A stretch of 63,819 nt of DNA, counting the filler, from an uncultured archaeon (GTDB lineage Archaea > Iainarchaeota > Iainarchaeia > Iainarchaeales > 1-14-0-10-31-34): assembly GCA_964442255.1 (NCBI GenBank). It is 9 parts of 9 records of this genome, joined end to end, with 100 filler letters (N's around TTAATTAATTAA, not from the genome) between each part and the next. Parts side by side here need not be neighbours in the genome. Positions count along the whole stretch, not along the records: positions 10,412 to 20,242 come from CAYTYC010000033.1; 8 more parts are not named here. One strand, written 5' to 3'. Within the stretch, counting starts at the first letter, position 1; each line of letters begins with the position of its first letter. Position numbers and translations under genes: made by a program. Under the pieces are notes generated by a model. That model saw only the letters and a list, made by a program, of their open reading frames with translations, searched no databases and had not been told where the DNA came from. Below, one piece after another: positions 1 through 63,819 of this stretch.

Positions 1-15
1 TTTACCTGGATTACA

Positions 16-113
16 CAACCGACGGAAAAAAATCAGCTAAAAGCATTTGAGTTACTTTCCGCGCCAACCGACGGAAAAAAATCAGCTAAAAGCATTTGAG
101 TTACTTTCCGCGC
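16..113. repeat. 49-bp tandem duplication (2 copies) spanning the 3' ends of two convergent genes
   Basis: CAACCGACGGAAAAAAATCAGCTAAAAGCATTTGAGTTACTTTCCGCGC at 16-64 and 65-113. Confidence 0.9.
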
Positions 114-613
114 CTTTGCTTTCTCTTCCTTTTCTTAAAAAGACCCAATAGTCTTTTTTTATTTGCAGCCGCGTCCCTTGCCTCTTTTGCGGCCACGTTC
201 CTTGCAATGGTCAAGTCGCTTTTGTGGGTTGACGGCTTGGGTTGCTTTACTCCCGCAAGCGCCTTCTCTTTTTTTGCCCTGGCGGATCTAAGCAACCCGC
301 CTGCATAGAACTTAACCCCACTTATTTGCCCTCTTCCTTCAAAGTCCCACCACCTTACGCCTTTGGCTGCTTCTCTGGCTGCCTTCAGAAACCTGGCTCC
401 CTCTTTGGCATCTTCCACAGAAGAATCCAACAGCTTTGGATCTGCGCCCCTAAGCTTCAGCCTTTTCCTTTTGATTGCCCACTTTGTGGGAGTCATTTTT
501 TCACCTTCGCTTGCAAACAATAAAACCCGCAAACCCCTATTCATGGTTAGCCCCTCTTTTTGCCTTCCGGAAGGTATTTTATTCGTTTTTCCCCAATAAA
601 GGCTAAGGTGCAC
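101..613 (-). CDS. highly basic hypothetical protein (start uncertain)
   Basis: K/R-rich ORF divergent from thrS, no recognisable motif. Confidence 0.5.
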   Translation of the reverse strand: MHLSLYWGKTNKIPSGRQKEGLTMNRGLRVLLFASEGEKMTPTKWAIKRKRLKLRGADPKLLDSSVEDAKEGARFLKAAREAAKGVRWWDFEGRGQISGVKFYAGGLLRSARAKKEKALAGVKQPKPSTHKSDLTIARNVAAKEARDAAANKKRLLGLFKKRKRKQRRGK

Positions 614-618
614 GGAAA

Positions 619-2526
619 ATGAATGTATTGTTTATTCACTCAAACAGTCTGGAATACAAGGCAAAACAGAAGACAAAAATGGCTGAAGCGGTTTCAAAGG
701 ATTTAATGGAAAAAAGGGCCGGGGAATGCCTTGTGTGCTTCATGGCATTTGAGGAAGCCGACAACGGAAAAGAATTGGCGGTAAGCAAAGGGCTGGTGAA
801 GGAAATTGAAAGCGTTTCCTCACAGTTGGGCGTGAAAACCGTTGCGCTTTACCCTTTCGTTCACCTGCTTTTCGGAAAAAAGCCGTCCGAAACTAAAACC
901 GCTTTGCGGATAATGAATGAAACCCAAAAACAGCTGGAAAAAAAGTTTACGGTGGTGAAAAGCCCTTTCGGCTGGTACAAGAGCTTTAAGCTGGAGTGCA
1001 AAGGCCATCCCCTGGCGGAGTTAAGCAGGGAAATCTTGGGTGAAGGAAAAGCCGCGGAAGGAAAGGAAGTCTCAAAAGCCGTGCAGGCCGAAGAAAAGCT
1101 CAGGTCAGAGTGGTTTGTTTTGGATGAAAAAGGCAAGCTGCACGCGCTGAAGAAAGGGAAAGGAAAAATAGGGGGATTTGACTTCAAAAAATGGCCTAAC
1201 CTGGAAAAGTTTGCGGAATACGAGATTTCAAAGTCCCGGGAAGTCAGGGAAGAGCCGCCGCACGTGAAGCTAATGAAGCAACTGGAGTTGGCTGACTATG
1301 AGCCGGGCTCAGACCCGGGCAACTTAAGGTATCCCCCGAAAGGAAAGCTGGTGAAAAAGCTTGTTGAAGAGTTTGTCACAGCAAAAATGATTGAATACGG
1401 GGCAATGGAAATCGAAGCACCAATAATGTATGATTACGAGCACCCCGCATTAAAGGATTATTTGAACAGGTTTCCCGCCCGCCAGTACACGATTGAAACC
1501 CCAAACAAAAAGGTTTTTTTGCGTTTCAGCGCGTGCTTCGGGCAGTTTTTAATGCTGCATGACGCGGTTGTATCATACAAGCACCTTCCGTTAAAGGTGT
1601 ATGAGCTGACAAGGTACAGCTTCAGGGTGGAAAAGCGCGGCGAGCTCACTGGACTGAGAAGGCTTAGGGCTTTCACCATGCCTGACTGCCACGCGTTCTG
1701 CGCGGATTTGAAGCAGGCAAAAAAAGAGTTTGTGAAAAGGTTTGAATTGGGGAGAAAAATTCAGGAAGAACTGGGGTTAAATGAAAATGATTTGGAGTTG
1801 GCTGTGCGCGCAGTAAAGCCGTTCTGGAAGGAAAACGAAAAATTTATTCTGGAGTGGGTAAAGAAATGGAAAAAGCCTGTTCTGGTGGAAATGTGGGGCG
1901 AACAGTTCTTTTACTTTATCCTCAAGTATGAGCTGAATTTTGTGGACGCATTGGGAAAGGCCTCTGCCTTAACCACCGACCAGATTGACGTGGAAAACGC
2001 GAAAAGATACGGTTTAAGCTTTATTGGCGCGGACAACAAGAAAAAGTTTCCGTTAATCCTGCATTTAAGCCCCAGCGGCGCGGTTGAAAGGGTGCTGTAT
2101 TCCCTTCTTGAAAAGGCTTTCATGGACAAAAAAGGGAAAGGCAGGGGAAAATTTCCTTTATGGCTGTCGCCGGTTCAGGCAAGGGTTGCAAGCGTTTCAG
2201 ACAAATTCACGGAATTTGCGGAAAAAACCGCGGAAACACTGGAAAAGCACTGCATTCGCGCCGATGTTGATGACAGGGACGAAAGCATCGGGAAAAAAAT
2301 CAGGCAGGCGGAACTGGAATGGGTGCCCTTCATTTTGGTTGTCGGGGAAAAGGAAAAGAAAACCAGAAAATTTACGGTGAGGTTCCGTTCAACAGGAAAG
2401 CAAAAGGAAATGGGCCTGAAGGAATTGGTGAAGTTAATTCAAAAAGAGTGCAGGGGAAAGCCCTTCCACCCGCTTCCCCTTCCAATGCGCTTAAGCAGGC
2501 GCCCTGTTTTCATTCAGCAACAGTAA
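619..2526 (+). CDS. thrS: threonyl-tRNA synthetase, archaeal type
   Basis: N-terminal archaeal editing domain (YPFVHL, PFGWYKSF), LRFSAC, FRVEKRGELTGLRRLRAFTMPDCH, HLSPSGAVER, C-terminal anticodon-binding domain. Confidence 0.96.
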   Translation: MNVLFIHSNSLEYKAKQKTKMAEAVSKDLMEKRAGECLVCFMAFEEADNGKELAVSKGLVKEIESVSSQLGVKTVALYPFVHLLFGKKPSETKTALRIMNETQKQLEKKFTVVKSPFGWYKSFKLECKGHPLAELSREILGEGKAAEGKEVSKAVQAEEKLRSEWFVLDEKGKLHALKKGKGKIGGFDFKKWPNLEKFAEYEISKSREVREEPPHVKLMKQLELADYEPGSDPGNLRYPPKGKLVKKLVEEFVTAKMIEYGAMEIEAPIMYDYEHPALKDYLNRFPARQYTIETPNKKVFLRFSACFGQFLMLHDAVVSYKHLPLKVYELTRYSFRVEKRGELTGLRRLRAFTMPDCHAFCADLKQAKKEFVKRFELGRKIQEELGLNENDLELAVRAVKPFWKENEKFILEWVKKWKKPVLVEMWGEQFFYFILKYELNFVDALGKASALTTDQIDVENAKRYGLSFIGADNKKKFPLILHLSPSGAVERVLYSLLEKAFMDKKGKGRGKFPLWLSPVQARVASVSDKFTEFAEKTAETLEKHCIRADVDDRDESIGKKIRQAELEWVPFILVVGEKEKKTRKFTVRFRSTGKQKEMGLKELVKLIQKECRGKPFHPLPLPMRLSRRPVFIQQQ

Positions 2527-2614
2527 TTTCATTTAGTGCATTCAATAAACTGCTGATTCTTTCAAAGAATAAATTTATATAAAACAAAATAATGTAAATA
2601 TAGGGTTTTGCCTG

Positions 2615-4897
2615 ATGCCTGAAGACTACCTGCAGGACTTAATCAAAAAAGCCAGGAAGCTGAAGGAAGAGCAGAAAAGGGAAAAGGCTTCGCCTTCCCC
2701 AAAAGAAAAAAAAATGCCTTCCGCTCCCCCTGAAAAAGACATTCCAGGGGAACTGAAGCGCGAATTGTTTGAGCCCAAAATTTCCCCTGAAAGGCAACCC
2801 CCAAAGGCTTCCGGGACAGGGAAAGTGAAGGAAGAGGACCTGGCCGTGGAAACAAGGCTTCCGATTAAGCCCAGGCGGGTTGAAGAGCAGATGGCTTTGG
2901 AGAAAAAGGTTGAAGTTGAAGCATACAGGGGGGCAAAAATTTTTCGTGTCCCGAAACAGGAAATAATGTATTACGAGGCGCCGGTGCTGAAACCTACTGC
3001 CGCGGAAAGGACAATAATCAACACCATTAAAGAGGCTGCAACCCGCATCATAAGCATTGCACCCTACCGGATCCGTGACCCGGAGCAGAGAAGGAACGTG
3101 TACAAGCAAAGGGTTTTGGAAATTTTGCGCTCAAGCACGGAATTAAACATTCCGGAAAGAAGATACGAGTTTTACGCTGAATCAGTGGTAAGGGAAATGG
3201 TGGGCTATGGAATGATTGACCCGTTAGTGAGGGACGACCAATTGGAGGAAATAATGGTCATAGGCGCAAACAGGCCTGTTTACGTGTTCCACAGAAAATA
3301 TGAAATGATGCACACAAACATTGAGTTCGCGAACGAAAACGAAATCGTGGATTTGGTTAACAGGATTGCAAGGGAAGTGGGAAGGAGAGTGGACATGTCC
3401 TCCCCTTTATTGGATGCACGCCTTCCGAACGGCTCAAGGGTTAATGCAACAATTCCCCCGGCATCCATTTCCGGAGCGTCCCTTACAATAAGAAAGTTCA
3501 GGGAAGACCCTTACTCAATAGTGGACTTGATTTCCTTTGGGACTGTTGACAGCTACACCGCGGCTTTTCTCTGGCTTTGCGTGGACGGATTGGGGGCAAA
3601 GCCCGCAAACATTCTCATCACAGGGGGAACGGGAAGCGGAAAAACCACCACTTTGAATGTTTTGTGTTCCTTCATTCCGGACAGGGAAAGAATTGTCACA
3701 ATAGAGGACACCGCTGAATTAAACCTTCCTTTAAGGCACTACGTTTCATTGGAGGCAAGGCCGCCGGGACTGGAGGGTTCAGGGGAACTGACTCTGGACA
3801 TTTTAACGAAAAACTCTTTGAGGATGCGCCCGGACAGGATAATTGTGGGGGAAGTAAGGCACAGCGAAGCCTTCACATTGTTCACCGCGCTGAACACGGG
3901 GCATGACGGAGCGCTTGCAGGCGATTCATTGATTCAGCTTTCCAACGGAAACATGAAGGAAATAGGCGAAATTGCCGGGGAAGGCTTTTCAGAAAAGATT
4001 CCCGTAAAAGAGAAAGGGTTTGAGTTTGTTGAACTCGGGGAAAAGGCTTTTGAAGTGCCTTCAATGAACAAGGAAACCCTGCAGATTGAAAACAAAAAAG
4101 TAACGCATGTTTGGAGAAAAAAAACCCGGAAAAAAATCGTTAAGCTGAAGCTTAAAAGCGGAAAAGAATTAAGGCTGACAGGCGATCACCCTGTTTACAG
4201 GATATTCAACGGAGTGCAGGAAATAAGCGCATGCGACGCAAATAAAGGCGACTTCCTTGCGGTTCCGGATAAAACTTCCGGCAAAGAAAATTCAGCGGAG
4301 AACGGTTTGGATGGGCTTGTTCTGCTTGAATGCCTTGGTTCGGTACTTGCATTTGAGGAAATTGTTTCAGCTGAAGAAGAGGAGTTTGAGGGAATGGTTT
4401 ACGATTTGACTGTGGAAGGAAACCACAATTACATCGCAAACGGAATAATTGTATCAAACTGCCTGGGCACAATTCACGCGAATTCACCGCAGGAAACGGT
4501 TGTGAGGATTACCTCGCCTCCCATGAATGTTCCGGAAATAATGCTTTCAGGGCTGGACTTCATTTTGGTTGAGCACAGGATTCACGACAAAAGAAAGGGA
4601 ACAATAAGGCGGTTTATGGAGCTCGCGGAGGTAACAGGGGTTTTGGAGGGAAAAACCCAGACGCAAACATTGTTTGAATGGGATGCAGTGAAAGACAAAA
4701 TAGAGAAAACCAGGGCGGAATCCCATTACCTGAAAAACCTGATGAAATTCACGGGATACACCAGAAAACAGCTGGAAGAAACAATAAAGGAAAGGCAGGC
4801 AATACTGGAAGGCTTGGTTAAAAAAAAGGTTAGGTCCATTAAAGATGTGGGAAACGCGGTGCAGAAATATTACGCCGAAAAGGGTGCCAAAAAATGA
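2615..4897 (+). CDS. TadA/CpaF (KlbA-like) pilus assembly ATPase containing an intein
   Basis: Walker A GGTGSGKTT, IEDTAEL, LRMRPDRIIVGEVR; the NTGHDG...CLGTIHANS motif is interrupted by an intein. Confidence 0.93.
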   Translation: MPEDYLQDLIKKARKLKEEQKREKASPSPKEKKMPSAPPEKDIPGELKRELFEPKISPERQPPKASGTGKVKEEDLAVETRLPIKPRRVEEQMALEKKVEVEAYRGAKIFRVPKQEIMYYEAPVLKPTAAERTIINTIKEAATRIISIAPYRIRDPEQRRNVYKQRVLEILRSSTELNIPERRYEFYAESVVREMVGYGMIDPLVRDDQLEEIMVIGANRPVYVFHRKYEMMHTNIEFANENEIVDLVNRIAREVGRRVDMSSPLLDARLPNGSRVNATIPPASISGASLTIRKFREDPYSIVDLISFGTVDSYTAAFLWLCVDGLGAKPANILITGGTGSGKTTTLNVLCSFIPDRERIVTIEDTAELNLPLRHYVSLEARPPGLEGSGELTLDILTKNSLRMRPDRIIVGEVRHSEAFTLFTALNTGHDGALAGDSLIQLSNGNMKEIGEIAGEGFSEKIPVKEKGFEFVELGEKAFEVPSMNKETLQIENKKVTHVWRKKTRKKIVKLKLKSGKELRLTGDHPVYRIFNGVQEISACDANKGDFLAVPDKTSGKENSAENGLDGLVLLECLGSVLAFEEIVSAEEEEFEGMVYDLTVEGNHNYIANGIIVSNCLGTIHANSPQETVVRITSPPMNVPEIMLSGLDFILVEHRIHDKRKGTIRRFMELAEVTGVLEGKTQTQTLFEWDAVKDKIEKTRAESHYLKNLMKFTGYTRKQLEETIKERQAILEGLVKKKVRSIKDVGNAVQKYYAEKGAKK
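3911..4459 (+). mobile_element. 183-aa mini-intein with Ala1 (KlbA/class 2 type), no homing endonuclease
   Basis: GHDG|ALAGDSLIQLSNG...LRLTGDHPVY (block B TxxH)...VYDLTVEGNHNYIANGIIVSN|C. Confidence 0.92.
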
Positions 4898-6054
4898 GCA
4901 AGCTGGAGCAGTTAAGGAAAGTGATTGAAGAAAAAAAGGGGAAAAAAAAGAAGGCTGAAGGAAAGCCTGAGTCAGTTGACCTGAAAAAAGTCGACAAAAT
5001 TGTCTCCAGCATGAAAAAAAAGTACAAGGAAGAAGGCATTGAATTCGAGGAAGTCGGGGGAAAATTAAGGGAATTAAGGGACATCATTTCGGAAGGGGAA
5101 GGAAAAGAGGTTGAAGTCCAAACCGTGCAGGAACTGACGGGCTATAAAAGCGGCGGGGTAAGGGCTTTGGGGAACGTTTACCTGAAGCTCAGCGGGCTTT
5201 CAAAAGGCGTGCAAAAGGTTGTGGAAAAGTTTCCGCAGGTAAGGCAGCTCAGCTTCTACCTGTACAGCGCAAACATGCGGTTCAGCGCCAAGCAGTTCCT
5301 TGCGCTCATTACCGCGGCAGCAATGATGGTTTTCATTATTTCGCTGGTCGTCCTTATAACCGTTTTTTCCTTCATTCAAACCGATTTAATCCTTAAGCTG
5401 GTTTTCATTCCGCTGCTTTCATTTGTTTTTGCCGCGATTACCGTGGTAATTGGATTGCTGATTCCGAGGAGAAGGGCGCATGCACGGGGAAACGCGATGA
5501 GCATTGAACTGCCGTTTGCGTTAAGGCACATGGCAACCGAATTAAAGGCCGGAATCGGCTTGTACAGGACGCTTCAAACGATTGCGGTCGCGGACTACGG
5601 GGTTTTAAGCGAAGAATTTGCGAGAACAATCACGGAGGTAGAGGAAGGCACAGACACCAAAATCGCGTTAAGGCACTTTGCTTTAAGGTGCCATTCAAAG
5701 GCATTGAGGAACGCGTTGATTCACGTTATCCGTGCACTGAAAACCGGGGGAAATTTAAGCGAAATAATGGGCGACATTGCGGAGGATGTTGCGTTTGAGT
5801 TGAGGACAAAAATAAGGGATTTCGCGGAAAAAATGAATTTTTTTGCCGCAATTTACATTTATTTGGCGATTGTTGTGCCGGTGTTTATCGCGATTTTGGC
5901 GTCCATTAAAACCTTGCCTGTGGCGCAGGGAACCAATTTACTGGATGCCTTGCCGATTGACATCACGATGGCAACACTCTTTTATTTAGTTGGAATGCCT
6001 TTAGTATTGATTTACTTGATTGTGTTTGTTTCAATGAGCCAGCCCAAGGTGTGA
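4894..6054 (+). CDS. TadB/TadC-like type II secretion F-domain platform protein
   Basis: ELPFALRHMATELKAGIGL, YGVLSEEF, TM helices, follows the ATPase. Confidence 0.88.
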   Translation: MSKLEQLRKVIEEKKGKKKKAEGKPESVDLKKVDKIVSSMKKKYKEEGIEFEEVGGKLRELRDIISEGEGKEVEVQTVQELTGYKSGGVRALGNVYLKLSGLSKGVQKVVEKFPQVRQLSFYLYSANMRFSAKQFLALITAAAMMVFIISLVVLITVFSFIQTDLILKLVFIPLLSFVFAAITVVIGLLIPRRRAHARGNAMSIELPFALRHMATELKAGIGLYRTLQTIAVADYGVLSEEFARTITEVEEGTDTKIALRHFALRCHSKALRNALIHVIRALKTGGNLSEIMGDIAEDVAFELRTKIRDFAEKMNFFAAIYIYLAIVVPVFIAILASIKTLPVAQGTNLLDALPIDITMATLFYLVGMPLVLIYLIVFVSMSQPKV

Positions 6055-7037
6055 AAATGGCGGACAACCTTTACAGCAGGATTTCGTTTTTGCGGGACTC
6101 CCTTTTCATGCACGCGTATGAAAGGCACCTGGAAAACATTAAGCTCAAGGTCGACCCATTGCTTTGGATGATTGTCTCCGTTTTTTTCTCGGCGATTGCG
6201 GCTTCCGCGACCTTTTTGGTTCTCCTGCTTTTGAATGCAATGGGCGCAATGATAATGATTTTCGTTGTTTTTGTTGTTGTACTGGATGTTCTTGTGGGTT
6301 ATCCTTACATTAAGGGAATGCAGAGGATAACGGAAATTGAGTCGGATTTGCCTGACGCGTTGAAGCAGATGGCGGACATTTTAAAGGCAGGCGGCACTTA
6401 CGAGTATGCGTTAAGGGAAATCGCGCAGTCCGATTTCGGCCCCCTCACAAAGGAGATTGCAAATGTTTTAAGGAAACTGGAGGAAGGCGAAAACTTTGAG
6501 GCCTCTTTGTTAAGCCTTTCGCATAGCGTTGACTCAAGGCTCGTGAAGAGGAGCGTCACAATAATTGTTGACTCCGTGAGGGCTGGTGCCGGGCTTGCGG
6601 ACATTCTGGAGGAAATCGCGGAAGACATCAGGCAAACAAACAGAATCAACCACGAGAGAAAAGCAAGGACTTTAATGCAGGTATTGTTTATGGTGGCAGC
6701 CGGCGCATTCGTAACGCCCTTTATTTTTGGTTTGATCAGCATGCTCGCGGACTTTATGGCGCAGTCCACAATGGGATTGATTTCCGGGGCGGATTCGGCG
6801 TTGAAGGCCAGGATTTTGAGTGAAAAGAACTGGCTGATTTTCATGATTCAAATCTATGTTTTCATTGAAATTACCGCCACCAGCGTCATGCTTTCTTTGA
6901 TGAGGGAAGGAAATAAAAACAAAAGTATTATATATCTCCCAGCACTTTTATTCATAGCATATATTGTGTACTTTGTTTCGGTCTTCCTTACCGGGCAGAT
7001 GTTCCAGGGAACCGGTTCAGGCGGTGGATTGCTGTGA
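6051..7037 (+). CDS. TadC-like type II secretion F-domain platform protein
   Basis: LPDALKQMADILKAG, FGPLTKEI, TM helices. Confidence 0.88.
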   Translation: MKMADNLYSRISFLRDSLFMHAYERHLENIKLKVDPLLWMIVSVFFSAIAASATFLVLLLLNAMGAMIMIFVVFVVVLDVLVGYPYIKGMQRITEIESDLPDALKQMADILKAGGTYEYALREIAQSDFGPLTKEIANVLRKLEEGENFEASLLSLSHSVDSRLVKRSVTIIVDSVRAGAGLADILEEIAEDIRQTNRINHERKARTLMQVLFMVAAGAFVTPFIFGLISMLADFMAQSTMGLISGADSALKARILSEKNWLIFMIQIYVFIEITATSVMLSLMREGNKNKSIIYLPALLFIAYIVYFVSVFLTGQMFQGTGSGGGLL

Positions 7038-7201
7038 AATTGGGTGAAGAAAAAAAGGCACAAACTTCCATTGAATACCTGTTAATACTGGCTGCAGCCG
7101 TTGTTTTGGCGGTTGTTGTCGGATTGTACCTCAAAAGCATTCCGCCCCGGATTCACGATGAAGCGGGAGGAAAAACCGAAAACATTATTAATGGATTTTG
7201 A
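7034..7201 (+). CDS. class III signal peptide pilin-like protein (55 aa, absent from the ORF track)
   Basis: GTG start overlapping the upstream stop; MKLGEEKKAQTSIEYLLILAAAVVLAVVVGLYL... Confidence 0.85.
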   Translation: MKLGEEKKAQTSIEYLLILAAAVVLAVVVGLYLKSIPPRIHDEAGGKTENIINGF

Positions 7202-7235
7202 TTAATGTTTAAAGTAATTTCAAAAAAAAGGAGGG

Positions 7236-7427
7236 ATGAATGAAATGGACAACAAGGCACAGGGAGCACTGGAGTACCTTCTGTTAATCGGGGGTGCAGT
7301 GCTCATAGCTGCAGTGGTAATCACCCTGCTGGCAGGGATCGGGCCTACAGCAAGTCACTCGGCTCACACAGGATCAAGAGAAGCACACGAAGGAATAAAC
7401 ACGCTTGAACACGCACTCATAATATAA
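7236..7427 (+). CDS. class III signal peptide pilin-like protein
   Basis: NKAQGALEYLLLIGGAVLIAAVVI, GGAGG upstream. Confidence 0.88.
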   Translation: MNEMDNKAQGALEYLLLIGGAVLIAAVVITLLAGIGPTASHSAHTGSREAHEGINTLEHALII

Positions 7428-7609
7428 TGGTGCAAGCAAAGGAGCAAAGAACAATGAAAGAGGACAGAGGACAGACAGCAATAGAGTATCTATTGCTGTT
7501 AGCGGCAGCAGTGATAGTGGCAGCTATTGTCATTGTCTTCATGTCAAGAAGCACTGACGTGGTTAATAACGCAAACGACAGGCTGAACGATTTCCTGCAC
7601 GAAGTTTAA
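7427..7609 (+). CDS. class III signal peptide pilin-like protein
   Basis: DRGQTAIEYLLLLAAAVIVAAIV. Confidence 0.88.
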   Translation: MVQAKEQRTMKEDRGQTAIEYLLLLAAAVIVAAIVIVFMSRSTDVVNNANDRLNDFLHEV

Positions 7610-7610
7610 A

Positions 7611-7793
7611 GTGATTCAATTGGAACAAAAAGCGCAGATTTCACTGGAATATTTGCTGACGCTGTTGTTCAGCATTGTTCTAGTGATAGCTGCTTTCATT
7701 CTCCTGGATGCTTTGCGGGTTGTGGCTGCCGCGGCAAAAGTCGCGATAAAGGACAACGTGGAACAAACGATTGCATCGGTCATAGGGGGCTGA
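7611..7793 (+). CDS. class III signal peptide pilin-like protein
   Basis: QKAQISLEYLLTLLFSIVLV. Confidence 0.88.
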   Translation: MIQLEQKAQISLEYLLTLLFSIVLVIAAFILLDALRVVAAAAKVAIKDNVEQTIASVIGG

Positions 7794-7799
7794 CCCTTT

Positions 7800-8951
7800 T
7801 TGCCCTCCTTTTTTTTCCCTTTTTCTTTTCTTTATTTTGTTTTCTCGCTTTTCCTTCTTGGGTTGGGAACATACACTGATTTTAAGTGGAGGTTTATTTC
7901 CAACAAACTGACTTACTCAATGATTTTAATCGGCCTGGCTGTTCACTTTGGGGAATCGGTTTTAACCCAAAACTTTTTCACAATAGGAATCGCGGCCGGG
8001 ATTACCGCCGCAACCTTCTTTTTTTCCTGGCTTTTATGGAAGCTTGGGGTTTGGGCAGGCGGGGACGTAAAGCTTTTCACCGCGCTAGCTGCACTGAATC
8101 CGTTTAACCTCGGGGTTTTAAGGGACCTGCTTGGCTTGAAGTTTTCCCTGCTTGCCTCTCTCTCCATCCCGATTTTTCCTTTAACGCTTTTCATTTTCAG
8201 CATTTTTGCAATGGTTCCCTACGGCTCGCTTTTAAGCGTCCACGGGCTGAAAAAAAAGCCGGAGCTAAGGAAAGAACTGTTCAAGGACTTTAAGGCAAAG
8301 CTGGTGAATTCCGTTGAATATTCGATGCTGCTTGTCGGGATTTATGCCCTGCTGGGAAACTTTTCGCTTGATTTTTGGCTTCAGCTGGTTGCCACACTTG
8401 CCGTAATTTTTGCTTACCGACTGGTTAAATTCAGGCTTAAGCTTGCGGTTCCAATTGCCTTGTTTTTTTACAGCCTTTACCTTAATGCAATTTTCTCGGT
8501 TTCTTACGCGGTTTACCTTTTCCTTTTCTTTTTCGCGGTTTACGCTGTTTTAAAGCTGTATTCCGTAAGCAAAAGCGAGGTTTTAAGGGAAGAAATTCCT
8601 GTGGAAAGGCTGGAGGAAGGCATGATTCCCGCGGAATCCCTGTACGAGGTTGAAGGAAAGGTGGTGAAGGCGGAAAAGCTGTCAATAGGAAAAATTATAA
8701 ACAACTTTAGAACTAATAGTCTTGACTCCCTTCAAAAACTGCTTTCCCCTCCGGGAAAGGCAATAGTGGATGCGCGGAAGGCGCGCGGGCTTTTGAAGGA
8801 AGAAATAGATGAATTGCGGAAACTGCAAAGCGAAGGCAAAATAAGGGAAAAAATTTGGGTGAAAAAAACCGCGCCAATGATTCCGGCGGTTTTAATCGCG
8901 TACATTATCTTGAATTTGGTTGGGGATGCGCTGTGGAATTTGCTGTTTTAG
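7800..8951 (+). CDS. prepilin peptidase (A24, EppA-like long form)
   Basis: YTDFKWRFISN and WAGGDVKL catalytic Asp motifs; LEEGMIP and C-terminal PMIPAVLIAY. Confidence 0.88.
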   Translation: MPSFFFPFSFLYFVFSLFLLGLGTYTDFKWRFISNKLTYSMILIGLAVHFGESVLTQNFFTIGIAAGITAATFFFSWLLWKLGVWAGGDVKLFTALAALNPFNLGVLRDLLGLKFSLLASLSIPIFPLTLFIFSIFAMVPYGSLLSVHGLKKKPELRKELFKDFKAKLVNSVEYSMLLVGIYALLGNFSLDFWLQLVATLAVIFAYRLVKFRLKLAVPIALFFYSLYLNAIFSVSYAVYLFLFFFAVYAVLKLYSVSKSEVLREEIPVERLEEGMIPAESLYEVEGKVVKAEKLSIGKIINNFRTNSLDSLQKLLSPPGKAIVDARKARGLLKEEIDELRKLQSEGKIREKIWVKKTAPMIPAVLIAYIILNLVGDALWNLLF

Positions 8952-9508
8952 AAAACTTTTTGGGAAACCTTGCAAAAGATTCTTTTGCGGGGCCTCGCAA
9001 ACCAGTTGGTTTGCAAGGAAGTTTTATCAAAAATAAGGTAAAACAAAAAGGGCAGATGAGCGTTGAGTTCATGCTGTTGATAGTGGTTTTTCTTTTCTAC
9101 ATTCAGGTGATAGTCCAGCCCACCTTGAATGACGCTGAAATGGGTATAGCGGACACAAAGGCGGTGGTGCAGACAAAGTTTGCCGCCCAAAAGCTTGCAA
9201 ACGCGATTGAATACATTGGCGCGTCAAACGGCCTGGCAAGGGAAACAGTCACAATCATTGCGCCGGAGGGCAGCACTATTTTGTGCGGGAACGACTCCCA
9301 GCAGGATTACCTGCAGTACTCTGTTGTTGTGGGCGGGGATTACTCTGAATGCGTTGCAGGGGCATGCACTGAAAACATCAACTTAAGCAAATCAATTGAT
9401 GTAAGGGACGCGGAATGCAGCAATTTCAGCGTGAATGCAGCAGACAGGGCGGTTTCACGGGAAGTTGAGGTAAAGAAAGAAAGTGATGGCAGTGTCACAA
9501 TTTCTTAA
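8855..9508 (+). CDS. pilin-like protein (true start probably downstream of the ORF start)
   Basis: KQKGQMSVEFMLLIVVF class III signal followed by a Cys-containing domain. Confidence 0.75.
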   Translation: MGEKNRANDSGGFNRVHYLEFGWGCAVEFAVLENFLGNLAKDSFAGPRKPVGLQGSFIKNKVKQKGQMSVEFMLLIVVFLFYIQVIVQPTLNDAEMGIADTKAVVQTKFAAQKLANAIEYIGASNGLARETVTIIAPEGSTILCGNDSQQDYLQYSVVVGGDYSECVAGACTENINLSKSIDVRDAECSNFSVNAADRAVSREVEVKKESDGSVTIS

Positions 9509-9851
9509 CCGAAAAGGGCAGACAAGCTTTGAGGCAATCCTCATAGCTGTTTTGGTCATAGCGATGTCCGCATTTGTTTTGGGAAACTACTTTGAATTAA
9601 AGGATTCCACAACCGCCTTATCCCTTTTGAAAATTGATTTAGTGAATGAGTTAAACAAAGAGCCCGAATACTATCAGATAAACAACATTGAGTTTGTGGA
9701 AACTGGGCCAACAGCAATAGACTTTGTTGTTTACACTGAACCCGGCGACTTGGCCCTTGAAGTGGCTGTAATAGATGATTTAAAGCAGAAAATAGCTTCT
9801 GAAACAAAATACGAGGAAGCAAACATAACAATTACCCTTAATCCGCCATAA
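9483..9851 (+). CDS. pilin-like protein
   Basis: NRKGQTSFEAILIAVLVI class III signal. Confidence 0.8.
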   Translation: MMAVSQFLNRKGQTSFEAILIAVLVIAMSAFVLGNYFELKDSTTALSLLKIDLVNELNKEPEYYQINNIEFVETGPTAIDFVVYTEPGDLALEVAVIDDLKQKIASETKYEEANITITLNPP

Positions 9852-9860
9852 GTGAAGTAA

Positions 9861-10311
9861 ATGAAGAAAGACGAAAACTGGGGGAAACAAAACTCAACAA
9901 TCCTGAGGCTGCAGTTGTTAGCGATTGGGTTTGTTGTATTATTAGTGTTTCACACTTTCGGGGAAACCTTTTTCAATACCCTTCCCCTTTTGGCGGTGAA
10001 CGCGCTTCTGGCCCTGTACTTCTTTTACCTGCTTTTTGTTTCCGCGAAAAACGTTTTTGGAACGGAATTCAAGAAGATTGCGGTTTTCTTTCTTGCGCTG
10101 TTTGCTTTGGTTCAGGCAATGTGGGCGGTCACATTGATTGTGCAGGAATATGAGATGAGGTTCAACATCTCCTTTGGATTGATTTTCCTTTTGTTTGCCT
10201 TGTTTATTTTTGCGCGCTTTGGGTTAAGCAAAGGAAACGCGAAAGGAAAGGTTTTAAGCAGCAGCGGAGGCGTTACAGTTGTGGAAACCCCCTTTAATTT
10301 GGGCTCTTTCA
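9861..10311 (+). CDS. membrane protein, 5' part (continues at 41339-41509)
   Basis: Four TM helices; the last 55 nt (10257-10311) are identical to 41339-41393. Confidence 0.75.
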
Positions 10312-10419
10312 NNNNNNNNNNNNNNNNNNNNNNNNNNNNNNNNNNNNNNNNNNNNTTAATTAATTAANNNNNNNNNNNNNNNNNNNNNNNNNNNNNNNNN
10401 NNNNNNNNNNNCTGAATCA

Positions 10420-11271
10420 TTGTTTGTAAAAACAAAATCAAAAGAAACACTGGCAGGAAGAATATTCTACTTCAAAGTAGAAACATTATCCTTCAGAGAA
10501 TACCTGGATTTCAAGCAAAAAAAGCTTGAACCAACGTCACTTTATCAAAAGGAGTTGCTAAAAGAATTCAAAGAATTTATTCAGTCCCAAGGTTTCCCCG
10601 AACTTGTTGGTGTAACTGATAGGGAAGTAATACAAAAATACCTGCAAGAAAGTATGGTGGAAAAAATAGTCTATAAAGACATCCCGACTATTTACTCAGT
10701 AAAAGAAACGGCTGTTTTGGAATCATTGCTAAAGGTTTTAATGGAAGATCCGGGCCAAATCAGCGATATGCAAACCTTGGCATCCCAATTCAAAACTACG
10801 AGGCAAACAATCTCCAATTATTTCTCATTTCTTGAACATGCATTCCTTATCAGAAAACTCTATAATTATTCTCCAAACAAAAGAAAAGCTGAAAGAAAAC
10901 TCAAAAAATACTACCCTGCAATATTATCCCCTTCACTCACATTCAAAGAGGACACAATTTCACAATCAAAAGTTTTAGAATGCCTGATAGCCAACAACCT
11001 TAACGCTGAATTCTTCTGGCGAGACCAATACAAAAACGAGGTCGACATAATCCTCACAAAACCAGCCCTGCTTCCAATTGAAGTGAAATTGTCTGAAACA
11101 AAATCAAAAAGCCTCCAACTATTCATGCAAAAATTCAAAGCCAAAAAAGGGTATGTCCTAACCAAAAACAAAGAAGAAAAAGAAAAAGGCAAAATAGAAG
11201 TAATGCCTGCTTTCAAATACTTTCTGGTTAGGCAAAGAAAAAAAAGATACCATCATAAAGGGTTTTCATAG
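10420..11271 (+). CDS. AAA_14/DUF4143 ATP-binding protein, 5'-truncated by the contig edge
   Basis: ETLAGR, LSFREY, GFPE, EVDIIL...PIEVK PD-(D/E)xK tail. Confidence 0.85.
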   Translation: MFVKTKSKETLAGRIFYFKVETLSFREYLDFKQKKLEPTSLYQKELLKEFKEFIQSQGFPELVGVTDREVIQKYLQESMVEKIVYKDIPTIYSVKETAVLESLLKVLMEDPGQISDMQTLASQFKTTRQTISNYFSFLEHAFLIRKLYNYSPNKRKAERKLKKYYPAILSPSLTFKEDTISQSKVLECLIANNLNAEFFWRDQYKNEVDIILTKPALLPIEVKLSETKSKSLQLFMQKFKAKKGYVLTKNKEEKEKGKIEVMPAFKYFLVRQRKKRYHHKGFS

Positions 11272-11321
11272 GCAATTCTTAGAAATTTAAAGCAGATTTG
11301 CAAGTTTCTTGATGTCTTTCG

Positions 11322-11636
11322 TTCAAATTTTCAAAAGATGAAGGCAGGCTTGCAGAAAACATTACATTCATTGGGCTTAAAAGAAAGGAAAAAGAAATAT
11401 TTTACTGGAAAAATAAAAACGAAGTAGATTTCGTAATTAAAAATGCTGACAATTCGCTTGAAGCAATAAACGTTTCATACACCAGTGAAATAAACGAAAG
11501 AGAAACAAAAGGATTGCAGGAATTCAAAGAACAATTCAAAAAAACAAAAAAACTCACGCTAATAACAAAAGACACGGAAAAAAAAGAAAACGGAATAAAA
11601 TTTATGCCGCTGTGGAAATGGTTGTTGATGAATTGA
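11322..11636 (+). pseudogene. C-terminal remnant of a second AAA_14/DUF4143 ATPase
   Basis: Startless frame FKFSKDEGRLAENITF...FYWKNKNEVDFVIK...PLWKWLL*; in-frame TGA at 11310-11312. Confidence 0.75.
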
Positions 11637-11742
11637 AATAAGAATAACCACAAAAGCCAGCTTAATGGATTTAGGCAAAAAGAACGAAACCCATGGTGAC
11701 ACTATAAGAAAACTGCTTAAGCTTGCCAGAGTTTTAAAAGAA

Positions 11743-13053
11743 TTACGGCCTTCCGCCCTGTCCAGTTTCCGGTTTCTCTATTTCAGGTTTTTCTATTGGA
11801 ACGCTCTCAGGCATTTTTTCTTTGGCTTCTTCCGGAAGAGGAACCTCTTCTGAAATGCCACCCAAAGCATTTTTTTGTTTTAATGCTTCAACCATCTTTT
11901 CCCTGTTTTCCACTGAAACATCCATGGCTTTCTCGATAGTGGGTTTTGCCTGCTCTGGAACCTTTCCGTAAACCTCTGCCAGAATAGTTAAATGAATAGA
12001 TGCAGCTGCTGCAGCCAATTGTTCAACTGTTGTCGTATCTTTGCCCAGCCCTTGAGCGATTTGCAGGATTTCGTCTCCAAATTCAACAAGTTTTTCAAAT
12101 TCCTTTATTTCCTCTTTGGCGTCTTCAGCTTCGTTTTCTTCTGCCCTTTCTTTGGCTCTATTCAACCTGTTTTCAGCTGCCTTTAGGTTTATTTCAGTGG
12201 CTTTTTCCGGCTTTGCTTTAGCCAGCTCTCTCAGGGCCTCCTTTTGTTTTTCTAATGAGGCGGATTTTTTCTCCCCAACTTTTGCTTTCACGTCTGCTGG
12301 CGCAGTATCTTCCACATCATCCAAATCTTCTATCTGGCCGTTAAAGTTAGAGGCTACTTGCTCAAGAACGGCTTCATCTTTCCCGGCCAATTCCCCAGAA
12401 AACCCGGTTAGCTCTCCATATTCTTCCAAGGCTTGCTCAACGCCTTTGCTTTTGCCGGCCTCTGCCATTTCTTTGGCTTTATTCAGTCTTCCCTCCACTG
12501 TATCCAGATTTATTCCAATAGCCTTTTTTGGGTTATCTCCTGAAAGAATAGCCAAAGCATTATTTTGGCCAGTGACAGAGGCTTTTTTTGCTTTTGCAAT
12601 TGCTTCTTTTACCTGCTCAGGAACCCGGTCATAGACTTCATCCAATACGCCCAAATGTACAGAAGTTGCCAAACCAATCAACTCAGTGACTTTTGCTGTA
12701 TCTTTTCCAGTCTGCCGGGCGTTTTTGGCTATTTCATTTGATGCGTTTATGTTGTCCTCGTATTCCTTTGCCAAACCATCAACAAATTCGGGTCTGCCTC
12801 TTTCAGCCATTGCTTTTGCTTCACTAAGCCTTAGCCCGGCATAATTTGCATGCTTCTCTGCTTTCGCCAAATCATCAAATGTAAAGAACATGTCTGCGCC
12901 CTCAAAAAACCTTTTGAAACCATACGCCCATGAATCAGGTGTTGTTCCCGGATCAGGCAACTCCGGCCCCTGGGCACTCACTGCCTGCACTGGAAACAAA
13001 ATCGTTAAAACCAAAAACAAGCTAAGCGCATATTTAGCCTTCATTTCCTTCAC
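11743..13053 (-). CDS. secreted DUF5667-like helical repeat protein
   Basis: Signal peptide; PGTTPDSWAYGFKRFFE...AKAEKHANYAGLRLSEA; internal repeats. Confidence 0.75.
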   Translation of the reverse strand: MKEMKAKYALSLFLVLTILFPVQAVSAQGPELPDPGTTPDSWAYGFKRFFEGADMFFTFDDLAKAEKHANYAGLRLSEAKAMAERGRPEFVDGLAKEYEDNINASNEIAKNARQTGKDTAKVTELIGLATSVHLGVLDEVYDRVPEQVKEAIAKAKKASVTGQNNALAILSGDNPKKAIGINLDTVEGRLNKAKEMAEAGKSKGVEQALEEYGELTGFSGELAGKDEAVLEQVASNFNGQIEDLDDVEDTAPADVKAKVGEKKSASLEKQKEALRELAKAKPEKATEINLKAAENRLNRAKERAEENEAEDAKEEIKEFEKLVEFGDEILQIAQGLGKDTTTVEQLAAAAASIHLTILAEVYGKVPEQAKPTIEKAMDVSVENREKMVEALKQKNALGGISEEVPLPEEAKEKMPESVPIEKPEIEKPETGQGGRP

Positions 13054-13324
13054 CTATTTTAGGAAGTTCTTCATTTTCCTGTTGTTAAGTTTATTTTTTA
13101 TTATTAATTTATATGGTTTTAGTTATTTATAAACGTTCCGCCTGCGTTTCCCGAAGTGTTTTACTCCCCTTGATGTGACACGCAATAAGAGGTTACTCGC
13201 CGGAGGAACTGTTAACAAAAAGAGGGCAATTAGTTGCCCCAAAGAATTACCTCAGATACAATTCAATTTATGCAGAAGCGGCAGGAAGGCAACAGTATTA
13301 AGCATTATCTTCTATTCATTTCTG

Positions 13325-13458
13325 TTGGCAATGACGATGTTAACACCTTCTGACCGGCTTAAGTGTGTGAGCGAAAGCGAGCTGGCGCCATGCGCAGTAT
13401 GGCATACTCTGCCACCGTGAGCAGACGGCGTGATGAATTAACTCAACCCTGAACCCAA
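13325..13458 (+). ncRNA. box C/D guide sRNA with a 76-nt hairpin insert between D' and C'
   Basis: C ATGACGA 13331-13337, 12-nt guide, D' CTGA 13350-13353, C' GTGATGA 13430-13436, 12-nt guide, D CTGA 13449-13452, TTGG/CCAA terminal stem. Confidence 0.7.
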
Positions 13459-13476
13459 TAAAATAAGTGATTCTAA

Positions 13477-13728
13477 ATGAAACAAAAAACAAAGATTTCG
13501 TTAGCAGCACTCGCACTTTTTTTAGCCCTCTTTGCCTGGGCGCCTTGGCTTGATGACCAAGCCATTCACGACAAGGTCTTCAGGGAAAGGGCGCACATAG
13601 ACGGAACAATGGACAAACAAACCGGCAAGCTTATTTGCGATTACAACGTGATGTGGTTTCCGTTTGGCAGGCATGTTGCAAGCTGCGAAGGCGGCTACTT
13701 TGTGACTTTTTTCGGACAAACTCTCTAA
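13477..13728 (+). CDS. small membrane-anchored hypothetical protein
   Basis: N-terminal TM helix, two Cys. Confidence 0.6.
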   Translation: MKQKTKISLAALALFLALFAWAPWLDDQAIHDKVFRERAHIDGTMDKQTGKLICDYNVMWFPFGRHVASCEGGYFVTFFGQTL

Positions 13729-13835
13729 ACTGCGGCGGGTTAAAGCCCGCCGGTTTTTTTTTCCGTAAACGGCCTGATGGAAACAATTCATTTGCCCGTT
13801 GAAATGGGCGGGGTTCCCGGAAGGGGTTTCTAAAA
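13726..13835. repeat. ~110-bp dispersed structured repeat, copy A
   Basis: TAAACTGCGGCG...GGGTTTCTAAAA, homologous to 24742-24852 and 37337-37450. Confidence 0.85.
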
Positions 13836-13890
13836 ACCAAAAAAAAAAACTGTCTTTCATTTAAAAGAAAAAAAGACGCGCCGGCTGCAG

Positions 13891-14247
13891 CTAGTTCAGG
13901 CTGCAGCCTGAAACGGCGCTTAACTCCTCCAGGCTCTGCACTCCTCTGTGTGAAAGTCCTTGAGCGTCAATCCATGTGGGATAGCCCTGCACCTGATTTT
14001 CGGTGCAGAAGGCCTTCTCGTAGTCGCAGTTTTTGTAGTCAATGTATTTGAATGCTGTGCCGAACATTGCCTTCTGCTGCCGGCAGAAATGGCACCAGTC
14101 CGTGCCAGCCATTATCAATCCCGAATCAGAAAGGCATTGCGCGAAGCCGTCCAGTTCGGATGGCTTCTGGAGTTCCGCAAAAACAAAAAAGCCAACCGCA
14201 AAAATTGCGACAACTATTACTGCTAATCCAATATACATTTTATTCAA
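13891..14247 (-). CDS. membrane-anchored thioredoxin-like protein
   Basis: WCHFC, QKAMFG, VQGYPTW. Confidence 0.8.
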   Translation of the reverse strand: MNKMYIGLAVIVVAIFAVGFFVFAELQKPSELDGFAQCLSDSGLIMAGTDWCHFCRQQKAMFGTAFKYIDYKNCDYEKAFCTENQVQGYPTWIDAQGLSHRGVQSLEELSAVSGCSLN

Positions 14248-14356
14248 TGTGTATCGCCTTCACAAAATCCTTCACCATCTGAACCACAAAAATACCCAAA
14301 ACACGGCGGCCGCCACAATTGCCGACACAAAAATTGCACTCTTTTTTGTTTCCATT

Positions 14357-15178
14357 TCAGCCCCCCAAAAGCGGGTTAATTACAGCCTTGAACGCGTCAA
14401 ATGGCTGCGCCCCAACCAGTTTTACTGGTGCAGAGTTTCTTTTTCCGATGAAAAATGTTGGTGTTCCGCTTACGCCAAGGGCAGCGCCGTCTGAAAAGTC
14501 TTTATCGACTTCCCCCGAATACTTTTCGGAGTCAACGCAGGAATTAAACTGTTCAGTGTTAAGGCCGAGGCCTTCAGCCCACTGCTTATAGGAAGCGTCA
14601 CCCAAACTGCCCTGGTTTTCAAAGATTTTGTCGTGGAATTCCCAGAACTTTCCCTGCTCGCCTGCGCATTCAGCCGCAATTGCCGCGGGCTTTGCCTGCG
14701 CGTGAAAGCCTAAAGGAAAGTCCCTGTAAACCATCTGAACCTTTCCCGTGTCAATATAGTCTGACTGGATTGATGGCAGGGTCTCTGAGTAAAACCTTCC
14801 GCAAAAAGGGCACTCAAAGTCCGAGAACTCTATTATCAGCACTTCAGCTGAATCTGCCCCTTTTATTGCGTCATCATCCGCGAGATCCATTGTTTTCAGC
14901 AGCAGTCCATCCCCTGTCCCGGGTTCGACGGAGGGAGGTGCAAGGGCATCAGAGTCCTTTATACCTTTACTGGGGGGAGGTTCAGACTTAAGCGCCGCGG
15001 ATCCCGCGGTATTGATTCCCTTGAACCCCTCTCCAACCGAATTATTGATTAAGTTTCCCGTGTAAAGAATTGAACCTGAAATAATCAAGGCCGCAACTAT
15101 TAAGCTTATTCCCGTAAAGGATTCCCTTCCAGCGCCTTTGGGTTCGTTTTCCTGTTCCAACAGAACACCTCCGCACAT
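14357..15178 (-). CDS. DsbA family disulfide oxidoreductase
   Basis: EFSDFECPFC, YRDFPL, GVSGTPTFFI, GAQP. Confidence 0.9.
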   Translation of the reverse strand: MCGGVLLEQENEPKGAGRESFTGISLIVAALIISGSILYTGNLINNSVGEGFKGINTAGSAALKSEPPPSKGIKDSDALAPPSVEPGTGDGLLLKTMDLADDDAIKGADSAEVLIIEFSDFECPFCGRFYSETLPSIQSDYIDTGKVQMVYRDFPLGFHAQAKPAAIAAECAGEQGKFWEFHDKIFENQGSLGDASYKQWAEGLGLNTEQFNSCVDSEKYSGEVDKDFSDGAALGVSGTPTFFIGKRNSAPVKLVGAQPFDAFKAVINPLLGG

Positions 15179-15278
15179 ATTGCGGCTGAAACCATATATA
15201 GGGTTTCATGAAACCGTCTTTTTTCCGGCTTTTTGCGGGAGAAAGATTTAAAAAGGTTATGTGAAATATTTTTCACAT

Positions 15279-15602
15279 ATGAAGGATGTGTTTTTCCATG
15301 AATTCTTTGGGATGCTCTCAAACCCGCTTAGGGGAAGAATTGTTTTGGCTTTAAATGAAAGGCCCTCCGGGGTGAACGGTTTAACGGAAAAACTGGGGGC
15401 AGAGAGAAGCAGGATTTCCCACGCATTGCTTGAAATGAAAAAGTGCAGGATAGTGGAGCCAAAGAAAAAGGGCAGGGAAAGAATTTATTTCCTGAACAAG
15501 TCCACAATGGGGCCTTTGCTTAAGCTTGTGGACTCGCACGCGCAAAAAAACTGCCCTTACTGCTGGGCAAAAAAGGAAAACGAGTTAAGGAAAAGGAGTT
15601 GA
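15279..15602 (+). CDS. ArsR family transcriptional regulator
   Basis: LSNPLRGRIV...SRISHAL...KKGRERIYFL. Confidence 0.85.
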   Translation: MKDVFFHEFFGMLSNPLRGRIVLALNERPSGVNGLTEKLGAERSRISHALLEMKKCRIVEPKKKGRERIYFLNKSTMGPLLKLVDSHAQKNCPYCWAKKENELRKRS

Positions 15603-16382
15603 ATGAAACTGGATGAAAAGAAAACCGGCCAATTAATGCGGCTGCTTGAAAGGCTGAACAAAGGCGAAGAGCCGGAGAAAGTGAGGCGCGAGGCACAGGA
15701 ATTCCTGGAAAGCATTGGGCCTGCAGATTTGTCGTTTGCGGAGCAAAAGCTTTTGGATTCAGGCTTAAAGCCCGGGGACTTAAGGAACCTTTGCTCGGTT
15801 CACATGGAAATGGTTAAAGATGAATTGGAAAAGCTCAGGAAAAGCCTTCAGGAAGGGCACCCGGTGCATACAATGGTTTGCGAGCACGACGAAATACTGG
15901 GTTTTCTGGATGAACTGGAGAAAGTGAACAACGGAATCCGGAAGAAAGAAAAATTTGAGGAATGCGGAGAAGAAGTCAAAAAACTCAGGCACATTGCGCA
16001 CCACCTGCTTGAAGCTGAGGCGCATCACAAAAGGGAGGAAGACGTTTTGTTCCCTGAACTCGAAAAGCGCGGCGTTACGGGCCCGCCGCAGATAATGCGG
16101 ATGGAGCACGAGGACATGCGGAAAAGGAAAAAAGAGTTAAAGGAACTCGCGGAAAAAGCCGGGGAAACTGAATTCAGTGAATTCAGGAAAAGGCTTGATG
16201 CGGCAAGCAAATTCATTGTGCTGGCCTTAAGGGACCACATCTTCAAGGAAAACAACATCCTTTACCCCACCGCAGTGCAGGTGATTCAGGATAAGGGCGT
16301 GTGGGATGAAATGCTGAAGGAATGCAACAAAATAGGCTACTGCTGCTTTACCCCAAAAAACGAGAAAACCGGGGCTGAATGA
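15603..16382 (+). CDS. DUF438 / hemerythrin domain protein
   Basis: AEQKL...LCSVH, GHPVHTMVCEH, HHKREEDVLFP, HIFKENNILYP. Confidence 0.87.
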   Translation: MKLDEKKTGQLMRLLERLNKGEEPEKVRREAQEFLESIGPADLSFAEQKLLDSGLKPGDLRNLCSVHMEMVKDELEKLRKSLQEGHPVHTMVCEHDEILGFLDELEKVNNGIRKKEKFEECGEEVKKLRHIAHHLLEAEAHHKREEDVLFPELEKRGVTGPPQIMRMEHEDMRKRKKELKELAEKAGETEFSEFRKRLDAASKFIVLALRDHIFKENNILYPTAVQVIQDKGVWDEMLKECNKIGYCCFTPKNEKTGAE

Positions 16383-16383
16383 C

Positions 16384-16572
16384 ATGGCAAAAATAAGATA
16401 TGGCCAAAAAATGTGCATTTCCTGCGGGGCGTGCATAAATTTTTCAAAGAACTGGGCTGAAGACAACGGCAAAGTAAAGCCGCTTAAAAAAAATGTACGC
16501 GGGAAAGAGATTGAGGAAAACAGGCGGGCGGCTGAAGCCTGCCCGGTGGACGCAATCAAGGTAATTGAATAG
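16384..16572 (+). CDS. ferredoxin
   Basis: CISCGAC...AAEACPVDAI. Confidence 0.82.
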   Translation: MAKIRYGQKMCISCGACINFSKNWAEDNGKVKPLKKNVRGKEIEENRRAAEACPVDAIKVIE

Positions 16573-16603
16573 GCTTTAAAGCCTTTTTCAGGGGAAAAGG
16601 TTT

Positions 16604-17110
16604 TTGATGGAATCAAACAAAAAGCTTGTATTGGGGATTTTCGCGATTGTGGCTTTCCTTTACGCGGTTTCAACTGTGGCGGTTCTGCTTTCAAATGCAA
16701 GCAACACGGACTTCTGCCCCGCAAGCGGAACAGAGGACTGCCCGCACAAGCAGGAGCTTGACTTTTTGGTTGGGGCTTTGCCTTTGATTGCAAGCATTGC
16801 AATTGTGGCAGGGGCAGGGGCATATTATTTGATGGCAGGAAAGGTTGAAGGAAAGCAAAAAGCCGCGAAAAGCACCGCGGAAGTGCTGCTCAAGTTTTTG
16901 AACCCGGATGAAAGGAAGCTCGTGAATTTGCTCATTGAAAATGATGGAAAGGTTTTGCAGGCAGAATTAACCAGGCTGCCGGGAATGAGCAAAGTGAAGT
17001 CGCACAGGATAGTGCAAAGGCTCATGGACCGGGGGGTAATTGAAAAGGATTCACTGGGCAAGACAAACATCGTGGGTTTCACAAAAGAAATAAAGGAAGG
17101 GCTGATGTAG
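16604..17110 (+). CDS. membrane-anchored winged-helix regulator
   Basis: Two TM helices, then LNPDERK...LQAELTR...SKVKSHRIVQRL. Confidence 0.78.
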   Translation: MMESNKKLVLGIFAIVAFLYAVSTVAVLLSNASNTDFCPASGTEDCPHKQELDFLVGALPLIASIAIVAGAGAYYLMAGKVEGKQKAAKSTAEVLLKFLNPDERKLVNLLIENDGKVLQAELTRLPGMSKVKSHRIVQRLMDRGVIEKDSLGKTNIVGFTKEIKEGLM

Positions 17111-17317
17111 GGGAAAAAGGAAATGAAAAAACGGAAATGCTGAAATGCAATAAGGAAATTCACAGGAAACCCCGGACATCAGCCGCTTCACAAAAGAAAT
17201 AAAAGGAAGGGCTGATGTAAAACCGCGGATGAAGACGGAAACAGTTTGCAGCCGCAAAAAAAAAATTTGCCGGATTAATTAAGCGCACAGCCTGAAAAAA
17301 AAATATGGCGGAAGGCC

Positions 17318-17669
17318 TCCCGCTTATCTCCTGAAATATTCTTCCCTGCACTTGTAAGAATTGTTGTGGAAAAGCTTGGCACTGCATCAGCCCGCTTCCC
17401 GCTTATCTCCTGAAATATTCTTCCCTGCACTTGTANNNNNNNNNNNNNNNNNNNNNNNNNNNNNNNNNNNNNNNNNNNNNNNNNNNNNNNNNNNNNNNNN
17501 NNNNNNNNNNNNNNNNNNNNNNNNNNNNNNNNNNNACTGCATCAGCCCGCTTCCCGCTTATCTCCTGAAATATTCTTCCCTGCACTTGTAAGAATTGTTG
17601 TGGAAAAGCTTGGCACTGCATCAGCCCGCTTCCCGCTTATCTCCTGAAATATTCTTCCCTGCACTTGTA
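17318..17669. repeat. 79-bp tandem repeat interrupted by the scaffold gap (copy number uncertain)
   Basis: TCCCGCTTATCTCCTG... starts at 17318, 17397, 17552 and 17631. Confidence 0.85.
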
Positions 17670-17789
17670 GCCGCAGAACCTTCTCGCGTCAATGCTTCCG
17701 GTTGGGTTATGGAGTGAAGAGCCGCAGTTCAGGCACCGGTAATTTTTTGAGTGCTCCGAAACCCTGTCCTTTGTTATTGCGTAAGACAT
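17637..17789 (-). CDS. 50-aa zinc-finger-like microprotein (absent from the ORF track)
   Basis: MSYAITKDRVSEHSKNYRCLNCGSSLHNPTGSIDARRFCGYKCREEYFRR; GGTGA SD upstream. Confidence 0.7.
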   Translation of the reverse strand: MSYAITKDRVSEHSKNYRCLNCGSSLHNPTGSIDARRFCGYKCREEYFRR

Positions 17790-18259
17790 TTTTTCACCAT
17801 TTTTTTTTCAGTAAAAGTCTCCATCCCTTTCAGTGAAGGGCTCTTTTTCAGGGAACTCGCCCCTTTCCTTCCATTTGCTTTTCTTTTTTCTTTTCCCCAT
17901 TTTTTTGCCTCCAAAAAAAAATTTTTAGGCGGGCGGATTCACGCCCGCAAAAAGTTTCGCTTCACTCTCATTTGCTTTCTTTTTTCTTTTTGGATTTGCC
18001 TCTTCCAGCCATCAGAAACAACCTCCTGCCCAAAAAAGGGCATTGATTTTTTTTTCAAGGCCATCCCCGCCTAAAAAGAAACAGTTTTTCGGATTAGGGT
18101 TTTGGCCTTTTTTTTATTGCGCCGACAACCAGGGCTTCAGGAACCCTGCCTCCATCGGCTTCACAATAATATGCGCCCAACTAATATTTAAGCCGGTATG
18201 TTTGGGGAAAAAAAGGGAAAGGAAAAGAATAAATAACTGCCTGAAGTAAATTGGATTGA

Positions 18260-19549
18260 ATGGAGCCAAAAAAATTCCTGTTCGTTTCCCTGGACGGGCT
18301 TATAGGGGACATCGCCTGGCAGGTTTCCAGGGAAGGGCATAAGGTGAAGTACTTCATTGAGGAAGCAGAAGAAAAAGAAGTCGGGCAGGGATTTGTGCCC
18401 ATGGTTGAGGACTGGGAAAAGGAAACTGAATGGGCTGACGTGATAGTGTTTGATGACGTGCTTGGGCAGGGGACAAAGGCAAAAAAACTGAGGGACCAGG
18501 GAAAAAAGGTCATAGGGGGAAGCCCTTACACGGACAGGCTGGAGGACGACAGGGCGTTCGGGCAGGAGGAACTGAAAAAAGTCGGGGTCTCCATTATCCC
18601 TTACAGGGACTTCACTTCCTTTGACGAGGCAATAAGGTTTGTGAAGGAAAACCCTTCAAGGTATGTGATTAAGCCCAGCGGGCAAGCCCAAAACATTAAA
18701 GGATTGTTGTTTGTCGGGGAAGAAGAAGACGGAAAAGACGTTTTGCAGGTTTTAGGCGACTACCAAAAAGCGTGGGCAAAAAAAATTCCCGTGTTCCAGC
18801 TCCAGAAAAGGGTTGTCGGGGTTGAGGTTGCGGTTGGCGCGTTCTTCAACGGAAAGGAATTCATTTACCCGATTAACGTGAACTTTGAGCACAAAAAATT
18901 CTTCCCCGGAAACCTCGGGCCATCGACGGGAGAAATGGGTTGCACCATGTTCTGGAGCGGCCCCAACAGGGTATTCAACCAGACGCTTAAAAAAATGGAG
19001 CCAAGGCTTGCTGAAGAAGGGTATGCGGGTTACATTGACGTCAACTGCATCGTGAACAGCAACGGCATCTATCCCCTTGAGTTTACTTCGCGCTTCGGTT
19101 ACCCGACAATAAGCATTCAGCAGGAGGGAATGCTTTCGCCTGTCGGGGAATTCCTTTTTGAGTTGGCGGAAGGAAAAACCCCGAAGCTGAAGGTGAAAAG
19201 CGGGTTTCAGGTTGGGGTGAGGATTGTGGTTCCGCCCTTTCCGTTCAAGGACAAGGAAACATTTGAAGTGAAGTCAAAGGACTCCATTATTTTCTTCAAA
19301 AAGCCCGTGGAAGGCGTGCACATTGAGGACGTAAAACTGGTGAAAGGGGAATGGCTTGTGACGGGAACGGCGGGGGTCGTGCTTATCGTGTGCGGAACAG
19401 GGCAGACAATGAAGCAGGCGCAGAGGCAGGCGTACAGCAGAATCAGGAACATCCGCATCCCGAACATGTATTACCGCACGGACATCGGGGACCGGTGGTT
19501 TGAGGACAGCGACAGGCTGCATTCGTGGGGCTATTTGAGGGAACTTTAA
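18260..19549 (+). CDS. phosphoribosylamine-glycine ligase-like (PurD-like) ATP-grasp protein
   Basis: YVIKPSG, FEHKKFFPGNLGPSTGEMG, LEFTSRFGYP, YYRTDIG. Confidence 0.8.
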   Translation: MEPKKFLFVSLDGLIGDIAWQVSREGHKVKYFIEEAEEKEVGQGFVPMVEDWEKETEWADVIVFDDVLGQGTKAKKLRDQGKKVIGGSPYTDRLEDDRAFGQEELKKVGVSIIPYRDFTSFDEAIRFVKENPSRYVIKPSGQAQNIKGLLFVGEEEDGKDVLQVLGDYQKAWAKKIPVFQLQKRVVGVEVAVGAFFNGKEFIYPINVNFEHKKFFPGNLGPSTGEMGCTMFWSGPNRVFNQTLKKMEPRLAEEGYAGYIDVNCIVNSNGIYPLEFTSRFGYPTISIQQEGMLSPVGEFLFELAEGKTPKLKVKSGFQVGVRIVVPPFPFKDKETFEVKSKDSIIFFKKPVEGVHIEDVKLVKGEWLVTGTAGVVLIVCGTGQTMKQAQRQAYSRIRNIRIPNMYYRTDIGDRWFEDSDRLHSWGYLREL

Positions 19550-19555
19550 GAAAAG

Positions 19556-20187
19556 TTATCTTATCTTTCTGTGCATGAAAGGCGTTTTCAATCCGTTTTG
19601 CCCGAACCTTGCCCTTAATTCCTCAACCCTCTTCTTATTTCGCTCAGCTGCCTTTTTGACACAGTCCTTAAGTAGCCAAGGCTCTGAAGTGCCAGTGGAA
19701 GCCAAAAATTCCGCCCTCGATCTGAAACCAAAAATTTTCGGGGCGGGCATATCCACCTGTCCTTTGGTACCGCTAACCCGCTTAATAAGGGTAAAAATGT
19801 GCTGGTTTCCAAACCTTGCCTTTTTTCTGTAAATGTCAGGCCTTATTCCCTCAACAACCTGGATTCTGAAAGGGCCAGGTTCAACCGTGTAATATTTTTT
19901 GCCTGCATTGAATTCAACGACCACCGAAGGGAGAACAAGACCTTCAGCAGGAAGTGAATTCATTTGAAGCCTGAGGGTGTTTTTTATGCCGTTTGCTGTA
20001 AGCAATTGGGAGATTAGCGTGCAGTAATCAGAACAGTTACGGGTAAAAAAGATTTCTCCTGACTCCAAAATTTGGCGAGGAGTTCTGGTAAGAATATTCT
20101 CTTTTATTTCTTCCCTTGACCAGCTAACCCGCCTGATGTTTTCGTTGACCCATTCAAGCACCTGCTGAACCCTTTCGGTTTGGGTTC
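19556..20187 (-). CDS. hypothetical protein with a transglutaminase-like CSDY motif; 5' part runs into a mini-element
   Basis: Frame open upstream (GTQTERVQQVLEW) up to the hairpin element at 20188. Confidence 0.55.
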
Positions 20188-20242
20188 CCTTGAACTACGG
20201 TGGGCTGAAGCCCACCGAGTCTTTACTTGAACTGTAGCAAGG
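20188..20242. mobile_element. IS200/IS605-end-like hairpin element, at contig end
   Basis: CGGTGGGCTGAAGCCCACCG core, CCTTG/CAAGG ends; identical to 34421-34475. Confidence 0.6.
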
Positions 20243-20346
20243 NNNNNNNNNNNNNNNNNNNNNNNNNNNNNNNNNNNNNNNNNNNNTTAATTAATTAANN
20301 NNNNNNNNNNNNNNNNNNNNNNNNNNNNNNNNNNNNNNNNNNCGAC

Positions 20347-20577
20347 CTATCTGCCTGCCAAGGCAGGCAGGGTTGTCGCGTCATGAGAAACTAAAGGTGA
20401 CTGGCCCGTATTCAAAATAATTACTTCGAGAGTTTCATTGCCAGACAAAGAAGCGGGCTTTTCACCAGTTCCAGCCCTTGGCTCCGCACCCTGCATTTCC
20501 CGGACACAACCAGACAAAAAAGATGATCCAAAAAATGCAACTAACAAAACCGCAAACACGGAATTCTTTGAAATCAT
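20347..20577 (-). pseudogene. truncated lipoprotein resembling the start of a ComEC/MBL-fold protein
   Basis: Lipobox LSGC, then LEVIILNTGQ; ends in the palindrome CTGCCTGCCAAGGCAGGCAG (20351-20370). Confidence 0.45.
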
Positions 20578-20721
20578 TTCAAAAATACAGGTAAAACAAG
20601 TATTTAAAGTTTTTTCTGGAAAAAAATGGCCGCCCCCCTGCCTGAAGGCAGGGGCATCTGGTTTTTCATCGGGTAAAATGACCTGGCGACAGTTACTCAA
20701 CAGCATTTGAAAAAAAAGGCC

Positions 20722-20831
20722 TTTACCCACGCCATTGCTGCGCACACGCGACACAACTCACAAAAGAGTTAATAAAAATACTCCGGAAAGAAAATTTACC
20801 CACGCCATTGCTGCACACACGCGACACAACT
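20722..20831. repeat. two 37-bp direct repeats with a 36-bp spacer (CRISPR-like geometry)
   Basis: TTTACCCACGCCATTGCTGC(G/A)CACACGCGACACAACT at 20722-20758 and 20795-20831. Confidence 0.75.
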
Positions 20832-20889
20832 GAAGGGAACAATTATCGTTGAATGAGTGAAACAGGAAAACAACAATTGGCCCCCTTTT

Positions 20890-21234
20890 TCACTGCTTCG
20901 GAGTCGAGAGTTTCGGGTTCGTGTACTTCAGCGCACAGGTTCCTGCAAAGAAAACCATCACAATCGCTATAAGCAAAGAAAAGTGGGCGATAAAGAAAAG
21001 CCAGTAATTGGAGAAAGAGGAGTAAGTGCTTATCACGTCAATGGTTTTGTAGATTACGGTGAAAATAACCGAAAACGCAAACAGCTTCATGAAGCTGTGC
21101 AGTTCGCAATTCTCAAACCTTTTTAAGGCGAAAAACAAAAGCGCGGAGCCGGCAAATCCCGCGATCACAAAAAACAGGTTTATCAGGAAAACAAAGAGCT
21201 CAAGGTTTTCGTACAGCCATTCCACGGCATTCAC
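20890..21234 (-). CDS. small membrane protein
   Basis: Three hydrophobic helices. Confidence 0.6.
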   Translation of the reverse strand: MNAVEWLYENLELFVFLINLFFVIAGFAGSALLFFALKRFENCELHSFMKLFAFSVIFTVIYKTIDVISTYSSFSNYWLFFIAHFSLLIAIVMVFFAGTCALKYTNPKLSTPKQ

Positions 21235-21391
21235 CCCAAAAACGATTATTCTTTACTCACTTCAAGTATTTAAACATAGTTTTTGATTAAAAAAACACGG
21301 AAACCCCGCAGGGTCGCCAAAAAGAAGCCCGGGATTTGGGAAAAGCCTTTTAAATCCTATTTTGCTGTTTGAGTTAAGGAGGGAAACTTTT

Positions 21392-21940
21392 ATGGGAAAA
21401 ACCGGGGAAAACCTGAAAACAGCTTTTGCGGGAGAAAGCCAGGCAAGAAACAAGTACGATTACTTCGCGAAGGTTGCGAGAAAAGAAGGATTGCACTATA
21501 TTGCGAAGATTTTTGAGGAAACAGCGTTAAACGAAATGCAGCACGCAAAAGACGAATTCAAGAGAGTAAACGGAATAGGGGACACAAGACAGAATTTGAA
21601 GGCGGCAATTGAAGGGGAAAACTACGAGCACAGCGAAATGTACCCGAAGTTCAAAAAGGAAGCGGAAGAAGAAGGAAAAACCGAAATAGCCAGACTCTTC
21701 CAGGAAGTTTCAGAGGTTGAAGAGCACCATGAAAAACGCTATAAAAGGCTCCTGGAAATGGTGGAAAACGGCACGGTATACAAGAGAAGCAAGCCCATTC
21801 AATGGAAGTGCAGCAAATGCGGTTACGTTCACACGGGAACAGAGCCCCCGGAAAAATGCCCTTCCTGCCTGCATCCACGCGAATACTATGAACCGGCGTG
21901 CATGTGCTTCGAGGAAGGCTGCGGGCAATGCAACCCGTGA
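21392..21940 (+). CDS. rbr: rubrerythrin
   Basis: AFAGESQARNKY, EMQHA, EEHH, WKCSKCGY...CPSC rubredoxin domain. Confidence 0.93.
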   Translation: MGKTGENLKTAFAGESQARNKYDYFAKVARKEGLHYIAKIFEETALNEMQHAKDEFKRVNGIGDTRQNLKAAIEGENYEHSEMYPKFKKEAEEEGKTEIARLFQEVSEVEEHHEKRYKRLLEMVENGTVYKRSKPIQWKCSKCGYVHTGTEPPEKCPSCLHPREYYEPACMCFEEGCGQCNP

Positions 21941-22019
21941 AAGAAAATTTTGCCCGCCGCTGATGCGGAAAACTGTTTCTTTTTTATTTTTGACACCATT
22001 ATTTCCTTAAGGTGTTTCA

Positions 22020-22784
22020 GTGGGCGTTGTTTTAACCGGGTTACTGCTCGCGTTTTTTGCAGGGCTTTCAACCGCAATAGGCGGGCTGCTGGTTTTCGCC
22101 TTAAAGGTTCCAAAGAAATGCTATCTTGCATTTGGGCTGGCTTTCTCCACAGGTGTGATGATAACCGTTTCATTCGTGGAATTATTGCCCGCGGGAATGC
22201 TGGCAATCGGAAAAGCGCCGGCGCTGGTTGTGTTCTTTCTGGGCGCGGGAATAGCCTTTCTAATTGACCACTTCATTCCCCACGCATACGCAATGGAGAC
22301 AGTGAACGGAAAAAACCGGTTTGACGCAAAAATTTACAGGACAGGATTGTTTGTCGCGGCGGGAATAGCGATACACAATTTTCCGGAAGGCTTCGCCGTA
22401 TTCGCAGGAAACCTCCAGTCCTTTGAGTTGGGGCTCGTGCTGGCGATTGCTTTGGCAATCCACAACATTCCCGAAGGCTTTGCTGTTTCCCTGCCGGTTT
22501 ACTATGCAACCAAAAAGAAAAGGAAAGCCCTTGGAATATCGGTTTTGTCGGGAATAGCGGAGCCAATTGGGGCGGTCATTGCCGCAGTTGTATTGCTTCC
22601 CTTCCTTTCCCCCGCGCTTGTGGGGGCAAGCCTTGCGTTTGTCGCGGGAATAATGGTTTACATCTGCATTGATGAACTCCTGCCCACGGCCTACACCTGC
22701 GCAACCAATAAGTCGCATTTAATGACTTTCGCGTTTTTAATGGGAAGTGTTGTGATGGGCGCAACACTGCTGCTGCTGCCTTGA
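22020..22784 (+). CDS. zupT: ZIP family zinc transporter
   Basis: IAIHNFPEG, AIHNIPEG, SGIAEPIG, DELLP. Confidence 0.9.
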   Translation: MGVVLTGLLLAFFAGLSTAIGGLLVFALKVPKKCYLAFGLAFSTGVMITVSFVELLPAGMLAIGKAPALVVFFLGAGIAFLIDHFIPHAYAMETVNGKNRFDAKIYRTGLFVAAGIAIHNFPEGFAVFAGNLQSFELGLVLAIALAIHNIPEGFAVSLPVYYATKKKRKALGISVLSGIAEPIGAVIAAVVLLPFLSPALVGASLAFVAGIMVYICIDELLPTAYTCATNKSHLMTFAFLMGSVVMGATLLLLP

Positions 22785-22822
22785 ACGGAAAACTTTTATA
22801 GCAAAAAAGACAACGTATTGCC

Positions 22823-23290
22823 ATGGCAACCCCTGTTTCCGCAGCAGAATTAAGGAAAGCCAACAAAAGGCACTGGCTGGCTGTCGGGAAAACAAGGGTT
22901 TCACGTGAAGCCCTTCTGGCCCGCGAAAAAGAAAGGAAAGCCCATCTTGAGCAGTTACGGAATATTCAGTTTATGCGCAGGCTGTTGGACCCGACAAAAC
23001 AGAAAAAAATAATAATTCGTACTGGAGGAGAAATGCGCCAGTACACGCTTTTGGGCGTGGGTTTGGAAATGGCAAAACATCACAGGTCAGTGGTTGTTGT
23101 AATAGACAGCCCGGGGAGAGGGATTCTTTTCTACAGGAGCACGGGGTTAAACAGCGGAAAGCCGGGGAAATGGCTTCCGTTTGAGACAAGGAAGATCATA
23201 AAAGATAAACAGGGAAAAGAGCACGAATGGTTCGCCAAATTCAAGGGGCATCCAAATTTCCCAGAAGAGTACGTCAAACTGGGTGAGTAA
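22823..23290 (+). CDS. basic hypothetical protein (frame continues past the TAA to 23371; possible nonsense mutation)
   Basis: FYRSTGLNSGKPGKWLPF; 26 further sense codons after the stop. Confidence 0.5.
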   Translation: MATPVSAAELRKANKRHWLAVGKTRVSREALLAREKERKAHLEQLRNIQFMRRLLDPTKQKKIIIRTGGEMRQYTLLGVGLEMAKHHRSVVVVIDSPGRGILFYRSTGLNSGKPGKWLPFETRKIIKDKQGKEHEWFAKFKGHPNFPEEYVKLGE

Positions 23291-23381
23291 ATAAAAAAAA
23301 GGGAAGGGACGATAGATTTCTGGAAAACCTCGGATACAGATTTAATTGAGGCAATAGCGGGATACGTTTGAAGAAAGCCCG

Positions 23382-24491
23382 CTAACGCAGCTCAAATATC
23401 TCTGAATTATGGCTTCTGCCCACCCTTTCAAGGTGCTGCAACTCCATCAAATTGGAGCAAAAGCTGATTGCCCTGCCCCTCTTTCCCTGCCTTGCGGTTC
23501 TCCCAATGCGGTGAATGTAGGCCTCGTTTTCCTCCGGAAAATCAAAGTTAATTACGTTTCCAATGTCGTCCACATGAATGCCGCGGGCAACAATATCCGT
23601 TGCGATAAGGATTCCGTCTTTGGAGCGCTTGAAGTCTTCAATTATGCGGGTTCTCACGCTTTGCGGCTTGTCGCCGTGAATGGAAAGAGCGTAAATCTTT
23701 CTCCTTTCAAGCTGCCTTTCCAGCCAGTCCACTGTTCTCTTTGTTCTGCAGAAAATCAAAGCCTTGGAATGGTCGTCCAGCAGGATTTTGCACAGGGAAT
23801 CAATTTTCCGGTTCCTGTCAATCATCACATAAAACTGTTCCACCTCCTCCACAGGCGAATCGCCCTCACTCAAATCAAACACCACCTTTTCCGGTGAAAG
23901 GTGGCGGTCAATCAATTCAAGGATTGAGTCAGGCATTGTTGCGGAAAACAACATGGTCTGCCTTTTTTGGGGCAAAGCGGAAATGATTTTTTCCACGTCA
24001 TCCCGAAAGCCCATGTCAAACATTTTGTCCGCCTCATCCAAAACCAGGAATTTGGTTTTGCCGAGCCAAAGGGAACCACGGGAAAGCAAATCCAAAAGCC
24101 TTCCGGGAGTTCCGACAATTATTTCCGGATTTTTTTCAAGCAACCCGAATTGTATTCCAATCTTTTGACCGCCAAAAACCGCAACCGTTTTTATTCCGCT
24201 TCCCTGCGCGATTGAGGCGATTTCCTCCTTTACCTGCACAGCCAATTCCCGGGTTGGAACCACGATTAAGGCTGAAGAAGCCTGGCCGGGGGAAATTTTT
24301 TCAATTAACGGAACCGCGAAAGCCGCGGTTTTCCCTGTGCCTGTCTTGGATTTTCCAACCAAATCCTTTCCCTTCAATGCCGCAGGAATGACTTTTTCCT
24401 GTATCTCCGAAGGAGAGGAAAAAGCTTTCCTGCGCAAAGCATCCTGTATGCTATTGCTTATGTTCATTTCACTAAAATTCAATTCCATCAC
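23382..24491 (-). CDS. DEAD-box RNA helicase
   Basis: KTGTGKT, PTRELA, TPGR, DEAD, SAT, ARGI, HRIGRTAR. Confidence 0.95.
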   Translation of the reverse strand: MMELNFSEMNISNSIQDALRRKAFSSPSEIQEKVIPAALKGKDLVGKSKTGTGKTAAFAVPLIEKISPGQASSALIVVPTRELAVQVKEEIASIAQGSGIKTVAVFGGQKIGIQFGLLEKNPEIIVGTPGRLLDLLSRGSLWLGKTKFLVLDEADKMFDMGFRDDVEKIISALPQKRQTMLFSATMPDSILELIDRHLSPEKVVFDLSEGDSPVEEVEQFYVMIDRNRKIDSLCKILLDDHSKALIFCRTKRTVDWLERQLERRKIYALSIHGDKPQSVRTRIIEDFKRSKDGILIATDIVARGIHVDDIGNVINFDFPEENEAYIHRIGRTARQGKRGRAISFCSNLMELQHLERVGRSHNSEIFELR

Positions 24492-24741
24492 TCCTTTTTT
24501 GAGAAAGAGAAAAAAACAACACTATTCCGCCTTTGGACGGCAACGTTTTTCACTTAAGAAAAAAAATAGGGCCGTTCTGTTTTTTCTTTCTTCTAACCAA
24601 ATTGTGAAAGCAAAGGCTTTTAAAACAGGGGATTAAGCCCGTGTAAAAAAAAGCGCCTTACCTCTTAACCTTATTCTTTTAATCCACCAAAACGCCTTAA
24701 AAAAGGCGGAATATTATTTGAATTCTTCGTGTTACAAATTT

Positions 24742-24852
24742 TAAACTGCGGCGCGTTAAAAAATCCGCCGAATTTTTTTTCGTAAACGGCTTACTGGAAA
24801 CAATTCATTTGCCCATTAAAATGGGCGGGGTTCCCGGAAAGGGTTTCTAAAA
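24742..24852. repeat. ~110-bp dispersed structured repeat, copy B
   Basis: Homologous to 13726-13835. Confidence 0.85.
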
Positions 24853-25055
24853 TGCGCCATATTTAATAGTGCATAGTTAACTTTATAACCGGATAGGGTT
24901 ACTTTAAGTGTTTTGGCTTAAAAGGGGGCTTAAACAGGGTTTACTGCAAAAAAAGGAAAAAAACCCTTCCCTATATAAGGCTTGCTGCTGGAATATTGGT
25001 AAGCATTTAATTTAAATGCGATTTAGATAAGTAAAAAAAAGGTGAAAAAAAGTAC

Positions 25056-25214
25056 ATGGGATTTGACGACAACAGGGGATTTGACAGAGGCCCCCGGGAA
25101 ATGCACAAGGTAACCTGTGCAGAATGCGGCAAGGAAACCGAGGTTCCGTTCAAGCCTGACGGCACGAGGCCGGTTTACTGCCGAGAATGCTACATGAAAA
25201 GAAAAAAGTACTAG
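25056..25214 (+). CDS. CxxC-x17-CxxC zinc-ribbon protein (52 aa, absent from the ORF track)
   Basis: PREMHKVTCAECGKETEVPFKPDGTRPVYCRECY; AGGTGA upstream. Confidence 0.9.
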   Translation: MGFDDNRGFDRGPREMHKVTCAECGKETEVPFKPDGTRPVYCRECYMKRKKY

Positions 25215-25278
25215 TTCTGGTTTAAAGGAATTTGGATCGGATAAAAGCATTTTTTTCTGATTTTTTTCTTTTTATTTT

Positions 25279-25494
25279 TCACAACTGCCTTGACATCGGC
25301 CTCTTCCGCGTTTTTTCCGGCAGCTCTTCAATAGCATAGCGGAGGAGAACGCGGGGCATTGATTTCTTCCGTTCTTCAATAAACGCGATAACCTTCCTTG
25401 GGTTGGCTTTTGAATAGCCCTTCAGCACCCATCCCGCGCCCTTTTAAACCACACCATCTTCATCCCCCAAAAGCCCAAAAACAAGCCTGTCCAT
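25279..25494 (-). pseudogene. C-terminal remnant of an AlkD-like DNA alkylation repair protein
   Basis: DEDGVV*KGAGWVLK...MPRVLLRYAIEEL with an internal TAA. Confidence 0.7.
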
Positions 25495-25548
25495 GAAAAA
25501 AAAGAAAAAGGAATGGAAATAAAAAAAGAACCCGGCAGGATTAAGTGA

Positions 25549-26298
25549 ATGGTTCCCCTTTTATGGCTGTTTGGAAGCATTGCGCTGGTAAGCCTGATTT
25601 CAATTGTCGGAGTGATTGCACTCGGGCTAAGGGAAAAACACCTAAGGAAAGCACTGGTTTACATGGTGAGCTTTTCTGCCGGGGCGCTGATGGGGGGCGC
25701 GTTCATTCACCTTTTGCCTGAAACCGTGGAAGAATTCGGCTTCGGCACTGAAGTCGGGTTATTCGTTTTAAGCGGGATTGTGCTGTTTTTTGTGATTGAA
25801 AAAGTGATAAAATGGCACCACTGCCACGGCTATCCCGAAGGGAAATGCCCGCACAAAAGCTTTACCTACATGAATTTGATTGGGGACGGGGTGCACAACT
25901 TCATTGACGGATTGATTATTGCGGGAAGCTATTTGGTAAGCATCCCTTTGGGGATTGCGACAACCGTTGCAGTAATATTCCATGAAATTCCGCAGGAAAT
26001 TGGAGACTTCGGGGTCTTATTGCACGGGGGATGGAGCAAAAAAAAGGCTTTGGCAATGAACTTTGTTTCCGCCTGCGCGGCTTTTTTGGGCGCAATAATC
26101 GCGCTTTTCCTCAGCACAGTGGTTGAAAACATTACATTTTTCCTTCTCCCATTTACCGCAGGCGGGTTCATTTACATTGCCGGCACAGACCTGATTCCGG
26201 AGCTGCACAAGCACATCTCCCTGAAAACCTCGTTAATCCAGCTGGTTTCCTTTCTGTTTGGAATGTGGGCAATGCTCTCATTGCTTGGATTTGAGTAA
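25549..26298 (+). CDS. ZIP family metal transporter
   Basis: HWHH-like loop WHHCH, GDGVHNFIDG, HEIPQEIGDFG, DLIPEL. Confidence 0.92.
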   Translation: MVPLLWLFGSIALVSLISIVGVIALGLREKHLRKALVYMVSFSAGALMGGAFIHLLPETVEEFGFGTEVGLFVLSGIVLFFVIEKVIKWHHCHGYPEGKCPHKSFTYMNLIGDGVHNFIDGLIIAGSYLVSIPLGIATTVAVIFHEIPQEIGDFGVLLHGGWSKKKALAMNFVSACAAFLGAIIALFLSTVVENITFFLLPFTAGGFIYIAGTDLIPELHKHISLKTSLIQLVSFLFGMWAMLSLLGFE

Positions 26299-26342
26299 AA
26301 ACGCAAACTTTAATATACTGGAATTGCCTTTAAACTAATCCA

Positions 26343-27275
26343 ATGAAAGCAGGAATTCCTTTTGTTTTAGTGTTAAGTGTCCTGGTTTTTGGGTGCACCG
26401 CTTTGCCTGAACCCCTGCCAGAAAAGGGGGAGGCAATCGTGTTTGCAGAAGGGCTAGCGGAAGTGCAGGAATTCCGTGCAGCCCATCCGGGGGCAGAAGT
26501 TTCCGCGGTTTTCATCCCGGAAAACGATTTCAGGCAGATGTTTCCGGGAAAACTGCCGTGCAGTGGAATGAAGGCAAAGGATTACTGGCTCATTGAACTG
26601 GGCGAAAAAGGAAACAAGGTTCAGGTCTGGGCTGGCCGGGGCTTAAAAAAAGCGGAATGCGTTTCATTTGCCGGGGAAGAATTCGGGAAACGGGAGCCCT
26701 TAAAGGGGATTTTGTGCGAAAGCGTTTCACAGTGCAGGGACTCAAACCCCTGCACAACGGATTTATGCGAAGGCAGCCCGGCGATATGCGTTAACAGGAA
26801 GTTAACTGAATGCGTTTCAGGCGACAGCTGCTGCCCGGCAAACTGCTCTGGAAAAAATGATTCAGATTGTTTGGCTGGGGCGGAATGCGGGAGTGCGGAG
26901 GACTGCGACGACTTTGACCTCTGTACAGATGATTCCTGCGAAGGGGTGCCGCAGAAATGCGTTCACGCGGAAATAGAAGGCTGTTCCAGCGGGAAAAAAT
27001 GCTCTTCGGAAGAGGACTGCGACGACGGAATATGGGAGAGCCGGGAGGAATGCATTGAAGGTGAATGCAGGCACAGGCTTGCGACATGCGAAGAGTTTGA
27101 AGGGGAAGTGTGCACCGAAGGAACGGAATGCGATTCAACTCCCTTAAGGGCTTTTGACACCGCCTTCTGCTGCACAACCCAGTGCATTCCACTGGAAGAA
27201 GACTTATGTGAAGGGGTAAAATGCGGGAAAGGAATGAGGTGCATGGAAGGGGCGTGCATTCCCGCAGAAAGCTAA
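26343..27275 (+). CDS. cysteine-rich surface lipoprotein
   Basis: VFGC lipobox; repeated CxDxNPCTxDxC-type modules. Confidence 0.75.
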   Translation: MKAGIPFVLVLSVLVFGCTALPEPLPEKGEAIVFAEGLAEVQEFRAAHPGAEVSAVFIPENDFRQMFPGKLPCSGMKAKDYWLIELGEKGNKVQVWAGRGLKKAECVSFAGEEFGKREPLKGILCESVSQCRDSNPCTTDLCEGSPAICVNRKLTECVSGDSCCPANCSGKNDSDCLAGAECGSAEDCDDFDLCTDDSCEGVPQKCVHAEIEGCSSGKKCSSEEDCDDGIWESREECIEGECRHRLATCEEFEGEVCTEGTECDSTPLRAFDTAFCCTTQCIPLEEDLCEGVKCGKGMRCMEGACIPAES

Positions 27276-27301
27276 TTTTTTTTCAAATTAACCAGTAAGC
27301 A

Positions 27302-27350
27302 TGACGTCCTCCCCGCACTGAAGTGCGGGGTTTCCCAAATGTGGACGTCA
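27302..27350. mobile_element. IS605-end-like miniature element with terminal inverted repeats
   Basis: TGACGTCC-TCCCCGCACTGAAGTGCGGGGTTTCC-...-GGACGTCA. Confidence 0.6.
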
Positions 27351-27364
27351 ATTCCCCGCCAACA

Positions 27365-27515
27365 GCGAAGCCGCATAGCGTAAGCCACTTGCCGAAGGCA
27401 ATTTTTTGGCCAAACTTTTTTTTTCAAAAAGTTTGTTTTGATGAAACTTTTTTGAAAAGTTTCTCCGCCGAAGGCGGCCCTTTTTGATCAAACTTTTTGG
27501 AAAAAAGTTTGTTTT
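27365..27515. repeat. hairpin-module repeat (GCGAAGC, GCCGAAGGC, AAACTTTT..AAAAGTTT)
   Basis: Near-identical to 54225-54322. Confidence 0.8.
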
Positions 27516-27615
27516 NNNNNNNNNNNNNNNNNNNNNNNNNNNNNNNNNNNNNNNNNNNNTTAATTAATTAANNNNNNNNNNNNNNNNNNNNNNNNNNNNN
27601 NNNNNNNNNNNNNNN

Positions 27616-27656
27616 CGAGATCTACACTCTTTCCCTACACGACGCTCTTCCGATCT
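27616..27656 (+). other. Illumina TruSeq adapter contamination
   Basis: CGAGATCTACACTCTTTCCCTACACGACGCTCTTCCGATCT. Confidence 0.98.
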
Positions 27657-28961
27657 GGAAATTTGGTGGTGACAAACCGCTGCGATTTGAGCTGCTGGTA
27701 CTGCTTTTTTTTCGCAAAAGAAGGCGACCCAATTTACGAGCCCTCCCTCGCGCAGATAAGGAAAATGCTGCGAAATTTAAGGAAAGAAAAGCCGATTGCA
27801 AGCAACGCAATCCAGCTGACGGGAGGGGAGCCGACTTTGCGCGAGGATTTAACGGAAATAATACGGGTTGCGAAAGAAGAAGGGTTTGACCACGTGCAAT
27901 TAAATACGGACGGAATAAACCTGGCATTCAAAGAAGGGCTGGTGAAAAAAGTCAGGAAAGCAGGGGTCAACACTTTGTACCTGAGCTTTGACGGAACAAC
28001 CCCAAAAACAAACCCAAAAAACCATTGGGAGGTGCCGTTTGTTTTTGAAAACTGCAGGAAAGCAAATATGGGCGCTGTCCTGGTGCCGACAGTGATAAAA
28101 GGAATCAATGACCACGATTTAGGCAACATACTGAACTTCGGGTTAAACCACCTGGACATTGTCAGGGCGGTCAACTTTCAGCCGGTTTCATTGGTGGGAA
28201 GGATGCCGAGAAAGGAAAGGGAAAAACGCAGGATAACAATTCCCGGAACACTGAAAAAAATAGAGGAACAGACCCGCGGGCTGATTGCAATGGAAGACTT
28301 TTACGTCATCCCCTGCATAACTCCGTTCACGGATTTTGTGGAGGCCTTCACCGGAAAACCGAAATACGATTTGTCCACGCACTTCGCGTGCGGGGCGGCA
28401 ACATACATTTACATGGACGGAAAAACCCCCACGCCAATCACAAGGTTCATTGACTTTGAGGGATTGAGGGAATTCCTTTCAGAAAAAACGCGTGAGCTAA
28501 AGGAAGGAAAGCACAAGGCATGGGTTGGAAGCAAAATGCTGTTCAAAATAGGAAGTTTTTTAGACAAAGAAAAGCAGCCAAAGGGCCTGAATTTGGCGAA
28601 CATTTTATTCAACACAATAGTTAAGCACAACTACAGGGCAATAGGGGAACTGCACCACAAGACGATGTTCGCTGGACTGATGCACTTCCAGGACAAATAC
28701 AATTATGATGTGGAACGCGTGGAAAGATGCGACATACACTATGTGATGCCTGACGGAAGAATAATTCCATTTTGTGCGTTCAACGTAATTCCGGAAATTT
28801 ACAGGGACAAGGTGCAGGCACAGTACAGCATTCCGCAGGAAGAGTGGAGCAAAAAAACAGGGAAAACCCTTTTGGAGGGAAAGTACAGGAGAAAAACAAA
28901 AGAACTTGAGTCCAGCCCAGTTTACGGGAAAATTTATGATACGGTGAATTACTTTGAATGA
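27657..28961 (+). CDS. radical SAM enzyme, tetraether synthase (Tes/GDGT-MAS, MJ0619 family)-like; 5'-truncated
   Basis: TNRCDLSCWYCFF, IYEPS, QLTGGEPT, NFQPVSLVGR, HFACG, MHFQD, RCDIHY, IPFCAFN. Confidence 0.8.
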   Translation, partial: GNLVVTNRCDLSCWYCFFFAKEGDPIYEPSLAQIRKMLRNLRKEKPIASNAIQLTGGEPTLREDLTEIIRVAKEEGFDHVQLNTDGINLAFKEGLVKKVRKAGVNTLYLSFDGTTPKTNPKNHWEVPFVFENCRKANMGAVLVPTVIKGINDHDLGNILNFGLNHLDIVRAVNFQPVSLVGRMPRKEREKRRITIPGTLKKIEEQTRGLIAMEDFYVIPCITPFTDFVEAFTGKPKYDLSTHFACGAATYIYMDGKTPTPITRFIDFEGLREFLSEKTRELKEGKHKAWVGSKMLFKIGSFLDKEKQPKGLNLANILFNTIVKHNYRAIGELHHKTMFAGLMHFQDKYNYDVERVERCDIHYVMPDGRIIPFCAFNVIPEIYRDKVQAQYSIPQEEWSKKTGKTLLEGKYRRKTKELESSPVYGKIYDTVNYFE

Positions 28962-29220
28962 GCCCTTCAGGGAAATACAGAAAAAAGAGTACTCCGTCAG
29001 GGGATTGAAGTCAGAGAACGATGCAGCATTCCTCCAGTACAGGCTGTCGCTTCTTGATTCGGTCATTCGGGCGCATGTCGGCTTTGGGGAAGGAAAAGCC
29101 TTTGTGCTTTTTTCAGGCGAAGAAAAAGAAATCAAAAAAATCCTCGGGGAAAATGCAAAAGAGTTAAAAGGAGTTAAAACACAGTATTCTGATCTGGTGG
29201 AAAAAAGTTTCAGCAAATGA
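28954..29220 (+). CDS. hypothetical protein
   Basis: Operon-like spacing. Confidence 0.5.
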   Translation: MNEPFREIQKKEYSVRGLKSENDAAFLQYRLSLLDSVIRAHVGFGEGKAFVLFSGEEKEIKKILGENAKELKGVKTQYSDLVEKSFSK

Positions 29221-29232
29221 GGTGAAAAAAAA

Positions 29233-29673
29233 GTGGAGGAATCAATCCAGTTTGTGGCGAACTGCAGGGGATGGGTTTCAGTCAGGAAATTAAAGGTGAC
29301 GGAAGCTACTGACCCCCGCACAGTGCTGGAGTTTCTGGCGTCCCTTAACACGGGAATTGACCGCAAGGTGGAGGAGTATTTGGGAAAAATCGTGGATTTG
29401 GCTCCGCTGGATTCCGCATTAACTGATGTTTTGGGCGACTCCGGAAAAACTCCCGGGGAGGCGATAAAAGCGGTGAACAGTTTGCAGGTGAACAAAGCAG
29501 TGAATGAATTGGCTGAAGGGCTGGAGAAGCTGCAGAAAGGGGAAAAAAAAGAGGTCTCCGAGTTTTTGAAGGTTTACGCAATGCGGAAAGCGCTGAAGGA
29601 AAAGAAGATTAGGGTGGATTACTCGGAAATAGCGGTTCCGGGAATGAAAAAAGTGAAGAAAACAAAGGTTTAA
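29233..29673 (+). CDS. archaeal conserved protein (DUF2666-like)
   Basis: IQFVANCRGWVSVRKL...EFLASL; GAGGTGA SD. Confidence 0.6.
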   Translation: MEESIQFVANCRGWVSVRKLKVTEATDPRTVLEFLASLNTGIDRKVEEYLGKIVDLAPLDSALTDVLGDSGKTPGEAIKAVNSLQVNKAVNELAEGLEKLQKGEKKEVSEFLKVYAMRKALKEKKIRVDYSEIAVPGMKKVKKTKV

Positions 29674-29698
29674 ATTTTCCTTAAACTTATTTTTTTGG

Positions 29699-29968
29699 AT
29701 GGCAAAAGAAATATTCAAGGAAAGGGTTGGCCCCGGAAACCTGCGCGTCGGGGTAAAGGCGGGAAAAAAAATTCCCCCAAGACGGGCAATTGAATTCAAC
29801 TTGTACAGCAAATTCCACGGGCACGAGTACGTGATAAGGGGCAAAGAACTGTTTGAATTAAAGGGCGGAAGGCTTTCCATTGTGGAGGACGCGGCAGACG
29901 CGAGAATTGCGTTAACTAACGCTAAATGGAGTCAAAAGTCTTCCCTGGACAAAACCAAAATGAAGTGA
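29699..29968 (+). CDS. hypothetical protein
   Basis: ATG ORF in a co-oriented run. Confidence 0.5.
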   Translation: MAKEIFKERVGPGNLRVGVKAGKKIPPRRAIEFNLYSKFHGHEYVIRGKELFELKGGRLSIVEDAADARIALTNAKWSQKSSLDKTKMK

Positions 29969-29975
29969 AAATTGA

Positions 29976-30836
29976 ATGGCTTCGGAAATTGAACTGGTTC
30001 AATTTTTTCAGGGCTTTTCCAGCCCGGCGCTGGATTATTTGATGATTGCGTTAACCCAATTGGGAAACCCTTTCTTCTGGCTTCTGCTTACGGCCGTGGT
30101 TTACTGGAGCGGAAGGGACAGGGAGGCGTTGGGTTTTGCCAATTTGGTTTTGTTTTCTTCCATGGCTGTTGGAGTTTTAAAGCATTCGTTTGGGAAACTC
30201 CGGCCTCCTCTGGTTTCGGATTCGGTGAGGGCGGTTATTCCAATTGAATTCGGCCCTTTGGCTTTTCCTTCAGGGCATGCAACGCTTGCGGGGGCTTTTT
30301 TCGGGTATTTTTTGAAATACAAGAAACTTTTCTGGAGCCTTGGTTTGGGTGCAGGGGTTTTGGTTGTTGCAGTGAGCAGGGTTTATTTGGGAATGCATTT
30401 TGTTTCCGATGTTTTGGCGGGGGCTGTTTTGGGGTTGGTTATTGGAATGCTGAACATTAAATTGAGTGAACGGATCGCGAAAGCAAAACTGAAGCTGAGC
30501 TTGTGGAAAGAGGAACTGCTGGTTTTCGGGCTGATTGCCGCGAGCATTTTGCTTTTGATTTACTACAGGGAAAGCGCTTTGCCTGCCGCCTTCATCGGGT
30601 TTTACGCGGGTTTTTTCACCTTAAAGGAAGTAGAGTACCCGCATAAGTGCGAGAGAGGAAAAAGCCTTTGGGTTAAGGAAGGGCTTGGCTTGGCGGGAAT
30701 TGGGGCACTGCTTTTGGCTTACTTTTTTTCGGGAAGCTTTTTGCTTGAATTCGCCTTAATGGGCTTGGCCGGATTATGGATTTCCTTCATTTGGCCCCTT
30801 ATTTTTGACCATTCCCTTAAAGGCAACTGCTTTTAA
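29976..30836 (+). CDS. PAP2 family membrane phosphatase
   Basis: KHSFGKLRP, FPSGH, SRVYLGMHFVSD. Confidence 0.9.
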   Translation: MASEIELVQFFQGFSSPALDYLMIALTQLGNPFFWLLLTAVVYWSGRDREALGFANLVLFSSMAVGVLKHSFGKLRPPLVSDSVRAVIPIEFGPLAFPSGHATLAGAFFGYFLKYKKLFWSLGLGAGVLVVAVSRVYLGMHFVSDVLAGAVLGLVIGMLNIKLSERIAKAKLKLSLWKEELLVFGLIAASILLLIYYRESALPAAFIGFYAGFFTLKEVEYPHKCERGKSLWVKEGLGLAGIGALLLAYFFSGSFLLEFALMGLAGLWISFIWPLIFDHSLKGNCF

Positions 30837-30860
30837 ACCTTAAACGCACCAAATATTAAG

Positions 30861-30949
30861 GCTGTCATTTTCCGAGCGAAAGCGAGGAAATAACTACTAC
30901 AAAACGCAGTGAGGTAGTAGGGCACGCATATAAACTGGGCGTGACAGTT
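30861..30949 (+). repeat. REP-like multi-hairpin element upstream of the tRNA-Tyr leader
   Basis: CTGTCA/TGACAG closing stem; GAGCGAAAGCGAG and AACGCAGTGA loops. Confidence 0.55.
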
Positions 30950-31207
30950 TCCCGCCTTAGCATAGCAAACTTTTTCAAAAAAAGTTTGAACAAAAAAAGC
31001 TTTTTAAGAAACCTTGTAAATGCTTTGCGTCGTTAAAAAACCTTTCGGTTTTTTGACGCGTCGGAAACCTGCAGGTTTCCAACGTTACGAGGCCCCGCAA
31101 ACCTTAAAGTTTGCAAGGAAGCTTTAGCAAAAAAGCAAAAACCGGCTAACGCCGAAAACTTTTAGAAAAAGTTTGATCAAAATATGTGCTAAGGCAATGT
31201 ACTGCAA
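30950..31207 (+). other. tRNA-Tyr 5' leader: copy of the tRNA 5' end, hairpin element, antisense copy
   Basis: TCCCGCCTTAGCATAG at 30950-30965 equals 31208-31223; TGTGCTAAGGC at 31185-31195; the core is homologous to the tRNA-Pro intron. Confidence 0.8.
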
Positions 31208-31208
31208 T

Positions 31209-31428
31209 CCCGCCTTAGCATAGTAGCCAATGCGTCCGGCTGTAGTTGTTTCAACCGGTTTTTTTTTGAACCGGTGTGCTTTGCTTCAGGGCAAAGCGGG
31301 CGCATAAACCCGAAAGCGGCGGTGAGCGAGGCGAAAGCCGAGCCAGTGCCATACGCCAGTATGGCACGTTCCACTGCCGGGAACAGCCGGCAACCGGAAG
31401 ATCCCCGGTGCAAATCCGGGAGGCGGGA
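31209..31428 (+). tRNA. tRNA-Tyr(GTA) with a 147-nt intron at 37/38 (31246-31392)
   Basis: Acceptor CCCGCCT/AGGCGGG-A, D stem GCAT/ATGC, anticodon stem TCCGG/CCGGA, loop CTGTAG|A, T arm CCCGG-TGCAAAT-CCGGG. Confidence 0.85.
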
Positions 31429-31480
31429 TTTAGGCTTTTGAACGATAGTTTTATAATAACACTTTGTGTTACGCTATGTT

Positions 31481-31777
31481 ATGGAGTATGTTAGTTTCAA
31501 ATTAGATAAGCCTGTTTTGAAGCAGATAGAGAAGGGGATTAAGGAGTTCCATTACAGCACCAAATCAGACTTTTTAAGAGACGCTGTAAGGACAAAACTG
31601 CAGCAGCTTGAAGAGGACAGGGCCAAAAAGAAGGCCTGGGACGCGCTGTTCGCAGCAAGAGGCGTATTGAAGGGACAGGGAAAGGCAAAAACAGACGAAG
31701 AATTTAGGAAAATTACTGAGAAAGCAGCAGAGGAATACATTGAAAAATTGGAAAAGAAATTTTCTGCTCAAAAGTGA
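31481..31777 (+). CDS. ribbon-helix-helix (CopG-like) putative antitoxin
   Basis: VSFKLDK...YSTKSDFLRDAVR. Confidence 0.8.
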   Translation: MEYVSFKLDKPVLKQIEKGIKEFHYSTKSDFLRDAVRTKLQQLEEDRAKKKAWDALFAARGVLKGQGKAKTDEEFRKITEKAAEEYIEKLEKKFSAQK

Positions 31778-32187
31778 ATGTCTTCAGGCATTGCAATTTT
31801 TACAATATCTGCCAAAGCATCAAAGTGCCTGTCTCTTGTAACCATTACTGCTTTGTTGTCTCTCGCTAACACAGCATGCAGAACATCCTTAAAATGCGTT
31901 TCTTTGACAGAAGAAGAAATTTTTCGTGCCTGAGAAATTTGTTCATCAGAGAGAAAAACCTTAACAAGAATATCCTCAAATGGAGAAAAAAGCCCAGCAA
32001 TTCTTTCATCAGAATAATCAGATTTTAGCTCTTCCACAACCAAATCAGAAAACAAAACCTTACAATTGTTCTTTTGACAATTTTTCAAGAATTGGAAAGC
32101 AAAATCCCCCAAAGGCCTGATACTGTCTCTTCTGTCTTCAAAATAGTCCCGCCAGATTGCAGTATCCAGGTAAAACTTTTGCACCAT
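31768..32187 (-). CDS. PIN-domain (VapC-like) toxin
   Basis: YLDTAIW, VVEEL, DVLHAVLA, VTRDRHF. Confidence 0.87.
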   Translation of the reverse strand: MVQKFYLDTAIWRDYFEDRRDSIRPLGDFAFQFLKNCQKNNCKVLFSDLVVEELKSDYSDERIAGLFSPFEDILVKVFLSDEQISQARKISSSVKETHFKDVLHAVLARDNKAVMVTRDRHFDALADIVKIAMPEDIHF

Positions 32188-32366
32188 AGTAACAACTATT
32201 GCTTAACATTATTTAAAACAAATTAACCAAAACAAGGTAAGCAATGGCTGAAATTGTCGGGAGTTGCACTCACAGATGGAGGTTGGGAGGCGGGAATTTT
32301 TTTTTCAATAAAAAGGAATGCCGGATGGCAGCATATTTATAAATTGTTTACATTAAGATATATTGT

Positions 32367-32903
32367 ATGACAAAGTTGCTTGTTATTAGCGACAGCATTT
32401 CTTTGATTATTGGAACTAAAGCAGGCTTGCTTGATGCAATATGTGAAGAATTCCAAGTTGAAATTCCTGAAAAGGTTTTTGAAGAAACGGTTTTAGCTGG
32501 AAAAGAATTGCAAAAAATTGATGCACTGAAGATTGAGGATGCAATTAAAGAAAATAGGATAGCGGTTAAAAAAACAAAGCCGTTGAAAGAAGGCAAAACA
32601 GCCAATTGGCTCAGCCAACTTAATTTGGATACGGGGAAAATGGAAGCAATAAAGCTCTACATTCAGACAAATGCAAAATTAATGTTAATTGATGACCGGC
32701 AAGCAATAAACGCAGCAAAGTTGCTTGAAATAAACTGGGCAACAATTCCAGACATTATCGTTGAATTTGCGATAAGGAAAAAAATCTCAAGAGAAATTGC
32801 ATTAGAAGCATTAAAAATCGCTCAAAGAGAAGGAAGATACAAAATAGAGTTTGTTCTCAAAGCATTTAATAAAATTGAAAAAATAAAAGGAGGGAAAAAA
32901 TGA
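32367..32903 (+). CDS. PIN-like (DUF3368-type) toxin; lacks the usual GE motif (reads GK)
   Basis: VISDSISLI, IPEKVFEE, LDTGKMEAI, LIDDRQA. Confidence 0.75.
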   Translation: MTKLLVISDSISLIIGTKAGLLDAICEEFQVEIPEKVFEETVLAGKELQKIDALKIEDAIKENRIAVKKTKPLKEGKTANWLSQLNLDTGKMEAIKLYIQTNAKLMLIDDRQAINAAKLLEINWATIPDIIVEFAIRKKISREIALEALKIAQREGRYKIEFVLKAFNKIEKIKGGKK

Positions 32904-33214
32904 AAACAAAACTCGTTTCCGCAAGGTTTGCAAAGAAGGATACTGCATTAATAGAAGAGGTTGCCAGAGAAGAAAAAACAGACAAAACCACGGCGTTAAA
33001 AAGAATATTTGTACTCGGCGCAAAACAATACAAACTAGATAAAGCGATAAAAGATTACCAAGAAGGAAAAATAAGCATAGGGAAAGCAGCAGAAAACGCC
33101 GAAATAAGCTTGTGGGAGATAATGGATGAACTAAAAGAAAGAAACATAGTGAACCCATTAGGCGAAGAAGAATTCAAGGAAGGATTGAAAAACCTTCAAA
33201 AGGTCTGGAAATGA
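32900..33214 (+). CDS. UPF0175 family antitoxin
   Basis: AIKDYQEGKISIGKAAENAEISLWE. Confidence 0.87.
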   Translation: MKTKLVSARFAKKDTALIEEVAREEKTDKTTALKRIFVLGAKQYKLDKAIKDYQEGKISIGKAAENAEISLWEIMDELKERNIVNPLGEEEFKEGLKNLQKVWK

Positions 33215-33503
33215 AAAAAACCACAAACCACTAACCATTCACTACCAACCGCAAATCCAAGCAGCTCCGGGAGGCGGGATGCCCCCGCAAGAAGCGGTTT
33301 CAGGGGCTCCTTGAACTCCGCGGAAAAGGAAAAAACACCACTCACTCCATAAAACAACAGCCCTGAAAAAAAACATGTTTTAGGCACTACAAACCCTGTC
33401 CGGATAGCCTTTAAAATGCCCGGCAAATGTCCGGAAAGGAGGCACGGGCAATTTTTGCAGATGGCGCAAATTCGGTAAACCCCCAAATTCACCCACAAAT
33501 ATT

Positions 33504-33758
33504 TCAACTTTTTCTTTTTGTTAACAGCTTAGGCAAATCATCAGCGGTTAAACCACAATCCCTTAGAATGCCTTTAAGCGTTCCAACTGGCAGCATTTTC
33601 TTGGTGTGGCAGGGAATGGTAGTGTACCTCAGCTCTCCCTTATAAACGCCTTTCAGCTGAATGTGTGAACCCTTTTGCCTTACAGGAATTATGCCGATTT
33701 TAGACAAGACTTTAACTAATTCTTTTGCCTTGATAGCAGGCAATTTCCTTTCCACCAT
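33504..33758 (-). CDS. hicA: HicA family toxin
   Basis: LPAIKAKELVKVL...RQKGSH...IPCH...GTLKGILRD. Confidence 0.9.
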   Translation of the reverse strand: MVERKLPAIKAKELVKVLSKIGIIPVRQKGSHIQLKGVYKGELRYTTIPCHTKKMLPVGTLKGILRDCGLTADDLPKLLTKRKS

Positions 33759-33767
33759 AAAAATAAG

Positions 33768-34028
33768 CTACAAGGCCTCAACTTGGATTTGACTTTTACT
33801 TTCTGCGGAATCAGTGGGAAGATCAACTACCAAAGTTAATATGCCCGAAACTGCCTGTTTAATCTTTTGTTCCCCCTCCACATTCAGCAAATAAGCTTCC
33901 TGAAAGTTTCTTAAAGCTTCTTTAAATGTTTTTCCGTAAGTGTTAATATGGTAGTCGTCATTCCTTATCAGGACATGTTTTCCTTCTTTCCAGACCTTAA
34001 TCTTTACTATCTGCGGGACCATAGACAT
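33768..34028 (-). CDS. HicB-like antitoxin
   Basis: TYGKTFKEALRNFQEA; adjacent to hicA. Confidence 0.75.
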   Translation of the reverse strand: MSMVPQIVKIKVWKEGKHVLIRNDDYHINTYGKTFKEALRNFQEAYLLNVEGEQKIKQAVSGILTLVVDLPTDSAESKSQIQVEAL

Positions 34029-34367
34029 TCACCCAAACACTAGCCTGCTTTTCCCATCTACTGAAAATTTAATGGAATTTCCAACCTGATACTTGTCTTT
34101 TACAGCCTTCCATTCATCTTCCGAAAAATAAATAATCGCCTTAAATTCCTCAGGCTCCACAGGCGGCACTCCCGGCACAATAGGAACCGACAAATTTTTT
34201 GGGCTTTTTGATAATTTAACCGGATGTTTAAAAGTCAAGTCAACACGAACAGCTGAACTGCCGTCCGGGCGAGTCGCCCTAATGACATTCTTAACGGCTA
34301 CAAGGTCAGCCGAACCCACTTTTTCACCTAAGAATTGTATGCCCAAAACAGTTTTAAAATCATGCAT
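34029..34367 (-). CDS. hypothetical protein (OB-fold/arcadin-1-like appearance)
   Basis: Co-oriented with hicBA; IYFSEDEW...YQVG. Confidence 0.5.
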   Translation of the reverse strand: MHDFKTVLGIQFLGEKVGSADLVAVKNVIRATRPDGSSAVRVDLTFKHPVKLSKSPKNLSVPIVPGVPPVEPEEFKAIIYFSEDEWKAVKDKYQVGNSIKFSVDGKSRLVFG

Positions 34368-34420
34368 TATTTACAAAAAGCCCCCAATGCCCCTGAAGAA
34401 GAGAAAAAATATCGCTCACT

Positions 34421-34475
34421 CCTTGAACTACGGTGGGCTGAAGCCCACCGAGTCTTTACTTGAACTGTAGCAAGG
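34421..34475. mobile_element. IS200/IS605-end-like hairpin element, at contig end
   Basis: Identical to 20188-20242. Confidence 0.6.
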
Positions 34476-34714
34476 NNNNNNNNNNNNNNNNNNNNNNNNN
34501 NNNNNNNNNNNNNNNNNNNTTAATTAATTAANNNNNNNNNNNNNNNNNNNNNNNNNNNNNNNNNNNNNNNNNNNNGAACCTGAAGTGCCTCAAATACTCC
34601 CTGAAAGAATTCCTCACAAGCCCTTTAGCCATAAAACCATTGTTCCTCTAATTTCTTTTAAACCAGTTGGTATACTGGAAAAAAATATATAAAGAACCTT
34701 CAATTACTTTGGAT

Positions 34715-35500
34715 ATGGGAAAAAGTTGGTGGGAGGAAAAAAACGGGTTTTTCGGGGAATTCTACGCCGAAGGCGACAATTCAATAGAGGGTTACCGGGC
34801 GTCTCCTCAAACGCTTGGGGAAAGAACCCGGCGGGAAGCGGACGGAGCCGTCTTTTTGCTGAAGCTGGAAAAAGGGGATAAAATTCTCGATGTCCCATGC
34901 GGTTACGGCCGCCACTCAATAGCCCTCGCGAAAAAAGGCTTTCAGGTGACAGGCTCTGACATTAACCAAGTGCACCTGAAAAAAGCCAAACAAGCCGCAA
35001 AAGAGAAAGGCGTTAAAGTTGAATGGAAAAAGGAAAACATGCTGAAACTCAAATACAATGAAGAGTTTGACGCCTGCATAAATATGTTTTACTCATTCGG
35101 ATTTTTTGAACAAGAATCCGAAAACTTCAAGGCACTAAAAAAGATGTTTAACTCCCTGAAAAGAGGGGGAAAATTGCTGTTTCACACAGACGTGAATATG
35201 CAGCGGGTTTTAAAGGGAAAACACCTGTTTGAGGAAATCCGGCACCTGCAATCAGGGAACACGCTGGTAATAGTTGAAAGATTCAACCCGAAAACCAAAA
35301 GAATGGACGGCAGCTGGACAATCCTGAAAAAAGACGGTTCAAAAATTAAAAACAATTACTCAATGAGGGTTTACTCAAAAGAAGAATTCATCGGGTTGTG
35401 CAAAAAAGCAGGGTTCAAAAATGCGGCAGCCTGCGGCGAATGGAACGGCAAACCTTATACTGAAAAATCAGAGGACATGATAATAGTCGCGGAAAAATAG
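34715..35500 (+). CDS. class I SAM-dependent methyltransferase
   Basis: ILDVPCGYGRH, LKRGGKLL. Confidence 0.9.
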   Translation: MGKSWWEEKNGFFGEFYAEGDNSIEGYRASPQTLGERTRREADGAVFLLKLEKGDKILDVPCGYGRHSIALAKKGFQVTGSDINQVHLKKAKQAAKEKGVKVEWKKENMLKLKYNEEFDACINMFYSFGFFEQESENFKALKKMFNSLKRGGKLLFHTDVNMQRVLKGKHLFEEIRHLQSGNTLVIVERFNPKTKRMDGSWTILKKDGSKIKNNYSMRVYSKEEFIGLCKKAGFKNAAACGEWNGKPYTEKSEDMIIVAEK

Positions 35501-35503
35501 GCC

Positions 35504-36745
35504 TTAAAGAATTTCCCCGATTAAATACGTGGGCTCAGCCTTTGTTATGCGAACCTTCACAAACTTCCCCAAAAAGTCTTCCTTCAGGACAACCGGCTTG
35601 TAGGATTCAGTCCTTCCGATGAAATTTCCTTTTGGGCCGCGCCCGGTTACAAGCAATTCAAACTCTTTTCCAACCAATGAACAATTTTTCTCCAAAGCAA
35701 GTTTATTGTACAGTTCGGTTACAATCCTGCTTCTCTGCTTTTTTATTCTTCCATGCAATTGCCCCGGTATTTCCGCCGCAACAGTGTTGGGGCGCTTTCC
35801 GTAACGGGAAATATTCAATACATCCGGCTTGGCTTTTTTCAGGAGCGCAAGGCTTTTTTGGAAGTCTTCTTCGCTTTCCCCGGGAAAGCCCACAATCAAA
35901 TCAGTGGAAATTGTGAGGGAAGGAATTTTTTCCCTGAATTTTTCCACAAGGGAAAGGAACTGCGCGGAAGAATATTTTCGGTTCATTTTTTCAAGAATTT
36001 TGTCGGAACCGCTTTGCACGGGAAGGTGCAGGAATTTAAAGAATTTGCCTGAATTAAGTGCCTTCACAATTCCCTGAAAGTTTTTTTCCGCGTTATGCGG
36101 GTTCATCATTCCCAAACGCACACGGAATTTTCCCTCTGTTTTCAAAAGCGCTTCAAGCAATTCGGTTAAATTTCCCCCAAAGTCATGGCCGTATGCGGCT
36201 GTGTCCTGCGCGGTGAGCCAGATTTCAGGGGTTAAGGAAACGGCTTCGGAAAACCTTTTTGTTAATTCAGGGAGCGGGTGGCTTTGTAGTTTGCCTCTTG
36301 CATTTTTCACGCAACAGTAAGTGCAGCTTGAATTGCATCCCCGGGAAACCGGAATAATTGAAACAAAGGTTTTGAATCTTTCCGCGGGAAGGGAAAGGCA
36401 AAAGTCCCGGGTTTTGATTCCCAGCGCTTTCCCGAGTTCCCTTAAATCCGGGGGAACAATTTCGGCAGAGGGCGCGGCTTCAGCGATTTTTTGCGGGGAA
36501 ATTTTTGCAAGGCATCCGAATGCAATGAGCTTCTTTTTTTCTTTTTCCGCAAGGGAGTTTAATTCCTTCAGGCGCTTCAGGATTTTCTGTTCTGTCTGCT
36601 CCTTTACTCCGCAGGTGTTCACAATAATTAATTCTGCTTCATTCAGCCGGGATTCAGTGAACCCGTTTTCCTGGAGGACGCCTTTAATTGTTTCCGAGTC
36701 CGCTGTGTTAAGGCTGCAGCCATAGGATTCCAAAAAGAATTTCAA
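35504..36745 (-). CDS. archaeal tRNA methylthiotransferase (e-MtaB/MiaB-like)
   Basis: SYGCSLN, VNTCGVK, GCL, CNSSCTYC, HLPVQSGS, TRAM domain. Confidence 0.92.
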   Translation of the reverse strand: MKFFLESYGCSLNTADSETIKGVLQENGFTESRLNEAELIIVNTCGVKEQTEQKILKRLKELNSLAEKEKKKLIAFGCLAKISPQKIAEAAPSAEIVPPDLRELGKALGIKTRDFCLSLPAERFKTFVSIIPVSRGCNSSCTYCCVKNARGKLQSHPLPELTKRFSEAVSLTPEIWLTAQDTAAYGHDFGGNLTELLEALLKTEGKFRVRLGMMNPHNAEKNFQGIVKALNSGKFFKFLHLPVQSGSDKILEKMNRKYSSAQFLSLVEKFREKIPSLTISTDLIVGFPGESEEDFQKSLALLKKAKPDVLNISRYGKRPNTVAAEIPGQLHGRIKKQRSRIVTELYNKLALEKNCSLVGKEFELLVTGRGPKGNFIGRTESYKPVVLKEDFLGKFVKVRITKAEPTYLIGEIL

Positions 36746-36755
36746 TTAAAGCGCC

Positions 36756-37208
36756 TTACTTTTTTTTGCCGGACTCAATTGCCTTGTAGGAAACCCATCC
36801 AAGCAAAGCCGAAAAAACGAACACAAGGAAAGCGGAGTCCAAAAGCACTGGCCAGAAGTCAAAGAATTCCGCAGGGCTTTTTCCCTGCCCCTGCAAAAGG
36901 GAAACGTTTCCGTAAAACCAGTAAACAGCGACATAAAACGCGGCGAGGGAAGACGCAAAAAAGTACAATGCAAAGTAATGGCTTTTCGCGAAGTCCTCCT
37001 CCAAAAGCCGGTCCATCCAGTCAATGGAGAAAAACATCAGGAAAAAGCCCGCGAAAGGCATTAAAAAAAACATGTAATCCAGCCTGCTTAAATCCCATGT
37101 GAATCCCCAGTCATGCAGCGGGGTAATCATTCCAAGAACGTAAAGCAATGCATAGGATAAAATGAACAGGCCGAAAAGCTTTTGCTTGTCTTTGAGCGTT
37201 AAATTCAT
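36756..37208 (-). CDS. membrane protein
   Basis: Four TM helices. Confidence 0.65.
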   Translation of the reverse strand: MNLTLKDKQKLFGLFILSYALLYVLGMITPLHDWGFTWDLSRLDYMFFLMPFAGFFLMFFSIDWMDRLLEEDFAKSHYFALYFFASSLAAFYVAVYWFYGNVSLLQGQGKSPAEFFDFWPVLLDSAFLVFVFSALLGWVSYKAIESGKKK

Positions 37209-37336
37209 TTAAAAAAACCCGGGGTTTTTTAAAGGCTTAAAATGCGGCAGCATTTTAAATCCATTTTTTGATGCCTTAAAGGAAGCTCCTGGGAAAAGGA
37301 TTTAAAGGAATTCATTTGGTTCCCAAGCCTTTTCCC

Positions 37337-37450
37337 TAAACTGCGGCGGGTTAAAGCATGCCGGTTTTTTTTTCCCGTAAACGGCCTGCAAAAACCCTGA
37401 TTAATCCGCGCATTGAAAAAGGCGGGATTCCCGGAAAGGGGTTTCTAAAA
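37337..37450. repeat. ~110-bp dispersed structured repeat, copy C (diverged)
   Basis: Same ends and hairpins as copies A and B. Confidence 0.8.
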
Positions 37451-37599
37451 TACTTTGTGCCCCAAACCCCTAACCTGCCGCCCGGCGGCGGAATGCCCTT
37501 TGGCTGGCGCTGTTTTCTTTTAAGTTTCATAACCTTCCCCTTAATTCATTTTCCGGATTCATTCTATTTAAAACCATTACTTTGGGAAAAATTTATTTG

Positions 37600-38565
37600 A
37601 TGAAAGAAAACGCTGAACTGGGGCTTCCGTGGGTTGAAAAATACCGCCCTGAAAGGCTGGACGAAGTTGTGGGACAGGAGGAAATAACGAAAAGGCTGAA
37701 AAGCTATGTGAAGAACAGGAGCCTTCCGCACCTTCTTTTTTCCGGCCCCGCGGGAGTGGGAAAAACGTCTTCCTCTGTTGCAATGGCAAAAGAATTGTTT
37801 GGGAAATCCTTTGAGCAAAACTTTTTGGAACTCAATGCAAGCGATGACCGCGGAATAGACGTTGTAAGGAAAACAATAAAGGATTTCGCGAGAACGCTTG
37901 CGTTTGACTCCGGGTTCAAGATAATTTTTTTGGATGAAGCCGACGCACTGACCGCGGACGCGCAGCAGGCGCTGCGGAGGACAATGGAAAAATACACCCG
38001 GACATGCAGGTTTATTTTAAATGTCAACTATTCCAGCAAAGTGATTGAGCCAATTCAGTCCCGTTGTGTTGTGTTCAGGTTCCGGCCCCTGAAGGAAAAA
38101 GGCGTTGAAGAAAAACTGAAGGAAATCGCGAAAGAAGAGGGGCTGGAATTGGATGACGGGGCATTGAAGGCAATCGGGTATGTTTCGCAGGGCGACTTAA
38201 GGAAAGCAATCAATGTTTTGCAGGCCGCGGGAAGCATGGAAACAAAAATCATGGAGAAAACGGTTTTTGACGTGAGCAGCCGGGCAAGGCCCGAGGAAGT
38301 CAGGCAGCTTATTCTGCTGGCGCTGGAAAAAAATTTTTTGCAGGCAAGGGAAAAACTCGACTCACTGTTATACGATTACGGGATGAGCGGGGAAGACATT
38401 ATTTTGCAGCTGTACCGCGAACTCATTGAATTGGATGAAAAAACCCTTCCTTCCGCAAAAAAAATCGAGTATCTGGACAAAATAGGGGAATACAATTTCA
38501 GGCTCGTGGAAGGCGCGAACGAAAGGATTCAGCTGGAGGCGCTTATCGCCCAGCTGATGAAGTGA
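37600..38565 (+). CDS. rfcS: replication factor C small subunit
   Basis: PWVEKYRP, GPAGVGKT, ELNASDDRG, DEAD, SRC. Confidence 0.96.
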   Translation: MKENAELGLPWVEKYRPERLDEVVGQEEITKRLKSYVKNRSLPHLLFSGPAGVGKTSSSVAMAKELFGKSFEQNFLELNASDDRGIDVVRKTIKDFARTLAFDSGFKIIFLDEADALTADAQQALRRTMEKYTRTCRFILNVNYSSKVIEPIQSRCVVFRFRPLKEKGVEEKLKEIAKEEGLELDDGALKAIGYVSQGDLRKAINVLQAAGSMETKIMEKTVFDVSSRARPEEVRQLILLALEKNFLQAREKLDSLLYDYGMSGEDIILQLYRELIELDEKTLPSAKKIEYLDKIGEYNFRLVEGANERIQLEALIAQLMK

Positions 38566-38641
38566 AGCGGTTTTGCGGAAAAAAAAGCCCTGTTTAAGGG
38601 TTAAGCAAGTATTTTATACCAGTTAAGCGGATTATTTTTGC

Positions 38642-39094
38642 ATGGGCTTTATTGCGGGATTCCTTGGATTCTTTGTTCCCGGCTTGGGGCAGCTTGTAAA
38701 CAAAGAGTGGGTGAAAGGAATTATTGTGCTGTTTTTCTGGCTCGGGGCAGTGGGATGGGCTTACTTCAGCCTCACAGAATACCCGCTTTACCTTGTAATG
38801 ATTGGAAGCGTTTACCTTTTCTTTTCCGTTTACTCCGCGATTGACGGCTTCATGCATTCAGGAAGGGAAAAAGAAAGAAAGGAAAGGCAGTTCCAGGAAT
38901 TCAAGGACTTCTATGAAAGCGAAAAAGAGACAGTGAAAAGGGGAATGAAAAGGGACGTAATGGACAAGTACCTGACGGAAAGCTTCAAAATACTGGAAAT
39001 GGAGCCATTTCACGGCCACTGGAAAGCAAAAGTGGAAATAAAGGGAAAAGAATACAGCTTCGAGCTTTCAGGCGAGGGAAAAATCCTGGATTAG
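38642..39094 (+). CDS. membrane protein
   Basis: FFVPGLGQ motif, TM helices. Confidence 0.65.
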   Translation: MGFIAGFLGFFVPGLGQLVNKEWVKGIIVLFFWLGAVGWAYFSLTEYPLYLVMIGSVYLFFSVYSAIDGFMHSGREKERKERQFQEFKDFYESEKETVKRGMKRDVMDKYLTESFKILEMEPFHGHWKAKVEIKGKEYSFELSGEGKILD

Positions 39095-40320
39095 CCGAAC
39101 TGCAAAAGGCTTTTCTGGAAAAATGCCCTGTCAAGCAAGGCGGATTTTTTGAGGATTGTTTTCGCGTTTTCCCCCAAATGCGTTTTCAGGAAATCCAGTG
39201 CAAGGCTTAAATCAGGGAAAACCATTGGCTTTTTCCTTAACGCGTCCCTCACCGTTTCCCTTATCACCCACACTCCAAGGGGAAGAAGGTAATCCCTTCC
39301 AATCAGCCTTACTACCAGACAGGCTGCCTGAAGTTTTTCCTTCACAAGGTATTCCGCAACGGCAAGCTTTGCCGCATAGTATGCGCCGGCAACATCCGCC
39401 GCATATGCTTTCCTTCCCCCAAAAAACTCGAAATCCGAAATCACCTGCAAACCTTTTCCTTTTTGCGCCCACACGCTTCCCGGAACCCAGGCTTCAAGCT
39501 GCTCAAACGCCCAGGGGAAAGGAAAAAAGAGGACGTAAAAGGCGTTTCCCTGGTAAGAGGAAAAAAACAGTTTCGCTGAATCAATTTTCCCGTAGTCCTT
39601 GAGTTTTTCAGCCAAAGCGTCCGCGAGACTGGAGTCGGCTGCGGTAATGCTCCACCGCGTGGGGGTCAGCCTGCGCTTTTTTTTCTTTCCAAGAAGCCCG
39701 GCGCTTAAAAGCTTGGAGATTGTTGTGACACTGTAATCAGAGGAAAACAATTCATTCATTGCCTCATTCGCTTTGGCGTCGGTGTCGGAGACAAGGTAAT
39801 CAATTTTTTTGTCAACTCCTGGACTGGAGGTTAAGGAAAACTCTTTCAATGGGGCGCCTGGGCCGACCGGGGAGAGGGTTGAATCAAAGCTGAGCCTGGG
39901 GGAAGGCATTGACTTCAGCTTCAGTTCCACTTCCACGGGCTTGGAGGAAAGAAGCATTTCCTGGGCTTTGGACAAAAGCCGGGAGGGGTTTGCCGCTGAA
40001 ACGGATTCCATGCGTTTTGAGCCCCCCACCAGGCTTTCCCGGAAGGAAAGGATTTTTTCGGTTTCCAGCCCAAACCATTTTTCCGGCGCATCCAGTTCCC
40101 CGGCTTTATCCGGAAAAAACGGGGGAGCCATCGGGGAAAAGGATACTTTTGGGTAATGGGTCCAGGAAACAAACACTGAGGGAGGGGAAGGGCCGGAAAC
40201 AGTGTTGTTTTTTATTCCGGAAACCGTTTTTCCCGTGCTTTTGTATTTCTCAAGTATGAAGCATTTTTCCCCGCACCACAGCCTTCCCTTGCATTTCAGG
40301 CAGTCCCTTTTTGAAAGCAT
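39091..40320 (-). CDS. nreA: Nre family archaeal DNA repair protein
   Basis: CLKCKGRLWCG, SPPSVFV, LTPTRWSITA, GAYYA, C-terminal PIP box QKSLLQF. Confidence 0.9.
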   Translation of the reverse strand: MLSKRDCLKCKGRLWCGEKCFILEKYKSTGKTVSGIKNNTVSGPSPPSVFVSWTHYPKVSFSPMAPPFFPDKAGELDAPEKWFGLETEKILSFRESLVGGSKRMESVSAANPSRLLSKAQEMLLSSKPVEVELKLKSMPSPRLSFDSTLSPVGPGAPLKEFSLTSSPGVDKKIDYLVSDTDAKANEAMNELFSSDYSVTTISKLLSAGLLGKKKKRRLTPTRWSITAADSSLADALAEKLKDYGKIDSAKLFFSSYQGNAFYVLFFPFPWAFEQLEAWVPGSVWAQKGKGLQVISDFEFFGGRKAYAADVAGAYYAAKLAVAEYLVKEKLQAACLVVRLIGRDYLLPLGVWVIRETVRDALRKKPMVFPDLSLALDFLKTHLGENAKTILKKSALLDRAFFQKSLLQFG

Positions 40321-40354
40321 AATATTTTAATGTGAAATAATGTTATTATTGTAA

Positions 40355-41233
40355 ATGGAAGTATCAGAAACTTTGGGCAAAATTCTTTCCTCTTCGGTTA
40401 AGCCAAAAATGTGGCTGATGGCATTGATTTACTTGGCGGGGAGTGTTGCAGCGGCTTTCGCGGGAATAATTTCAATGATTGCAGTAATTTTTTTGGGCGC
40501 TTTAACGGGAAGCGCCGTTGGGGTTCTTGCAGGGTTTTTGGCCGGGATGGCGGCAATGCTTTTGGTTGTTTTTGTTGTGGCATCAATTTTGCTTGCGGCG
40601 ATGATGGAAGCCGCGAGAAACGTTTTGCCTGGAAAGGATTTCAGGGTGGAGGACGCGCTCGCTTTTGGAATAAGGAAATGGAAAACCCTTTTTGGAACCA
40701 TCATAGTTTACTCGGTGATTTGGCTTGTTGTTTTGATTGCGGCGTTTGCGCCCGCGTTTTTCGGGTTTTTGGGGGTAATGCAGGAATTAATGCAGAACCC
40801 GGCACAGTTTGCGGTGCTTGCAGGAATTTCCCAAACCTCTGCGCCTGCTGAAGCGGTTTCCGCCCTTTTTCCGCTTTTTGCCCCAATTATTCCCCTTGTT
40901 TTGCTTGGGGCGGCTGTTTCCGCTGTAGCTTTTCTTGTGCTTACCCCCCTTATGGTGCTGTTTTACCCTTCCGCGGTTTTCAGCGGGAAAGGGGTCAGGG
41001 GAAGCGTTTCGCACGCGTTTGCGCTCGGAAAAAAGCATTATTTAAGGAACTTTGTGTTTTCAGTTTTTCTTGGGCTTCTTTACGTTCCGGTTGTCGCAAT
41101 CAGTTTTTTTGATTTCACCGGAATTATTGCGATTGCAGTCGGGTTGTGGATGGAAATAATTTTCGTTCTCATTGTAACCCGGCTTTACCTGGATTACACA
41201 ACCGACGGAAAAAAATCAGCTAAAAGCATTTGA
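40355..41233 (+). CDS. multi-pass membrane protein
   Basis: Six hydrophobic helices. Confidence 0.7.
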   Translation: MEVSETLGKILSSSVKPKMWLMALIYLAGSVAAAFAGIISMIAVIFLGALTGSAVGVLAGFLAGMAAMLLVVFVVASILLAAMMEAARNVLPGKDFRVEDALAFGIRKWKTLFGTIIVYSVIWLVVLIAAFAPAFFGFLGVMQELMQNPAQFAVLAGISQTSAPAEAVSALFPLFAPIIPLVLLGAAVSAVAFLVLTPLMVLFYPSAVFSGKGVRGSVSHAFALGKKHYLRNFVFSVFLGLLYVPVVAISFFDFTGIIAIAVGLWMEIIFVLIVTRLYLDYTTDGKKSAKSI

Positions 41234-41338
41234 GTTACNNNNNNNNNNNNNNNNNNNNNNNNNNNNNNNNNNNNNNNNNNNNTTAATTAATTAANNNNNN
41301 NNNNNNNNNNNNNNNNNNNNNNNNNNNNNNNNNNNNNN

Positions 41339-41509
41339 AGCAGCAGCGGAGGCGTTACAGTTGTGGAAACCCCCTTTAATTTGGGCTCTTTCAGCAAGGC
41401 CGAGAGATATGTTGTTGAAAGCCAGAAAAAATATTCTGTTGGAAAGGAAGTTGAAGTTAAGGTAAGGAAAGGCTTTTTTTCCGGCGAAAAAGCCGAAATA
41501 CTGGAGTAA
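41339..41509 (+). CDS. 3' part of the membrane protein that starts at 9861
   Basis: 55-nt overlap with 10257-10311; ...VEVKVRKGFFSGEKAEILE*. Confidence 0.7.
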   Translation, partial: SSSGGVTVVETPFNLGSFSKAERYVVESQKKYSVGKEVEVKVRKGFFSGEKAEILE

Positions 41510-41563
41510 TTCGACGATTGCCGTTTCAAAGTTTTTTAAATTCCTTTTTCTCCCCGCTCCAAT

Positions 41564-41932
41564 ATGGAGTTAAGTGAAACTCTGATCAAAAGAATCTCCT
41601 TGCTCTGCTCAATCCTCGGGATAGCGGGGGTAATGGCTGTTTCCCCTCTTGCGGGCTTTCAGGAAACGAAACTAAGCGAAATAAGTTTGGATTCACTGGA
41701 AAAAAAGGTTGAAGTTGCAGGATTCCCTGAAAACGGTTTCGTGAAAAAAGGCACTCTCTTTTTTGATTTGGTTCAGGGAAAAGACAGCATAAAGGTCGTG
41801 GTTTTTCGCCCAAAGAAAGGGCAGATTGACTTGGCTTTAGGGAAAGGGCTGCTCAAAGTTAAAGGGGAAGTTCAGCTGTACGAAAAAGAGCTGGAAATAA
41901 TTGGGGAAGAAGTGCTGAAAGCCGATGAATGA
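41564..41932 (+). CDS. membrane-anchored OB-fold protein
   Basis: TM helix, then IKVVVF...VKGEVQLYEKELEI. Confidence 0.75.
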   Translation: MELSETLIKRISLLCSILGIAGVMAVSPLAGFQETKLSEISLDSLEKKVEVAGFPENGFVKKGTLFFDLVQGKDSIKVVVFRPKKGQIDLALGKGLLKVKGEVQLYEKELEIIGEEVLKADE

Positions 41933-43112
41933 AGTGTTGTTTGTTGTTTTGGGTGCTTTTCTGGGGGTTTTCACCGGACTAATTCCGGGGATTCACACAA
42001 ACACTTTGGCTGCGTTTGCGCTTTTCTTGGGCTTTATGGGGGAACTGAACCTTTCGCTCATGGTTGTTTCAATGAGCGTGGTGCACAGCTTTGTTGACTT
42101 TGTGCCAAGCATTGCTTTGGGCGCGCCTGACTCTGAGAGCTTTCTTTCCGTTCTCCCGGGCCACAGGCTCCTGCTCAAGGGGCTGGGAAATTACGCAATC
42201 CAGCTGACCGCAATCGGCGGGCTTTTTGGGGGGCTTATTGCGCTTGGCTTCAGCCCATTCTATCTCTCTTTTCTCCTCCAGTTCAGGGAAATGATTTATT
42301 TTGCTGTTCCCTTTGTTTTGCTTGCGGTTATCGGGTTGATGGCCTGGTTTGAGGAAGGAGTGAAAGGAAAGTTTTATGCTTTGGTTGTGATAGCATTGTC
42401 CGGGGCGCTGGGCTTGATTGTTTTGCAGGGAAGCATTTCAATCCGGAACGAGATTTTTCCTTTGGTTACCGGCTTTTTTGCTTTTCCCACAATCCTTTTT
42501 TCTTTGCGTGAAAAGACAGTTGTCCCAAAGCAAAAGAAAACTGTTCCAAAGTTTTACGCAAAAAATTCTTTTCTGCACAGTTTTCTGAGCTCTTTGGGCG
42601 GGGGAATTGTTTCAATTTTTCCCGCGATCGGCGCAAACCAGGCGGCATTTATTTTGCGGGTGTTCCTGAAAAAAATGCGCACTTCCTCTTACCTTGTTTT
42701 GTTGGGGGGAATTAACACCGCGAACATGGTTTTCAGTTTTTTCATGCTTTACGCGCTGGGAAAAACGCGCACCGGCTCTGCCGTAGTTTTAAAGCAGTTG
42801 ATTGAAGTCACTCCAATCGAGCTTTTGCTGGTTTTTTTTGCGGTTTTATTTGCCTTGGGCTTCGGGGTTTTGAGCACTTTTGCGGTTGGAGGCTTTGTGG
42901 TCAGGAACATGAAAAAGATTGCGTACCGAACAATCAATGTTGCAGTGCTTTTTGCCTTGATACTTTTGGTTTTGGCTTTAAGCGGGCCGTGGGGGTTGGC
43001 TGTTTCCTTTGTTGCGGCATCCACGGGGATGCTGGCGGTCTCCGCCAAAGTGAAGAGAACCAATTGCATGGGGTTTTTGATGGTTCCGGTTATAGTCAGT
43101 TACCTGATTTAA
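41925..43112 (+). CDS. TctA/DUF112 family membrane protein
   Basis: GLIPGIHTN, FVDFVPSIALGAP, SVLPGHRLLLKG. Confidence 0.87.
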   Translation: MNEVLFVVLGAFLGVFTGLIPGIHTNTLAAFALFLGFMGELNLSLMVVSMSVVHSFVDFVPSIALGAPDSESFLSVLPGHRLLLKGLGNYAIQLTAIGGLFGGLIALGFSPFYLSFLLQFREMIYFAVPFVLLAVIGLMAWFEEGVKGKFYALVVIALSGALGLIVLQGSISIRNEIFPLVTGFFAFPTILFSLREKTVVPKQKKTVPKFYAKNSFLHSFLSSLGGGIVSIFPAIGANQAAFILRVFLKKMRTSSYLVLLGGINTANMVFSFFMLYALGKTRTGSAVVLKQLIEVTPIELLLVFFAVLFALGFGVLSTFAVGGFVVRNMKKIAYRTINVAVLFALILLVLALSGPWGLAVSFVAASTGMLAVSAKVKRTNCMGFLMVPVIVSYLI

Positions 43113-43992
43113 TGTCTGCAAGAAATCCAAAGAGAACTATTTGAATTCCAATTAAAATCAGTAACGCGGTTAAAATAATCAAAGCCAGGTGACCGAAGAT
43201 TCCTCCAGTGAAGTGAAGGAAGGTGAGGTAAGCCCCAAAAATCAAGCCTATGAAGAAAAGAAAAAGCCCTATAAAGCCAAAAAACTTCAGCGGAGCAAAG
43301 TCCCTGTAAACTCTTACAAGGTTTACGCCTGCCCTGACCGCGTAATTGAGGGGGCTGGAGATTAGCCTGCTTTTTCCGTGCCTTTTCCTGAAATGCGTCG
43401 GAACCTCCTTTATCCTAAACTCATTTCGAAGCGCCCGGATTATTTGCTCTTGTGTATAAGTATAATTACTTATTAATTTCAGTTTAGCTACGCAAACATT
43501 GAAAGCCCGGAACCCTGTTTGGGAATCAGAAATCCTTGTTCCAGTGATTTGTGAAATTACTTTGGAAAAGAGGAGGTTTCCAACCTTTTTAACCAAAGGC
43601 ATCTCTTCAATAGTCCCACTAAACCGGCTAGCCAAAACCAAGTCATTTCCTCTTAACACTTCACGAACAAGAACGGGAATCTGTCTAGCATCATATTGCA
43701 AGTCTGCATCAAAATTCACTAAGACATTTGGTTTGAGCTTTAGTGCCTCTTTGACTCCAGTTCTAAATGCCCGCGCAAGCCCTCTGTTTCTTGGATGGCT
43801 TATTACTTTAGCTCCGGATTTTTTGGCTTTAGTAACTGTTGAATCCGTGCTGCCATCATCCACTACGATAACCTGGTGCTTAAAATCAAGCAGTTCTTTG
43901 TTAACATTAACTATGGCTTTTTCAATTGTCTTTTCTTCATTAAAAGCCGGAATAATCACCACAACATCCGGCGAATTCTTTTTCCCAGCCAT
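43096..43992 (-). CDS. GT2 glycosyltransferase (Dol-P-Man synthase-like)
   Basis: IPAFNEE, VDDGSTD, DADLQ, DSQTGFR, C-terminal TM helices. Confidence 0.9.
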   Translation of the reverse strand: MAGKKNSPDVVVIIPAFNEEKTIEKAIVNVNKELLDFKHQVIVVDDGSTDSTVTKAKKSGAKVISHPRNRGLARAFRTGVKEALKLKPNVLVNFDADLQYDARQIPVLVREVLRGNDLVLASRFSGTIEEMPLVKKVGNLLFSKVISQITGTRISDSQTGFRAFNVCVAKLKLISNYTYTQEQIIRALRNEFRIKEVPTHFRKRHGKSRLISSPLNYAVRAGVNLVRVYRDFAPLKFFGFIGLFLFFIGLIFGAYLTFLHFTGGIFGHLALIILTALLILIGIQIVLFGFLADIKSGN

Positions 43993-44000
43993 AGGAAATC

Positions 44001-45101
44001 TTAGACTTCAAATGTTTTTTTAGGTTTGCGCTTTACTGACTCATATGCCTTTAAGTATCCTTCAATCACCTTATCCCAACTGTACTCTTCTAAAGTAAAC
44101 TTTTTTGATTGTAGCCCAAAAGAAGCCCTTTCTTTCTCGTTTTCTATCAACCTCAAAATAACCTTTGAGAAATCCTTCACGCACCCAGACTTTGCCAAAA
44201 ACCCGTTCTTGTTATGTTTAATGGCGTCCCCAATCCCCTCAATATTTGAAGCAACTACTGGCAGCCCTGCAGCAGCGGCCTCTATTGCGACAATTCCAAA
44301 TCCTTCAAAATCATTTTCTACTTTGATGTTTGGCATTACAAAAACGTTTGCCGAAGAGTAAAGCAGTCTCAGCAGTTTGTCATCTACTCTCCCCAAAAGA
44401 AAAACCTTCCCTCCCAGCCTCTTTTTGTCCACTATTTTACGCAACAGGGGTTCCATTGGCCCTCTGCCCACAATCAAATAAATCAAAGTATTATTTTTTT
44501 TAAGCAAATTCGGAAAGACTTTTTCAACAAACCAACTGAAGCCTTTCCTTTCGACAAGCCTTCCAACAGACAAAATAATTTTTTTATTAGTGCTTTGCAT
44601 CGATTCCATGGACCGGATCAATTCCATCTTTTCTTGCGAAGACGGTTGTTCTGGTCGCTCAACCCCAATTGGAATAATAACACATTGGGCTTCGCTTGCA
44701 CCCCTTTTCAAGCATTCTTTTTTGGATGCCTCGCTTATGCAAATTATTTTGTCAAATTTTTTCAAAGAAAAAGAAAGTACTTTTTGATACAACATATTTG
44801 GAAAAGTGATATCCAGCCCATGGGCTGTGATCAACACCGGAGAACCATAAATTTTTTTGAATAAAGGCCCAAAAAAACTCAATGCCCCATCCCCGACATG
44901 CAATATTACATTCTTTTCCCTTAACTCCATTAGAAGCCTAAAAAACAAATAAAAAACGAAAAAAGGCAAGAGTACACGTTTTCTAAGTGCAATAGTCTTC
45001 ATGCTAAAACTTTTTTCTGCCCTGCTACTTAACTCATAGCTAAGCTTTTCCATCCCCCCAAGATTTGGAGGGAAACAGCGCGTAACATACACAACATTCA
45101 T
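44001..45101 (-). CDS. GT4 glycosyltransferase
   Basis: GRLVERKG, EGFGIVAIEAAAAG. Confidence 0.9.
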   Translation of the reverse strand: MNVVYVTRCFPPNLGGMEKLSYELSSRAEKSFSMKTIALRKRVLLPFFVFYLFFRLLMELREKNVILHVGDGALSFFGPLFKKIYGSPVLITAHGLDITFPNMLYQKVLSFSLKKFDKIICISEASKKECLKRGASEAQCVIIPIGVERPEQPSSQEKMELIRSMESMQSTNKKIILSVGRLVERKGFSWFVEKVFPNLLKKNNTLIYLIVGRGPMEPLLRKIVDKKRLGGKVFLLGRVDDKLLRLLYSSANVFVMPNIKVENDFEGFGIVAIEAAAAGLPVVASNIEGIGDAIKHNKNGFLAKSGCVKDFSKVILRLIENEKERASFGLQSKKFTLEEYSWDKVIEGYLKAYESVKRKPKKTFEV

Positions 45102-45150
45102 TCTCTTTGAAATAGAAGAAAAGCAAAAGGCATTTAAAATATGCGCCAGC

Positions 45151-46041
45151 TTATTTTCGCATGTCCGCCATGAAACCAAAAAGCATTACCTGGATTCCGC
45201 CAATTATGAGAAGGGCCGTAAGAATTATCAAAGCAATATGGCCAGTGACCGGCTGGGTTAAATGAAGGTAACTGAGGTAAAAACCAAAAATAAGCCCAAC
45301 AAAGAATAAAACCAACCCAAGAGAACCAAAAAACTTTAAGGGAGCAAAATCCCGGTAAGTCCTGAGTATATTTATGCCCGCATTAACAGCATACGCAAAA
45401 GGACTTGAAATCAGCCTGCTTTTCCCTTTCCTCACCCCAACAGTAATTGGCACTTCTTTTACAGTAAACCCCTTTTTAGCCGCCAACAGTATCTGTTCTT
45501 GGGTATATGTGTAAGTGTTCCGGAGTTTTAATCCCGCAACCTCTCTGGTGAATGCCCTAAACCCGCTTTGAGAGTCAGTTATTTTCTGGCGAATCATGTG
45601 AGAAACAACCCAAGAAAAAGCCTTATTTCCCAGTCTTTTCAGCAAAGGCATTGGGGGAGTTTCGAGCAAAAACCGGCTTCCCAAAACTAAGTCGTTTCCT
45701 GCCCTAATCTCATTCAATAGCAGGAGTATTTCCGCCGGATCATGCTGCAAGTCAGCATCCATCTGCACTATTACGTCCGCGCCAAGCTTAAGTGCTTCCG
45801 CTATCTCGGACCTAAAGGCTTCAGCAAGGCCAAGGTTATGTTTATGGGAAATCACAAGTGCCCCCGCCTTTAAAGCGCATTCCCTCGTGCGGTCAGTGCT
45901 TCCATCATCCAAAACAAGGACTCTGTGCGGAAAATTTTTCAGGCTGGACTTTATTTTTTTTATCAGTACAGAAATTGTTCTTTCTTCGTTGAACGCTGGA
46001 ATAACGACAACTACCTTTAATCCTGAAGCCAATTCTTTCAC
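45151..46041 (-). CDS. GT2 glycosyltransferase, paralog of 43096-43992
   Basis: IPAFNEE, DDGSTD, DADLQH, shared YTYTQEQI and RDFAPLKFFG. Confidence 0.9.
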   Translation of the reverse strand: MKELASGLKVVVVIPAFNEERTISVLIKKIKSSLKNFPHRVLVLDDGSTDRTRECALKAGALVISHKHNLGLAEAFRSEIAEALKLGADVIVQMDADLQHDPAEILLLLNEIRAGNDLVLGSRFLLETPPMPLLKRLGNKAFSWVVSHMIRQKITDSQSGFRAFTREVAGLKLRNTYTYTQEQILLAAKKGFTVKEVPITVGVRKGKSRLISSPFAYAVNAGINILRTYRDFAPLKFFGSLGLVLFFVGLIFGFYLSYLHLTQPVTGHIALIILTALLIIGGIQVMLFGFMADMRK

Positions 46042-46103
46042 TCAATATCTAAGAAAGGCAATTATTTTTTAGCAGTATGTTTTTTAAGCAGTTAAACTAC
46101 TAA

Positions 46104-47834
46104 ATGGGTGGCTGGGGGAGCCAAGTGCTGGAAATCTTATTGCTACTGCTAATACTATTTGTTCCCGGCTTTATCGCAACAAGAAACCTAAAGCTTGAGT
46201 TCTGGGAGAGGACAATCTATGCCGTCATACTTTCTTTAGGGATTTCTTCTTTCACTTTATACCTCCTTTCATTTTTTACCAGAGTATCCCCTTTAATAAT
46301 TTGGGCCTACGTAGCCTGTTTAGTTTCACTGCTTTTTGCCTGCAGGAAAAACATTCAAGAATATGTCAAAACATTTGACAAAGAGGGGCTGAAGAACCGG
46401 GATCCTTTCTTTTGGGCGGTTTTCTTGCCCATGATTTCGATAGTCGTTTTTGCTGCGTACACTGTCAGTAATGGCCCTCCGTTATATCCCGATGAGTACA
46501 CTTATCACCTCCCCATAATAAATGAGTTTGCGGAAAACGGGCAAATAAGCACATTTGAAAACCCAATCAATGCATACCAGCATATATCAAACCAGCTGCC
46601 CTTCCTGTTTGAATCATTTGCAGGCTTTCTCAAGATGTTCTTTTTGAAGCCCTTCTGGAAATTTTTGAGCCCACTAGCCATGCTTCTTGCTGGCGGAGCC
46701 CTATACTACACAACAAAATCGGTAAGCCAAAGGACCTTGTTGCCCCCAATATTCTGGATTTTGAGCCCAATAGTGTTAATCTTTGGGTTGGGATACTTGG
46801 TTGATGTTTTCCTCTCCTTTGCCTTTTTTTGCTCGGTTTTATTCCTGTCTAAGAATTTTGAAACAAAAGAGCATAGATATATTTACTTCGCAGGATTCTT
46901 TGCAGGCATAACAATCCTTACAAAATTGATGGGGGGGGTTTTAGCCCTTATTTTGCTCCTTTTTTTAGTCGCTGAAAAAAGATATCCGCAGAGTCTAAAG
47001 TTTTTTGCGGCAACATTCCTCACCTCGCTAATATTTTTTACCAAAAAAGTCTTAGTTGAGCCAAGTATTTCTTCACTTACCCTCCAAGAGAACTTTGAGG
47101 TTTATGGGTTTTTAATTAAGCTTACTGAGGCTTTAGGTCAGCTGCCTGTCCTGTTCTTATCAAGATTATACCTTATGCCAATTATTTTGGGTTTAATCCC
47201 CTTAAGCCTTTGGCTAAGAAAAAAAGGCCTAAAGAGAATTCAAGTCCTGTGTTACATTGGGTTCTGGGTTTTTGTTCTCATAGTAAGCGCCGTTCCAGGA
47301 ACACGAACAGAGGGCGCGTTCCCACGCTATTTTATACCTATTTTGGGCTTGTTTTCATTGGCTGCGGGGATAACCTTTGAAACCATATTGGAAAAAATAA
47401 AAAAAAGAAAAAAAAAGGTTCTTGCCGGATTACTCCTAATCTTTCTTTTATTTTCCCTCACCACTTATTCTGGCTTAGCATTAAATATTTTTAGAATGCA
47501 AGAAGAGACGGAAGAAAAGTACGGTCTCTTTTCAAAAAATATTCCAAACGACTCCTCAAGCTTAGTTTTGGTCTTAAACGGCAGGGGATTTATTTATGGA
47601 TTGGAAAAAGTAACCTACTATGATCACCTAAGTTCCTTAGAGTATTACCGCCCCGCATGCGATTTCCTAAGAGAAAATAAAATAAGCCACGTGGTATACC
47701 ACCACCCCCACACAATGCCTTGGAGTGTGCCAAAGGAATTTGGAGAGGATTTAAAGCAGGCGCTAGACAAAAACGTCTGCAGCCAGCCAGTGGGCAGCTA
47801 CTCCACCTGGGTAACCATATACAAAGTAATTTAG
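46104..47834 (+). CDS. GT-C fold (ArnT/PMT-like) membrane glycosyltransferase
   Basis: DEYTYHLP, many TM helices, LTK, RYFIP. Confidence 0.7.
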   Translation: MGGWGSQVLEILLLLLILFVPGFIATRNLKLEFWERTIYAVILSLGISSFTLYLLSFFTRVSPLIIWAYVACLVSLLFACRKNIQEYVKTFDKEGLKNRDPFFWAVFLPMISIVVFAAYTVSNGPPLYPDEYTYHLPIINEFAENGQISTFENPINAYQHISNQLPFLFESFAGFLKMFFLKPFWKFLSPLAMLLAGGALYYTTKSVSQRTLLPPIFWILSPIVLIFGLGYLVDVFLSFAFFCSVLFLSKNFETKEHRYIYFAGFFAGITILTKLMGGVLALILLLFLVAEKRYPQSLKFFAATFLTSLIFFTKKVLVEPSISSLTLQENFEVYGFLIKLTEALGQLPVLFLSRLYLMPIILGLIPLSLWLRKKGLKRIQVLCYIGFWVFVLIVSAVPGTRTEGAFPRYFIPILGLFSLAAGITFETILEKIKKRKKKVLAGLLLIFLLFSLTTYSGLALNIFRMQEETEEKYGLFSKNIPNDSSSLVLVLNGRGFIYGLEKVTYYDHLSSLEYYRPACDFLRENKISHVVYHHPHTMPWSVPKEFGEDLKQALDKNVCSQPVGSYSTWVTIYKVI

Positions 47835-47868
47835 AAAAACCCCAAACTGATAATTTGGATTCACTCAT

Positions 47869-47921
47869 GACATCCTCCCACGGCTAAAGCCGTGGGTTTC
47901 CCTGAATTCGTTGAGGATGTC
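47869..47921. mobile_element. 53-bp IS605-end-like miniature element
   Basis: GACATCCTC/GAGGATGTC inverted ends around CCCACGGCTAAAGCCGTGGG. Confidence 0.65.
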
Positions 47922-48023
47922 NNNNNNNNNNNNNNNNNNNNNNNNNNNNNNNNNNNNNNNNNNNNTTAATTAATTAANNNNNNNNNNNNNNNNNNNNNNN
48001 NNNNNNNNNNNNNNNNNNNNNAT

Positions 48024-48076
48024 GACATCCTTCCACGGCTAAAGCCATGGGTTTCCCTGAATTCGTTGAGGACGTC
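48024..48076. mobile_element. 53-bp IS605-end-like miniature element
   Basis: Three differences from 47869-47921. Confidence 0.65.
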
Positions 48077-48241
48077 TTTTTAAGCCAAAGAAACGCTGGT
48101 TAAGATTCATGAGCAGTAAAGATCCGTTAGTAAACCTCCAAAAACCCGCTGTTGAACTTCATTTAAAGGCACTTACTGCTGCCAGCTACCCAAAGCAAAG
48201 AAGTTTAAATAAGTTGCGTGAACTGATTTTTAGGTGGTTGG

Positions 48242-48493
48242 ATGGCTGAAGAAAAAAAGGTAAAAAAGGAAATGACTTTTGCGCAGGTTTTGGAGAAATG
48301 GCCGAAAACCGGCATGATTATGGCGCAGCACGGCCTGCACTGCATTGGCTGCCATTTTTCCGCGGCAGAAAGCATTGAGCAGGGCGCAAAAGCCCACGGA
48401 ATGAACGAAGAACAGCTGGAAAAAATGCTGGACGACCTGAACAAAGCCGCGGAAGAAGGGGAAAACGCCGGGAAAGAGAATAAAAAAGAGTGA
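48242..48493 (+). CDS. DUF1858 family redox disulfide protein
   Basis: GLHCIGC...ESIEQGAKAHG. Confidence 0.87.
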   Translation: MAEEKKVKKEMTFAQVLEKWPKTGMIMAQHGLHCIGCHFSAAESIEQGAKAHGMNEEQLEKMLDDLNKAAEEGENAGKENKKE

Positions 48494-48515
48494 GGACAAA
48501 CGCCCATTAGTGTAC

Positions 48516-48641
48516 ATTGCTTCGCTTTTTGTGGAAAGGAAAAAGTTAAAAACAAGCGATTGCTTCGCTTTTTGTGGAAAGGAAAAAGTTAAAAACAAGC
48601 GATTGCTTCGCTTTTTGTGGAAAGGAAAAAGTTAAAAACAA
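48516..48641. repeat. 43-bp tandem repeat, about 3 copies
   Basis: ATTGCTTCGCTTTTTGTGGAAAGGAAAAAGTTAAAAACAAGCG at 48516, 48559 and 48602. Confidence 0.9.
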
Positions 48642-48698
48642 ACGGGCACTCATACATACGTTGTTCTTTGGTAGGAGCTATTGGGAGCCGGATAAGAA

Positions 48699-48881
48699 TT
48701 GCCTGAAAGACCGTACATAAACTACGCAAAATGCGGAGGAAACGGAACCTGCATGGAAGTATGCCCTTTAGGCGTTTTCACGAAAGAAAACGGAAAAATA
48801 AGGATTCAAAAGCCTTCGGAATGCATCCAGTGCAGGGCCTGTGAAGTGAGCTGCCCGCAAAAAGCAATTGAAGTGAAATAA
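48699..48881 (+). CDS. 4Fe-4S dicluster ferredoxin
   Basis: CGGNGTCMEVCP and CIQCRACEVSCP. Confidence 0.87.
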   Translation: MPERPYINYAKCGGNGTCMEVCPLGVFTKENGKIRIQKPSECIQCRACEVSCPQKAIEVK

Positions 48882-48886
48882 ATGCT

Positions 48887-49288
48887 TCAATTCCTTTTTT
48901 TCTTTTTTTCCCTGTAATCTTCAATCGCTTTCCTCAATCCCTCCGAAGACAAAACAGAGCAATGCATTTTCACGGGCGGAAGGCCCCCCAGCGCCTTTGC
49001 TATGTCCTTTTTGGATATCTCCAAAGCCTTTTCCAAAGTTTTTCCTTTCGCCATTTCGGTTAAAACAGAGGAAGTGGAGATTGCGGCAATGCAGCCAAAA
49101 GTCTTCACCTTAACGTCCTCCAGAATTTCCTCGCCTTTTTTGTTTTTTCCGACCCTAATGTAAACCCACATAATGTCGCCGCAGGCAGGGTTTCCGACTT
49201 TCCCTATTCCGTCAGGGTTCTTTATTTCCCCGATGTTTTTCGGGTGCCTGAAATAATTCATTACCTTTTTTGAGTAAAGTTCTTTCAT
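48887..49288 (-). CDS. iscU: Fe-S scaffold IscU/NifU
   Basis: GNPACGD, TFGCIAAI, LPPVKMHCS. Confidence 0.93.
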   Translation of the reverse strand: MKELYSKKVMNYFRHPKNIGEIKNPDGIGKVGNPACGDIMWVYIRVGKNKKGEEILEDVKVKTFGCIAAISTSSVLTEMAKGKTLEKALEISKKDIAKALGGLPPVKMHCSVLSSEGLRKAIEDYREKKKKRN

Positions 49289-49298
49289 TTTTTCGCCT

Positions 49299-50513
49299 TC
49301 AATGGCTGTGCCCGTGGCCGTGTGAAACCATTGACTCAATTTCCCCAATGTTTTCCCTGTTCAACGGGCTTATCGCCCTGAGTTTTTTCACTATCGGCGG
49401 CAAAACCTTCAGCACGTAATCAATTTCAGTTTCCGAATTAAACCTTCCAATGGTCAGGCGCAGGGAGCCGTGGGCCTGAACATGCGAAAGCCCGAGCGCA
49501 AGAAGCACATGGCTTGGCTCAAGGGAAGAGACGGAACACGCCGACCCTGTGGAAGCCGCAATTCCCTTAAAATCCAGATGCGTAATCAAACTCTCCCCCT
49601 CAATGAAGTCAAAGGAAACATTCACGTTTCCGGGCAAACGTTTTTCCCTTGAGCCGTTGACCTTCACCCCCTCAATTGAGCCAAGGATTCCGTCAATAAT
49701 TTTTTCCCTCAGCCTTAATTCTTTTTCGGACTGTTTTTTCATTTCATTTACGGACATGTCCAAAGCCTTAGCCAATCCCACCGCCCCGGCAACATTTTCC
49801 GTTCCGCTTCTCCTGTTTTTTTCGTGTCCTCCGCCAACCATTAAGGGCCTGAGCGGTGAGCCTTTTCTCACGTAAAGGAACCCCGCCCCCTTTGGGCCAT
49901 AAAACTTGTGCGCTGCCGCGGAAAGCAAATCCACATTAAGCTTCTCCACATCAACGGGCAGTTTCCCAACTGTCTGCACCGCATCGGTGTGGAAAGTTAT
50001 GCCTTTTTTCCTGCAGATTTTTCCTGTTTCAGCAATCGGCTGGATTGTTCCAATCTCGTTGTTTGCGTGCATAACCGAAACCAAAATTGTTTCATGGGTG
50101 ATTGCGTTTTCAATTTCCTTTGGGTCAACAATTCCTTCCCCTGAAACCGGAACAAAAGTCACATTAAATCCCTCTTTTTCAAGTTGCTCCGCAGTATGCA
50201 GAACGGCGTGGTGCTCGATTTTTGTTGTGACAATGTGCGAGCCTTTTTCTTTAAGCGCGTAAGCCGTTCCCTTTAATGCAAGGTTATCCGACTCCGTGCC
50301 AGAAGAAGTGAAAACAATTTCATTTGGGGACGCGTTCAAATGCTTTGCGACAACTGCACGGGATTTTTCAAGGGCCTCTTTTGCTTTTCTTCCAAATGAA
50401 TGCAGGGAAGAAGGGTTTCCGTACTCTTTCGTGAAGAAAGGCTTCATTGCCTTCAAAACCCGCTTATCGGTTTGAGTTGTGGCCGCATTATCGAGGTAAA
50501 TTTTTTTCTTCAT
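49299..50513 (-). CDS. iscS: cysteine desulfurase
   Basis: YLDNAATT, GNPSS, AHKFYGPKG, STGSAC. Confidence 0.94.
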   Translation of the reverse strand: MKKKIYLDNAATTQTDKRVLKAMKPFFTKEYGNPSSLHSFGRKAKEALEKSRAVVAKHLNASPNEIVFTSSGTESDNLALKGTAYALKEKGSHIVTTKIEHHAVLHTAEQLEKEGFNVTFVPVSGEGIVDPKEIENAITHETILVSVMHANNEIGTIQPIAETGKICRKKGITFHTDAVQTVGKLPVDVEKLNVDLLSAAAHKFYGPKGAGFLYVRKGSPLRPLMVGGGHEKNRRSGTENVAGAVGLAKALDMSVNEMKKQSEKELRLREKIIDGILGSIEGVKVNGSREKRLPGNVNVSFDFIEGESLITHLDFKGIAASTGSACSVSSLEPSHVLLALGLSHVQAHGSLRLTIGRFNSETEIDYVLKVLPPIVKKLRAISPLNRENIGEIESMVSHGHGHSH

Positions 50514-50517
50514 TTTT

Positions 50518-50901
50518 TCACGCACCCGAGCAGACTGTGCAGCCGGCGAAAGGCTTGCTTTGCTCGGAGGAATGCATTGAGCACAGGCGGAGTTCATTTC
50601 TGACTTTTTTGCAGAGTTCGCAGCTTCCGTGAAGGAGTTCCTGCTTTTGGCCTTTTGCGTCCTCTCCCGCCAGCCTTGAGCCAAGTTTGTGTATTGATTT
50701 TTTTTCTTCCTTATTGAATTTAAATGAGTTTCCGCGCCTGGATTTAAGGTACTGGCATACGGCAGCCTGCGTCAAGCCCAAAGCCTCGGCTGTTTTTGCG
50801 CGGGAAAAGCCCTTCTCTTTAACCAGGTAAACGCACAGCTCTTTCCTTATTGCTGGAAGAACAAACCATCCCACCAACTCACAGGGGAATTTTAGGCTCA
50901 A
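50518..50901 (-). CDS. HTH regulator with Cys ligands, upstream of iscSU
   Basis: PCE...LPAIR...LGLTQAAVCQYL...C-terminal Cys/His cluster. Confidence 0.8.
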   Translation of the reverse strand: MSLKFPCELVGWFVLPAIRKELCVYLVKEKGFSRAKTAEALGLTQAAVCQYLKSRRGNSFKFNKEEKKSIHKLGSRLAGEDAKGQKQELLHGSCELCKKVRNELRLCSMHSSEQSKPFAGCTVCSGA

Positions 50902-51100
50902 GGCTCACCACTTTTTAACAATCGTTAAAAAGGTTTTTAAACACGTATGCCCCAATATAATTCCCCGCCGGCAATCATACGGAAACCGAATGAAAAAAGG
51001 GACAGGCCGTTTGGTTTCTGAAATGATACCCGCAAGATAGAAAAAGTTTTTAAACAACGGCGACATTTGTATTTGTGCGGGGGAACTTTTTGGTGAGAAC

Positions 51101-53125
51101 ATGCCTTCAAAAAACAAGCCATTTCCGTCAATTCGAAAACGGGACGGAAGAATAGTCGAATTTGACCGGAAAAAGATTACGGAAGCGATTTTCAAGGCTG
51201 CAAAGGCGGTGGGAGGGGAAGACAGGAAAATTTCTGAAATTCTCTCCCAAAAGGTTGTTGAAGAGCTGAAAAAAAGGGCCGGAAAAAGGGTTCCAACCGT
51301 TGAAGAGGCACAGGACGTAGTTGAAAAGGTCCTGATAGAGGAAGGGCACGCAAAAACAGCGAAATCCTTCATCCTGTACAGGGACAAGCGCGCGGGTTTA
51401 AGGGACGTAAAAAGCTTTCTTGCAAAGGCGGATGAAATAGTCCAAGGCTATTTAATGGAGTTTGACTGGAGAAGCAAGGAAAACAGCAACGCATCCTACT
51501 CCCTTTCCGGGTTGCAGGCCCATGTTTCAGGCGCGGTTTTGGCTGAATACACCCTGAACCACATTTACCCCAAAGAAATAAGCGACTCGCACAGGAACGC
51601 CGACTTCCACATTCACGATTTGGGGATTGGAACGTTTGGGGGTTATTGTGCGGGATGGTCACTGAGACAGCTGATGCTGGAAGGCTTTAACGGAGTGCCG
51701 GGAAGGGTTGCAGCAAAGCCGGCAAAACACTTTAACGCGGCATTGGGGCAAATAGTCAATTTTTTTGGAACACTGCAGAACGAGTGGGCGGGTGCGCAGG
51801 CGTTCAGCTCCTTTGACACTTATCTCGCGCCATTGGTAAGGAAAGACAACCTGAACTACGAAAGGGTAAAGCAAAGCATCCAGGAATTCGTGTTCGCGAT
51901 AAACCAGACCTCACGCTGGGGAAACCAGGTTCCGTTCACCAACCTGACATTCGATTGGGTTGTGCCGGAGGACATGGAAGGGCAAAAAATAATCTACGGC
52001 GGAAGCACGGTAAATGAAACCTACGCGGACTACCAGAAAGAAATGGACCTGATTAACAAGGCATTCATTGAGGTGATGACTGAAGGCGACATGGACGGAA
52101 GAATCTTCACTTTCCCGATTCCAACCTACAACATCACAAGAGACTTTGACTGGAATTCGGAGAACTCCGAACTGTTGTTTGAAATGACCGCAAAATACGG
52201 AATCCCATACTTCCAAAACTTCGTCAACTCCTCGCTTAAGCCCGGGGATGTGAGGAGCATGTGCTGCCGCCTGCAACTGGATGTAAGGGACCTGAAATAC
52301 AAGACAGGCGGATTATTCGGATCCGGGGAGCAGACAGGAAGCATCGGGGTTGTGACGGTAAACATGCCTAAACTCGCCCACACATCCAAAAACGAGGAAG
52401 AATTGTTTGAAAAACTTGAAAGGCTGCTTTACCTTGGAAAAGAATCGCTTGAGATTAAAAGAAAAGAGGTAATGAAAAACATGAACCAGGGTCTCCTCCC
52501 ATACACAAAACGCTATTTGGGCCACCTGAACAACCACTTCGCAACCCTCGGAATAGTTGGAATGAACGAGGCATGCGAAAACTTTTTCGGAAAAAACATT
52601 GCAAGCCCGGAAGGAAAAAGGCTTTCCTCAAAGGTTTTGGATTTTTTCCGGGAAAACTTAACCCAGTTCCAGGAAGAAACCGGGCACATATTCAATTTGG
52701 AGGCAACCCCCGCTGAAGGCACTTCATACAGGCTCGCGAAAATAGACAAAAAACATTTCCCTGAAATCAAGACCGCGGGAACAAAAAACCCTTTTTACAC
52801 GAACTCCACCCACCTTCCCGTGGGATACACGAACGACATTTTTGACGCACTGGACCACCAGGATGAATTGCAGGTAAAGTACACCGGCGGAACGGTTTTG
52901 CACGGCTTCATTGGAGAGCAGATTTCCTCTTCCGGCGGATGCAGGAGACTGGTGAAAAAAATCGCGGAAAATTACAGGCTTCCCTATTACACTGTCACGC
53001 CGACTTTCAGCGTGTGCCCTGTGCACGGCTACATTAAAGGCGAACACCGGGAATGCCCTTTAACGGTTAACGGAGGTAATGAAAATGGAGAAAAAATGCG
53101 GGCAAAAAACCGAAGTATACAGTAG
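51101..53125 (+). CDS. nrdD: class III ribonucleotide reductase with ATP cone, lacking the glycyl-radical C-terminus
   Basis: IRKRDG ATP cone, HIHDL, RSMCCRL, EATPAEG, YTGGT, CPVHG. Confidence 0.93.
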   Translation: MPSKNKPFPSIRKRDGRIVEFDRKKITEAIFKAAKAVGGEDRKISEILSQKVVEELKKRAGKRVPTVEEAQDVVEKVLIEEGHAKTAKSFILYRDKRAGLRDVKSFLAKADEIVQGYLMEFDWRSKENSNASYSLSGLQAHVSGAVLAEYTLNHIYPKEISDSHRNADFHIHDLGIGTFGGYCAGWSLRQLMLEGFNGVPGRVAAKPAKHFNAALGQIVNFFGTLQNEWAGAQAFSSFDTYLAPLVRKDNLNYERVKQSIQEFVFAINQTSRWGNQVPFTNLTFDWVVPEDMEGQKIIYGGSTVNETYADYQKEMDLINKAFIEVMTEGDMDGRIFTFPIPTYNITRDFDWNSENSELLFEMTAKYGIPYFQNFVNSSLKPGDVRSMCCRLQLDVRDLKYKTGGLFGSGEQTGSIGVVTVNMPKLAHTSKNEEELFEKLERLLYLGKESLEIKRKEVMKNMNQGLLPYTKRYLGHLNNHFATLGIVGMNEACENFFGKNIASPEGKRLSSKVLDFFRENLTQFQEETGHIFNLEATPAEGTSYRLAKIDKKHFPEIKTAGTKNPFYTNSTHLPVGYTNDIFDALDHQDELQVKYTGGTVLHGFIGEQISSSGGCRRLVKKIAENYRLPYYTVTPTFSVCPVHGYIKGEHRECPLTVNGGNENGEKMRAKNRSIQ

Positions 53126-53216
53126 GGTTGTGGGATACTTTCGCCCTGTCCAAAACTGGAATGCAGGCAAAAAAGAGGAATTCAGGGAAAGAAAACCCTA
53201 TTCGGTAGAGAATTGA
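53079..53216 (+). CDS. separate NrdD glycyl-radical domain (45 aa; start may be 53085; absent from the ORF track)
   Basis: KCGQKTEVYSRVVGYFRPVQNWNAGKKEEF; GGAGGT SD at 53072-53077. Confidence 0.87.
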   Translation: MKMEKKCGQKTEVYSRVVGYFRPVQNWNAGKKEEFRERKPYSVEN

Positions 53217-53217
53217 C

Positions 53218-53919
53218 ATGAAAATAGGCGGACTCCAGAAAACAACATTGATAGACTTTCCCGGAAAGGTTGCGGCCACGGTTTTCACTGTGGGCTGCAA
53301 TTTCCGGTGCCCTTACTGCTACAACATTTCCCTCGTGAAAGACACGGGCCCAACCCCGGAAATGCCTTTGGAGGAATTCCTTTCCTTTCTGGAGAAAAGG
53401 AAAAAGGTTTTGGACGGCGTCTGCATTACGGGGGGAGAGCCCACACTGCACTCCGATCTCCCAAAACTAATTGACGAAATTAAGTCCCTGGGTTTGGAGG
53501 TAAAGCTTGACACAAACGGCTCAAACCCTGAAATGCTGGGCCAACTCATTAAAGAAAAAAAGCCGGACTACATTGCGATGGACATAAAGGCTCCACTGGA
53601 AAAATACGGTTCAATTTCAAGAGTGCAGTTGGACAAGGAAAAAATAAAAAAAAGCGTTGAGCTCATAAAGAATTCGGGAATTGAATACGAGTTCCGTTCA
53701 ACCGTTGTTCCGGGCCTGTTCACCAAAGAGGACGCGAAAGCAATAGGCGAATGGCTTAAGGGCGCGAAGGCTTTTTTCATCCAGCAGTTCCGCCCAATGG
53801 ATTCAATGCTGGATTCTTCGCTTAAAAAGGTTCTGCCTTTTTCCAGGGAAGAACTGGAAGAATTTAAAAAAACTATGGAGCCCTTTTTTGAAAAAGTGGA
53901 AATCCGCGGAGCGGAATAA
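53218..53919 (+). CDS. nrdG: class III RNR activating enzyme
   Basis: GCNFRCPYC, ITGGEP, KLDTNG. Confidence 0.92.
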   Translation: MKIGGLQKTTLIDFPGKVAATVFTVGCNFRCPYCYNISLVKDTGPTPEMPLEEFLSFLEKRKKVLDGVCITGGEPTLHSDLPKLIDEIKSLGLEVKLDTNGSNPEMLGQLIKEKKPDYIAMDIKAPLEKYGSISRVQLDKEKIKKSVELIKNSGIEYEFRSTVVPGLFTKEDAKAIGEWLKGAKAFFIQQFRPMDSMLDSSLKKVLPFSREELEEFKKTMEPFFEKVEIRGAE

Positions 53920-53964
53920 ACAAAGGATTCCTGGAAAAAAAAGAAAAAAAAGGAGGAATTAAAG

Positions 53965-54159
53965 ATGGAAAAAATTAAAATCACGCAGGAACTGGATAAG
54001 TGCATTGGATGCGGAAGCTGTGCGGCAATCTGCCCGGACAACTGGGAAATGGCTGGAGACAAAAGCAGGCCCAAAAAAACGGAGCTGGATGAGGTGGGCT
54101 GCAACCAGGAAGCAGCGGACAACTGCCCGGTGAGCTGCATCCACATTGAAAAGGCATGA
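53965..54159 (+). CDS. ferredoxin
   Basis: CIGCGSC...CPVSCI. Confidence 0.88.
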   Translation: MEKIKITQELDKCIGCGSCAAICPDNWEMAGDKSRPKKTELDEVGCNQEAADNCPVSCIHIEKA

Positions 54160-54210
54160 CATCCTTCCACGGCTAAAGCAATGGGTTTCCCTGAATTCGT
54201 TGAGGATGTC
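54158..54210. mobile_element. 53-bp IS605-end-like miniature element overlapping the ferredoxin stop codon
   Basis: Homologous to 47869-47921. Confidence 0.65.
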
Positions 54211-54224
54211 TTTTTCCGTTAAAG

Positions 54225-54322
54225 GCGAAGCCGCATGGCGTAAGCCACTTGCCGAAGGCAATTTTTTGATCAAACTTTTTTTTTCAAAAAGTTTGTTTTG
54301 ATGAAACTTTTTTGAAAAGTTT
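54225..54322. repeat. hairpin-module repeat
   Basis: Near-identical to 27365-27462. Confidence 0.8.
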
Positions 54323-54451
54323 TTTGGGAAGAAATCCGCAAACCGCTGCCTNNNNNNNNNNNNNNNNNNNNNNNNNNNNNNNNNNNNNNNNNNNNTTAAT
54401 TAATTAANNNNNNNNNNNNNNNNNNNNNNNNNNNNNNNNNNNNNNNNNNNN

Positions 54452-54888
54452 TCTGGCTTGAAGTTTCCTGCCGTAAAGTAAGTGCAGAGGACGAAGTCAT
54501 AGCTGTGCCTGAAGATTTCGTTTTTGGTTTTTCTGCCTAAATCCACGGCATCAAAATATAGAGCCTTAACCTTGTCTGCAAGCTTTGCTTTGGCTATCTC
54601 TTTCCTGGATTTTTCAACCATTTTTTTGCTGTTGTCAAATCCCACATATACGCCTGTTTTTTCCCATATTGGTTCTTTGCTGAGAAGCAGCGGAAGCCTG
54701 CTTTCCCCCACGCCTATGTCAAGTATTTTCAGTGGCCCTTTGGATTCCAGCGTTTTTTCTCCCAGTATTTTTTTCAGTTCCCTGAATTCCGCCTTTTGGG
54801 ATTCTATAAGGTAAGGAGCCATCCACTTTTCATTCAGCGTGCGGCCAACAATTTTTTCGTTTTCATACATTACAAAAGTTTTTTCCAC
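54452..54888 (-). CDS. SAM-dependent methyltransferase, 3'-truncated
   Basis: ILDIGVG, VGFDNS. Confidence 0.75.
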
Positions 54889-54972
54889 AGATTATTTTTT
54901 CTCCAAAAGGCACAAAAAGATATCCCCCACTGAAAGGAAAAGCTTTTTATTGCTAAACGCGCTTTTTCTGTT

Positions 54973-55995
54973 ATGGCGTTAACAAAGAAAGAAGAGCAGC
55001 TACTTAAACGAATAAAGGTTTACTCCGAAAACGACCCCAATAACCCGGAGTTTCCGCCCGAAAACCCGAAGTTTCCCGCAACCCCGACATACAAGATTGA
55101 GGTTCCAGGTTTTTCAAACGTTTGGCTGAAAGACGAAAGCGTTAACCCGACCGGAACACACAAGGACAGGATGGCCTGGGAAATGGTCGTAACATACAGG
55201 GACATTTTGCTTGCAAAGAAAAGGGGGCAAGTGAAAGGCGCCTTGCCTCAAATGTCAATCATCAGTTCAGGCTCGGCCGCAATAGCCATTCAAAAAAGGC
55301 TGAAAGAATACGGGCTGCCTGACTTAAAGGTTTTGATTGACACCAATGCGGACGAAAAAATGATTAAGGCAATGAAAAAACTCGGCTGCGAAATATTTGA
55401 AGTTGACCTGGGAAAAAAGGCTTTTGAATGGAGAGAAATTCTCCACTTGACCCACAACACCCCCGGCTTTGACATAACTTCCTGCGAAGCCTTGGACCCC
55501 ACGACAAGGTTTTACGACTGGCTGAGCTATGAAATAATCAACATTTCCCCTGATTACTGCTTTATTCCATTCGGCACAGGAAACCTTTACGAAAATGTTT
55601 TGAACATCAACAAGAAAGAGGTTTCCACAGCCCACCATGACCCAAGATTCAGGGGAGACGTTAAAAGGCTCAGAAACTGCCGTTTTTTGGGCGCAACATC
55701 CAACAACCCGAAAAGCAAGGCAGACAAGCTTTATTCCCCGCACCTTCCATTTGTTCACGTTGACGAGCAGTGGATAAGGGTTTACCGTTACTCGGGGTTC
55801 TGCGGAAATGATTCAAATGTTCACCTCCTCAAAGAAAGTTTTCTGGATAAAGCAATTAAACTGGCTGAAGCACAGGGCATAGAGTGCGAGCCGTCGGGAA
55901 TTGCGGGCCTGGCTTTAATGCTGCAAATGAAAAACAAGCTGCCAAAAAACAAGAAAATGCTGGTCGTAAACACAGGAAAAACAAAAATTCCCTGA
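54973..55995 (+). CDS. PLP-dependent fold-type II enzyme (threonine synthase-like)
   Basis: LKDESVNPTGTHKDR, SSGSA, PFGTGN, CEPSG, NTG. Confidence 0.8.
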   Translation: MALTKKEEQLLKRIKVYSENDPNNPEFPPENPKFPATPTYKIEVPGFSNVWLKDESVNPTGTHKDRMAWEMVVTYRDILLAKKRGQVKGALPQMSIISSGSAAIAIQKRLKEYGLPDLKVLIDTNADEKMIKAMKKLGCEIFEVDLGKKAFEWREILHLTHNTPGFDITSCEALDPTTRFYDWLSYEIINISPDYCFIPFGTGNLYENVLNINKKEVSTAHHDPRFRGDVKRLRNCRFLGATSNNPKSKADKLYSPHLPFVHVDEQWIRVYRYSGFCGNDSNVHLLKESFLDKAIKLAEAQGIECEPSGIAGLALMLQMKNKLPKNKKMLVVNTGKTKIP

Positions 55996-56035
55996 TTGAA
56001 AAAAAAATGGCTGCCCCAAGAAGATCTGAACCGCT

Positions 56036-56356
56036 TTAAGCCCCCACTGTTACCGCTGTTTTCATGGCTTCCTTTACCGTCCCGGTTTGCCTGCTTTTTT
56101 CCTTAAACTCTTTCGGGGTGTAGCAGAATATTTCCAGTGGCGCGGTTTCAGTCCAGTAGTCATACATTTTTTCGGTTCGCCTGAAAAAATTCGTTCCCTC
56201 AAACGCCTTGCTCACAACTAGCACATCAAAATCGGATTCCAGCAACGCGTTGCCTTTTGCGCGGGAACCAAACAAAAACACTTTGGCGTCAGGGAAATCC
56301 GCCTTAAGCCTTTCCGCGAATTCCTTCACTTTTTCTGAATCTGTTTTTCCGCCCAT
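56036..56356 (-). CDS. minimal nucleotidyltransferase (MNT) antitoxin
   Basis: LFGSRAKG...SDFDVLVVS. Confidence 0.88.
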   Translation of the reverse strand: MGGKTDSEKVKEFAERLKADFPDAKVFLFGSRAKGNALLESDFDVLVVSKAFEGTNFFRRTEKMYDYWTETAPLEIFCYTPKEFKEKSRQTGTVKEAMKTAVTVGA

Positions 56357-56437
56357 TCGAACACCTTCTTTGCTTCCCCCAATAAATCGGCTGCAATCTC
56401 GCTGTCGTAAGCCTCTTTTGGGAATCTCCTTTCTCAT
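56326..56437 (-). pseudogene. internally deleted HEPN toxin remnant
   Basis: MRKE start joined out of frame to PKEAYDSEIAADLLGEAKKVFEWAEKQI*, overlapping the MNT start. Confidence 0.6.
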
Positions 56438-56523
56438 GAAAAACACCAAACCAGAAACAGTATTTAATTATAACCAAGAAAAGGGATAGCCCGGGGGAGA
56501 TTCGGGCATGGTGCAACCATCCA

Positions 56524-56745
56524 TTAAAGCAATTTCAGGAATTCTTCTCTTGAAATGCCGGTTTGTTTCAGGATTGACAACAGCGTCCCGGGAACAACAA
56601 TTTTGTGGTTTGGAACAGTTACCCTCCTGAAAGGCGCCTTGTTTTCCCTTAAAATAAAGTGGCTGCCTGTCTGGTGGTCGACTTCAAAACCGGTTTTCCG
56701 CAACGCCTTTATTATTTTGGTTCCGGAAAGAACGGGAAGCTTCAT
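56524..56745 (-). CDS. hicA: HicA family toxin
   Basis: LPVLSG...HQTGSH...VPNH...GTLLSIL. Confidence 0.9.
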   Translation of the reverse strand: MKLPVLSGTKIIKALRKTGFEVDHQTGSHFILRENKAPFRRVTVPNHKIVVPGTLLSILKQTGISREEFLKLL

Positions 56746-56964
56746 TTAAGCCACAGAAACAGCCGCGATTTCAACAGTTCTTTCAAAAACCTTTTCCTCA
56801 GGGTGCTTTTTCAGGCTCTCCAAATAGCCCTTAACCGCATCCTTAATGTTTTTCAAAGCTTGGGCCTTGGTTTTTCCCTGCGAAATGCATCCAAGCAGCC
56901 CGGGAACTTCGGCCACAAACCAGCCTGTTTCAGCATCCTTTGTCAAAACAACTTTATACTCCAT
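56746..56964 (-). CDS. hicB: HicB family antitoxin
   Basis: VPGLLGCISQGKTKAQALKNIKDA. Confidence 0.9.
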   Translation of the reverse strand: MEYKVVLTKDAETGWFVAEVPGLLGCISQGKTKAQALKNIKDAVKGYLESLKKHPEEKVFERTVEIAAVSVA

Positions 56965-57004
56965 AAAAACCAACAAACATTATGCAGGATAGGCTTTTTA
57001 TAAT

Positions 57005-57077
57005 TAGCCCCGAGGAGATTCGAACTCCTGTCAAGAGGTCCAGAACCTCTTATGCTTGGCCGCTACACTACGGGGCT
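57005..57077 (-). tRNA. tRNA-Gln(CTG), no intron
   Basis: AGCCCCG/CGGGGCT-A acceptor, AGAGG-TTCTGGA-CCTCT anticodon arm, GTTCGAATC. Confidence 0.95.
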
Positions 57078-57137
57078 GTGCTCCGCAGCCTGTTTTTTGG
57101 TGAACCTTTTTTTAAAAGGTTCCCAGGCTACGGGGCT
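57078..57137 (-). other. tRNA-Gln 5' leader: copy of the tRNA 5' end, hairpin, antisense copy
   Basis: AGCCCCGTAG duplicated (57128-57137); GCCCCGTAGCCTG pairs with CAGGCTGCGGAGC. Confidence 0.75.
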
Positions 57138-57166
57138 ATCAGAAAAAATCTAATTAAGCAGGTTAT

Positions 57167-57553
57167 TTAACCTTTTCTTCTTGCCGGATCGCTTCCGCCA
57201 AAGGCAATTAAGCGGTCTTTTACTTTTTTACCCAACCAGTATTTTCCATGCGTTCCCTCCCCATACTCGTCTATCATCGACTCCAATCTTTTCGCCAAAA
57301 GCTCTGCAAGGGTTTTTTCTTGGAGACGGCCTTGATGTTCCATGCTTTGAGCACTCCTTTGCACCAGCCTGAAAAGCCATAACGCTGAATTGAAATCAGG
57401 GTCAGACCATTCTGCAGCCGGCTTTTCAAGCAAAGCAGTCAAAGCCTTTCGCCTTTTTTTTCTGTCCCGCCCGTCGGCTTTTCGGTTGGAAGGTTCTGCA
57501 GCCTTTTTTCCGCCGCCCCGTGAACCTCTGCCCCCTGCTTTTTTTGCCGGCAT
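57167..57553 (-). CDS. basic hypothetical protein
   Basis: K/R-rich ORF with no recognisable motif. Confidence 0.5.
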   Translation of the reverse strand: MPAKKAGGRGSRGGGKKAAEPSNRKADGRDRKKRRKALTALLEKPAAEWSDPDFNSALWLFRLVQRSAQSMEHQGRLQEKTLAELLAKRLESMIDEYGEGTHGKYWLGKKVKDRLIAFGGSDPARRKG

Positions 57554-57620
57554 TCAAGTAAAAAAAGGCGGAAAAACTTAATTAAGGCTTCGTTTTGCGG
57601 GAGCCTCAATAAGGTGAAAA

Positions 57621-58328
57621 CTATTTCCCGAACCTTCTCTGCCTTTCGTAAAATTCGTCAACCGCAAGCGCCAAATCCTGCTGCGAAAATTCCGGCCAAA
57701 ACTTGTTCAAAAAATAGAGCTCGGAATAGGAGGACTGGTAGGTGAGAAAACCGCTTAATCTTTGAGTGAAGCCTGTCCTGACAATCATGTCAGGGTCCCG
57801 GAAACCGGAGTAAAGGTAATTCTTGAAAGAACCTTCATTCAAAGTTGAAAGGTCAAGGTTGTTTTGCTTGTATTGTTCCGCGATTTTTTTTGCGGCATCC
57901 ACTATTTCGGCCTGCCCGTTGTAGCCGAGCGCCATTGTGACAACCTTTTTTTTGAAGGACGAAGTGAAGTCCTCTGCCTTAAGCATTTTTTCCTGCAATT
58001 TTTTTGGAAGTCCCTCTGTTCGCCCGATAAACTTGAGCCTCACTTCATTTCCGGTGAAAGTTGAAGTGCTCCAAACCTTGTCCAGTTCGCGCTCAAAGAT
58101 TTTGAAAAGAATTCTCAGTTCCGCGCTTTTGCGGGTGAGGTTTTCCAAAGACAGGGTGTAAAAGGTTCCTGCCTTAATTTTGGGGTAAAAGTTAAGCCAG
58201 TCCAGGACATCCCAAGCCTTTTTTGTGCCAAGCTGATAGGAGTGAAGCAGGGAGGCGCCGCTTTTAAGCGCATACCTTCTGTTTCCGTCGGGAATGAATC
58301 CGATTGAGGTTAACTCCAAAATGCCCAC
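57621..58328 (-). CDS. uppS: cis-prenyltransferase
   Basis: IPDGNRR, SLEN, YNG, PDMIVRTG...RLSGF, RRFGK. Confidence 0.92.
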   Translation of the reverse strand: MGILELTSIGFIPDGNRRYALKSGASLLHSYQLGTKKAWDVLDWLNFYPKIKAGTFYTLSLENLTRKSAELRILFKIFERELDKVWSTSTFTGNEVRLKFIGRTEGLPKKLQEKMLKAEDFTSSFKKKVVTMALGYNGQAEIVDAAKKIAEQYKQNNLDLSTLNEGSFKNYLYSGFRDPDMIVRTGFTQRLSGFLTYQSSYSELYFLNKFWPEFSQQDLALAVDEFYERQRRFGK

Positions 58329-58712
58329 CTTTTAATGCAATATAGACGTAAATCTAAGTCAAATAAACTAATAAACCTTATTAACTATTTAAATATTATG
58401 CTCAAGCAGTTAAAGCCCATGGGAGGCAATAACATGAAAAAACGGCCCAGGGAAAGGGACGAATTCGCGGAAAACGTGAAAAAACTGTTTGTAAATTTCA
58501 GCGAAACACGGGAATTCAGGCCAGAGCTGGGAAGCGCGGAAAAAATCAGGTCGGAACTGGAGGAAATAAAGGTTCCGTCGCTGAAAGCGCTGAAAGAAGA
58601 GTAAGTCTTTACGGCAGTCTGCAAAAGCCGTGAAAAAAAAAAGCAAGGCTTCCGGGGTTTCCTGAAAAAAAATTCCCAAAGACTCAAAAGCCTCAAAAAA
58701 AAGTGTAAAGCA

Positions 58713-59063
58713 ATGCTCTTCAACAAAACACGCAACAGAAAACTTGTCGAGAAAACGGAGATTGCTGATTCTTTCCTGAAAAGGTTTCGGGGACTGATGT
58801 TCAGGGGAAAGCCTGATTACGCGTTAGTGTTTGAACTGGAAAAAGAAACGCGTTTGGGGGCAAGCATTCACATGCTTTTCGTTTTTTTTCCGATTGACGT
58901 GGTTTACCTGGATTCGGGGAAAAAAGTGGTGGACATTAAATCAGGGTTAAAGCCATGGAGCCTGAATTACACGCCGAAAAAGGCCGCAAAATATTTTGTG
59001 GAATTTCCTGTGGGAAAATTGCGGGAAAAGATTGGATTGGGCGATGTTTTGCAATGGGATTAA
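58713..59063 (+). CDS. DUF192 family protein
   Basis: RFRGLMF, IHMLFVFFPIDVVYLD. Confidence 0.9.
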   Translation: MLFNKTRNRKLVEKTEIADSFLKRFRGLMFRGKPDYALVFELEKETRLGASIHMLFVFFPIDVVYLDSGKKVVDIKSGLKPWSLNYTPKKAAKYFVEFPVGKLREKIGLGDVLQWD

Positions 59064-59095
59064 ATTTAAATTAGGGTTTAAGGACAGTATTATCG

Positions 59096-59329
59096 GTGAA
59101 GGAAATGGAAAGAATTGAATGCTCTGCGGTAATCGTTAAGGGGGAAGTGGCTTTTGTGGCTTTTTGCCCGGAGCTGGGGGTCACAAGCCAGGGGAAAACC
59201 GAGAAAACCGCTTTTTCTAACCTGAAAGAAGCCGTTGAACTTTACCTGGAAGACGAGGATATAAGGGAGCAGCTGAAAACGCATCCTGTAAAGAAAGCGA
59301 AAATAAAAACCATTGCTGTCAGCGCTTAA
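59096..59329 (+). CDS. hicB: HicB family antitoxin
   Basis: CPELGVTSQGKT...NLKEAVELYLE. Confidence 0.88.
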   Translation: MKEMERIECSAVIVKGEVAFVAFCPELGVTSQGKTEKTAFSNLKEAVELYLEDEDIREQLKTHPVKKAKIKTIAVSA

Positions 59330-59339
59330 GGCGGTTTTT

Positions 59340-59573
59340 GTGCCAAGGCTTCCAATAATTTCCGGAAAACGGCTGGTTAAAATTCTTTCAAATAACGGCT
59401 TTGAAGTTGTTGGAAGGAAAGGAAGCCATGTGCGGCTCAAAAAGAAAACAAAAGAAAAAACGCTTGTAACCGTTGTGCCGCTGCATAAAGAGCTTGACCC
59501 GGGAACTTTGCTTGCGATACTGAAGCAATGCGAAAGTTCAAGGGAAGAATTTGATTCAATTTTGGCGAAGTAA
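59340..59573 (+). CDS. hicA: HicA family toxin
   Basis: LPIISGK...RKGSHV...VPLHKELDPGTL. Confidence 0.9.
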   Translation: MPRLPIISGKRLVKILSNNGFEVVGRKGSHVRLKKKTKEKTLVTVVPLHKELDPGTLLAILKQCESSREEFDSILAK

Positions 59574-59618
59574 AAAATAGAGGGAATTCGTAAAACAATA
59601 ACAGTGGACACAGAAAAC

Positions 59619-60096
59619 TTATTTTAGTTCCCCCAATTTTTTGTTTTTCGCAAGTTTTGTTAAAGCTTTTTTCAATGCTGTCAAAATGGTTTTCTCTGGT
59701 TTATCCAAGATTATGGCTGCTTCTTCCACAGTTAGGTTTCTTTTTTTGCTTGAAAAGAAAATAACCTCAACAACATTTCGTTGCGTAGCAGCCAAAGAAT
59801 CCAAAGCGCTGCCAATTACTGCAGTTCTTTCTTTAAGGATTAAATCGGTTTCAGAGGTTCTCTTGGTTACGGCAACTCTTTCCCCGTAATCCCAACCTAA
59901 ACCATGAATTCCCAGTTCTTCGGATAACTCAGCCATTCTGCGCCAGTAATCATTCCAGTATCTGGCAATGCCTTCCCTTAGTTTTCTTTGAAAATCCGGG
60001 TCCTGATGCAACCTCCTCATCCTCTCATCCCTCGCCCTAGCAAAATCCGGGTCCTGATGCAACCTCCTCATCCTCTCATCCCTCGCCCTAGCAAAA
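59619..60096 (-). CDS. 17-aa repeat protein with a C-terminal sigma70 region-4-like HTH; 5'-truncated
   Basis: 51-bp tandem (59991-60096) encoding MRRLHQDPDFARARDER; ALDSLAATQRNVVEVIF...TVEEAAIIL...KALTKL. Confidence 0.65.
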
Positions 60097-60196
60097 NNNN
60101 NNNNNNNNNNNNNNNNNNNNNNNNNNNNNNNNNNNNNNNNTTAATTAATTAANNNNNNNNNNNNNNNNNNNNNNNNNNNNNNNNNNNNNNNNNNNN

Positions 60197-60540
60197 GAGC
60201 AAAGCGAAGGAGGTGGCATCTCAGTGCCGGCGGACGAAACCGCCAAACGCGGGCGAAGCGAGCAAATCTGCCTCAAGCGAAAGCGAGAGGCAGCCTCCCG
60301 GCACTCCCACCCGAAAGCATGGCACACTCCACTCCCGCGAGCAGGCGGGATTCCGCTGCCGGGAACAGCCGGCATACCGGACCTGCCCTATGGAATGGGC
60401 AAATGCAAACGCGTAGCGTGAGCAACAACCATGCGCTAGCATGGCTCCCTGCACTGCCGGCAGAAGCCGGCAACCGCGAGCGAAGCGAGCAACAACCATG
60501 CGCTAGCATGGCTCCCTGCACTGCCGGCAGAAGCCGGCAA
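60197..60540. repeat. GC-rich hairpin-module array abutting the tRNA-Pro 3' end
   Basis: 54-bp direct repeat at 60420-60473 and 60487-60540; GCGAAGC, CCATGCGCTAGCATGG and TGCCGGCAGAAGCCGGCA modules. Confidence 0.85.
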
Positions 60541-60541
60541 A

Positions 60542-60803
60542 TGGGGCCCCGGGGATTTGAACCCCGGTCTACACCACGTTGGAACGCTTTTTTCTTTTCC
60601 CACGGCTTTTCGCCGAAGGCGAGTTTTTTGATAAAACTTTTCCTTGCAAACCCAAAGGTTTGCGAGGCTCCGCAACGTTGGAAACCTGCGGGTTTCCGAC
60701 GCGTCGAAAAACCGAAGGTTTTTCAACGAAGCTTTGCTTTTACAAGGTTTCCAAAAAGTTTTTCCCCAAGGTGCAATGCTAGTCCAGGCTACACCAAGGC
60801 CCC
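60542..60803 (-). tRNA. tRNA-Pro(GGG) with a 187-nt BHB intron (60577-60763)
   Basis: GGGGCCT/GGGCCCC-A acceptor, GCACC/GGTGT anticodon stem, loop TTGGGG|T, BHB helix TTGG/CCAA with 3-nt bulges. Confidence 0.9.
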
Positions 60804-60838
60804 TTGAATAAAACTGGAAAAGAAATGTTTTAATATAC

Positions 60839-63505
60839 ATGAACTTAGTATTAATTATGATGGGGGCAGATAACTTGCTTGGAAGCCTGTTTACCGCGCT
60901 TTTGTTTTTAACTGGCCTGCCTTTTACTGGCACCGGGATAGACTTGGAAAACCTCGCCGTAAGCGACTACAATGTGAGCACCAATTCCCCTTCCCTGAAT
61001 GAAGGCGACTGGCTTGAGCCGGAGAAAGCTTATGGAAAAGGAGGAGGGCAGTCTTTTGCCTTGGATTCAGGGGTTTCCCATGAATTCAGCGGCTTTGGCT
61101 TTGACATTCCCGCAAAATCAACAATTAACGGAATTGAGGTGCTGGATGACAGCTGGGTTGAAGGAACAATTTTTTCCCCTAAACTCAAGGTCTTTCTTTC
61201 AGGGGACGGGGGGAACAGCTGGACAAACCCAAAATCGCATGCACTCACTGATTCAGAACAAACGCATTCCTTAGGCGGGCCGGAAGACAGCTGGGGAGTA
61301 GACTGGCTGAGCGGGGAAATAAACAGCGACGATTTCAGGGTAAAAATTGAGTCAGCTTCAGGGCTTATGATTGCGGGAAGCAGTTTCAGGGAAGACTGGG
61401 TAAGGGTTAAAGTGCATTACACTGAACCTGTTGACTCGTATGCGCCTGACCTGAACTTGAAGAGCCCAAAAAACAAGAAATACGGTTTTGATGAAGGGAT
61501 TCCCTTAAGCTACGAGGTTTCTGATGATGTTGCTTTATCCAGGTGCTGGTACAATCTGGACGGCGACGAAAATATTACGATAAAAAATTGCGAAAACACT
61601 TTTTTTGACGCCAACAAAGGAATTCACTCCCTTAACTTGTTTGCAGAGGACACTTCAGGAAAGGTAAGCACTGAATCAGTTAAGTTTTTGGTTTCTTTGA
61701 AGCCAAGCCAGCCGGTGCTTGTGCTTTACGACAGCTCAATGCCTTCAAACCATTACGACCACTACCTGGCGGAAATACTGAAAACAGAGGGTTTAATGGC
61801 TTTCCAGAAGGCAGACCTTTCAGATTACCGGAAAGGCTTTTTTCCTTTAAACGGGTTTGATTTAGTGATTCTGCTGGAAACAACTGGGTTGAACGTAAGA
61901 GAGGTAATGGATCTCAAAATGTTTGTGAGAAGAGGCGGAAGCCTGATTGGAGTCAATCCAGACAAGAGGCTTGCAAAAGTATTCGGGGTTAAGCCGCTTA
62001 ACTCAAGCCAAAACGGCGGATACATTAAAGTTAACGGAAGCACGGAAATTGGGCACGGAGTTGAGGAAACTCCTATTCAATTCCATTCTGAAGCAGAACT
62101 GTACGAACTGGAGGGAGCTGAAGCGGCTGCATGGCTGTACTCTGACAGAAACAATGCAACAAACTTCCCTGCAATAACACAATACAGTTACGGAAAAGGC
62201 CGCAGTGTTTTATTCGCTTACCCTCTTGTGAAGTCGGTTGTTCTCCTGCACCAAGGGGATGACAGCATGCAAGACATGACTGACACGGACGGGGACGGAA
62301 AATACAGGCCGCAAGATTATTTTGCGAACGGCTTCTATGACGCAAGCAATGCAAGCATTCCGCAGGCAGACGAGCACCAGTCTGCACTGGTTAATTCCGT
62401 TTATTATTTGATGTCAGAAAAGAAGCCTCTTCCAAGGGCCTGGTATTTTCCGGACTACAGCAAAGTAATTTGCCTTATTTCAAGTGACTCCGGCGGAGAC
62501 GACGGCGGAAGGGACATTGAAGTGGAATACCATTCAAACAAGGTGGAGTCATACGGCGGCTGCGCGCATTACAATATTTTGGATTTGGATTTAAGTGTCC
62601 GCGAACACCGCGCCCTCACTGAAAACTGCCACAGCGTTTCGCCTCATGCATATGTAAGCGATACCCCGACACTGGAGGAAATGGAGGGAGGCGTAAGAAG
62701 GGATGTAAGGGACTTCAAAGAAAAGTTTGGGGACCTTGGGAAAGTGCAGGTAACCCACAGCAACATATTTGTGGGTTACTGGGAAACCGCAAAATATTTT
62801 GCTGACAACGGCATTAGGATGAGCGCACAAAACGGCGCCCCAATACATGAAGCCCCTTACCATGGCTACCTGTTTGGCACGGCCCTGCCCTTTAAAATAA
62901 TAAAAAACGAGGACGGCAATCCCGTGATAAACGCGTTTCAGCAGCCTTTGGTTTTCTCGGACATGGTGATGATAGAATACGGCGGATACAATGAAGCGGA
63001 AGCAAAACAAATAACGAAAAACATTTTGGACAACCTGAAAAACTCTTACTACGGGACTGCGAGGTTTAATTTCCATGCTTACGGCCTTTACATTGACAAT
63101 GGCGGATTTGAAAGAGACTGGTTTGATTACACGCTGGATTACTGCAGCCGGAATTCCATGCCTTTATGGTCCTCGGACCACTTTTACAACTACTGGACTG
63201 ACCGCCTTATAACAGAATTTGAAAACATCAGGTTCAACGGGGAACTGTTAAGCTTCCGGGTTTGGGCTGCGCCAAACAATTCAACTATCCTGGTTCCAGG
63301 TAAATTTAATGGATTGGAAGTAAAGTCGGTTGAGGTTGACGGATCGGAAGTTTCCCATTCAAGTTTTCCAGCGGACGGAACAGAGTACACGGGATTCACT
63401 GTCAGCGGCCCAGACCACCGGGTTAAAGTCTTATACGCTGAAATAAAACAGGAAGAGCCGCCAAAGCCAGGCAAAAAAACCGTTCCAAAACTTGTTTCGG
63501 TTTAG
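60839..63505 (+). CDS. large secreted multidomain protein (Ig-like, GATase-like and polysaccharide-deacetylase-like regions)
   Basis: N-terminal hydrophobic segment; YLAEILKTEG, IPQADEHQ, PLPRAWYFP, FNFH. Confidence 0.65.
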   Translation: MNLVLIMMGADNLLGSLFTALLFLTGLPFTGTGIDLENLAVSDYNVSTNSPSLNEGDWLEPEKAYGKGGGQSFALDSGVSHEFSGFGFDIPAKSTINGIEVLDDSWVEGTIFSPKLKVFLSGDGGNSWTNPKSHALTDSEQTHSLGGPEDSWGVDWLSGEINSDDFRVKIESASGLMIAGSSFREDWVRVKVHYTEPVDSYAPDLNLKSPKNKKYGFDEGIPLSYEVSDDVALSRCWYNLDGDENITIKNCENTFFDANKGIHSLNLFAEDTSGKVSTESVKFLVSLKPSQPVLVLYDSSMPSNHYDHYLAEILKTEGLMAFQKADLSDYRKGFFPLNGFDLVILLETTGLNVREVMDLKMFVRRGGSLIGVNPDKRLAKVFGVKPLNSSQNGGYIKVNGSTEIGHGVEETPIQFHSEAELYELEGAEAAAWLYSDRNNATNFPAITQYSYGKGRSVLFAYPLVKSVVLLHQGDDSMQDMTDTDGDGKYRPQDYFANGFYDASNASIPQADEHQSALVNSVYYLMSEKKPLPRAWYFPDYSKVICLISSDSGGDDGGRDIEVEYHSNKVESYGGCAHYNILDLDLSVREHRALTENCHSVSPHAYVSDTPTLEEMEGGVRRDVRDFKEKFGDLGKVQVTHSNIFVGYWETAKYFADNGIRMSAQNGAPIHEAPYHGYLFGTALPFKIIKNEDGNPVINAFQQPLVFSDMVMIEYGGYNEAEAKQITKNILDNLKNSYYGTARFNFHAYGLYIDNGGFERDWFDYTLDYCSRNSMPLWSSDHFYNYWTDRLITEFENIRFNGELLSFRVWAAPNNSTILVPGKFNGLEVKSVEVDGSEVSHSSFPADGTEYTGFTVSGPDHRVKVLYAEIKQEEPPKPGKKTVPKLVSV

Positions 63506-63673
63506 CGGTAAACGCAATGTAGAATTTTTTACATGCAAAACGACTGCGCGGCAGGAATGGGTTGAAGAATTTGCCTTTGGTGAAATCATCAAATGCAAGT
63601 TTCCTATTCTTATTTTCCTATGCGCATAATCCATCCCAAGAAAAGCAAGGACTGAATTGGCGTGGCTTGTTCT

Positions 63674-63819
63674 TGCCTGGCGAAACCGGCAAATGCGAGC
63701 AAACCTGCCTCCGGAGCAAAGCGAAGGAGGTGGCATCTCAGTGCCGGCGGACGAAACCGCCAAACGCGAGCGAAGCGAGCAACAACCATGCGCTAGCATG
63801 GCTCCCTGCACTGCCGGCA
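63674..63819. repeat. GC-rich hairpin-module array, same family and orientation as 60197-60540
   Basis: 63714-63768 is identical to 60197-60251, followed by the repeat unit of ~60475-60529. Confidence 0.88.

What the first reader, a model, noticed from the sequence alone, without database searches (positions are those of the whole stretch)
13325..13458. Box C/D sRNA whose D'-C' loop is filled by the same hairpin element as the tRNA-Tyr intron
Seen: C, D', C' and D boxes with two exact 12-nt guides (TGTTAACACCTT, ATTAACTCAACC). The 76-nt insert has GAGCGAAAGCGAGC, GCCATGCGCAGTATGGC and a CCGTGAGCAGACGG hairpin, in the same module order as 31324-31392 and 60478-60540. Known: archaeal C/D guides are about 12 nt and the D'-C' loop is normally short. 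Inference: the element occupies a functionally neutral loop of a second class of stable RNA.
Basis: partly seen in the sequence, partly recalled or inferred. Interest (0 to 1): 0.7.

Follow-up and report, generated by a model that had tools for sequence, protein, structure and literature searches.

The report
Ribosome-methylation guide RNA carrying a repeat
This is a genuine small guide RNA gene of a tiny archaeon, aimed at two sites in the catalytic heart of the ribosome, whose normally tiny middle loop holds a 76-base copy of a three-hairpin repeat that also sits in this genome's tRNA genes.

Summary
Observation confirmed; first reading supported. Window 13325-13458 (+) is a dual-guide box C/D sRNA gene of an Iainarchaeota-like MAG. 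The D' guide pairs with LSU rRNA so that the N+5 rule selects E. coli U2552 (A loop). The D guide selects G2581, 29 nt away.

The same guide pair recurs in 28 of 196 genomes of the order (0 control hits). D'-C' spacers are 4-16 nt in 15 of 215 genomes and 61-90 nt in 5 of 215. An insert-free paralog lies in the same genome (C43:27-84).

The 76-nt spacer belongs to a three-hairpin repeat family with 28 copies in this genome. A leave-one-out HMM finds it at E = 1.1e-8, and its hairpins covary (0 of 500 shuffles reach the observed values). The closest relatives of its ends are inserts in other guide RNAs, including a second one here on C44, not the tRNA-Tyr intron copy.

In 16 of 17 spacers of 12 nt or more, 5 of 6 long inserts among them, a stem abuts D' and stops 2 nt before UGAUGA. 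That is K-turn geometry, so the insert is an apical extension.

No bulge-helix-bulge splice motif was found and no RNA data exist, so whether the insert stays in the mature RNA is inferred. The scan had already noted the sister case (e1-7431371).

The parts
13296..13301 (+). TATA-like A/T box (TATTAA) about 35 nt upstream of the C box
   Evidence: a comparable A/T motif lies at -48 to -24 (seen at -32 to -39, one at -48) in 17 of 23 distinct homologous A modules. In 3 of the 6 without it (L003, L015, L018) the module is internal, so no promoter is expected. Promoter function is inferred.
13325..13328 (+). 5' strand of a weak terminal pairing (UUGG)
   Evidence: it can pair with CCAA 13455-13458. 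Homologs have clearer stems such as GGC/GCC and GGAC/GUCC.
13331..13337 (+). C box AUGACGA
   Evidence: The same variant box goes with the same guide in G015 and G086.
13338..13349 (+). D' guide, 12 nt, TGTTAACACCTT
   Evidence: 10 Watson-Crick pairs plus 1 G-U with LSU C17:6835-6845. The N+5 nucleotide is C17:6839 = E. coli U2552.
13350..13353 (+). D' box CUGA
13354..13429 (+). 76-nt insert: one copy of the three-hairpin repeat. Its parts are CCGG + CUUAAG linker; module 1 at 13367-13382; hairpin 2 at 13387-13403; linker; hairpin 3 at 13415-13428.
   Evidence: Homologs have 4-16 nt here.
13354..13356 (+). CCG directly after D'. It can pair with CGG 13426-13428 as the canonical stem of a C'/D' K-turn, leaving bulge C13429-G13430-U13431.
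   Evidence: the same register gives 3 bp or more in 16 of 25 distinct spacers, against 1, 2, 4 and 4 of 25 in other registers. It competes with hairpin 3 for 13426-13428.
13430..13436 (+). C' box GUGAUGA
13437..13448 (+). D guide, 12 nt, ATTAACTCAACC
   Evidence: 9 Watson-Crick pairs plus 1 G-U, contiguous, with LSU C17:6865-6874. The N+5 nucleotide is C17:6868 = E. coli G2581.
13449..13452 (+). D box CUGA
13455..13458 (+). 3' strand of the weak terminal pairing (CCAA)
31209..31428 (+). tRNA-Tyr(GUA) gene with a 147-nt intron (31246-31392). The 3' half of the intron (about 31324-31392) is a copy of the same repeat.
   Evidence: (fold z = -5.8).
60393..60545 (+). Two tandem copies of the repeat abutting the 3' end of a minus-strand tRNA-Pro gene
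63750..63819 (+). Truncated copy of the repeat at a contig end

Best explanation
Window 13325-13458 (+) is a working dual-guide archaeal box C/D sRNA gene with its own TATA-like box. With L7Ae, Nop5 and fibrillarin, all encoded in the genome, its D' guide should direct 2'-O-methylation of LSU rRNA at the position equal to E. coli U2552 (A loop). Its D guide should direct methylation of G2581 beside the peptidyl-transferase ring, 29 nt downstream.

The 76 nt between D' and C' are one copy of a three-hairpin structured repeat that is scattered through this genome. Most copies abut tRNA genes, and one lies inside the tRNA-Tyr intron. In the guide RNA the copy sits at the apex of the C'/D' motif. 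The 12-nt guide spacings are untouched. A short helix still abuts the D' box and ends exactly 2 nt before UGAUGA, so C'/D' can form a K-turn, or a three-way k-junction if hairpin 3 supplies the helix, and L7Ae can still bind.

The insert is therefore most likely carried in the mature RNA as a tolerated, outward-pointing expansion domain.

Shown: the boxes, spacing, complementarity, homologs with and without inserts, family membership and covariation of the hairpins. Inferred: transcription, methylation, K-turn folding and retention of the insert.
For: Targets:
- Both guides find their best rRNA match in LSU, 29 nt apart. The scores are 10.5 and 9.5, reached by 59 and 119 of 2000 shuffled guides anywhere in the rRNA.
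- Aligned to E. coli rrlH, the N+5 sites are U2552 and G2581.
- U2552 is a known C/D target in archaea and the A loop is a methylation hot spot (passages of PMC4644070 and PMC7994747).

Conservation:
- The C'-guide-D pattern is in 28 of 196 genomes of the order, with 0 hits of the reversed control.
- Both guides are kept in homologs.
- Spacers are 4-16 nt in 15 of 215 genomes and 61-90 nt in 5 of 215.

Machinery: fibrillarin, Nop5 and L7Ae-family genes are present. FtsJ/RrmJ gives only a partial 25-bit hit.

Insert:
- Leave-one-out HMM E = 1.1e-8.
- There are 28 copies with E < 1e-3.
- For hairpins 2 and 3, 87.2% of cells are paired, 11 of 15 pairs show double changes, and 0 of 500 shuffles reach the values. 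Slid controls give 28-44% paired.

Geometry: a stem of 3 bp or more from D'+1 to 2 nt before UGAUGA occurs in 16 of 25 distinct spacers, against 1, 2, 4 and 4 of 25 in other registers. That includes 16 of 17 spacers of 12 nt or more and 5 of 6 long inserts.

Selection: the box-plus-guide modules are identical or nearly so between this gene and G015, while flanks and the insert middle differ.

Assembly: two public contigs span the locus unchanged.
Against: - No RNA run holds the locus, so neither expression nor the mature size is known.
- The insert alone does not fold better than shuffles (z = -0.25), and the whole RNA does not either (z = +0.76).
- The proposed 3-bp C-stem competes with hairpin 3 for the same CGG.
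- The C box is a variant (UGACGA) and the terminal stem is weak.
- An insert-free paralog with the same two targets exists (C43:27-84), so this copy could be dispensable.
- Each guide's match alone is only moderately rare (3% and 6% of shuffles).
- Synteny is not conserved, so the short-spacer genes are homologs, not proven orthologs.
- G2581 is not a methylation site I could find documented.
Confidence: 0.6

Rival explanations
1. The insert is an intron-like segment removed from the precursor (splicing endonuclease plus ligase, or another nuclease). The mature guide RNA would then have a normal short loop and the repeat would be released, as it is with the tRNA-Tyr intron.
For: - The same family lies inside a tRNA intron that must be spliced.
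- The genome encodes EndA.
- Links between tRNA introns and C/D sRNAs, and circular sRNAs, are known in archaea (abstract of PMC9014305 in the listing; the tRNA-Trp intron sRNA is recalled).
Against: - A strict bulge-helix-bulge scan finds no motif spanning the insert.
- A relaxed scan near the boundaries in 4 insert-bearing homologs gives only candidates with a mismatch in the central helix, most also with irregular bulges, and none conserved between them.
- The ends of the insert instead fit the K-turn register of intron-less homologs.
Confidence: 0.15
2. The insert-bearing gene is a disabled duplicate on its way to decay. The insert-free paralog on C43 does the work and the repeat merely landed in a dispensable copy.
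For: - A paralog with the same two predicted targets exists.
- This copy has a variant C box and a weak terminal stem.
- Several relatives also carry two copies (G016, G021, G078, G093, G101).
Against: - D', C' and D boxes are perfect, and both guides pair better than those of the paralog. The paralog's D guide scores 8.5, a value reached by 936 of 2000 shuffles, and its D' box is CCGA.
- Box and guide modules are conserved against diverged flanks between genera.
- Insert-bearing genes persist in 6 genomes of 4 or more families for this guide pair, and in a second guide-RNA family.
- The K-turn register is kept.
Confidence: 0.15
3. The insert has been co-opted. Its conserved hairpins would form a protein- or RNA-binding domain that adds a function to the guide RNP, such as recruitment, stability or coupling to tRNA processing. 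Module 1 reads GYGAG-hairpin-CGAGC, which can form tandem sheared G-A pairs.
For: - Hairpins covary across 33 copies.
- The insert ends and hairpin 3 (CCGTGAGCAGACGG) are identical in guide RNAs of different families (G000, G015, G016, G086, G173, G174), while this genome's other copies use different stems.
- Two unrelated guide RNAs of this genome carry it.
Against: - Close homologs work with 4-8-nt loops.
- Hairpin 2 is freely exchanged between copies.
- The same hairpin-3 variant is common outside guide RNAs in family f13, so it is not specific to guide RNAs.
- No partner is identified.
Confidence: 0.1

Closest known systems
Canonical archaeal double-guide box C/D sRNAs, including those predicted to methylate LSU U2552 (Dennis et al. 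2015, PMC4644070; review PMC7994747; passages read)
   Same: C, D', C' and D boxes; two 12-nt guides; N+5 targets within 100 nt of each other in helices 90-93 of LSU rRNA; L7Ae, Nop5 and fibrillarin encoded.
   Different: The D'-C' 'variable loop' is 76 nt of structured repeat instead of a few nucleotides. C'/D' would be a K-turn or k-junction with a closed stem rather than a K-loop.
Earlier finding of this scan, e1-7431371: a C/D guide for the 16S decoding site with a ~73-nt hairpin domain, in the same genome
   Same: Same genome. The insert has the same 5' end (CCGGCTTAA), the same module 1 and the same 3' end (CTCTGCC.CCGTGAGCAGACGGCG), at the same D'-C' position. I found it independently at C44.
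   Different: It has other guides and targets and another hairpin 2. The present gene adds insert-free homologs and a paralog, the swapped-module form and the K-turn register test.
Circularly permuted C/D sRNA families (Pyrobaculum sR56/sR57; Lui et al. 2018, PMC6009581, passages read)
   Same: Homologs with the two guide modules in swapped order exist here too (L003, L015, L018).
   Different: G086 has the order B-insert-A, which is not a rotation of A-insert-B. The insert therefore entered, or was kept in, the internal loop in both arrangements.
k-junctions, K-turns with a third helix on the non-bulged strand (PMC4005666 and PMC10573300, abstracts from the listing)
   Same: If hairpin 3 supplies the helix before the 3-nt bulge, the rest of the insert branches from the non-bulged (D') strand, which is the k-junction topology.
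   Different: Known k-junctions are in TPP riboswitches. None is described in a guide RNA, and nothing here is structurally tested.
Archaeal BHB introns of tRNA, and intron transposition (recalled: Fujishima et al. 2010, Thermoproteales)
   Same: The same repeat family lies in a tRNA intron at 37/38, and in other tRNA introns according to earlier notes e1-1225923 and e1-1486762.
   Different: No BHB motif flanks the guide-RNA insert.
REP/PATE-type hairpin repeats mobilised by IS200/IS605-like Y1 transposases (recalled)
   Same: Short, hairpin-rich, strand-asymmetric units with no terminal inverted repeats, often in tandem. The genome has a Y1_Tnp+TnpB element and a solitary Y1_Tnp.
   Different: No copy flanks the solitary Y1_Tnp gene convincingly. 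Relatives show 12-38-nt flanking duplications, which that mechanism does not make.

Membership tests
Archaeal box C/D sRNA | C box RUGAUGA and D box CUGA near the ends | tested here: met
   AUGACGA (one deviation) at 13331-13337 and CUGA at 13449-13452. The same variant C box occurs in G015 and G086.
Archaeal box C/D sRNA | Internal D' and C' boxes | tested here: met
   CUGA at 13350-13353 and GUGAUGA at 13430-13436.
Archaeal box C/D sRNA | Guides of 10-12 nt between C and D' and between C' and D | tested here: met
   Both are exactly 12 nt. The length range is taken from PMC7994747.
Archaeal box C/D sRNA | Guide complementarity to rRNA or tRNA with a Watson-Crick pair at N+5 | tested here: met
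   A-U at C17:6839 (U2552) and C-G at C17:6868 (G2581); 11 and 10 contiguous pairs.
Archaeal box C/D sRNA | Short D'-C' loop forming a K-loop | tested here: not met
   The spacer is 76 nt, against 4-16 nt in 15 of 215 genomes. A closed stem plus a 3-nt bulge is possible instead.
Archaeal box C/D sRNA | Terminal stem juxtaposing C and D | tested here: inconclusive
   Only UUGG/CCAA with unequal offsets. Homologs have clean 3-4-bp stems.
Archaeal box C/D sRNA | Core proteins L7Ae, Nop5 and fibrillarin in the genome | tested here: met
Archaeal box C/D sRNA | Stable transcript, and methylation at the predicted sites | not testable with these tools
   No RNA run is listed for the locus.
BHB (bulge-helix-bulge) intron | Two 3-nt bulges separated by a 4-bp helix at the insert boundaries | tested here: not met
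   The strict scan finds none spanning the insert. The relaxed scan gives only candidates with a mismatched central helix, none conserved between homologs.
BHB (bulge-helix-bulge) intron | Splicing endonuclease present | tested here: met
   EndA domain at C19:20859-21119.
MITE / DNA transposon derivative | Terminal inverted repeats and a fixed-length target-site duplication | tested here: not met
   No direct repeat longer than 8 nt, and none adjacent, flanks the guide-RNA inserts. The ends CCGGCTTAAG and CAGACGGCG are not inverted repeats.
Three-hairpin repeat family of this genome (undescribed) | Module order GYGAG-hairpin-CGAGC / hairpin 2 / CTC..CTGCC linker / hairpin 3 with a 6-nt loop | tested here: met
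K-turn / k-junction at C'/D' | A helix, then a 3-nt bulge, then tandem G-A/A-G pairs from UGAUGA and CUGA | tested here: inconclusive
   The sequence register fits in 16 of 25 spacers, this one included.

The most novel reading that the evidence does not exclude
A covarying three-hairpin RNA/DNA element is an undescribed kind of mobile insert in Iainarchaeota. It settles in the apical loops of stable RNAs: tRNA anticodon loops, where it rides in introns, and the C'/D' loops of at least two unrelated methylation guide RNAs. One lineage of it has been kept inside guide RNAs across several families as a K-turn-compatible expansion domain, exchanging its middle hairpin with resident copies. Elsewhere the same element inserts with 12-38-nt duplications of its target, which no known archaeal transposition mechanism produces.
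Probability: 0.35. Interest if true: 0.75.

Novelty: new variant of a known kind. Interest (0 to 1): 0.55.

Why it matters
Archaeal C/D guide RNAs are regarded as minimal, tightly spaced molecules with a K-loop of a few nucleotides. This gene guides the most conserved ribose methylation of the large subunit (U2552). It keeps every spacing rule while carrying a 76-nt structured passenger, and relatives with short and long loops sit side by side.

That offers a natural experiment on what the C'/D' motif tolerates: K-loop, K-turn or k-junction. It also offers a handle on a repeat family that reshapes tRNA and guide-RNA genes in DPANN archaea. If the insert is retained, it is an expansion segment of a guide RNP. 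If it is removed, it is a new class of processed insert lacking a BHB motif.

Tried and rejected
- **Exact targets:** 12-nt targets in rRNA gave none. The pairing became clear only when end mismatches and G-U pairs were allowed.
- **Rfam:** there was no family for the sRNA or the repeat, at gathering or at E up to 10.
- **E. coli numbering:** BLAST of the LSU segment against E. coli genomes found no match. I fetched rrlH by accession and aligned it instead.
- **RNA evidence:** no RNA holder was listed. The DNA contigs only confirm continuity.
- **BHB scans:** the strict and relaxed scans gave nothing convincing. The first regex was wrong and was corrected.
- **Synteny:** there was none to separate orthologs from paralogs.
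- **Overlapping ORFs:** 13175-13420 (+) and 13340-13516 (-) have no Pfam match, so I treat them as spurious.
- **Link to a Y1 transposase:** the only nearby feature is a partial, weak element-like piece 830 nt from the solitary gene, and no reverse transcriptase was found.
- **tRNA origin of the insert's 5' end (CCGG-CUUAAG as an anticodon arm):** dropped, because the position that would be nucleotide 37 is G, C, C, U, C or U in the copies.
- **Spacers of 31-60 nt:** these were not scanned by pattern. They are known only from the loci (37-nt hairpin spacers in L011, L012, L027 and L032).
- **Literature:** the searches found no description of a long structured insert in an archaeal C/D sRNA loop, nor of this repeat. 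Subscription journals and supplements were not covered.
- **Timed-out script:** timed out and was rewritten.

Full report
**1. Setting**

The window is a string of contigs joined by runs of N. They come from a 1.28-Mb, 51-contig archaeal MAG that is 93.8% complete. The finding lies on contig C33, where window position minus 10411 gives the contig position. The genome's fibrillarin is closest (53-59% identity) to 'Candidatus Iainarchaeum' MAGs. That agrees with the label used in earlier notes of this scan.

**2.

Reading 13100-13700 gives these features:
- C box AUGACGA at 13331-13337
- D' guide TGTTAACACCTT at 13338-13349
- D' box CUGA at 13350-13353
- a 76-nt spacer at 13354-13429
- C' box GUGAUGA at 13430-13436
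- D guide ATTAACTCAACC at 13437-13448
- D box CUGA at 13449-13452
- a weak terminal pairing, UUGG 13325-13328 with CCAA 13455-13458

Default ARAGORN and Rfam see only a tRNA-Gln in the window. Rfam at E up to 10 has no family for this RNA or for the repeat. The two ORFs that overlap the locus have no Pfam match. Two public contigs from two runs span 13150-13650 without a difference. They may come from the source sample, so they show continuity of the insert rather than independent occurrence.

**3. It is a real guide RNA**

No exact 12-nt complement exists in the rRNA. With end mismatches and G-U pairs allowed, the best rRNA match of each guide falls in the LSU, and the two matches are 29 nt apart.
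- The D' guide pairs with C17:6835-6845 (10 Watson-Crick pairs plus 1 G-U).
- The D guide pairs with C17:6865-6874 (9 Watson-Crick pairs plus 1 G-U).

Shuffled guides reach these scores anywhere in SSU plus LSU in 59 and 119 of 2000 trials. Each match alone is therefore only moderately rare. Adjacent placement of the two is what double-guide sRNAs typically show; PMC4644070 reports 262 of 489 sRNAs as double guides within 100 nt (passages).

Aligning the LSU with E. coli rrlH puts the N+5 nucleotides at U2552 and G2581. [quoted passage not shown] The same paper predicts it to be sRNA-guided in five archaeal species, and the review PMC7994747 states that U2552 and/or G2553 is always modified. 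I found no record of a methyl group at G2581. That G2581 neighbours G2582, G2583 and U2585 of the peptidyl-transferase ring is recalled, not tested.

The genome encodes fibrillarin, Nop5 and two L7Ae-family proteins. FtsJ/RrmJ gives only a 25.1-bit hit over 66 of 181 profile positions. A protein-only route to Um2552 is thus not evident, but it is not excluded either.

**4. Homologs**

The pattern C' box - TTAACNCAAC - D box occurs in 28 of 196 genomes of the order (33 places). The reversed control pattern has no hit. Where the contig allows, the upstream sequence carries the second module, GTTAACACC, as well.

Across the phylum, in the order A module - spacer - B module:
- 15 of 215 genomes have 1-30 nt between D' and C'; observed lengths are 4-16 nt.
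- 5 of 215 have 61-90 nt: G000, G015, G016, G076 and G167.
- The 31-60 nt range was not scanned. Four loci have a different 37-nt hairpin there.

Three genomes have the modules in swapped order (L003, L015, L018). One of them, G086, has a 74-nt related insert between them. Swapped orders are known in Pyrobaculum as circular permutations (PMC6009581). However, B-insert-A is not a rotation of A-insert-B, so the insert was gained, or kept, in the internal loop of both arrangements.

Within genus g2, G012, G013 and G014 have 5-, 8- and 4-nt spacers, while G015 and G016 have 71-72-nt inserts. The window's own genome also has an insert-free paralog at C43:27-84. It has the same two predicted targets, a CCGA D' box and a weaker D guide. 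Gene neighbourhoods are not conserved, so I call these genes homologs; orthology is unproven.

A TATA-like A/T box lies about 35 nt upstream here. One occurs at a similar distance in 17 of 23 distinct A modules, and three of the six without it are internal modules.

**5. The insert belongs to a structured repeat family**

- Iterated nhmmer finds 28 copies with E < 1e-3 in about 14 places.
- A model built without this copy still finds it at E = 1.1e-8; the best of 500 shuffles scores 5.4 bits.
- Most copies abut tRNA genes called by ARAGORN with introns, or contig ends: C47, C9, the end of C1, C24 (twice), C28, C12 and C3.
- One copy fills the 3' half of the 147-nt intron of the tRNA at 31209-31428.
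- In an alignment of 33 copies (28 from this genome plus 5 guide-RNA inserts of relatives), hairpins 2 and 3 pair in 87.2% of cells. Eleven of 15 pairs show changes on both sides (57 cells), and 0 of 500 shuffles reach any measure. Slid controls give 28-44% paired. Related sequences can inflate the shuffle test, but the slid controls are not affected by that.
- Module 1 reads GYGAG-(short covarying hairpin)-CGAGC, which could form tandem sheared G-A pairs. This is read from the sequences and was not tested.

**6. Whose relative is this copy?**

A second guide RNA with the same kind of insert lies on C44. Its insert has the same 5' end (CCGGCTTAA), the same module 1 and the same 3' end including CCGTGAGCAGACGG, but a different hairpin 2. 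This is the case noted earlier in the scan as e1-7431371.

The 14-nt hairpin-3 variant occurs 22 times in 14 of 215 genomes, with 0 control hits. Its contexts fall into three groups:
- the A-loop guide family: G000, G015, G016 and G086
- the other guide family: G000 C44, G173, G174, and the C30 and C45 contig starts
- tRNA-linked or intergenic sites, mainly in family f13

The other copies in this genome use different hairpin-3 stems, while hairpin 2 of this insert is of the resident CCATGC type. The insert is thus a mosaic: guide-RNA-lineage ends around a resident-type middle. The explanation by old residence with partial conversion is my inference.

**7. Why the insert can be tolerated**

In 25 distinct spacers of the family, I counted stems that start directly after D' and end a fixed number of nucleotides before UGAUGA. 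With 2 nt left, which makes a 3-nt bulge together with the U, 16 of 25 spacers give 3 bp or more. Offsets of 0, 1, 3 and 4 nt give 1, 2, 4 and 4 of 25.

All but one of the 17 spacers of 12 nt or more fit the 2-nt register, including 5 of the 6 long inserts. G076 fits at offset 4. Here the stem is CCG 13354-13356 with CGG 13426-13428, and the bulge is C-G-U. This is the register of a K-turn (definition from the abstract of PMC5061560, listing), not of a K-loop (PMC7994747).

The CGG is also the 3' strand of hairpin 3. If hairpin 3 forms, it provides the helix before the same bulge, and the rest of the insert branches from the D' strand. That is the k-junction topology (abstracts of PMC4005666 and PMC10573300). 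In either case the insert extends from the apex, and the 12-nt spacings are unchanged.

Thermodynamic folding does not single the insert out: z = -0.25 for the insert and +0.76 for the whole RNA.

**8. Splicing is not supported**

EndA is present. A strict BHB scan finds no motif across the insert. A relaxed scan near the boundaries in four insert-bearing genes gives only candidates with a mismatch in the central helix, most also with irregular bulges, and none is shared between the genes. My strict scan did not find a canonical BHB at the tRNA-Tyr intron either, so its sensitivity for this organism's substrates is uncertain.

**9. How the element moves is open**

- The guide-RNA inserts have no terminal inverted repeats and no adjacent duplication.
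- In relatives, 5 of 12 non-guide copies carrying the CCGTGAGCAGACGG hairpin are followed within 7 nt by a direct repeat of 12-38 nt of the upstream flank: G098 (38 and 25 nt), G111 (22), G106 (15) and G110 (12). This fits the duplicated tRNA ends reported in e1-7428788.
- The genome has an IS200/IS605-type TnpA+TnpB pair, a solitary Y1_Tnp gene and no RVT_1 hit.
- I found no convincing link between the repeat and the solitary gene.

**10. Verdict**

This is a genuine A-loop guide RNA that is a new variant of a known kind. Its C'/D' loop is occupied by a member of an apparently undescribed structured repeat, most likely carried as an expansion that preserves the K-turn register.

My literature searches found no description of such inserts or of the repeat. 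They cover only open-access text and preprints, and no supplements were read.

Noticed in passing
G000:C43:27-84 (outside the window): Insert-free paralog of this guide RNA. It has terminal stem GGC/GCC, C box AUGAUGA, guide GGTTAACACCTG, D' box CCGA, a 9-10-nt mini-hairpin spacer, C' box AUGACGA, guide TTTAACCCATCC and D box CUGA. It has the same two predicted targets, with a mismatch in the D guide.
   Followed up: partly
G000:C44:1-135 (minus strand); also the first 55 nt of C30 and C45: Second C/D sRNA with a 73-nt insert whose ends are nearly identical to those of this insert. Three contigs start or end inside it, so the repeat breaks the assembly and the gene may exist in more than one copy.
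   Followed up: partly
Loci L061, L071, L066, L072, L077 (G098, G111, G106, G110): Short copies of the repeat (about 50 nt) are followed by a direct duplication of 38, 25, 22, 15 or 12 nt of the sequence upstream of the insert. In one case the duplicated sequence is a tRNA 3' end. No known archaeal insertion mechanism gives such long, variable duplications.
   Followed up: partly
L018 (G086), L003 (G009), L015 (G079): Homologs with the two box-guide modules in swapped order, one of them with the repeat between the modules.
   Followed up: partly
L011, L012, L027, L032 (G021, G045, G110): A different 37-nt hairpin (…AAGCTTTTTGCTTGCAAAAAG…) fills the same D'-C' loop in three other genomes. It forms a 9-bp stem in the K-turn register.
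   Followed up: no
G000:C2:38934-38945 (+): The only exact 12-nt complement of the D guide outside the gene itself. It lies in the sense strand of a 319-aa ORF. About 0.15 such matches are expected by chance in this genome, so it is probably chance.
   Followed up: partly
G000:C14:704-788: A copy of the repeat bracketed by CCGG on both sides inside an unidentified GC-rich structured region (…GGTGCCGG[copy]CCGGTGCCAGC…). The host RNA was not identified.
   Followed up: no
window 31209-31428: The tRNA with the 147-nt intron is called Asp(GTC) by ARAGORN but reads as Tyr(GUA) with C1-G72 and A73. Its intron 3' end repeats the anticodon-stem sequence CCGG several times, and no canonical BHB was found by my scan.
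   Followed up: partly
G000:C9:47136-47477 (-) and C21:4219-5660 (+): A solitary Y1_Tnp (IS200-like) gene and a TnpA+TnpB pair in a 1.28-Mb DPANN genome. No reverse transcriptase domain was found.
   Followed up: partly
G000:C17:1481-3155: The SSU rRNA match spans 1675 nt for a 1478-position model, so it carries about 200 nt of extra sequence. I did not look at where this lies or whether it is the repeat or an intron.
   Followed up: no

Follow-up and report, generated by a model that had tools for sequence, protein, structure and literature searches.

Very similar intron sequences occur in different tRNA genes of one genome in Thermoproteales (Fujishima 2010, as cited in PMC4090602), and the available excerpt of PMC4090602 infers a DNA-level spread of these introns by an unknown mechanism that the bulge-helix-bulge motif constrains. 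For Caldiarchaeum, a model in the accessible part of PMC3293823 proposes that a partial copy of a tRNA end, together with an insert, may lead to the gain of introns and the splitting of genes. The arrival of archaeal tRNA introns is still treated as open in the excerpted text of a 2026 Asgard preprint (10.64898/2026.10.13.758758).

Here, we analyze a tRNA-Tyr locus of a tiny DPANN archaeon whose genome (G000) is a MAG of 51 contigs, 93.8% complete. The window, that is, the whole 63,819-nt stretch that was analyzed, consists of short contigs of this MAG joined end to end. The comparison set comprised 41 genomes (G000 and 40 relatives), nine of them from the same taxonomic family and 81-99% complete, and the locus itself is covered by two DNA runs of one study. 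An earlier note on this DNA had proposed a candidate new system in which a single set of mobile hairpin modules exploits RNA processing. Our preferred reading, to which we assign a probability of roughly 55%, is that small non-coding hairpin repeats, spreading as DNA, colonised discarded or flanking parts of stable-RNA genes.

Architecture of the tRNA-Tyr locus and other window copies

The coordinates of all features are collected in Table 1. The tRNA-Tyr(GUA) gene with its intron occupies 31209-31428 (31208-31429 in the intron mode of ARAGORN) and was called neither by default ARAGORN nor by Rfam. Its exons, like those of tRNA-Pro(GGG), are conserved in relatives and join to a complete cloverleaf in intron-mode ARAGORN, and the MFE fold of the Tyr precursor retains the cloverleaf. 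Bulge-helix-bulge motifs were read by hand, with 3-nt bulges and a 4-bp helix at the splice sites as the criterion: tRNA-Pro(GGG) shows a canonical fit (UUGG pairs with CCAA; bulges GG/A and CG/U), and the Tyr MFE fold has a central helix of 3 bp only, with bulges of 1 nt and 2 nt. Processing machinery is encoded in the genome, namely the splicing endonuclease EndA (PF01974 on contig C19, 96.7 bits; a single gene of 171 aa), the ligase RtcB (contig C5, 528.8 bits) and RNase P RNA. All 16 resolved relatives have an intron at the same tRNA-Tyr site, though of unrelated sequence; therefore, the Tyr intron is taken as ancestral. On balance, the locus appears to be a normal, ancient intron-bearing gene whose discarded and flanking parts were colonised by repeats. 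A split or permuted tRNA-Tyr was also considered and dropped, both exons being contiguous and conserved.

Table 1 Features of the tRNA-Tyr locus and of related copies in the window
Feature	Position	Strand	Basis or remark
Structured upstream region, three hairpins closed by CTGTCA/TGACAG	30861..30949	+	Non-repeated in G000
Displaced 16-nt tRNA-Tyr 5' end (1 nt upstream plus positions 1-15)	30950..30965	+	Exact direct repeat of 31208-31223
A/T hairpin module 1 (CAAACTTTTTC AAAAAAAGTTTG)	30966..30988	.	Adjoins displaced tRNA fragment; >25 genomic near-copies, many at contig ends
A/T hairpin module 2, left arm	30994..31005	.	Split by F3 core; alignment of 6 copies with flanks
F3 core, ~110 nt, MITE-like, cloverleaf-like fold, ends CCTTGTAAA...TTTGCAAGG	31006..31118	+	12 copies in G000
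A/T hairpin module 2, right arm and linker (AAGCTTTAGCAAAAAAG)	31119..31135	.	Copy alignment
Short GC hairpin (CCGGCTAACGCCG)	31142..31154	.	Sequence
A/T hairpin module 3 and linker GATCAAAATATG	31155..31186	.	Linker at -35..-23 from mature 5' end
Inverted copy (TGCTAAGGC) of tRNA positions 4-12	31187..31195	+	MFE pairing
tRNA-Tyr(GUA) 5' exon, positions 1-37	31209..31245	+	ARAGORN, fold; kept in relatives
tRNA-Tyr intron, 147 nt, chain of hairpins	31246..31392	+	Canonical 37/38 site; fold z-score -6.2
GC-rich hairpin cassette in tRNA-Tyr intron	31325..31392	-	Adjoins 3' splice site
tRNA-Tyr 3' exon, position 38 to discriminator A	31393..31428	+	ARAGORN, fold, relatives
Second copy of last 15 nt round tRNA-Tyr 3' end	33266..33280	+	Matches 31415-31429
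tRNA-Pro(GGG) with 187-nt intron (60577-60763)	60542..60803	-	ARAGORN intron mode
tRNA-Pro(GGG) 3' trailer, tandem GC-rich hairpin cassettes up to contig end	60197..60541	-	Cassette common to Tyr intron, inverted
Block upstream of tRNA-Gln(CUG) (gene 57005-57077)	57078..57137	-	Displaced end, hairpin and inverted copy
Free intergenic short F3 variant within split A/T hairpin	8951..9025	+	Directly after coding region
Array of A/T hairpin modules, linkers and tetraloop GC hairpins	27301..27515	.	Contig end
Second array of the same kind (A/T modules, linkers, GC hairpins)	54156..54351	.	Contig end

Upstream of the gene, the inverted copy TGCTAAGGC pairs with the displaced tRNA-Tyr fragment and therefore brackets the upstream block. 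This block, 242 nt in length, is missing in the relatives G002 and G003, where the upstream region joins tRNA-Tyr directly. The segment 30861-30949, part of the stretch flagged by the earlier note, is not a repeat: within G000, only 16-nt matches at chance level were obtained. The junction of ...ACAGTTT with CCCGCC agrees with G002 and G003, and the CTACTAC/GTAGTAG hairpin aligns with one in G003; the segment is probably the ancestral region upstream of tRNA-Tyr. The fold z-score of 30855-31208 is -6.9. Within G000, local alignment of the upstream region with introns reached a score of 26 against a shuffle 95th percentile of 25 and is therefore treated as no evidence for homology between the two. 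The linker of module 3 stands where other tRNA genes have a TATA-like box and may serve as a promoter. In the alignment of six copies with flanks, the C17 row shows, further upstream, an intact module with the sequence of module 2.

Could the shared blocks be chimeric joins made by the assembler through repeats? The MAG is fragmented, many of its contigs end in hairpin arrays, contig C38 begins with a sequencing adapter, and contigs of the independent run X1 break inside F3 at 31038-31078. On the other side, independent contigs bridge 30479-31038 and 31078-31354 and continue to 33600, tRNA-Tyr sequence lies on both sides of F3, the PAP2 gene found upstream of tRNA-Tyr neighbours it in relatives as well, and the same architecture recurs in nearly closed relatives. 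We regard an assembly artefact as barely credible. In the same comparison of independent contigs, no joint stood out; one, at 31393/31358, goes back 36.

All three tRNAs of the window are affected, as the earlier note had stated, and its placement of modules in the tRNA-Pro and tRNA-Tyr introns and in the Pro 3' trailer is borne out by intron-mode ARAGORN and genome matches. The tRNA-Pro(GGG) intron consists of an A/T hairpin split by an F3 core (match 60624-60763), a linker and a UUCG hairpin. Introns without F3 occupy the orthologous site in G004, G005 and G006; in G004 and G006, the hairpin is intact, and in G000, the same hairpin is split by F3. Judged from these sequences, the Pro(GGG) intron is ancestral. 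The cassette adjoining the 3' splice site of the Tyr intron is the reverse complement of a 3'-trailer cassette (TTGCCGGC-loop-CCGGCAG...) and recurs in this inverted orientation in the tRNA-Pro(GGG) trailer and beside Trp, Val, Arg, Gly and Ile tRNAs.

The block of tRNA-Gln comprises a 10-nt displaced 5' end (57128-57137), an A/T hairpin (57102-57123) and an inverted copy GGCTGCGG (57083-57090), and a second Gln gene, on contig C1, has an upstream block of identical type. Modules do lie upstream of Tyr and Gln as claimed; since they may lie ahead of the transcription start, they may not be substrates of RNase P. The claimed free intergenic copy was found as well. The C/D sRNA copy was not recovered: a pattern scan (RUGAUGA, CUGA, terminal stem) gave one coding-looking match, and Rfam at E up to 1 was empty.

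CRISPR was dropped as an identity for the arrays, which have a period of about 30-45 nt and no spacers. An HgcC match of 22 bits at 27289-27372 lies far under its cut-off.

Repeat families and their association with RNA genes

The A/T-stem hairpin AAACTTTT-loop-AAAAGTTT, in its relaxed pattern, occurs 95 times in G000 against 0-1 in five shuffles, with 43 of the 95 at contig ends, where genomic context is unreadable. The ~140-nt block 30994-31135 (F3) has 12 copies of 82-100% identity, one of them in the tRNA-Pro(GGG) intron. The multi-copy hairpin repeats are thus real, and what the earlier note treated as one module set is several families differing in age and distribution. The A/T hairpin is present in all nine family genomes in 12-74 copies (0-1 for a control pattern), mostly in 0-6 copies outside the family, and its stem sequence is conserved across genera. 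In contrast, F3 has no copy in the 40 relatives searched; its 31-nt core also gave no match in viral or metagenome contigs, in an exact-pattern search that diverged copies would escape. No module matched Rfam, either at gathering or at E up to 1.

F3 has short inverted ends (CCTTGTAAA / TTTGCAAGG), which covary between subfamilies (CCATG...CATGG in F3b). Its fold contains 43 predicted pairs, U-G pairs included, four of them with compensatory change, and all seven informative copies are sense to transcription. The junctions fall in A-runs of the hairpin loop, and therefore a target-site duplication cannot be read unambiguously; none is clear. A search of G000 for an autonomous partner with the F3 end motifs gave no other locus, and contigs from the two DNA runs contain no empty-site allele.

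These data raise the question of whether the modules are any denser at RNA genes than in intergenic DNA generally, the comparison by which the earlier note could have fallen. In statistics based on a crude annotation (ARAGORN plus ORF mask), repeats account for 44% of intron bases (1128/2566), 9.4% of intergenic bases (13183/140662) and 0.9% of coding bases. A repeat of at least 25 nt is present in 27 of 42 tRNA-holding spacers versus 102 of 727 other spacers, and the density per base, 20.4% versus 4.1%, is approximately 5-fold higher in the former, so the proposal survives this comparison. Over half of the repeat sequence, however, is not near tRNA genes. Repeats also occur in the rRNA operon leader, as arrays upstream of the 16S gene, and in the 16S-tRNA-Ala spacer. 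For the nearly closed genome G001, a hand count of 29 hairpins assigned 16 to tRNA introns or to the 90 nt next to a tRNA end. In agreement with the earlier note, the stable-RNA genes are intact, and the repeats favour discarded parts (tRNA introns, flanks and rRNA operon spacers).

The same distribution can be read as functional. The modules would then be working parts of stable-RNA transcription units, spread by duplication as useful: the linker plus A/T hairpin as a portable promoter (a TATA-like linker at about -30 with a fixed spacer), A/T hairpins as outer helices of the bulge-helix-bulge, and GC cassettes as structured leaders or trailers with a guiding or protective part in processing. 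Such roles are consistent with an AT-rich peak at -40..-26 ahead of tRNA 5' ends, the linker at about -35..-25 in the Tyr, Gln, Val(CAC) and Val(TAC) genes and the arrays ahead of 16S. In G001, hairpins end 2-5 nt before the mature 5' end of six tRNAs; in all inspected introns of the module type, hairpins stand 1-3 nt past the 5' splice site, and at least 11 of 42 G000 trailers open with TTTG and a hairpin. The family-wide conservation of the stem, the sense bias of F3 and its compensatory changes point in the same direction. However, congeners lack the module at the same tRNA, the majority of G000 tRNA genes show an ordinary TTTAAA-like box and lack a module, and many copies lie in protein-gene spacers of all orientation classes (9 tandem, 6 divergent, 5 convergent). 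Both orientations are seen for GC cassettes and for A/T modules, F3 is absent from the 40 relatives searched, and a terminator role would sit badly with the T-runs inside intron modules. We consider the functional reading unlikely, though it deserves attention. The A/T hairpin as a terminator was rejected separately, for it shows no bias toward gene 3' ends.

Differences between relatives, duplicated ends and the route of spread

The introns are 76-259 nt mosaics of nested hairpins, and matches between introns of different tRNAs reach 80-98% identity. In four genomes of one genus, tRNA-Ser(GCT) holds 0, 1, 2 and 2 modules, and the presence of an intron in tRNA-Ser(TGA), Leu(CAA) and Gln(TTG) varies from genome to genome, differences that may be gains or losses. 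Module counts at orthologous tRNAs thus differ between relatives, which indicates that introns grow, shrink, appear or vanish by module gain or loss; a module present in one genome and absent from a congener at the same tRNA is therefore dispensable. The comparison of orthologous tRNAs called for by the earlier note confirmed that module number varies but not that the elements created the Tyr and Pro(GGG) introns, both of which are ancestral.

Duplicated gene ends accompany eight of 42 tRNAs, with none on the wrong side and 9 of 3436 in cross-tRNA controls. The blocks that they delimit are 50-340 nt long. The 3' duplicates span exactly from the T-loop to the discriminator, with CCA absent, and cassettes adjoin the mature 5' end, the 3' splice site or the RNase Z site.

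The classic mark of integration into tRNA genes is a direct repeat of 10-24 nt that stops at the tRNA terminus. The duplicated-end blocks could accordingly be decayed plasmids or viruses, with the repeats as attL/attR and the modules as leftovers. The 15-nt repeat of the tRNA-Tyr 3' end, which brackets a 1.8-kb islet of toxin-antitoxin-like genes (Pfam RHH_1, PIN, UPF0175), would suit this explanation, and a 5' tRNA fragment 1.8 kb from its gene in Caldiarchaeum is so explained in the available part of PMC3293823. Integration is nevertheless improbable, given that the blocks are so short and share modules between tRNAs with different repeat sequences. The genome has a single tyrosine recombinase match (PF00589, contig C3), not near any block, whose product we take to be XerA-like from its size of 289 aa. 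Moreover, the same modules occur in introns and in rRNA and protein-gene spacers without such repeats, and the duplicated end of Leu(GAG) is a plain tandem duplication.

Another important question is whether the family moves through RNA, as circular intron RNA in the version of the earlier note. EndA and RtcB, both encoded here, circularise introns in other archaea. Elements released by RNase P or RNase Z, or as intron circles by the splicing endonuclease, would re-enter other stable-RNA genes at processing sites. Block boundaries do coincide with such sites, as the 3' duplicates and cassette edges illustrate, and F3, like the two-hairpin intron element, is invariably in sense orientation. However, no RVT_1 reverse transcriptase was found in the 93.8%-complete G000, the duplicated 3' ends are without CCA, palindromic modules and GC cassettes face either way with respect to the host tRNA, protein-gene spacers contain copies too, and F3 enters hairpin loops, not processing sites. 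In addition, selection alone accounts for survival only outside the mature tRNA sequence. We hold an RNA route to be decidedly improbable; nesting in loops and duplicated ends are signatures of the DNA type.

A RAYT-like mobiliser was also examined and rejected. The Y1 transposase PF01797 is distributed patchily, in three of nine family genomes and seven of all 41 including G000, and shows no co-distribution with the hairpins, which are present in nine of nine, at a completeness of 81-99%; the single Y1 gene in G000 has hairpins of another kind on its flanks.

Proposed origin and comparison with known systems

In the preferred reading of hairpin repeats that colonised discarded parts of RNA genes, the repeats form two layers. 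The old layer, shared by the whole family, comprises A/T hairpins of ~20 nt, which come with a GATCAAAA-like linker, and GC-rich tetraloop hairpin cassettes; from these modules, tRNA introns and flanks, rRNA operon spacers and intergenic arrays are built. A hairpin 1-3 nt past the 5' splice site could act as the outer helix of the bulge-helix-bulge. The young, G000-specific layer is the ~110-nt MITE-like F3, landing in loops of older hairpins. Repeats would persist mainly where they are costless, that is, in untranslated spacers, in DNA ahead of the transcription start and in parts removed by RNase P, RNase Z or the splicing endonuclease. Where the end of a tRNA gene receives a block, the 10-24-nt duplication of that end would preserve one intact gene copy. 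We favour hairpin-driven template switching or microhomology recombination over a dedicated transposase. The repeats, their enrichment and nesting, the lineage-specific insertions and the duplicated ends are observed directly; spread at the DNA level, the status of harmless passenger and the enzyme involved are what we infer from them. Stem conservation, the 5'-end and trailer positions, the linker at the TATA-like site and the sense bias and compensatory changes of F3 count against the passenger view. The negative results for a mobilising enzyme, for a clear F3 target-site duplication and for an empty-site allele also speak against the preferred reading.

A bolder proposal, possible but doubtful, is that A/T modules give rise to new tRNA introns in this DPANN family even today. 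A hairpin inserted 1-3 nt past position 37 would supply the outer helix, and palindrome extension by template switching would copy the adjacent anticodon-loop sequence in inverted form, giving the central helix of the bulge-helix-bulge; a spliceable intron might thus form in one or two DNA-level steps. Duplicated-end blocks could then represent the corresponding intermediate stage on the way to split tRNA genes and to non-canonical D-loop or T-loop introns. If true, the family would be a live, testable model of archaeal tRNA intron arrival.

Intron content is traceable to repeat units that are also found outside introns. Since that content consists of identifiable units that vary in congeners, and one hairpin is seen both intact and split, intron growth and perhaps gain are directly testable in one small clade. 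For annotation, the repeats fragment assemblies, numerous contigs terminating in arrays, mask tRNA genes (one of the three in the window was recovered by default ARAGORN and Rfam) and can pass for processing stems or promoters.

A literature search found no published description of these repeats. The earlier note's candidate new system is nonetheless better described in known terms: the behaviour is that of REP/BIME/MITE-like repeats, and intron sharing between tRNA genes has already been described. As with the transposed introns of Thermoproteales, near-identical sequence spans isotypes, but the modules here are not confined to introns, form long nested mosaics and inhabit a DPANN host with a single 171-aa EndA. 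In Caldiarchaeum, too, foreign DNA separates an intact gene from a partial copy of a tRNA end (Sugahara et al. 2012, PMC3293823, in excerpt); there, the insert is 1.8 kb with a recombinase, whereas here, it is mostly 50-340 nt of hairpin repeats with no gene. The C/D sRNAs of Nanoarchaeum equitans, as presented in the accessible text of Randau 2012 (PMC3491384), are also small structured units directly behind tRNAs, in a tRNA intron or next to split genes, use tRNA processing enzymes and are suspected to be mobile, but they have C/D boxes; none were found here, where the units are simple hairpins.

Prokaryotic MITEs, in the excerpted PMC10969869, resemble F3 in being short, non-coding, multi-copy and genome-specific with inverted ends. 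F3 differs in having no recognisable target-site duplication and no autonomous partner, a hairpin-loop target, a conserved multi-branch fold and a sense bias. IS1397 and IS110-family members insert in the loop or center of REP palindromes and carry a transposase; F3 likewise enters a palindrome loop but is non-coding, and no partner was found for it. The REP, BIME and REPIN elements, according to the available portions of PMC3116915 and PMC2817692, are similarly short GC- or AT-rich palindromes in tens to hundreds of copies, arranged in mosaics in either orientation, extragenic and often transcribed; here, no Y1 transposase is co-distributed with the repeats, tRNA and rRNA units and introns are strongly preferred, and the host is an archaeon. 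We read the repeats as REP/BIME- or MITE-like DNA repeats, kept where RNA processing discards them.

tRNA genes and repeat families

The source genome is a metagenome-assembled genome (1.28 Mb, 51 contigs), and the 63.8-kb window represents short contigs of it joined by N runs; the tRNA-Tyr locus lies on contig C38 (window 27616-34475). With default ARAGORN and Rfam, tRNA-Gln was the sole tRNA detected in the window. The intron mode of ARAGORN revealed 42 tRNA genes in the genome, 23 of which carry an intron, measuring at least 76 nt in 17 of these 23. The window gene at 31208-31429, with an intron of 147 nt, was labelled Asp(GTC), its intron being placed at 36/37. This label was dropped and the gene read as Tyr(GUA), intron at 37/38, because of its C1-G72 pair and A73 (an identity rule), its anticodon loop CUGUAGA and the conservation of its exons in relatives. 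In its predicted fold (z-score -6.2), the precursor takes a cloverleaf shape from which the intron extends as a long arm rich in hairpins. Outside the window, a tRNA-Lys(UUU) gene (contig C3, 57345-57520), missed by ARAGORN and detected via its T-arm together with an incomplete match to Rfam, has an apparent D-loop intron of ~100 nt at a non-canonical site.

Repeat families were defined by BLAST of positions 30800-31460 against the source genome and by genome self-comparison, in which 61,700 of 1,277,402 bases had another copy; none of families (a)-(e) matched Rfam. Family (a) comprises A/T hairpins (AAACTTTT-loop-AAAAGTTT) that precede a linker resembling GATCAAAA; they are frequently arrayed in tandem alongside GC hairpins of UUCG or GNRA type, and such arrays occupy the ends of many contigs. 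A relaxed pattern for these hairpins matched 95 times in the genome and 0-1 times in each of five shuffles, and the earlier note's observation of hairpin modules at tRNA loci was largely right. Family (b) is F3, a repeat block with a MITE-like core, and family (c) consists of GC-rich hairpin cassettes. Family (d), absent from the Tyr locus, is an element of two hairpins that carries the motifs GAGATACGTC and TATAAATAT and is found in at least eight other introns and several trailers on contigs C1, C4, C15, C17, C28 and C34, outside the window. It lies in sense orientation throughout, shows compensatory changes between copies in both stems and places a TATA-like motif 15-35 nt ahead of the 3' exon. 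Family (e), unrelated to the others, is an intergenic repeat of ~120 nt with ~35 copies in the genome and no link to tRNA genes; its ends are TTTAGAAACCCC...CCGCAGTTTA, and window copies lie at 13723-13847, 24739-24855 and 37330-37455. A single set of modules had been proposed for all sites; the modules are indeed common to several loci, but they belong to several families differing in age.

Two observations concern other parts of the window. A 42-nt repeat occurs in at least four spaced copies at 17315-17669 (contig C33), beside an N run, and the start of contig C38 (27616-27656) resembles an Illumina adapter or primer sequence, which suggests untrimmed contamination at this contig end.

Features of the tRNA-Tyr locus and other tRNA genes of the window
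Feature	Position	Strand	Remarks
Three-hairpin structure	30861-30949		single-copy, no repeat elsewhere
Displaced copy of tRNA-Tyr 5' end	30950-30965		exact, 16 nt
Mosaic	30966-31207		242 nt, followed by the intact tRNA-Tyr gene
F3, family (b)	30994-31135		12 copies in the source genome, 82-100% identity
GC-rich cassette, family (c)	31325-31392		segment of the Tyr intron, one member of the family
RHH_1	31466-31777		islet after tRNA-Tyr
PIN	31768-32187	minus	weak match; islet after tRNA-Tyr
178-aa protein			no family match; islet after tRNA-Tyr
UPF0175	32900-33214		islet after tRNA-Tyr
HicA gene	33504-33758		beyond the islet
tRNA-Gln(CUG)	57005-57077	minus	intronless
tRNA-Pro(GGG)	60542-60803	minus	intron of 187 nt (ARAGORN intron mode)

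Repeat density at stable-RNA genes

When bases whose sequence recurs at two or more other places in the source genome were counted by context, they made up 44% of tRNA introns (1128/2566), 21.4% of tRNA 3' flanks, 12.3% of tRNA 5' flanks, 9.4% of intergenic DNA (13183/140662) and 0.9% of coding DNA, the coding mask being a crude ORF filter from which 18 short ORFs overlapping tRNAs or repeats were dropped. The spacer statistics exclude the exons of tRNAs as well as the 120-nt repeat of family (e). Repeat sequence of 25 nt or more was present in 27 of the 42 tRNA-holding spacers versus 102 of the 727 without a tRNA (Fisher p ~1e-12), and in 22/37 versus 54/651 after removal of contig-end spacers. 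Per base, the density was 20.4% (4012/19704) versus 4.1% (4742/115648), figures to be read with the caveat that the repeats themselves contribute to the length of tRNA-holding spacers. The expected enrichment of modules at RNA genes over the intergenic background is thus borne out, both per base and in introns; over half of the genome's repeat DNA lies away from tRNA genes.

Hairpin arrays also precede the 16S gene of the rRNA operon, and an F3 copy occupies the 16S-tRNA-Ala spacer. The 16S rRNA match itself (contig C17, 1481-3155, outside the window) spans 1675 nt against a model of 1478 positions, leaving ~200 nt extra as an insertion or intron. In the relative G001, whose assembly of 10 contigs is 96% complete, 16 of the 29 hairpins were tRNA-associated, five within a tRNA intron and 11 no more than 90 nt from a tRNA end, in a count made by hand that intron-bearing tRNAs missed by Rfam would raise; six of them end 2-5 nt ahead of the mature 5' end.

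Old sites, young content and duplicated gene ends

Among 29 loci retrieved from relatives, 16 yielded both exons of tRNA-Tyr, and all 16 have an intron at the same place; these genes range from 114 to 292 nt, and their hairpin-rich introns are mutually unrelated in sequence. Judged from such comparisons, the introns are old and their content is young. The tRNA-Pro(GGG) introns of the relatives G004, G005 and G006 measure 83, 78 and 101 nt. In G004 and G006 an intact A/T hairpin starts 1 nt past the splice site (CAAACTTTTT..AAAAAGTTTGATCAAAA in G006), and the source genome has AAAAACTTTTTGG[F3 core]AAAAGTTTTATCAAAAAA at the same position. These are the empty and the filled state of one orthologous site, at which F3 inserted into the loop of a module that was already there. 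The number of modules also varies within one genus: Ser(GCT) is intronless in G006, carries one module (47 nt) in G005 and two in G008 and G001 (79 and 74 nt). Further introns are present in the source genome and missing in a relative (Ser(TGA), 76 nt, none in G007; Gln(UUG), 170 nt, none in G004), and Leu(CAA) has one of 55-116 nt in five genomes and none in G005; these comparisons pool gains and losses. In every module-type intron inspected, the hairpin begins 1-3 nt past the 5' splice site, which is the required place of the outer helix of the bulge-helix-bulge (BHB), and the 3' tail is complementary to the host anticodon loop.

The A/T hairpins constitute an old, family-wide and dynamic layer. 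Their pattern matched 74 times in the source genome, 12-48 times in each of eight other genomes of the family and mostly 0-6 times in 32 genomes of other families (two exceptions, 20 and 9), with 0-3 matches for the reversed control pattern; a module with its linker from an intron of the source genome found tens of matches per family genome at 80-97% identity. F3 was absent from the 40 relatives searched, eight of them of the same family, and its exact 31-nt core had no match in viral_contigs or metagenome_contigs. All full-length F3 copies lie between the two halves of a hairpin. Since a second subfamily sits inside a different hairpin (CAGCC...GGCTG), its ends changed in step (CCATG...CATGG versus CCTTG...CAAGG), and short variants lack the two inner hairpins, F3 has nested more than once. 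The 12 placements comprise five stable-RNA units, six protein-gene spacers and one contig end.

In the mosaic upstream of tRNA-Tyr, A/T hairpin 1 is followed by A/T hairpin 2, which the F3 core interrupts, then by a small GC hairpin and by A/T hairpin 3 plus linker; last come an inverted copy, 9 nt long, of positions 4-12 of the tRNA and 12 more nucleotides. In G002 and G003, of the same family, the upstream region runs directly into tRNA-Tyr (...GCAGTTT|CCCGCC), a junction matching that at the upstream partial copy in the source genome (...ACAGTTT|CCCGCC) and not to that at the functional copy. The mosaic and the second copy of the first 15 nt of the tRNA therefore represent an insertion specific to this lineage, in which the gene stayed intact. 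A chimeric assembly join is very unlikely: the PAP2 gene upstream of tRNA-Tyr is its neighbour in several relatives as well, and independent contigs of run X1 cover both junctions, although they break within F3. A ~60-nt module (hairpin GTACTACT..AGTAGTAC plus ACTGGCGTAAACCGACAGTGGCGG) is common to the upstream region and the 3' part of the intron in G003 (L016), so exchange between these two places occurs in relatives too, with other sequences. Directly 3' of tRNA-Tyr, what looks like a small integrated toxin-antitoxin islet of 1.8 kb (31415-33280) is flanked on each side by a 15-nt direct repeat derived from the 3' end of the tRNA.

Of the 42 tRNA genes, 8 have a direct copy of their own end, 10 nt or longer, within 450 nt: the 5' end is duplicated upstream of Tyr and both Gln genes, and the 3' end downstream of Leu-UAA, Phe, Leu-GAG, Ser-UGA and Ala-CGC. 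Copies on the wrong side were found for none of the 42 genes, and cross-tRNA controls gave 9/3436. A module block lies between the two copies, and the displaced fragment abuts a hairpin in every case; Leu(GAG) is a plain threefold tandem duplication. The 3' duplicates run from the T-loop through exactly the discriminator, without CCA. Their junction (GTTTC-TTCGAATC...) resembles the array junction GTTTC-TTTTGATC, which hints at recombination via microhomology between T-loop and linker. Orphan tRNA-Ser 3' fragments lie beside hairpins at two contig ends. A locus with duplicated ends could produce its tRNA either from the intact copy or through removal of a D- or T-loop 'intron'.

Spread, function and related systems

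Spread of the modules as DNA is favoured by their nesting in loops, the duplicated gene ends, a search of the source genome that found no RVT_1 reverse transcriptase, and the occurrence of GC cassettes and A/T modules in both orientations. For example, a TTTG-plus-hairpin cassette that opens at least 11 of the 42 tRNA trailers reappears as its reverse complement in the Tyr intron and in the region ahead of tRNA-Ile(UAU). The recombinase and transposase genes of the source genome (one tyrosine recombinase, one IS605-type TnpA and TnpB pair, one lone Y1 transposase gene) offered no nameable candidate for a mobilising enzyme. Y1 genes occur in only three of nine family genomes, and relatives of the lone gene are patchy (7/41 genomes, including the source genome). 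This Y1 (HUH) transposase-like gene (L039:2095-2592, contig C9, outside the window; 165 aa, HVH and YI..Q motifs) is bordered by its own GC hairpins, and its close relatives, some broken by stop codons, occur in few genomes of the order. As REP/RAYT systems are defined by a partner transposase and the modules have none here, spread via hairpin-driven template switching and microhomology recombination is favoured; this would also account for the inverted host-sequence copies at the far end of blocks.

Several features speak for modules that are functional and not passengers: the regular positions of hairpins (1-3 nt past 5' splice sites, 2-5 nt ahead of mature 5' ends), the stem of the A/T hairpin, which is conserved in sequence, the sense orientation of F3 to transcription in 7/7 informative copies, and its U-G pairs and compensatory change in 4 of 43 predicted pairs. 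To these can be added an AT-rich peak at -40..-26 of the tRNA genes, at which the module linker falls (-35..-25 in Tyr, Gln and two Val genes), so the upstream modules may be promoter-side DNA rather than leader RNA. Against function, however, a module can be missing at the same tRNA in congeneric genomes.

The earlier note had proposed a candidate new system, a non-coding mobile family exploiting RNA processing. A new kind of system was not borne out: the modules belong among the small repeats of palindromic or MITE-like type, and what is unusual is the niche they occupy in stable-RNA genes. A literature search of limited reach returned no description of such repeats in tRNA genes of Iainarchaeota or other DPANN. 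The present analysis adds a structure of two layers, an orthologous site seen both empty and filled, differences in module number inside one genus and duplicated gene ends. Intron sequence common to different tRNA genes is described in Thermoproteales, with the mechanism given as unknown (Fujishima 2010, cited in PMC4090602); for Caldiarchaeum (PMC3293823), a proposed route to introns goes through a tRNA fragment lying beside its gene with an insert between them; and tRNA-linked and intron-borne small RNAs of suspected mobility are described in Nanoarchaeum (PMC3491384).

Follow-up and report, generated by a model that had tools for sequence, protein, structure and literature searches.

The 5′ end of a tRNA-Tyr gene in an uncultured archaeon is present twice, and we hold with moderate confidence that the 258-bp interval defined by the two copies is a compound small-repeat insertion that duplicated its target, in which the spare tRNA end and an antisense segment neutralize each other. 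A repeated tRNA end is usually taken as the trace of a large element that once integrated. In the present case, gene-less inserts of 45 to 250 bp leave this signature again and again, each with an antisense of the duplicated piece. If this reading holds, it shows that small repeats are able to colonize tRNA genes without killing them, and that a spare end and its antisense can lock each other in permanently. It would also illustrate concretely how reduced archaeal genomes acquire structured leaders and trailers of tRNAs and, perhaps, introns and split genes. In practical terms, partial tRNA copies near tRNA genes are no proof of prophage integration.

The tRNA-Tyr gene and its locus

The window, i.e., the whole 63,819-nt stretch of DNA that was analyzed, is a chain of short contigs from one archaeal assembly (G000; 1.28 Mb, 51 contigs, 93.8% complete), in which an RNase P RNA is present (97.9 bits). 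The tRNA-Tyr locus lies on contig C38 (6860 bp; window 27616-34475). The functional gene occupies 31209..31428 on the plus strand and comprises exon 1 (31209-31245), a 147-nt intron at position 37/38 (31246-31392), and exon 2 (31393-31428). Its identity, as originally predicted, was borne out by the GTA (GUA) anticodon, the C1-G72 pair, A73, and the clean standard cloverleaf that forms once 31246-31392 is removed. A tRNA-Tyr without an intron, on a contig from sequencing run X3 that belongs to another organism, skips exactly these bases and confirms the limits of the intron. ARAGORN missed the gene in default mode, and its intron mode found the gene but mis-registered it as Asp; standard tRNA finders miss or mislabel such genes. 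Default finders report only 20 tRNA genes in this genome, and in ARAGORN intron mode many of its tRNA genes have very long introns of ~80 to 220 nt, although some of these calls are doubtful.

The upstream neighbor of tRNA-Tyr is a PAP2-family membrane protein gene (29976..30836, plus strand; Pfam PF01569, E value of 9.8e-20). A similar PAP2-type gene end precedes tRNA-Tyr in most of the same-family loci fetched, as judged by eye from the sequences, Pfam having been run on the G000 genome only. On the 3′ side, 31466-34367 holds a cluster of small toxin-antitoxin-like genes (RHH/CopG, a weak PIN match, UPF0175, and HicA) and looks like an accessory region.

The tRNA-Tyr intron has features of its own. 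There is no clean bulge-helix-bulge (BHB) motif at its 3′ site, where ACAG pairs with CTGT of the anticodon loop and is followed by CCGGCAA, i.e., by 7 nt where a bulge of 3 nt is expected; in the surplus CCGG, the sequence of the anticodon stem's 3′ strand recurs. A GC-rich cassette ending in GCCGGCAA makes up the final ~50 nt of the intron (31340-31392). It is also found directly 5′ of tRNA-Ile(TAT), and its reverse complement, TTTGCCGGC.., lies directly 3′ of many tRNAs; the sites include contig C12 upstream of 38335, contig C24 downstream of 5005, and several other tRNA flanks. Leader and trailer cassettes of this kind could pair with each other and so lengthen the acceptor stem.

The duplicated 5′ end and its antisense

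The 16-nt direct repeat TCCCGCCTTAGCATAG corresponds to tRNA-Tyr positions -1 to 15. Its two copies, 30950-30965 (plus strand; here called the spare copy) and 31208-31223, are 100% identical at a spacing of 258 and are the only occurrences of this 16-mer in the 1.28-Mb assembly; an exact 16-mer match within 300 nt has a chance expectation of ~7e-8. Between them, 13 nt before the downstream copy, lies the antisense segment TGTGCTAAGGC (31185..31195, plus strand), an 11-mer that occurs once in the assembly. It is complementary to tRNA positions 4 to 14 (GCCTTAGCATA) of either copy, with 10 Watson-Crick pairs and 1 G·U pair. An equally good duplex arose in 3/2000 dinucleotide shuffles of the interval, and the cognate tRNA-Tyr end gave the best duplex among the 80 tRNA ends tested. 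Both the upstream duplication and an antisense able to engage either copy had been part of the original prediction, and both stand.

A 12-nt spacer (31196..31207, plus strand) separates the antisense from the downstream copy and forms the new proximal leader. Its last 3 nt pair with the trailer, extending the acceptor stem, and the inverted repeat AATCCCGCCT and AGGCGGGATT is complementary at 10/10 positions.

The interval is built of small repeat modules

The interval is composed of modules with counterparts elsewhere in the genome. Module M1 (30966..30998, plus strand) is an AT-rich palindrome made of inverted repeats, CAAACTTTTT-C-AAAAAAAGTTTG, with an A-rich tail; a module of this type also opens the intron of a tRNA-Ser gene. 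Module M2 (31155..31184, plus strand) consists of AAAACTTTTAGAAAAAGTTT and the tail GATCAAAA-TA, and in the fold this right-hand palindrome arm is joined to the left arm of M1, the two forming an inverted repeat. Both modules conform to AAACTTTTT..AAAAAGTTT followed by a tail like that of M2. A loose regular expression for this family gave 96 matches genome-wide, often arrayed at contig ends and beside tRNA genes. By its spacing, M2 is a candidate TATA-like promoter, with a TATA-like stretch ~40 nt before +1 that falls within the range seen at other tRNAs of G000. Modules were not enriched as oriented promoters before ORF starts (5/69 versus 3/69 within 20-59 nt, for 69 oriented modules).

Nested in the interval is a copy of an ~150-nt palindrome-rich repeat, repeat A (30994..31145, plus strand), whose core (~31012-31118) forms three hairpins. 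Repeat A has inverted ends and 10 other copies in the genome (11 in total) of 81 to 99% identity, the closest of which are identical to the tRNA-Tyr copy over ~80 to 95 nt of the core; compensatory changes among the copies preserve all three hairpins. The copies are located in a tRNA-Pro intron, in the spacer between 16S rRNA and tRNA-Ala, beside two tRNAs, and in intergenic DNA. No clear target duplication was seen by eye at four intergenic copies outside tRNA loci. A small GC hairpin is also present in the interval.

The proposed homology of the intervening DNA to the tRNA-Pro intron is real, and it is partial, extending over ~140 of the 242 intervening bases. Over 142 nt, bases 30995-31134 match the tRNA-Pro intron at 83.8%; the matching part is 60624-60763 on the minus strand of the window (contig C47:567-428). 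The tRNA-Pro(GGG) gene itself occupies 60542..60803 on the minus strand and has a 187-nt intron in which this copy of repeat A lies.

No Rfam family matched the interval or repeat A at the gathering score, the one match being at chance level (E value of 0.25). A virus or plasmid origin of repeat A was rejected on the basis of 0 matches in viral contigs; among 185,579 species genomes, the only match was to a metagenome-assembled genome of Candidatus Iainarchaeum, which has a partial copy in intergenic DNA.

The 16S-tRNA-Ala region (contig C17:1481-3863) shows two further peculiarities. The spacer contains, besides its repeat A copy, apparent "empty" versions of the arms of that copy, and the 16S rRNA match spans 1675 nt against a model length of 1478, so that an insertion or intron is possible.

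The upstream copy carries the ancestral flank

The upstream copy is preceded by an ancestral-type leader cassette (30886..30949, plus strand), which contains the hairpin ACTACTAC...GTAGTAG and ends in ...ACAGTT directly before the spare copy. The 65 nt 5′ of this copy align with the native tRNA-Tyr leaders of two related genera (genomes G003 and G002), which end ...GCAGTT|TCCCGCC, whereas the flank of the downstream copy does not align with these leaders. From this comparison of flanks, the upstream copy is the original 5′ end, displaced from its gene. A second copy of the first 11 nt was found in none of the tRNA-Tyr loci fetched from 13 related genomes. Together with the upstream position of the ancestral flank, this indicates that the tRNA-Tyr duplication is derived and specific to its lineage.

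The layout recurs at other tRNA ends and in relatives

The order of parts seen at tRNA-Tyr, namely, an outer spare copy of the tRNA end, an AT-rich palindromic module, an antisense of 7 to 11 nt, a short spacer, and the functional end, was found at 8/41 tRNA candidates in G000, comprising three 5′ ends and five 3′ ends. Exact duplicates of at least 15 nt of the gene's own terminus within 800 nt were present at 6/41 candidates; for both tRNA-Gln genes the duplicate is 10 nt long. The 3′-end cases are Ala-CGC, Ser-TGA, Leu-TAA, Leu-GAG, and a further type II tRNA on contig C12. Here the tRNA is followed by a spacer, an antisense of 7 to 10 nt, the module, a second copy running from the T-loop to the discriminator, and the trailer. 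The 5′-end cases (Tyr and two Gln) are the mirror image, with a copy that starts at +1 or -1, the module, the antisense, a spacer of 2 to 12 nt, and the tRNA. In all 8 cases the module tail faces the tRNA and the spare copy is outermost. Duplications are 10 to 33 nt long and mostly end exactly at the mature tRNA terminus. When each antisense was compared with ~80 tRNA ends, the cognate end was best in 4/8 cases and near-best in 2, and both tRNA-Gln genes of G000 scored weakly; since tRNA 3′ ends are alike, this non-cognate control is only partly clean. For the 3′ cases, derivation of the antisense from the 5′ strand of the T-stem was rejected, since the antisense continues into T-loop and acceptor sequence and forms Watson-Crick pairs at sites of G·U pairing in the tRNA.

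A second example in the window is tRNA-Gln(CTG) (57005..57137, minus strand), in which the gene (57005-57077) is accompanied by the antisense CTGCGGAGC (57080-57088), the module AACCTTTT..AAAAGGTT (57103-57121), and a 10-nt spare copy of positions 1 to 10 (57128-57137). Opposite C4, its antisense carries an A, as would be expected if the ancestral base had been T4; in genome G001, the tRNA-Gln and its copy alike have T4. A pattern search detected the tRNA-Gln leader layout in 6/196 genomes of the order, belonging to three families, while the reversed-pattern control gave 0. The seven tRNA-Gln units share one module subtype, have inserts of ~45 nt, and vary in copy and antisense. The original prediction had named absence of the pattern from other tRNAs and from relatives as a result that would speak against it; the pattern is present in both.

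Copies follow their tRNA largely, though not fully. At tRNA-Gln position 12, the tRNA, copy, and antisense of genome G170 all have the alternative base relative to genome G008, and pairing is kept; at position 4 of the same G170 locus, the copy has T and the tRNA has C. The antisense departures in tRNA-Tyr and at tRNA-Gln position 8 are G·U pairs. The 3′ copies of tRNA-Leu(GAG) in G000 and G001 each equal the acceptor of their own genome. Gene conversion, repeated formation, or selection could each produce this agreement. Joint change between families at position 12, taken with the genome-specific Leu(GAG) copies, points to maintenance or gene conversion, more than would be expected of a passive scar.

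G001 has end duplications at 2/33 tRNAs, and its tRNA-Leu(GAG) has a simple form that lacks an antisense and consists of the tRNA, a module, 9 nt, and a 17-nt copy.

Predicted folding and a possible role in tRNA maturation

The minimum-energy fold of 30945-31215 is a nested rod with the spare copy/antisense helix at its base (-90.3 kcal/mol; z score of -6.9; 0/200 shuffles as stable). With the spliced tRNA-Tyr attached, the cloverleaf formed beside this rod in silico, and it was the winning structure with or without the spare copy, which in such folds acts as a decoy. A fold in which the decoy serves as the acceptor strand was 4.5 kcal/mol worse (-121.8 versus -126.3 kcal/mol), and no trigger or sensor for a switch at tRNA-Tyr was visible. 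Two readings had been offered at the outset. The first, in which an insertion rebuilt the 5′ end and the spare copy is masked, agrees with the ancestral flank, the repeat families, and the spare/antisense fold. The second, a conformational switch controlling maturation, was not supported at tRNA-Tyr by the fold energies, and no trigger was evident. Use of "leader" for the interval is putative, there being several T5-T6 runs between decoy and antisense.

When the decoy was removed in silico from the tRNA-Gln of G008, G001, G088, and G170, the antisense captured the real 5′ end and 0/7 acceptor pairs formed; with the decoy, 7/7 acceptor pairs formed in 4/5 loci tested. For G088, there is little to choose between the two folds in energy, and the one of minimum energy has the decoy as the acceptor strand. 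According to these folding models, the spare copy and the antisense of the tRNA-Gln loci cancel each other.

These properties raise the question of a maintained functional RNA element, i.e., a hairpin of the leader or trailer, under selection and co-evolving with its tRNA, that either guides folding and processing of the precursor or acts as a maturation checkpoint choosing the 5′ end. We regard this as a tentative alternative of rather low probability. The spread of the tRNA-Gln version over three families, set against an empty control, would be expected of such an element, as would the pairing preserved at position 12, antisense departures that take the form of G·U and hence pair in RNA and not in DNA, an antisense that is harmful in silico once the decoy is absent, and the balanced folds of G088. 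The tRNA-Tyr layout is recent here, given its absence from the 13 relatives, and its cloverleaf is stable with or without the decoy; the T5-T6 runs may also make it doubtful that decoy and antisense share one transcript. Co-variation is incomplete, as seen in the T4 copy of G170 and the A opposite C4 in G000. Moreover, the form of tRNA-Leu(GAG) in G001 is free of antisense, and mutual dependence can arise without benefit. A broader version of the proposal, to which we likewise give limited credence, is that "mutual-masking" hairpins are a class of elements maintained at the tRNA genes of these tiny archaea, with tRNA-Tyr as a newly born member. Each would pair a spare copy of the 5′ or 3′ end of its tRNA with an antisense, co-evolve with that tRNA, and decide in the precursor whether the real or the spare end enters the acceptor stem. 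If true, such hairpins would be a built-in tRNA maturation checkpoint or an "addictive" pair that cannot be lost once formed.

A proposed compound insertion that duplicated its target

The reading that we favor, a compound small-repeat insertion with target duplication, implies a history of three steps. A module, drawn from the small palindromic repeats that crowd the discarded parts of tRNA genes in G000, would have entered the outer 15 bp of the tRNA-Tyr gene and duplicated positions -1 to 15. The antisense would then have arisen beside the module tail, by template switching or by stepwise selection, and repeat A and a second module would have nested in the loop. Such a first step, module insertion with duplication, is modeled on the antisense-free tRNA-Leu(GAG) of G001, which fits it. 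The outcome would be an intact gene downstream and, upstream, the original 5′ end left as a spare still joined to the ancestral leader. In the RNA, the spare copy and the antisense would close the long nested hairpin while the tRNA folds alone, so that the spare is kept from the acceptor and D stems and the antisense is kept from the real 5′ end. Transcription of tRNA-Tyr would probably start from the new, putative TATA-like site inside the insertion.

Two features bear on the mechanism of insertion. Duplications of 10 to 33 nt that mostly end exactly at the mature tRNA end are not accounted for by ordinary staggered-cut transposition and count against the insertion reading. A search of the assembly for PF00589 found no linked transposase or dedicated integrase, the sole match being one gene on contig C3. 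As for the antisense, it lies past an 8- to 9-nt unpaired tail of the module, and simple fold-back extension of the palindrome therefore does not account for it; fold-back priming was marked down for this reason. Template switching during replication, guided by microhomology, is a possible origin.

Comparison with integrative elements and other mobile repeats

Direct repeats of a tRNA terminus around inserted DNA, together with a rebuilt gene, define the borders of archaeal integrative elements, and this is the arrangement found at tRNA-Tyr. As at SSV-type and pNOB8-type borders, one copy of the repeated terminus lies in the rebuilt gene, the other is an outside fragment, and foreign DNA lies between, and the 5′ terminus can serve as a site. 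Among these closest described cases is a tRNA-Thr 5′ fragment upstream of its gene in Caldiarchaeum subterraneum (PMC3293823). The interval could thus be a decayed attL/attR pair left by an integrase-driven element at the tRNA-Tyr 5′ end, nearly all of whose DNA has since been lost. The toxin-antitoxin-like accessory genes 3′ of tRNA-Tyr would suit such an element, as would the ORF that lies directly 3′ of tRNA-Tyr in both G003 and G007 and has a SAM-like domain of the integrase N-terminal type.

We nevertheless consider this origin unlikely. The insert is 242 bp long, far from the kilobase size of such elements, has no coding capacity, and is made of chromosomal palindromic repeat modules; the tRNA-Gln inserts, at ~45 nt, are smaller still. 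The integrase ORFs of the relatives are on the 3′ side, not the 5′ side. Pfam showed no integrase on contig C38, and the assembly has the one tyrosine recombinase gene on another contig. The module family is present at unrelated tRNA ends, each with its own antisense, for which one attP would be insufficient. Known integrative borders also differ in that the repeats here are 10 to 33 nt long and end at the mature tRNA terminus, inserts range from 45 to 250 bp and contain no recombinase, and each comes with an antisense of the repeated piece, a feature that is not known to be part of att-site descriptions.

The modules of a small-repeat insertion have counterparts among prokaryotic MITEs and REP-like repeats, which are short, noncoding, multicopy, palindromic, often nested or arrayed, and intergenic and which form RNA hairpins. 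The modules found here are likewise short, noncoding, and multicopy and have the inverted repeats by which MITEs are recognized. The target duplications of MITEs are short and constant in length, and no antisense specific to the target accompanies them; the duplications described here are long, vary in length, and are associated with tRNA termini. Casposons are large elements with terminal inverted repeats and genes for Cas1 and a polymerase. The layout shares with them unusually long target duplications at tRNA gene ends and tandem arrays but involves no large element, Cas1, polymerase, or casposon terminal inverted repeats. At tRNA 3′ ends, casposon insertions reportedly produce 14- to 15-bp target duplications (PMC5137440).

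In three-segment RNA switches such as attenuators, pairings are mutually exclusive, and here too the antisense (segment 2) pairs with either the decoy (segment 1) or the real tRNA end (segment 3). The layout differs from attenuators in having no evident sensor or trigger, and at tRNA-Tyr one state is favored by both the folding energy and the order of synthesis. A full-text literature search, covering journals outside subscription, found no published account in which a copy of a tRNA end pairs with an antisense; the combination of spare tRNA end, module, and antisense seems to be undescribed.

Assembly and splicing as alternative explanations

The contig is short, the closest other copies of repeat A are identical over ~80 to 95 nt of the core, and an assembly chimera might have joined two loci through this multicopy core, so that the spare copy and the tRNA are not neighbors. 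In run X1, independent unitigs match 30479-31038 and 31078-31354 exactly; among the unitigs listed, from contigs of four runs, none bridges 31038-31078, so that the original assembly is the source of the join across the core. Nevertheless, the spare copy on the left-hand unitig is matched by the antisense on the right-hand one at a level rarely reached by shuffling, the left flank is the syntenic tRNA-Tyr locus with its PAP2 gene and ancestral leader, and the 16-mer is found at these two places only. Even in a chimera, a tRNA-Tyr 5′ fragment fused to a module would remain. We therefore view misassembly as very improbable. Among the four runs, the locus is present in DNA runs X1 and X2, which belong to one study; X6 gave no match, and X3 contains only the tRNA-Tyr of the other organism. 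No RNA run is listed as containing the locus. No empty-site allele was seen among the listed contigs of X1 and X2.

Least likely of all, and scarcely credible, is a noncanonical intron at position 15/16, or a split-tRNA-like arrangement, in which removal of the interval by the archaeal splicing endonuclease would turn the upstream copy into the true 5′ end. In its favor, the module after the upstream copy is the same as that opening the tRNA-Ser intron, repeat A is common to the interval and the tRNA-Pro intron, the antisense resembles an exon-intron pairing, and the decoy-as-acceptor fold is worse by a small energy difference. Against it, an hBHBh′ motif was absent from all 18 registers that the repeat allows, where nothing exceeded a lone 4-bp H with no helix next to it. 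For 5′ sites in 30940-30975 and 3′ sites in 31150-31225, no motif combined H=4 with values of 2 or more for h and h′, and the scan was equally negative for the 7 tRNA-Gln units. The downstream gene is complete and contiguous, with its own 37/38 intron, so that removal of the interval is not needed for a mature tRNA. The scan covered ungapped strict and semi-strict forms and recovered the canonical motif of the tRNA-Ser intron, as checked by eye. With both forms negative, a BHB intron was rejected; a split or permuted tRNA gene was likewise dismissed, the gene being contiguous and free of BHB motifs at these boundaries. Intron transposition occurs in Thermoproteales. The introns and the leaders of split and permuted archaeal tRNAs (PMC3218864) resemble the present case in that one sequence family occupies introns, leaders, and trailers and complementary segments lie beside tRNA pieces, and they differ in relying on BHB motifs and splicing. 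Direct repeats at intron borders are the subject of PMC11782384.

Tandem and nested variants

Several loci show further repetition of tRNA ends. On the 3′ side of tRNA-Leu(GAG) in G000 (contig C17:22720-23360, minus strand), an ~190-nt unit composed of the 3′-end copy with 13 nt of trailer, a spacer, the antisense, and the module occurs in at least 3 tandem repeats, with assembly gaps inside the array. The tRNA-Gln locus of G170 (L058) has, in addition to its 5′ spare copy with antisense, an imperfect copy of the 3′ end ~110 nt downstream. In the tRNA-Gln locus of G002 (L033), the last 12 nt of the tRNA are present three times in tandem, and a 36-nt spacer contains a different hairpin (TTGAATCCGCAGATTCAA) and a 5-nt antisense. 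At the tRNA-Tyr locus of G003 (L017), ~45 nt of the leader are repeated at the 3′ end of the gene's own intron, and the same sequence thus precedes both exons.
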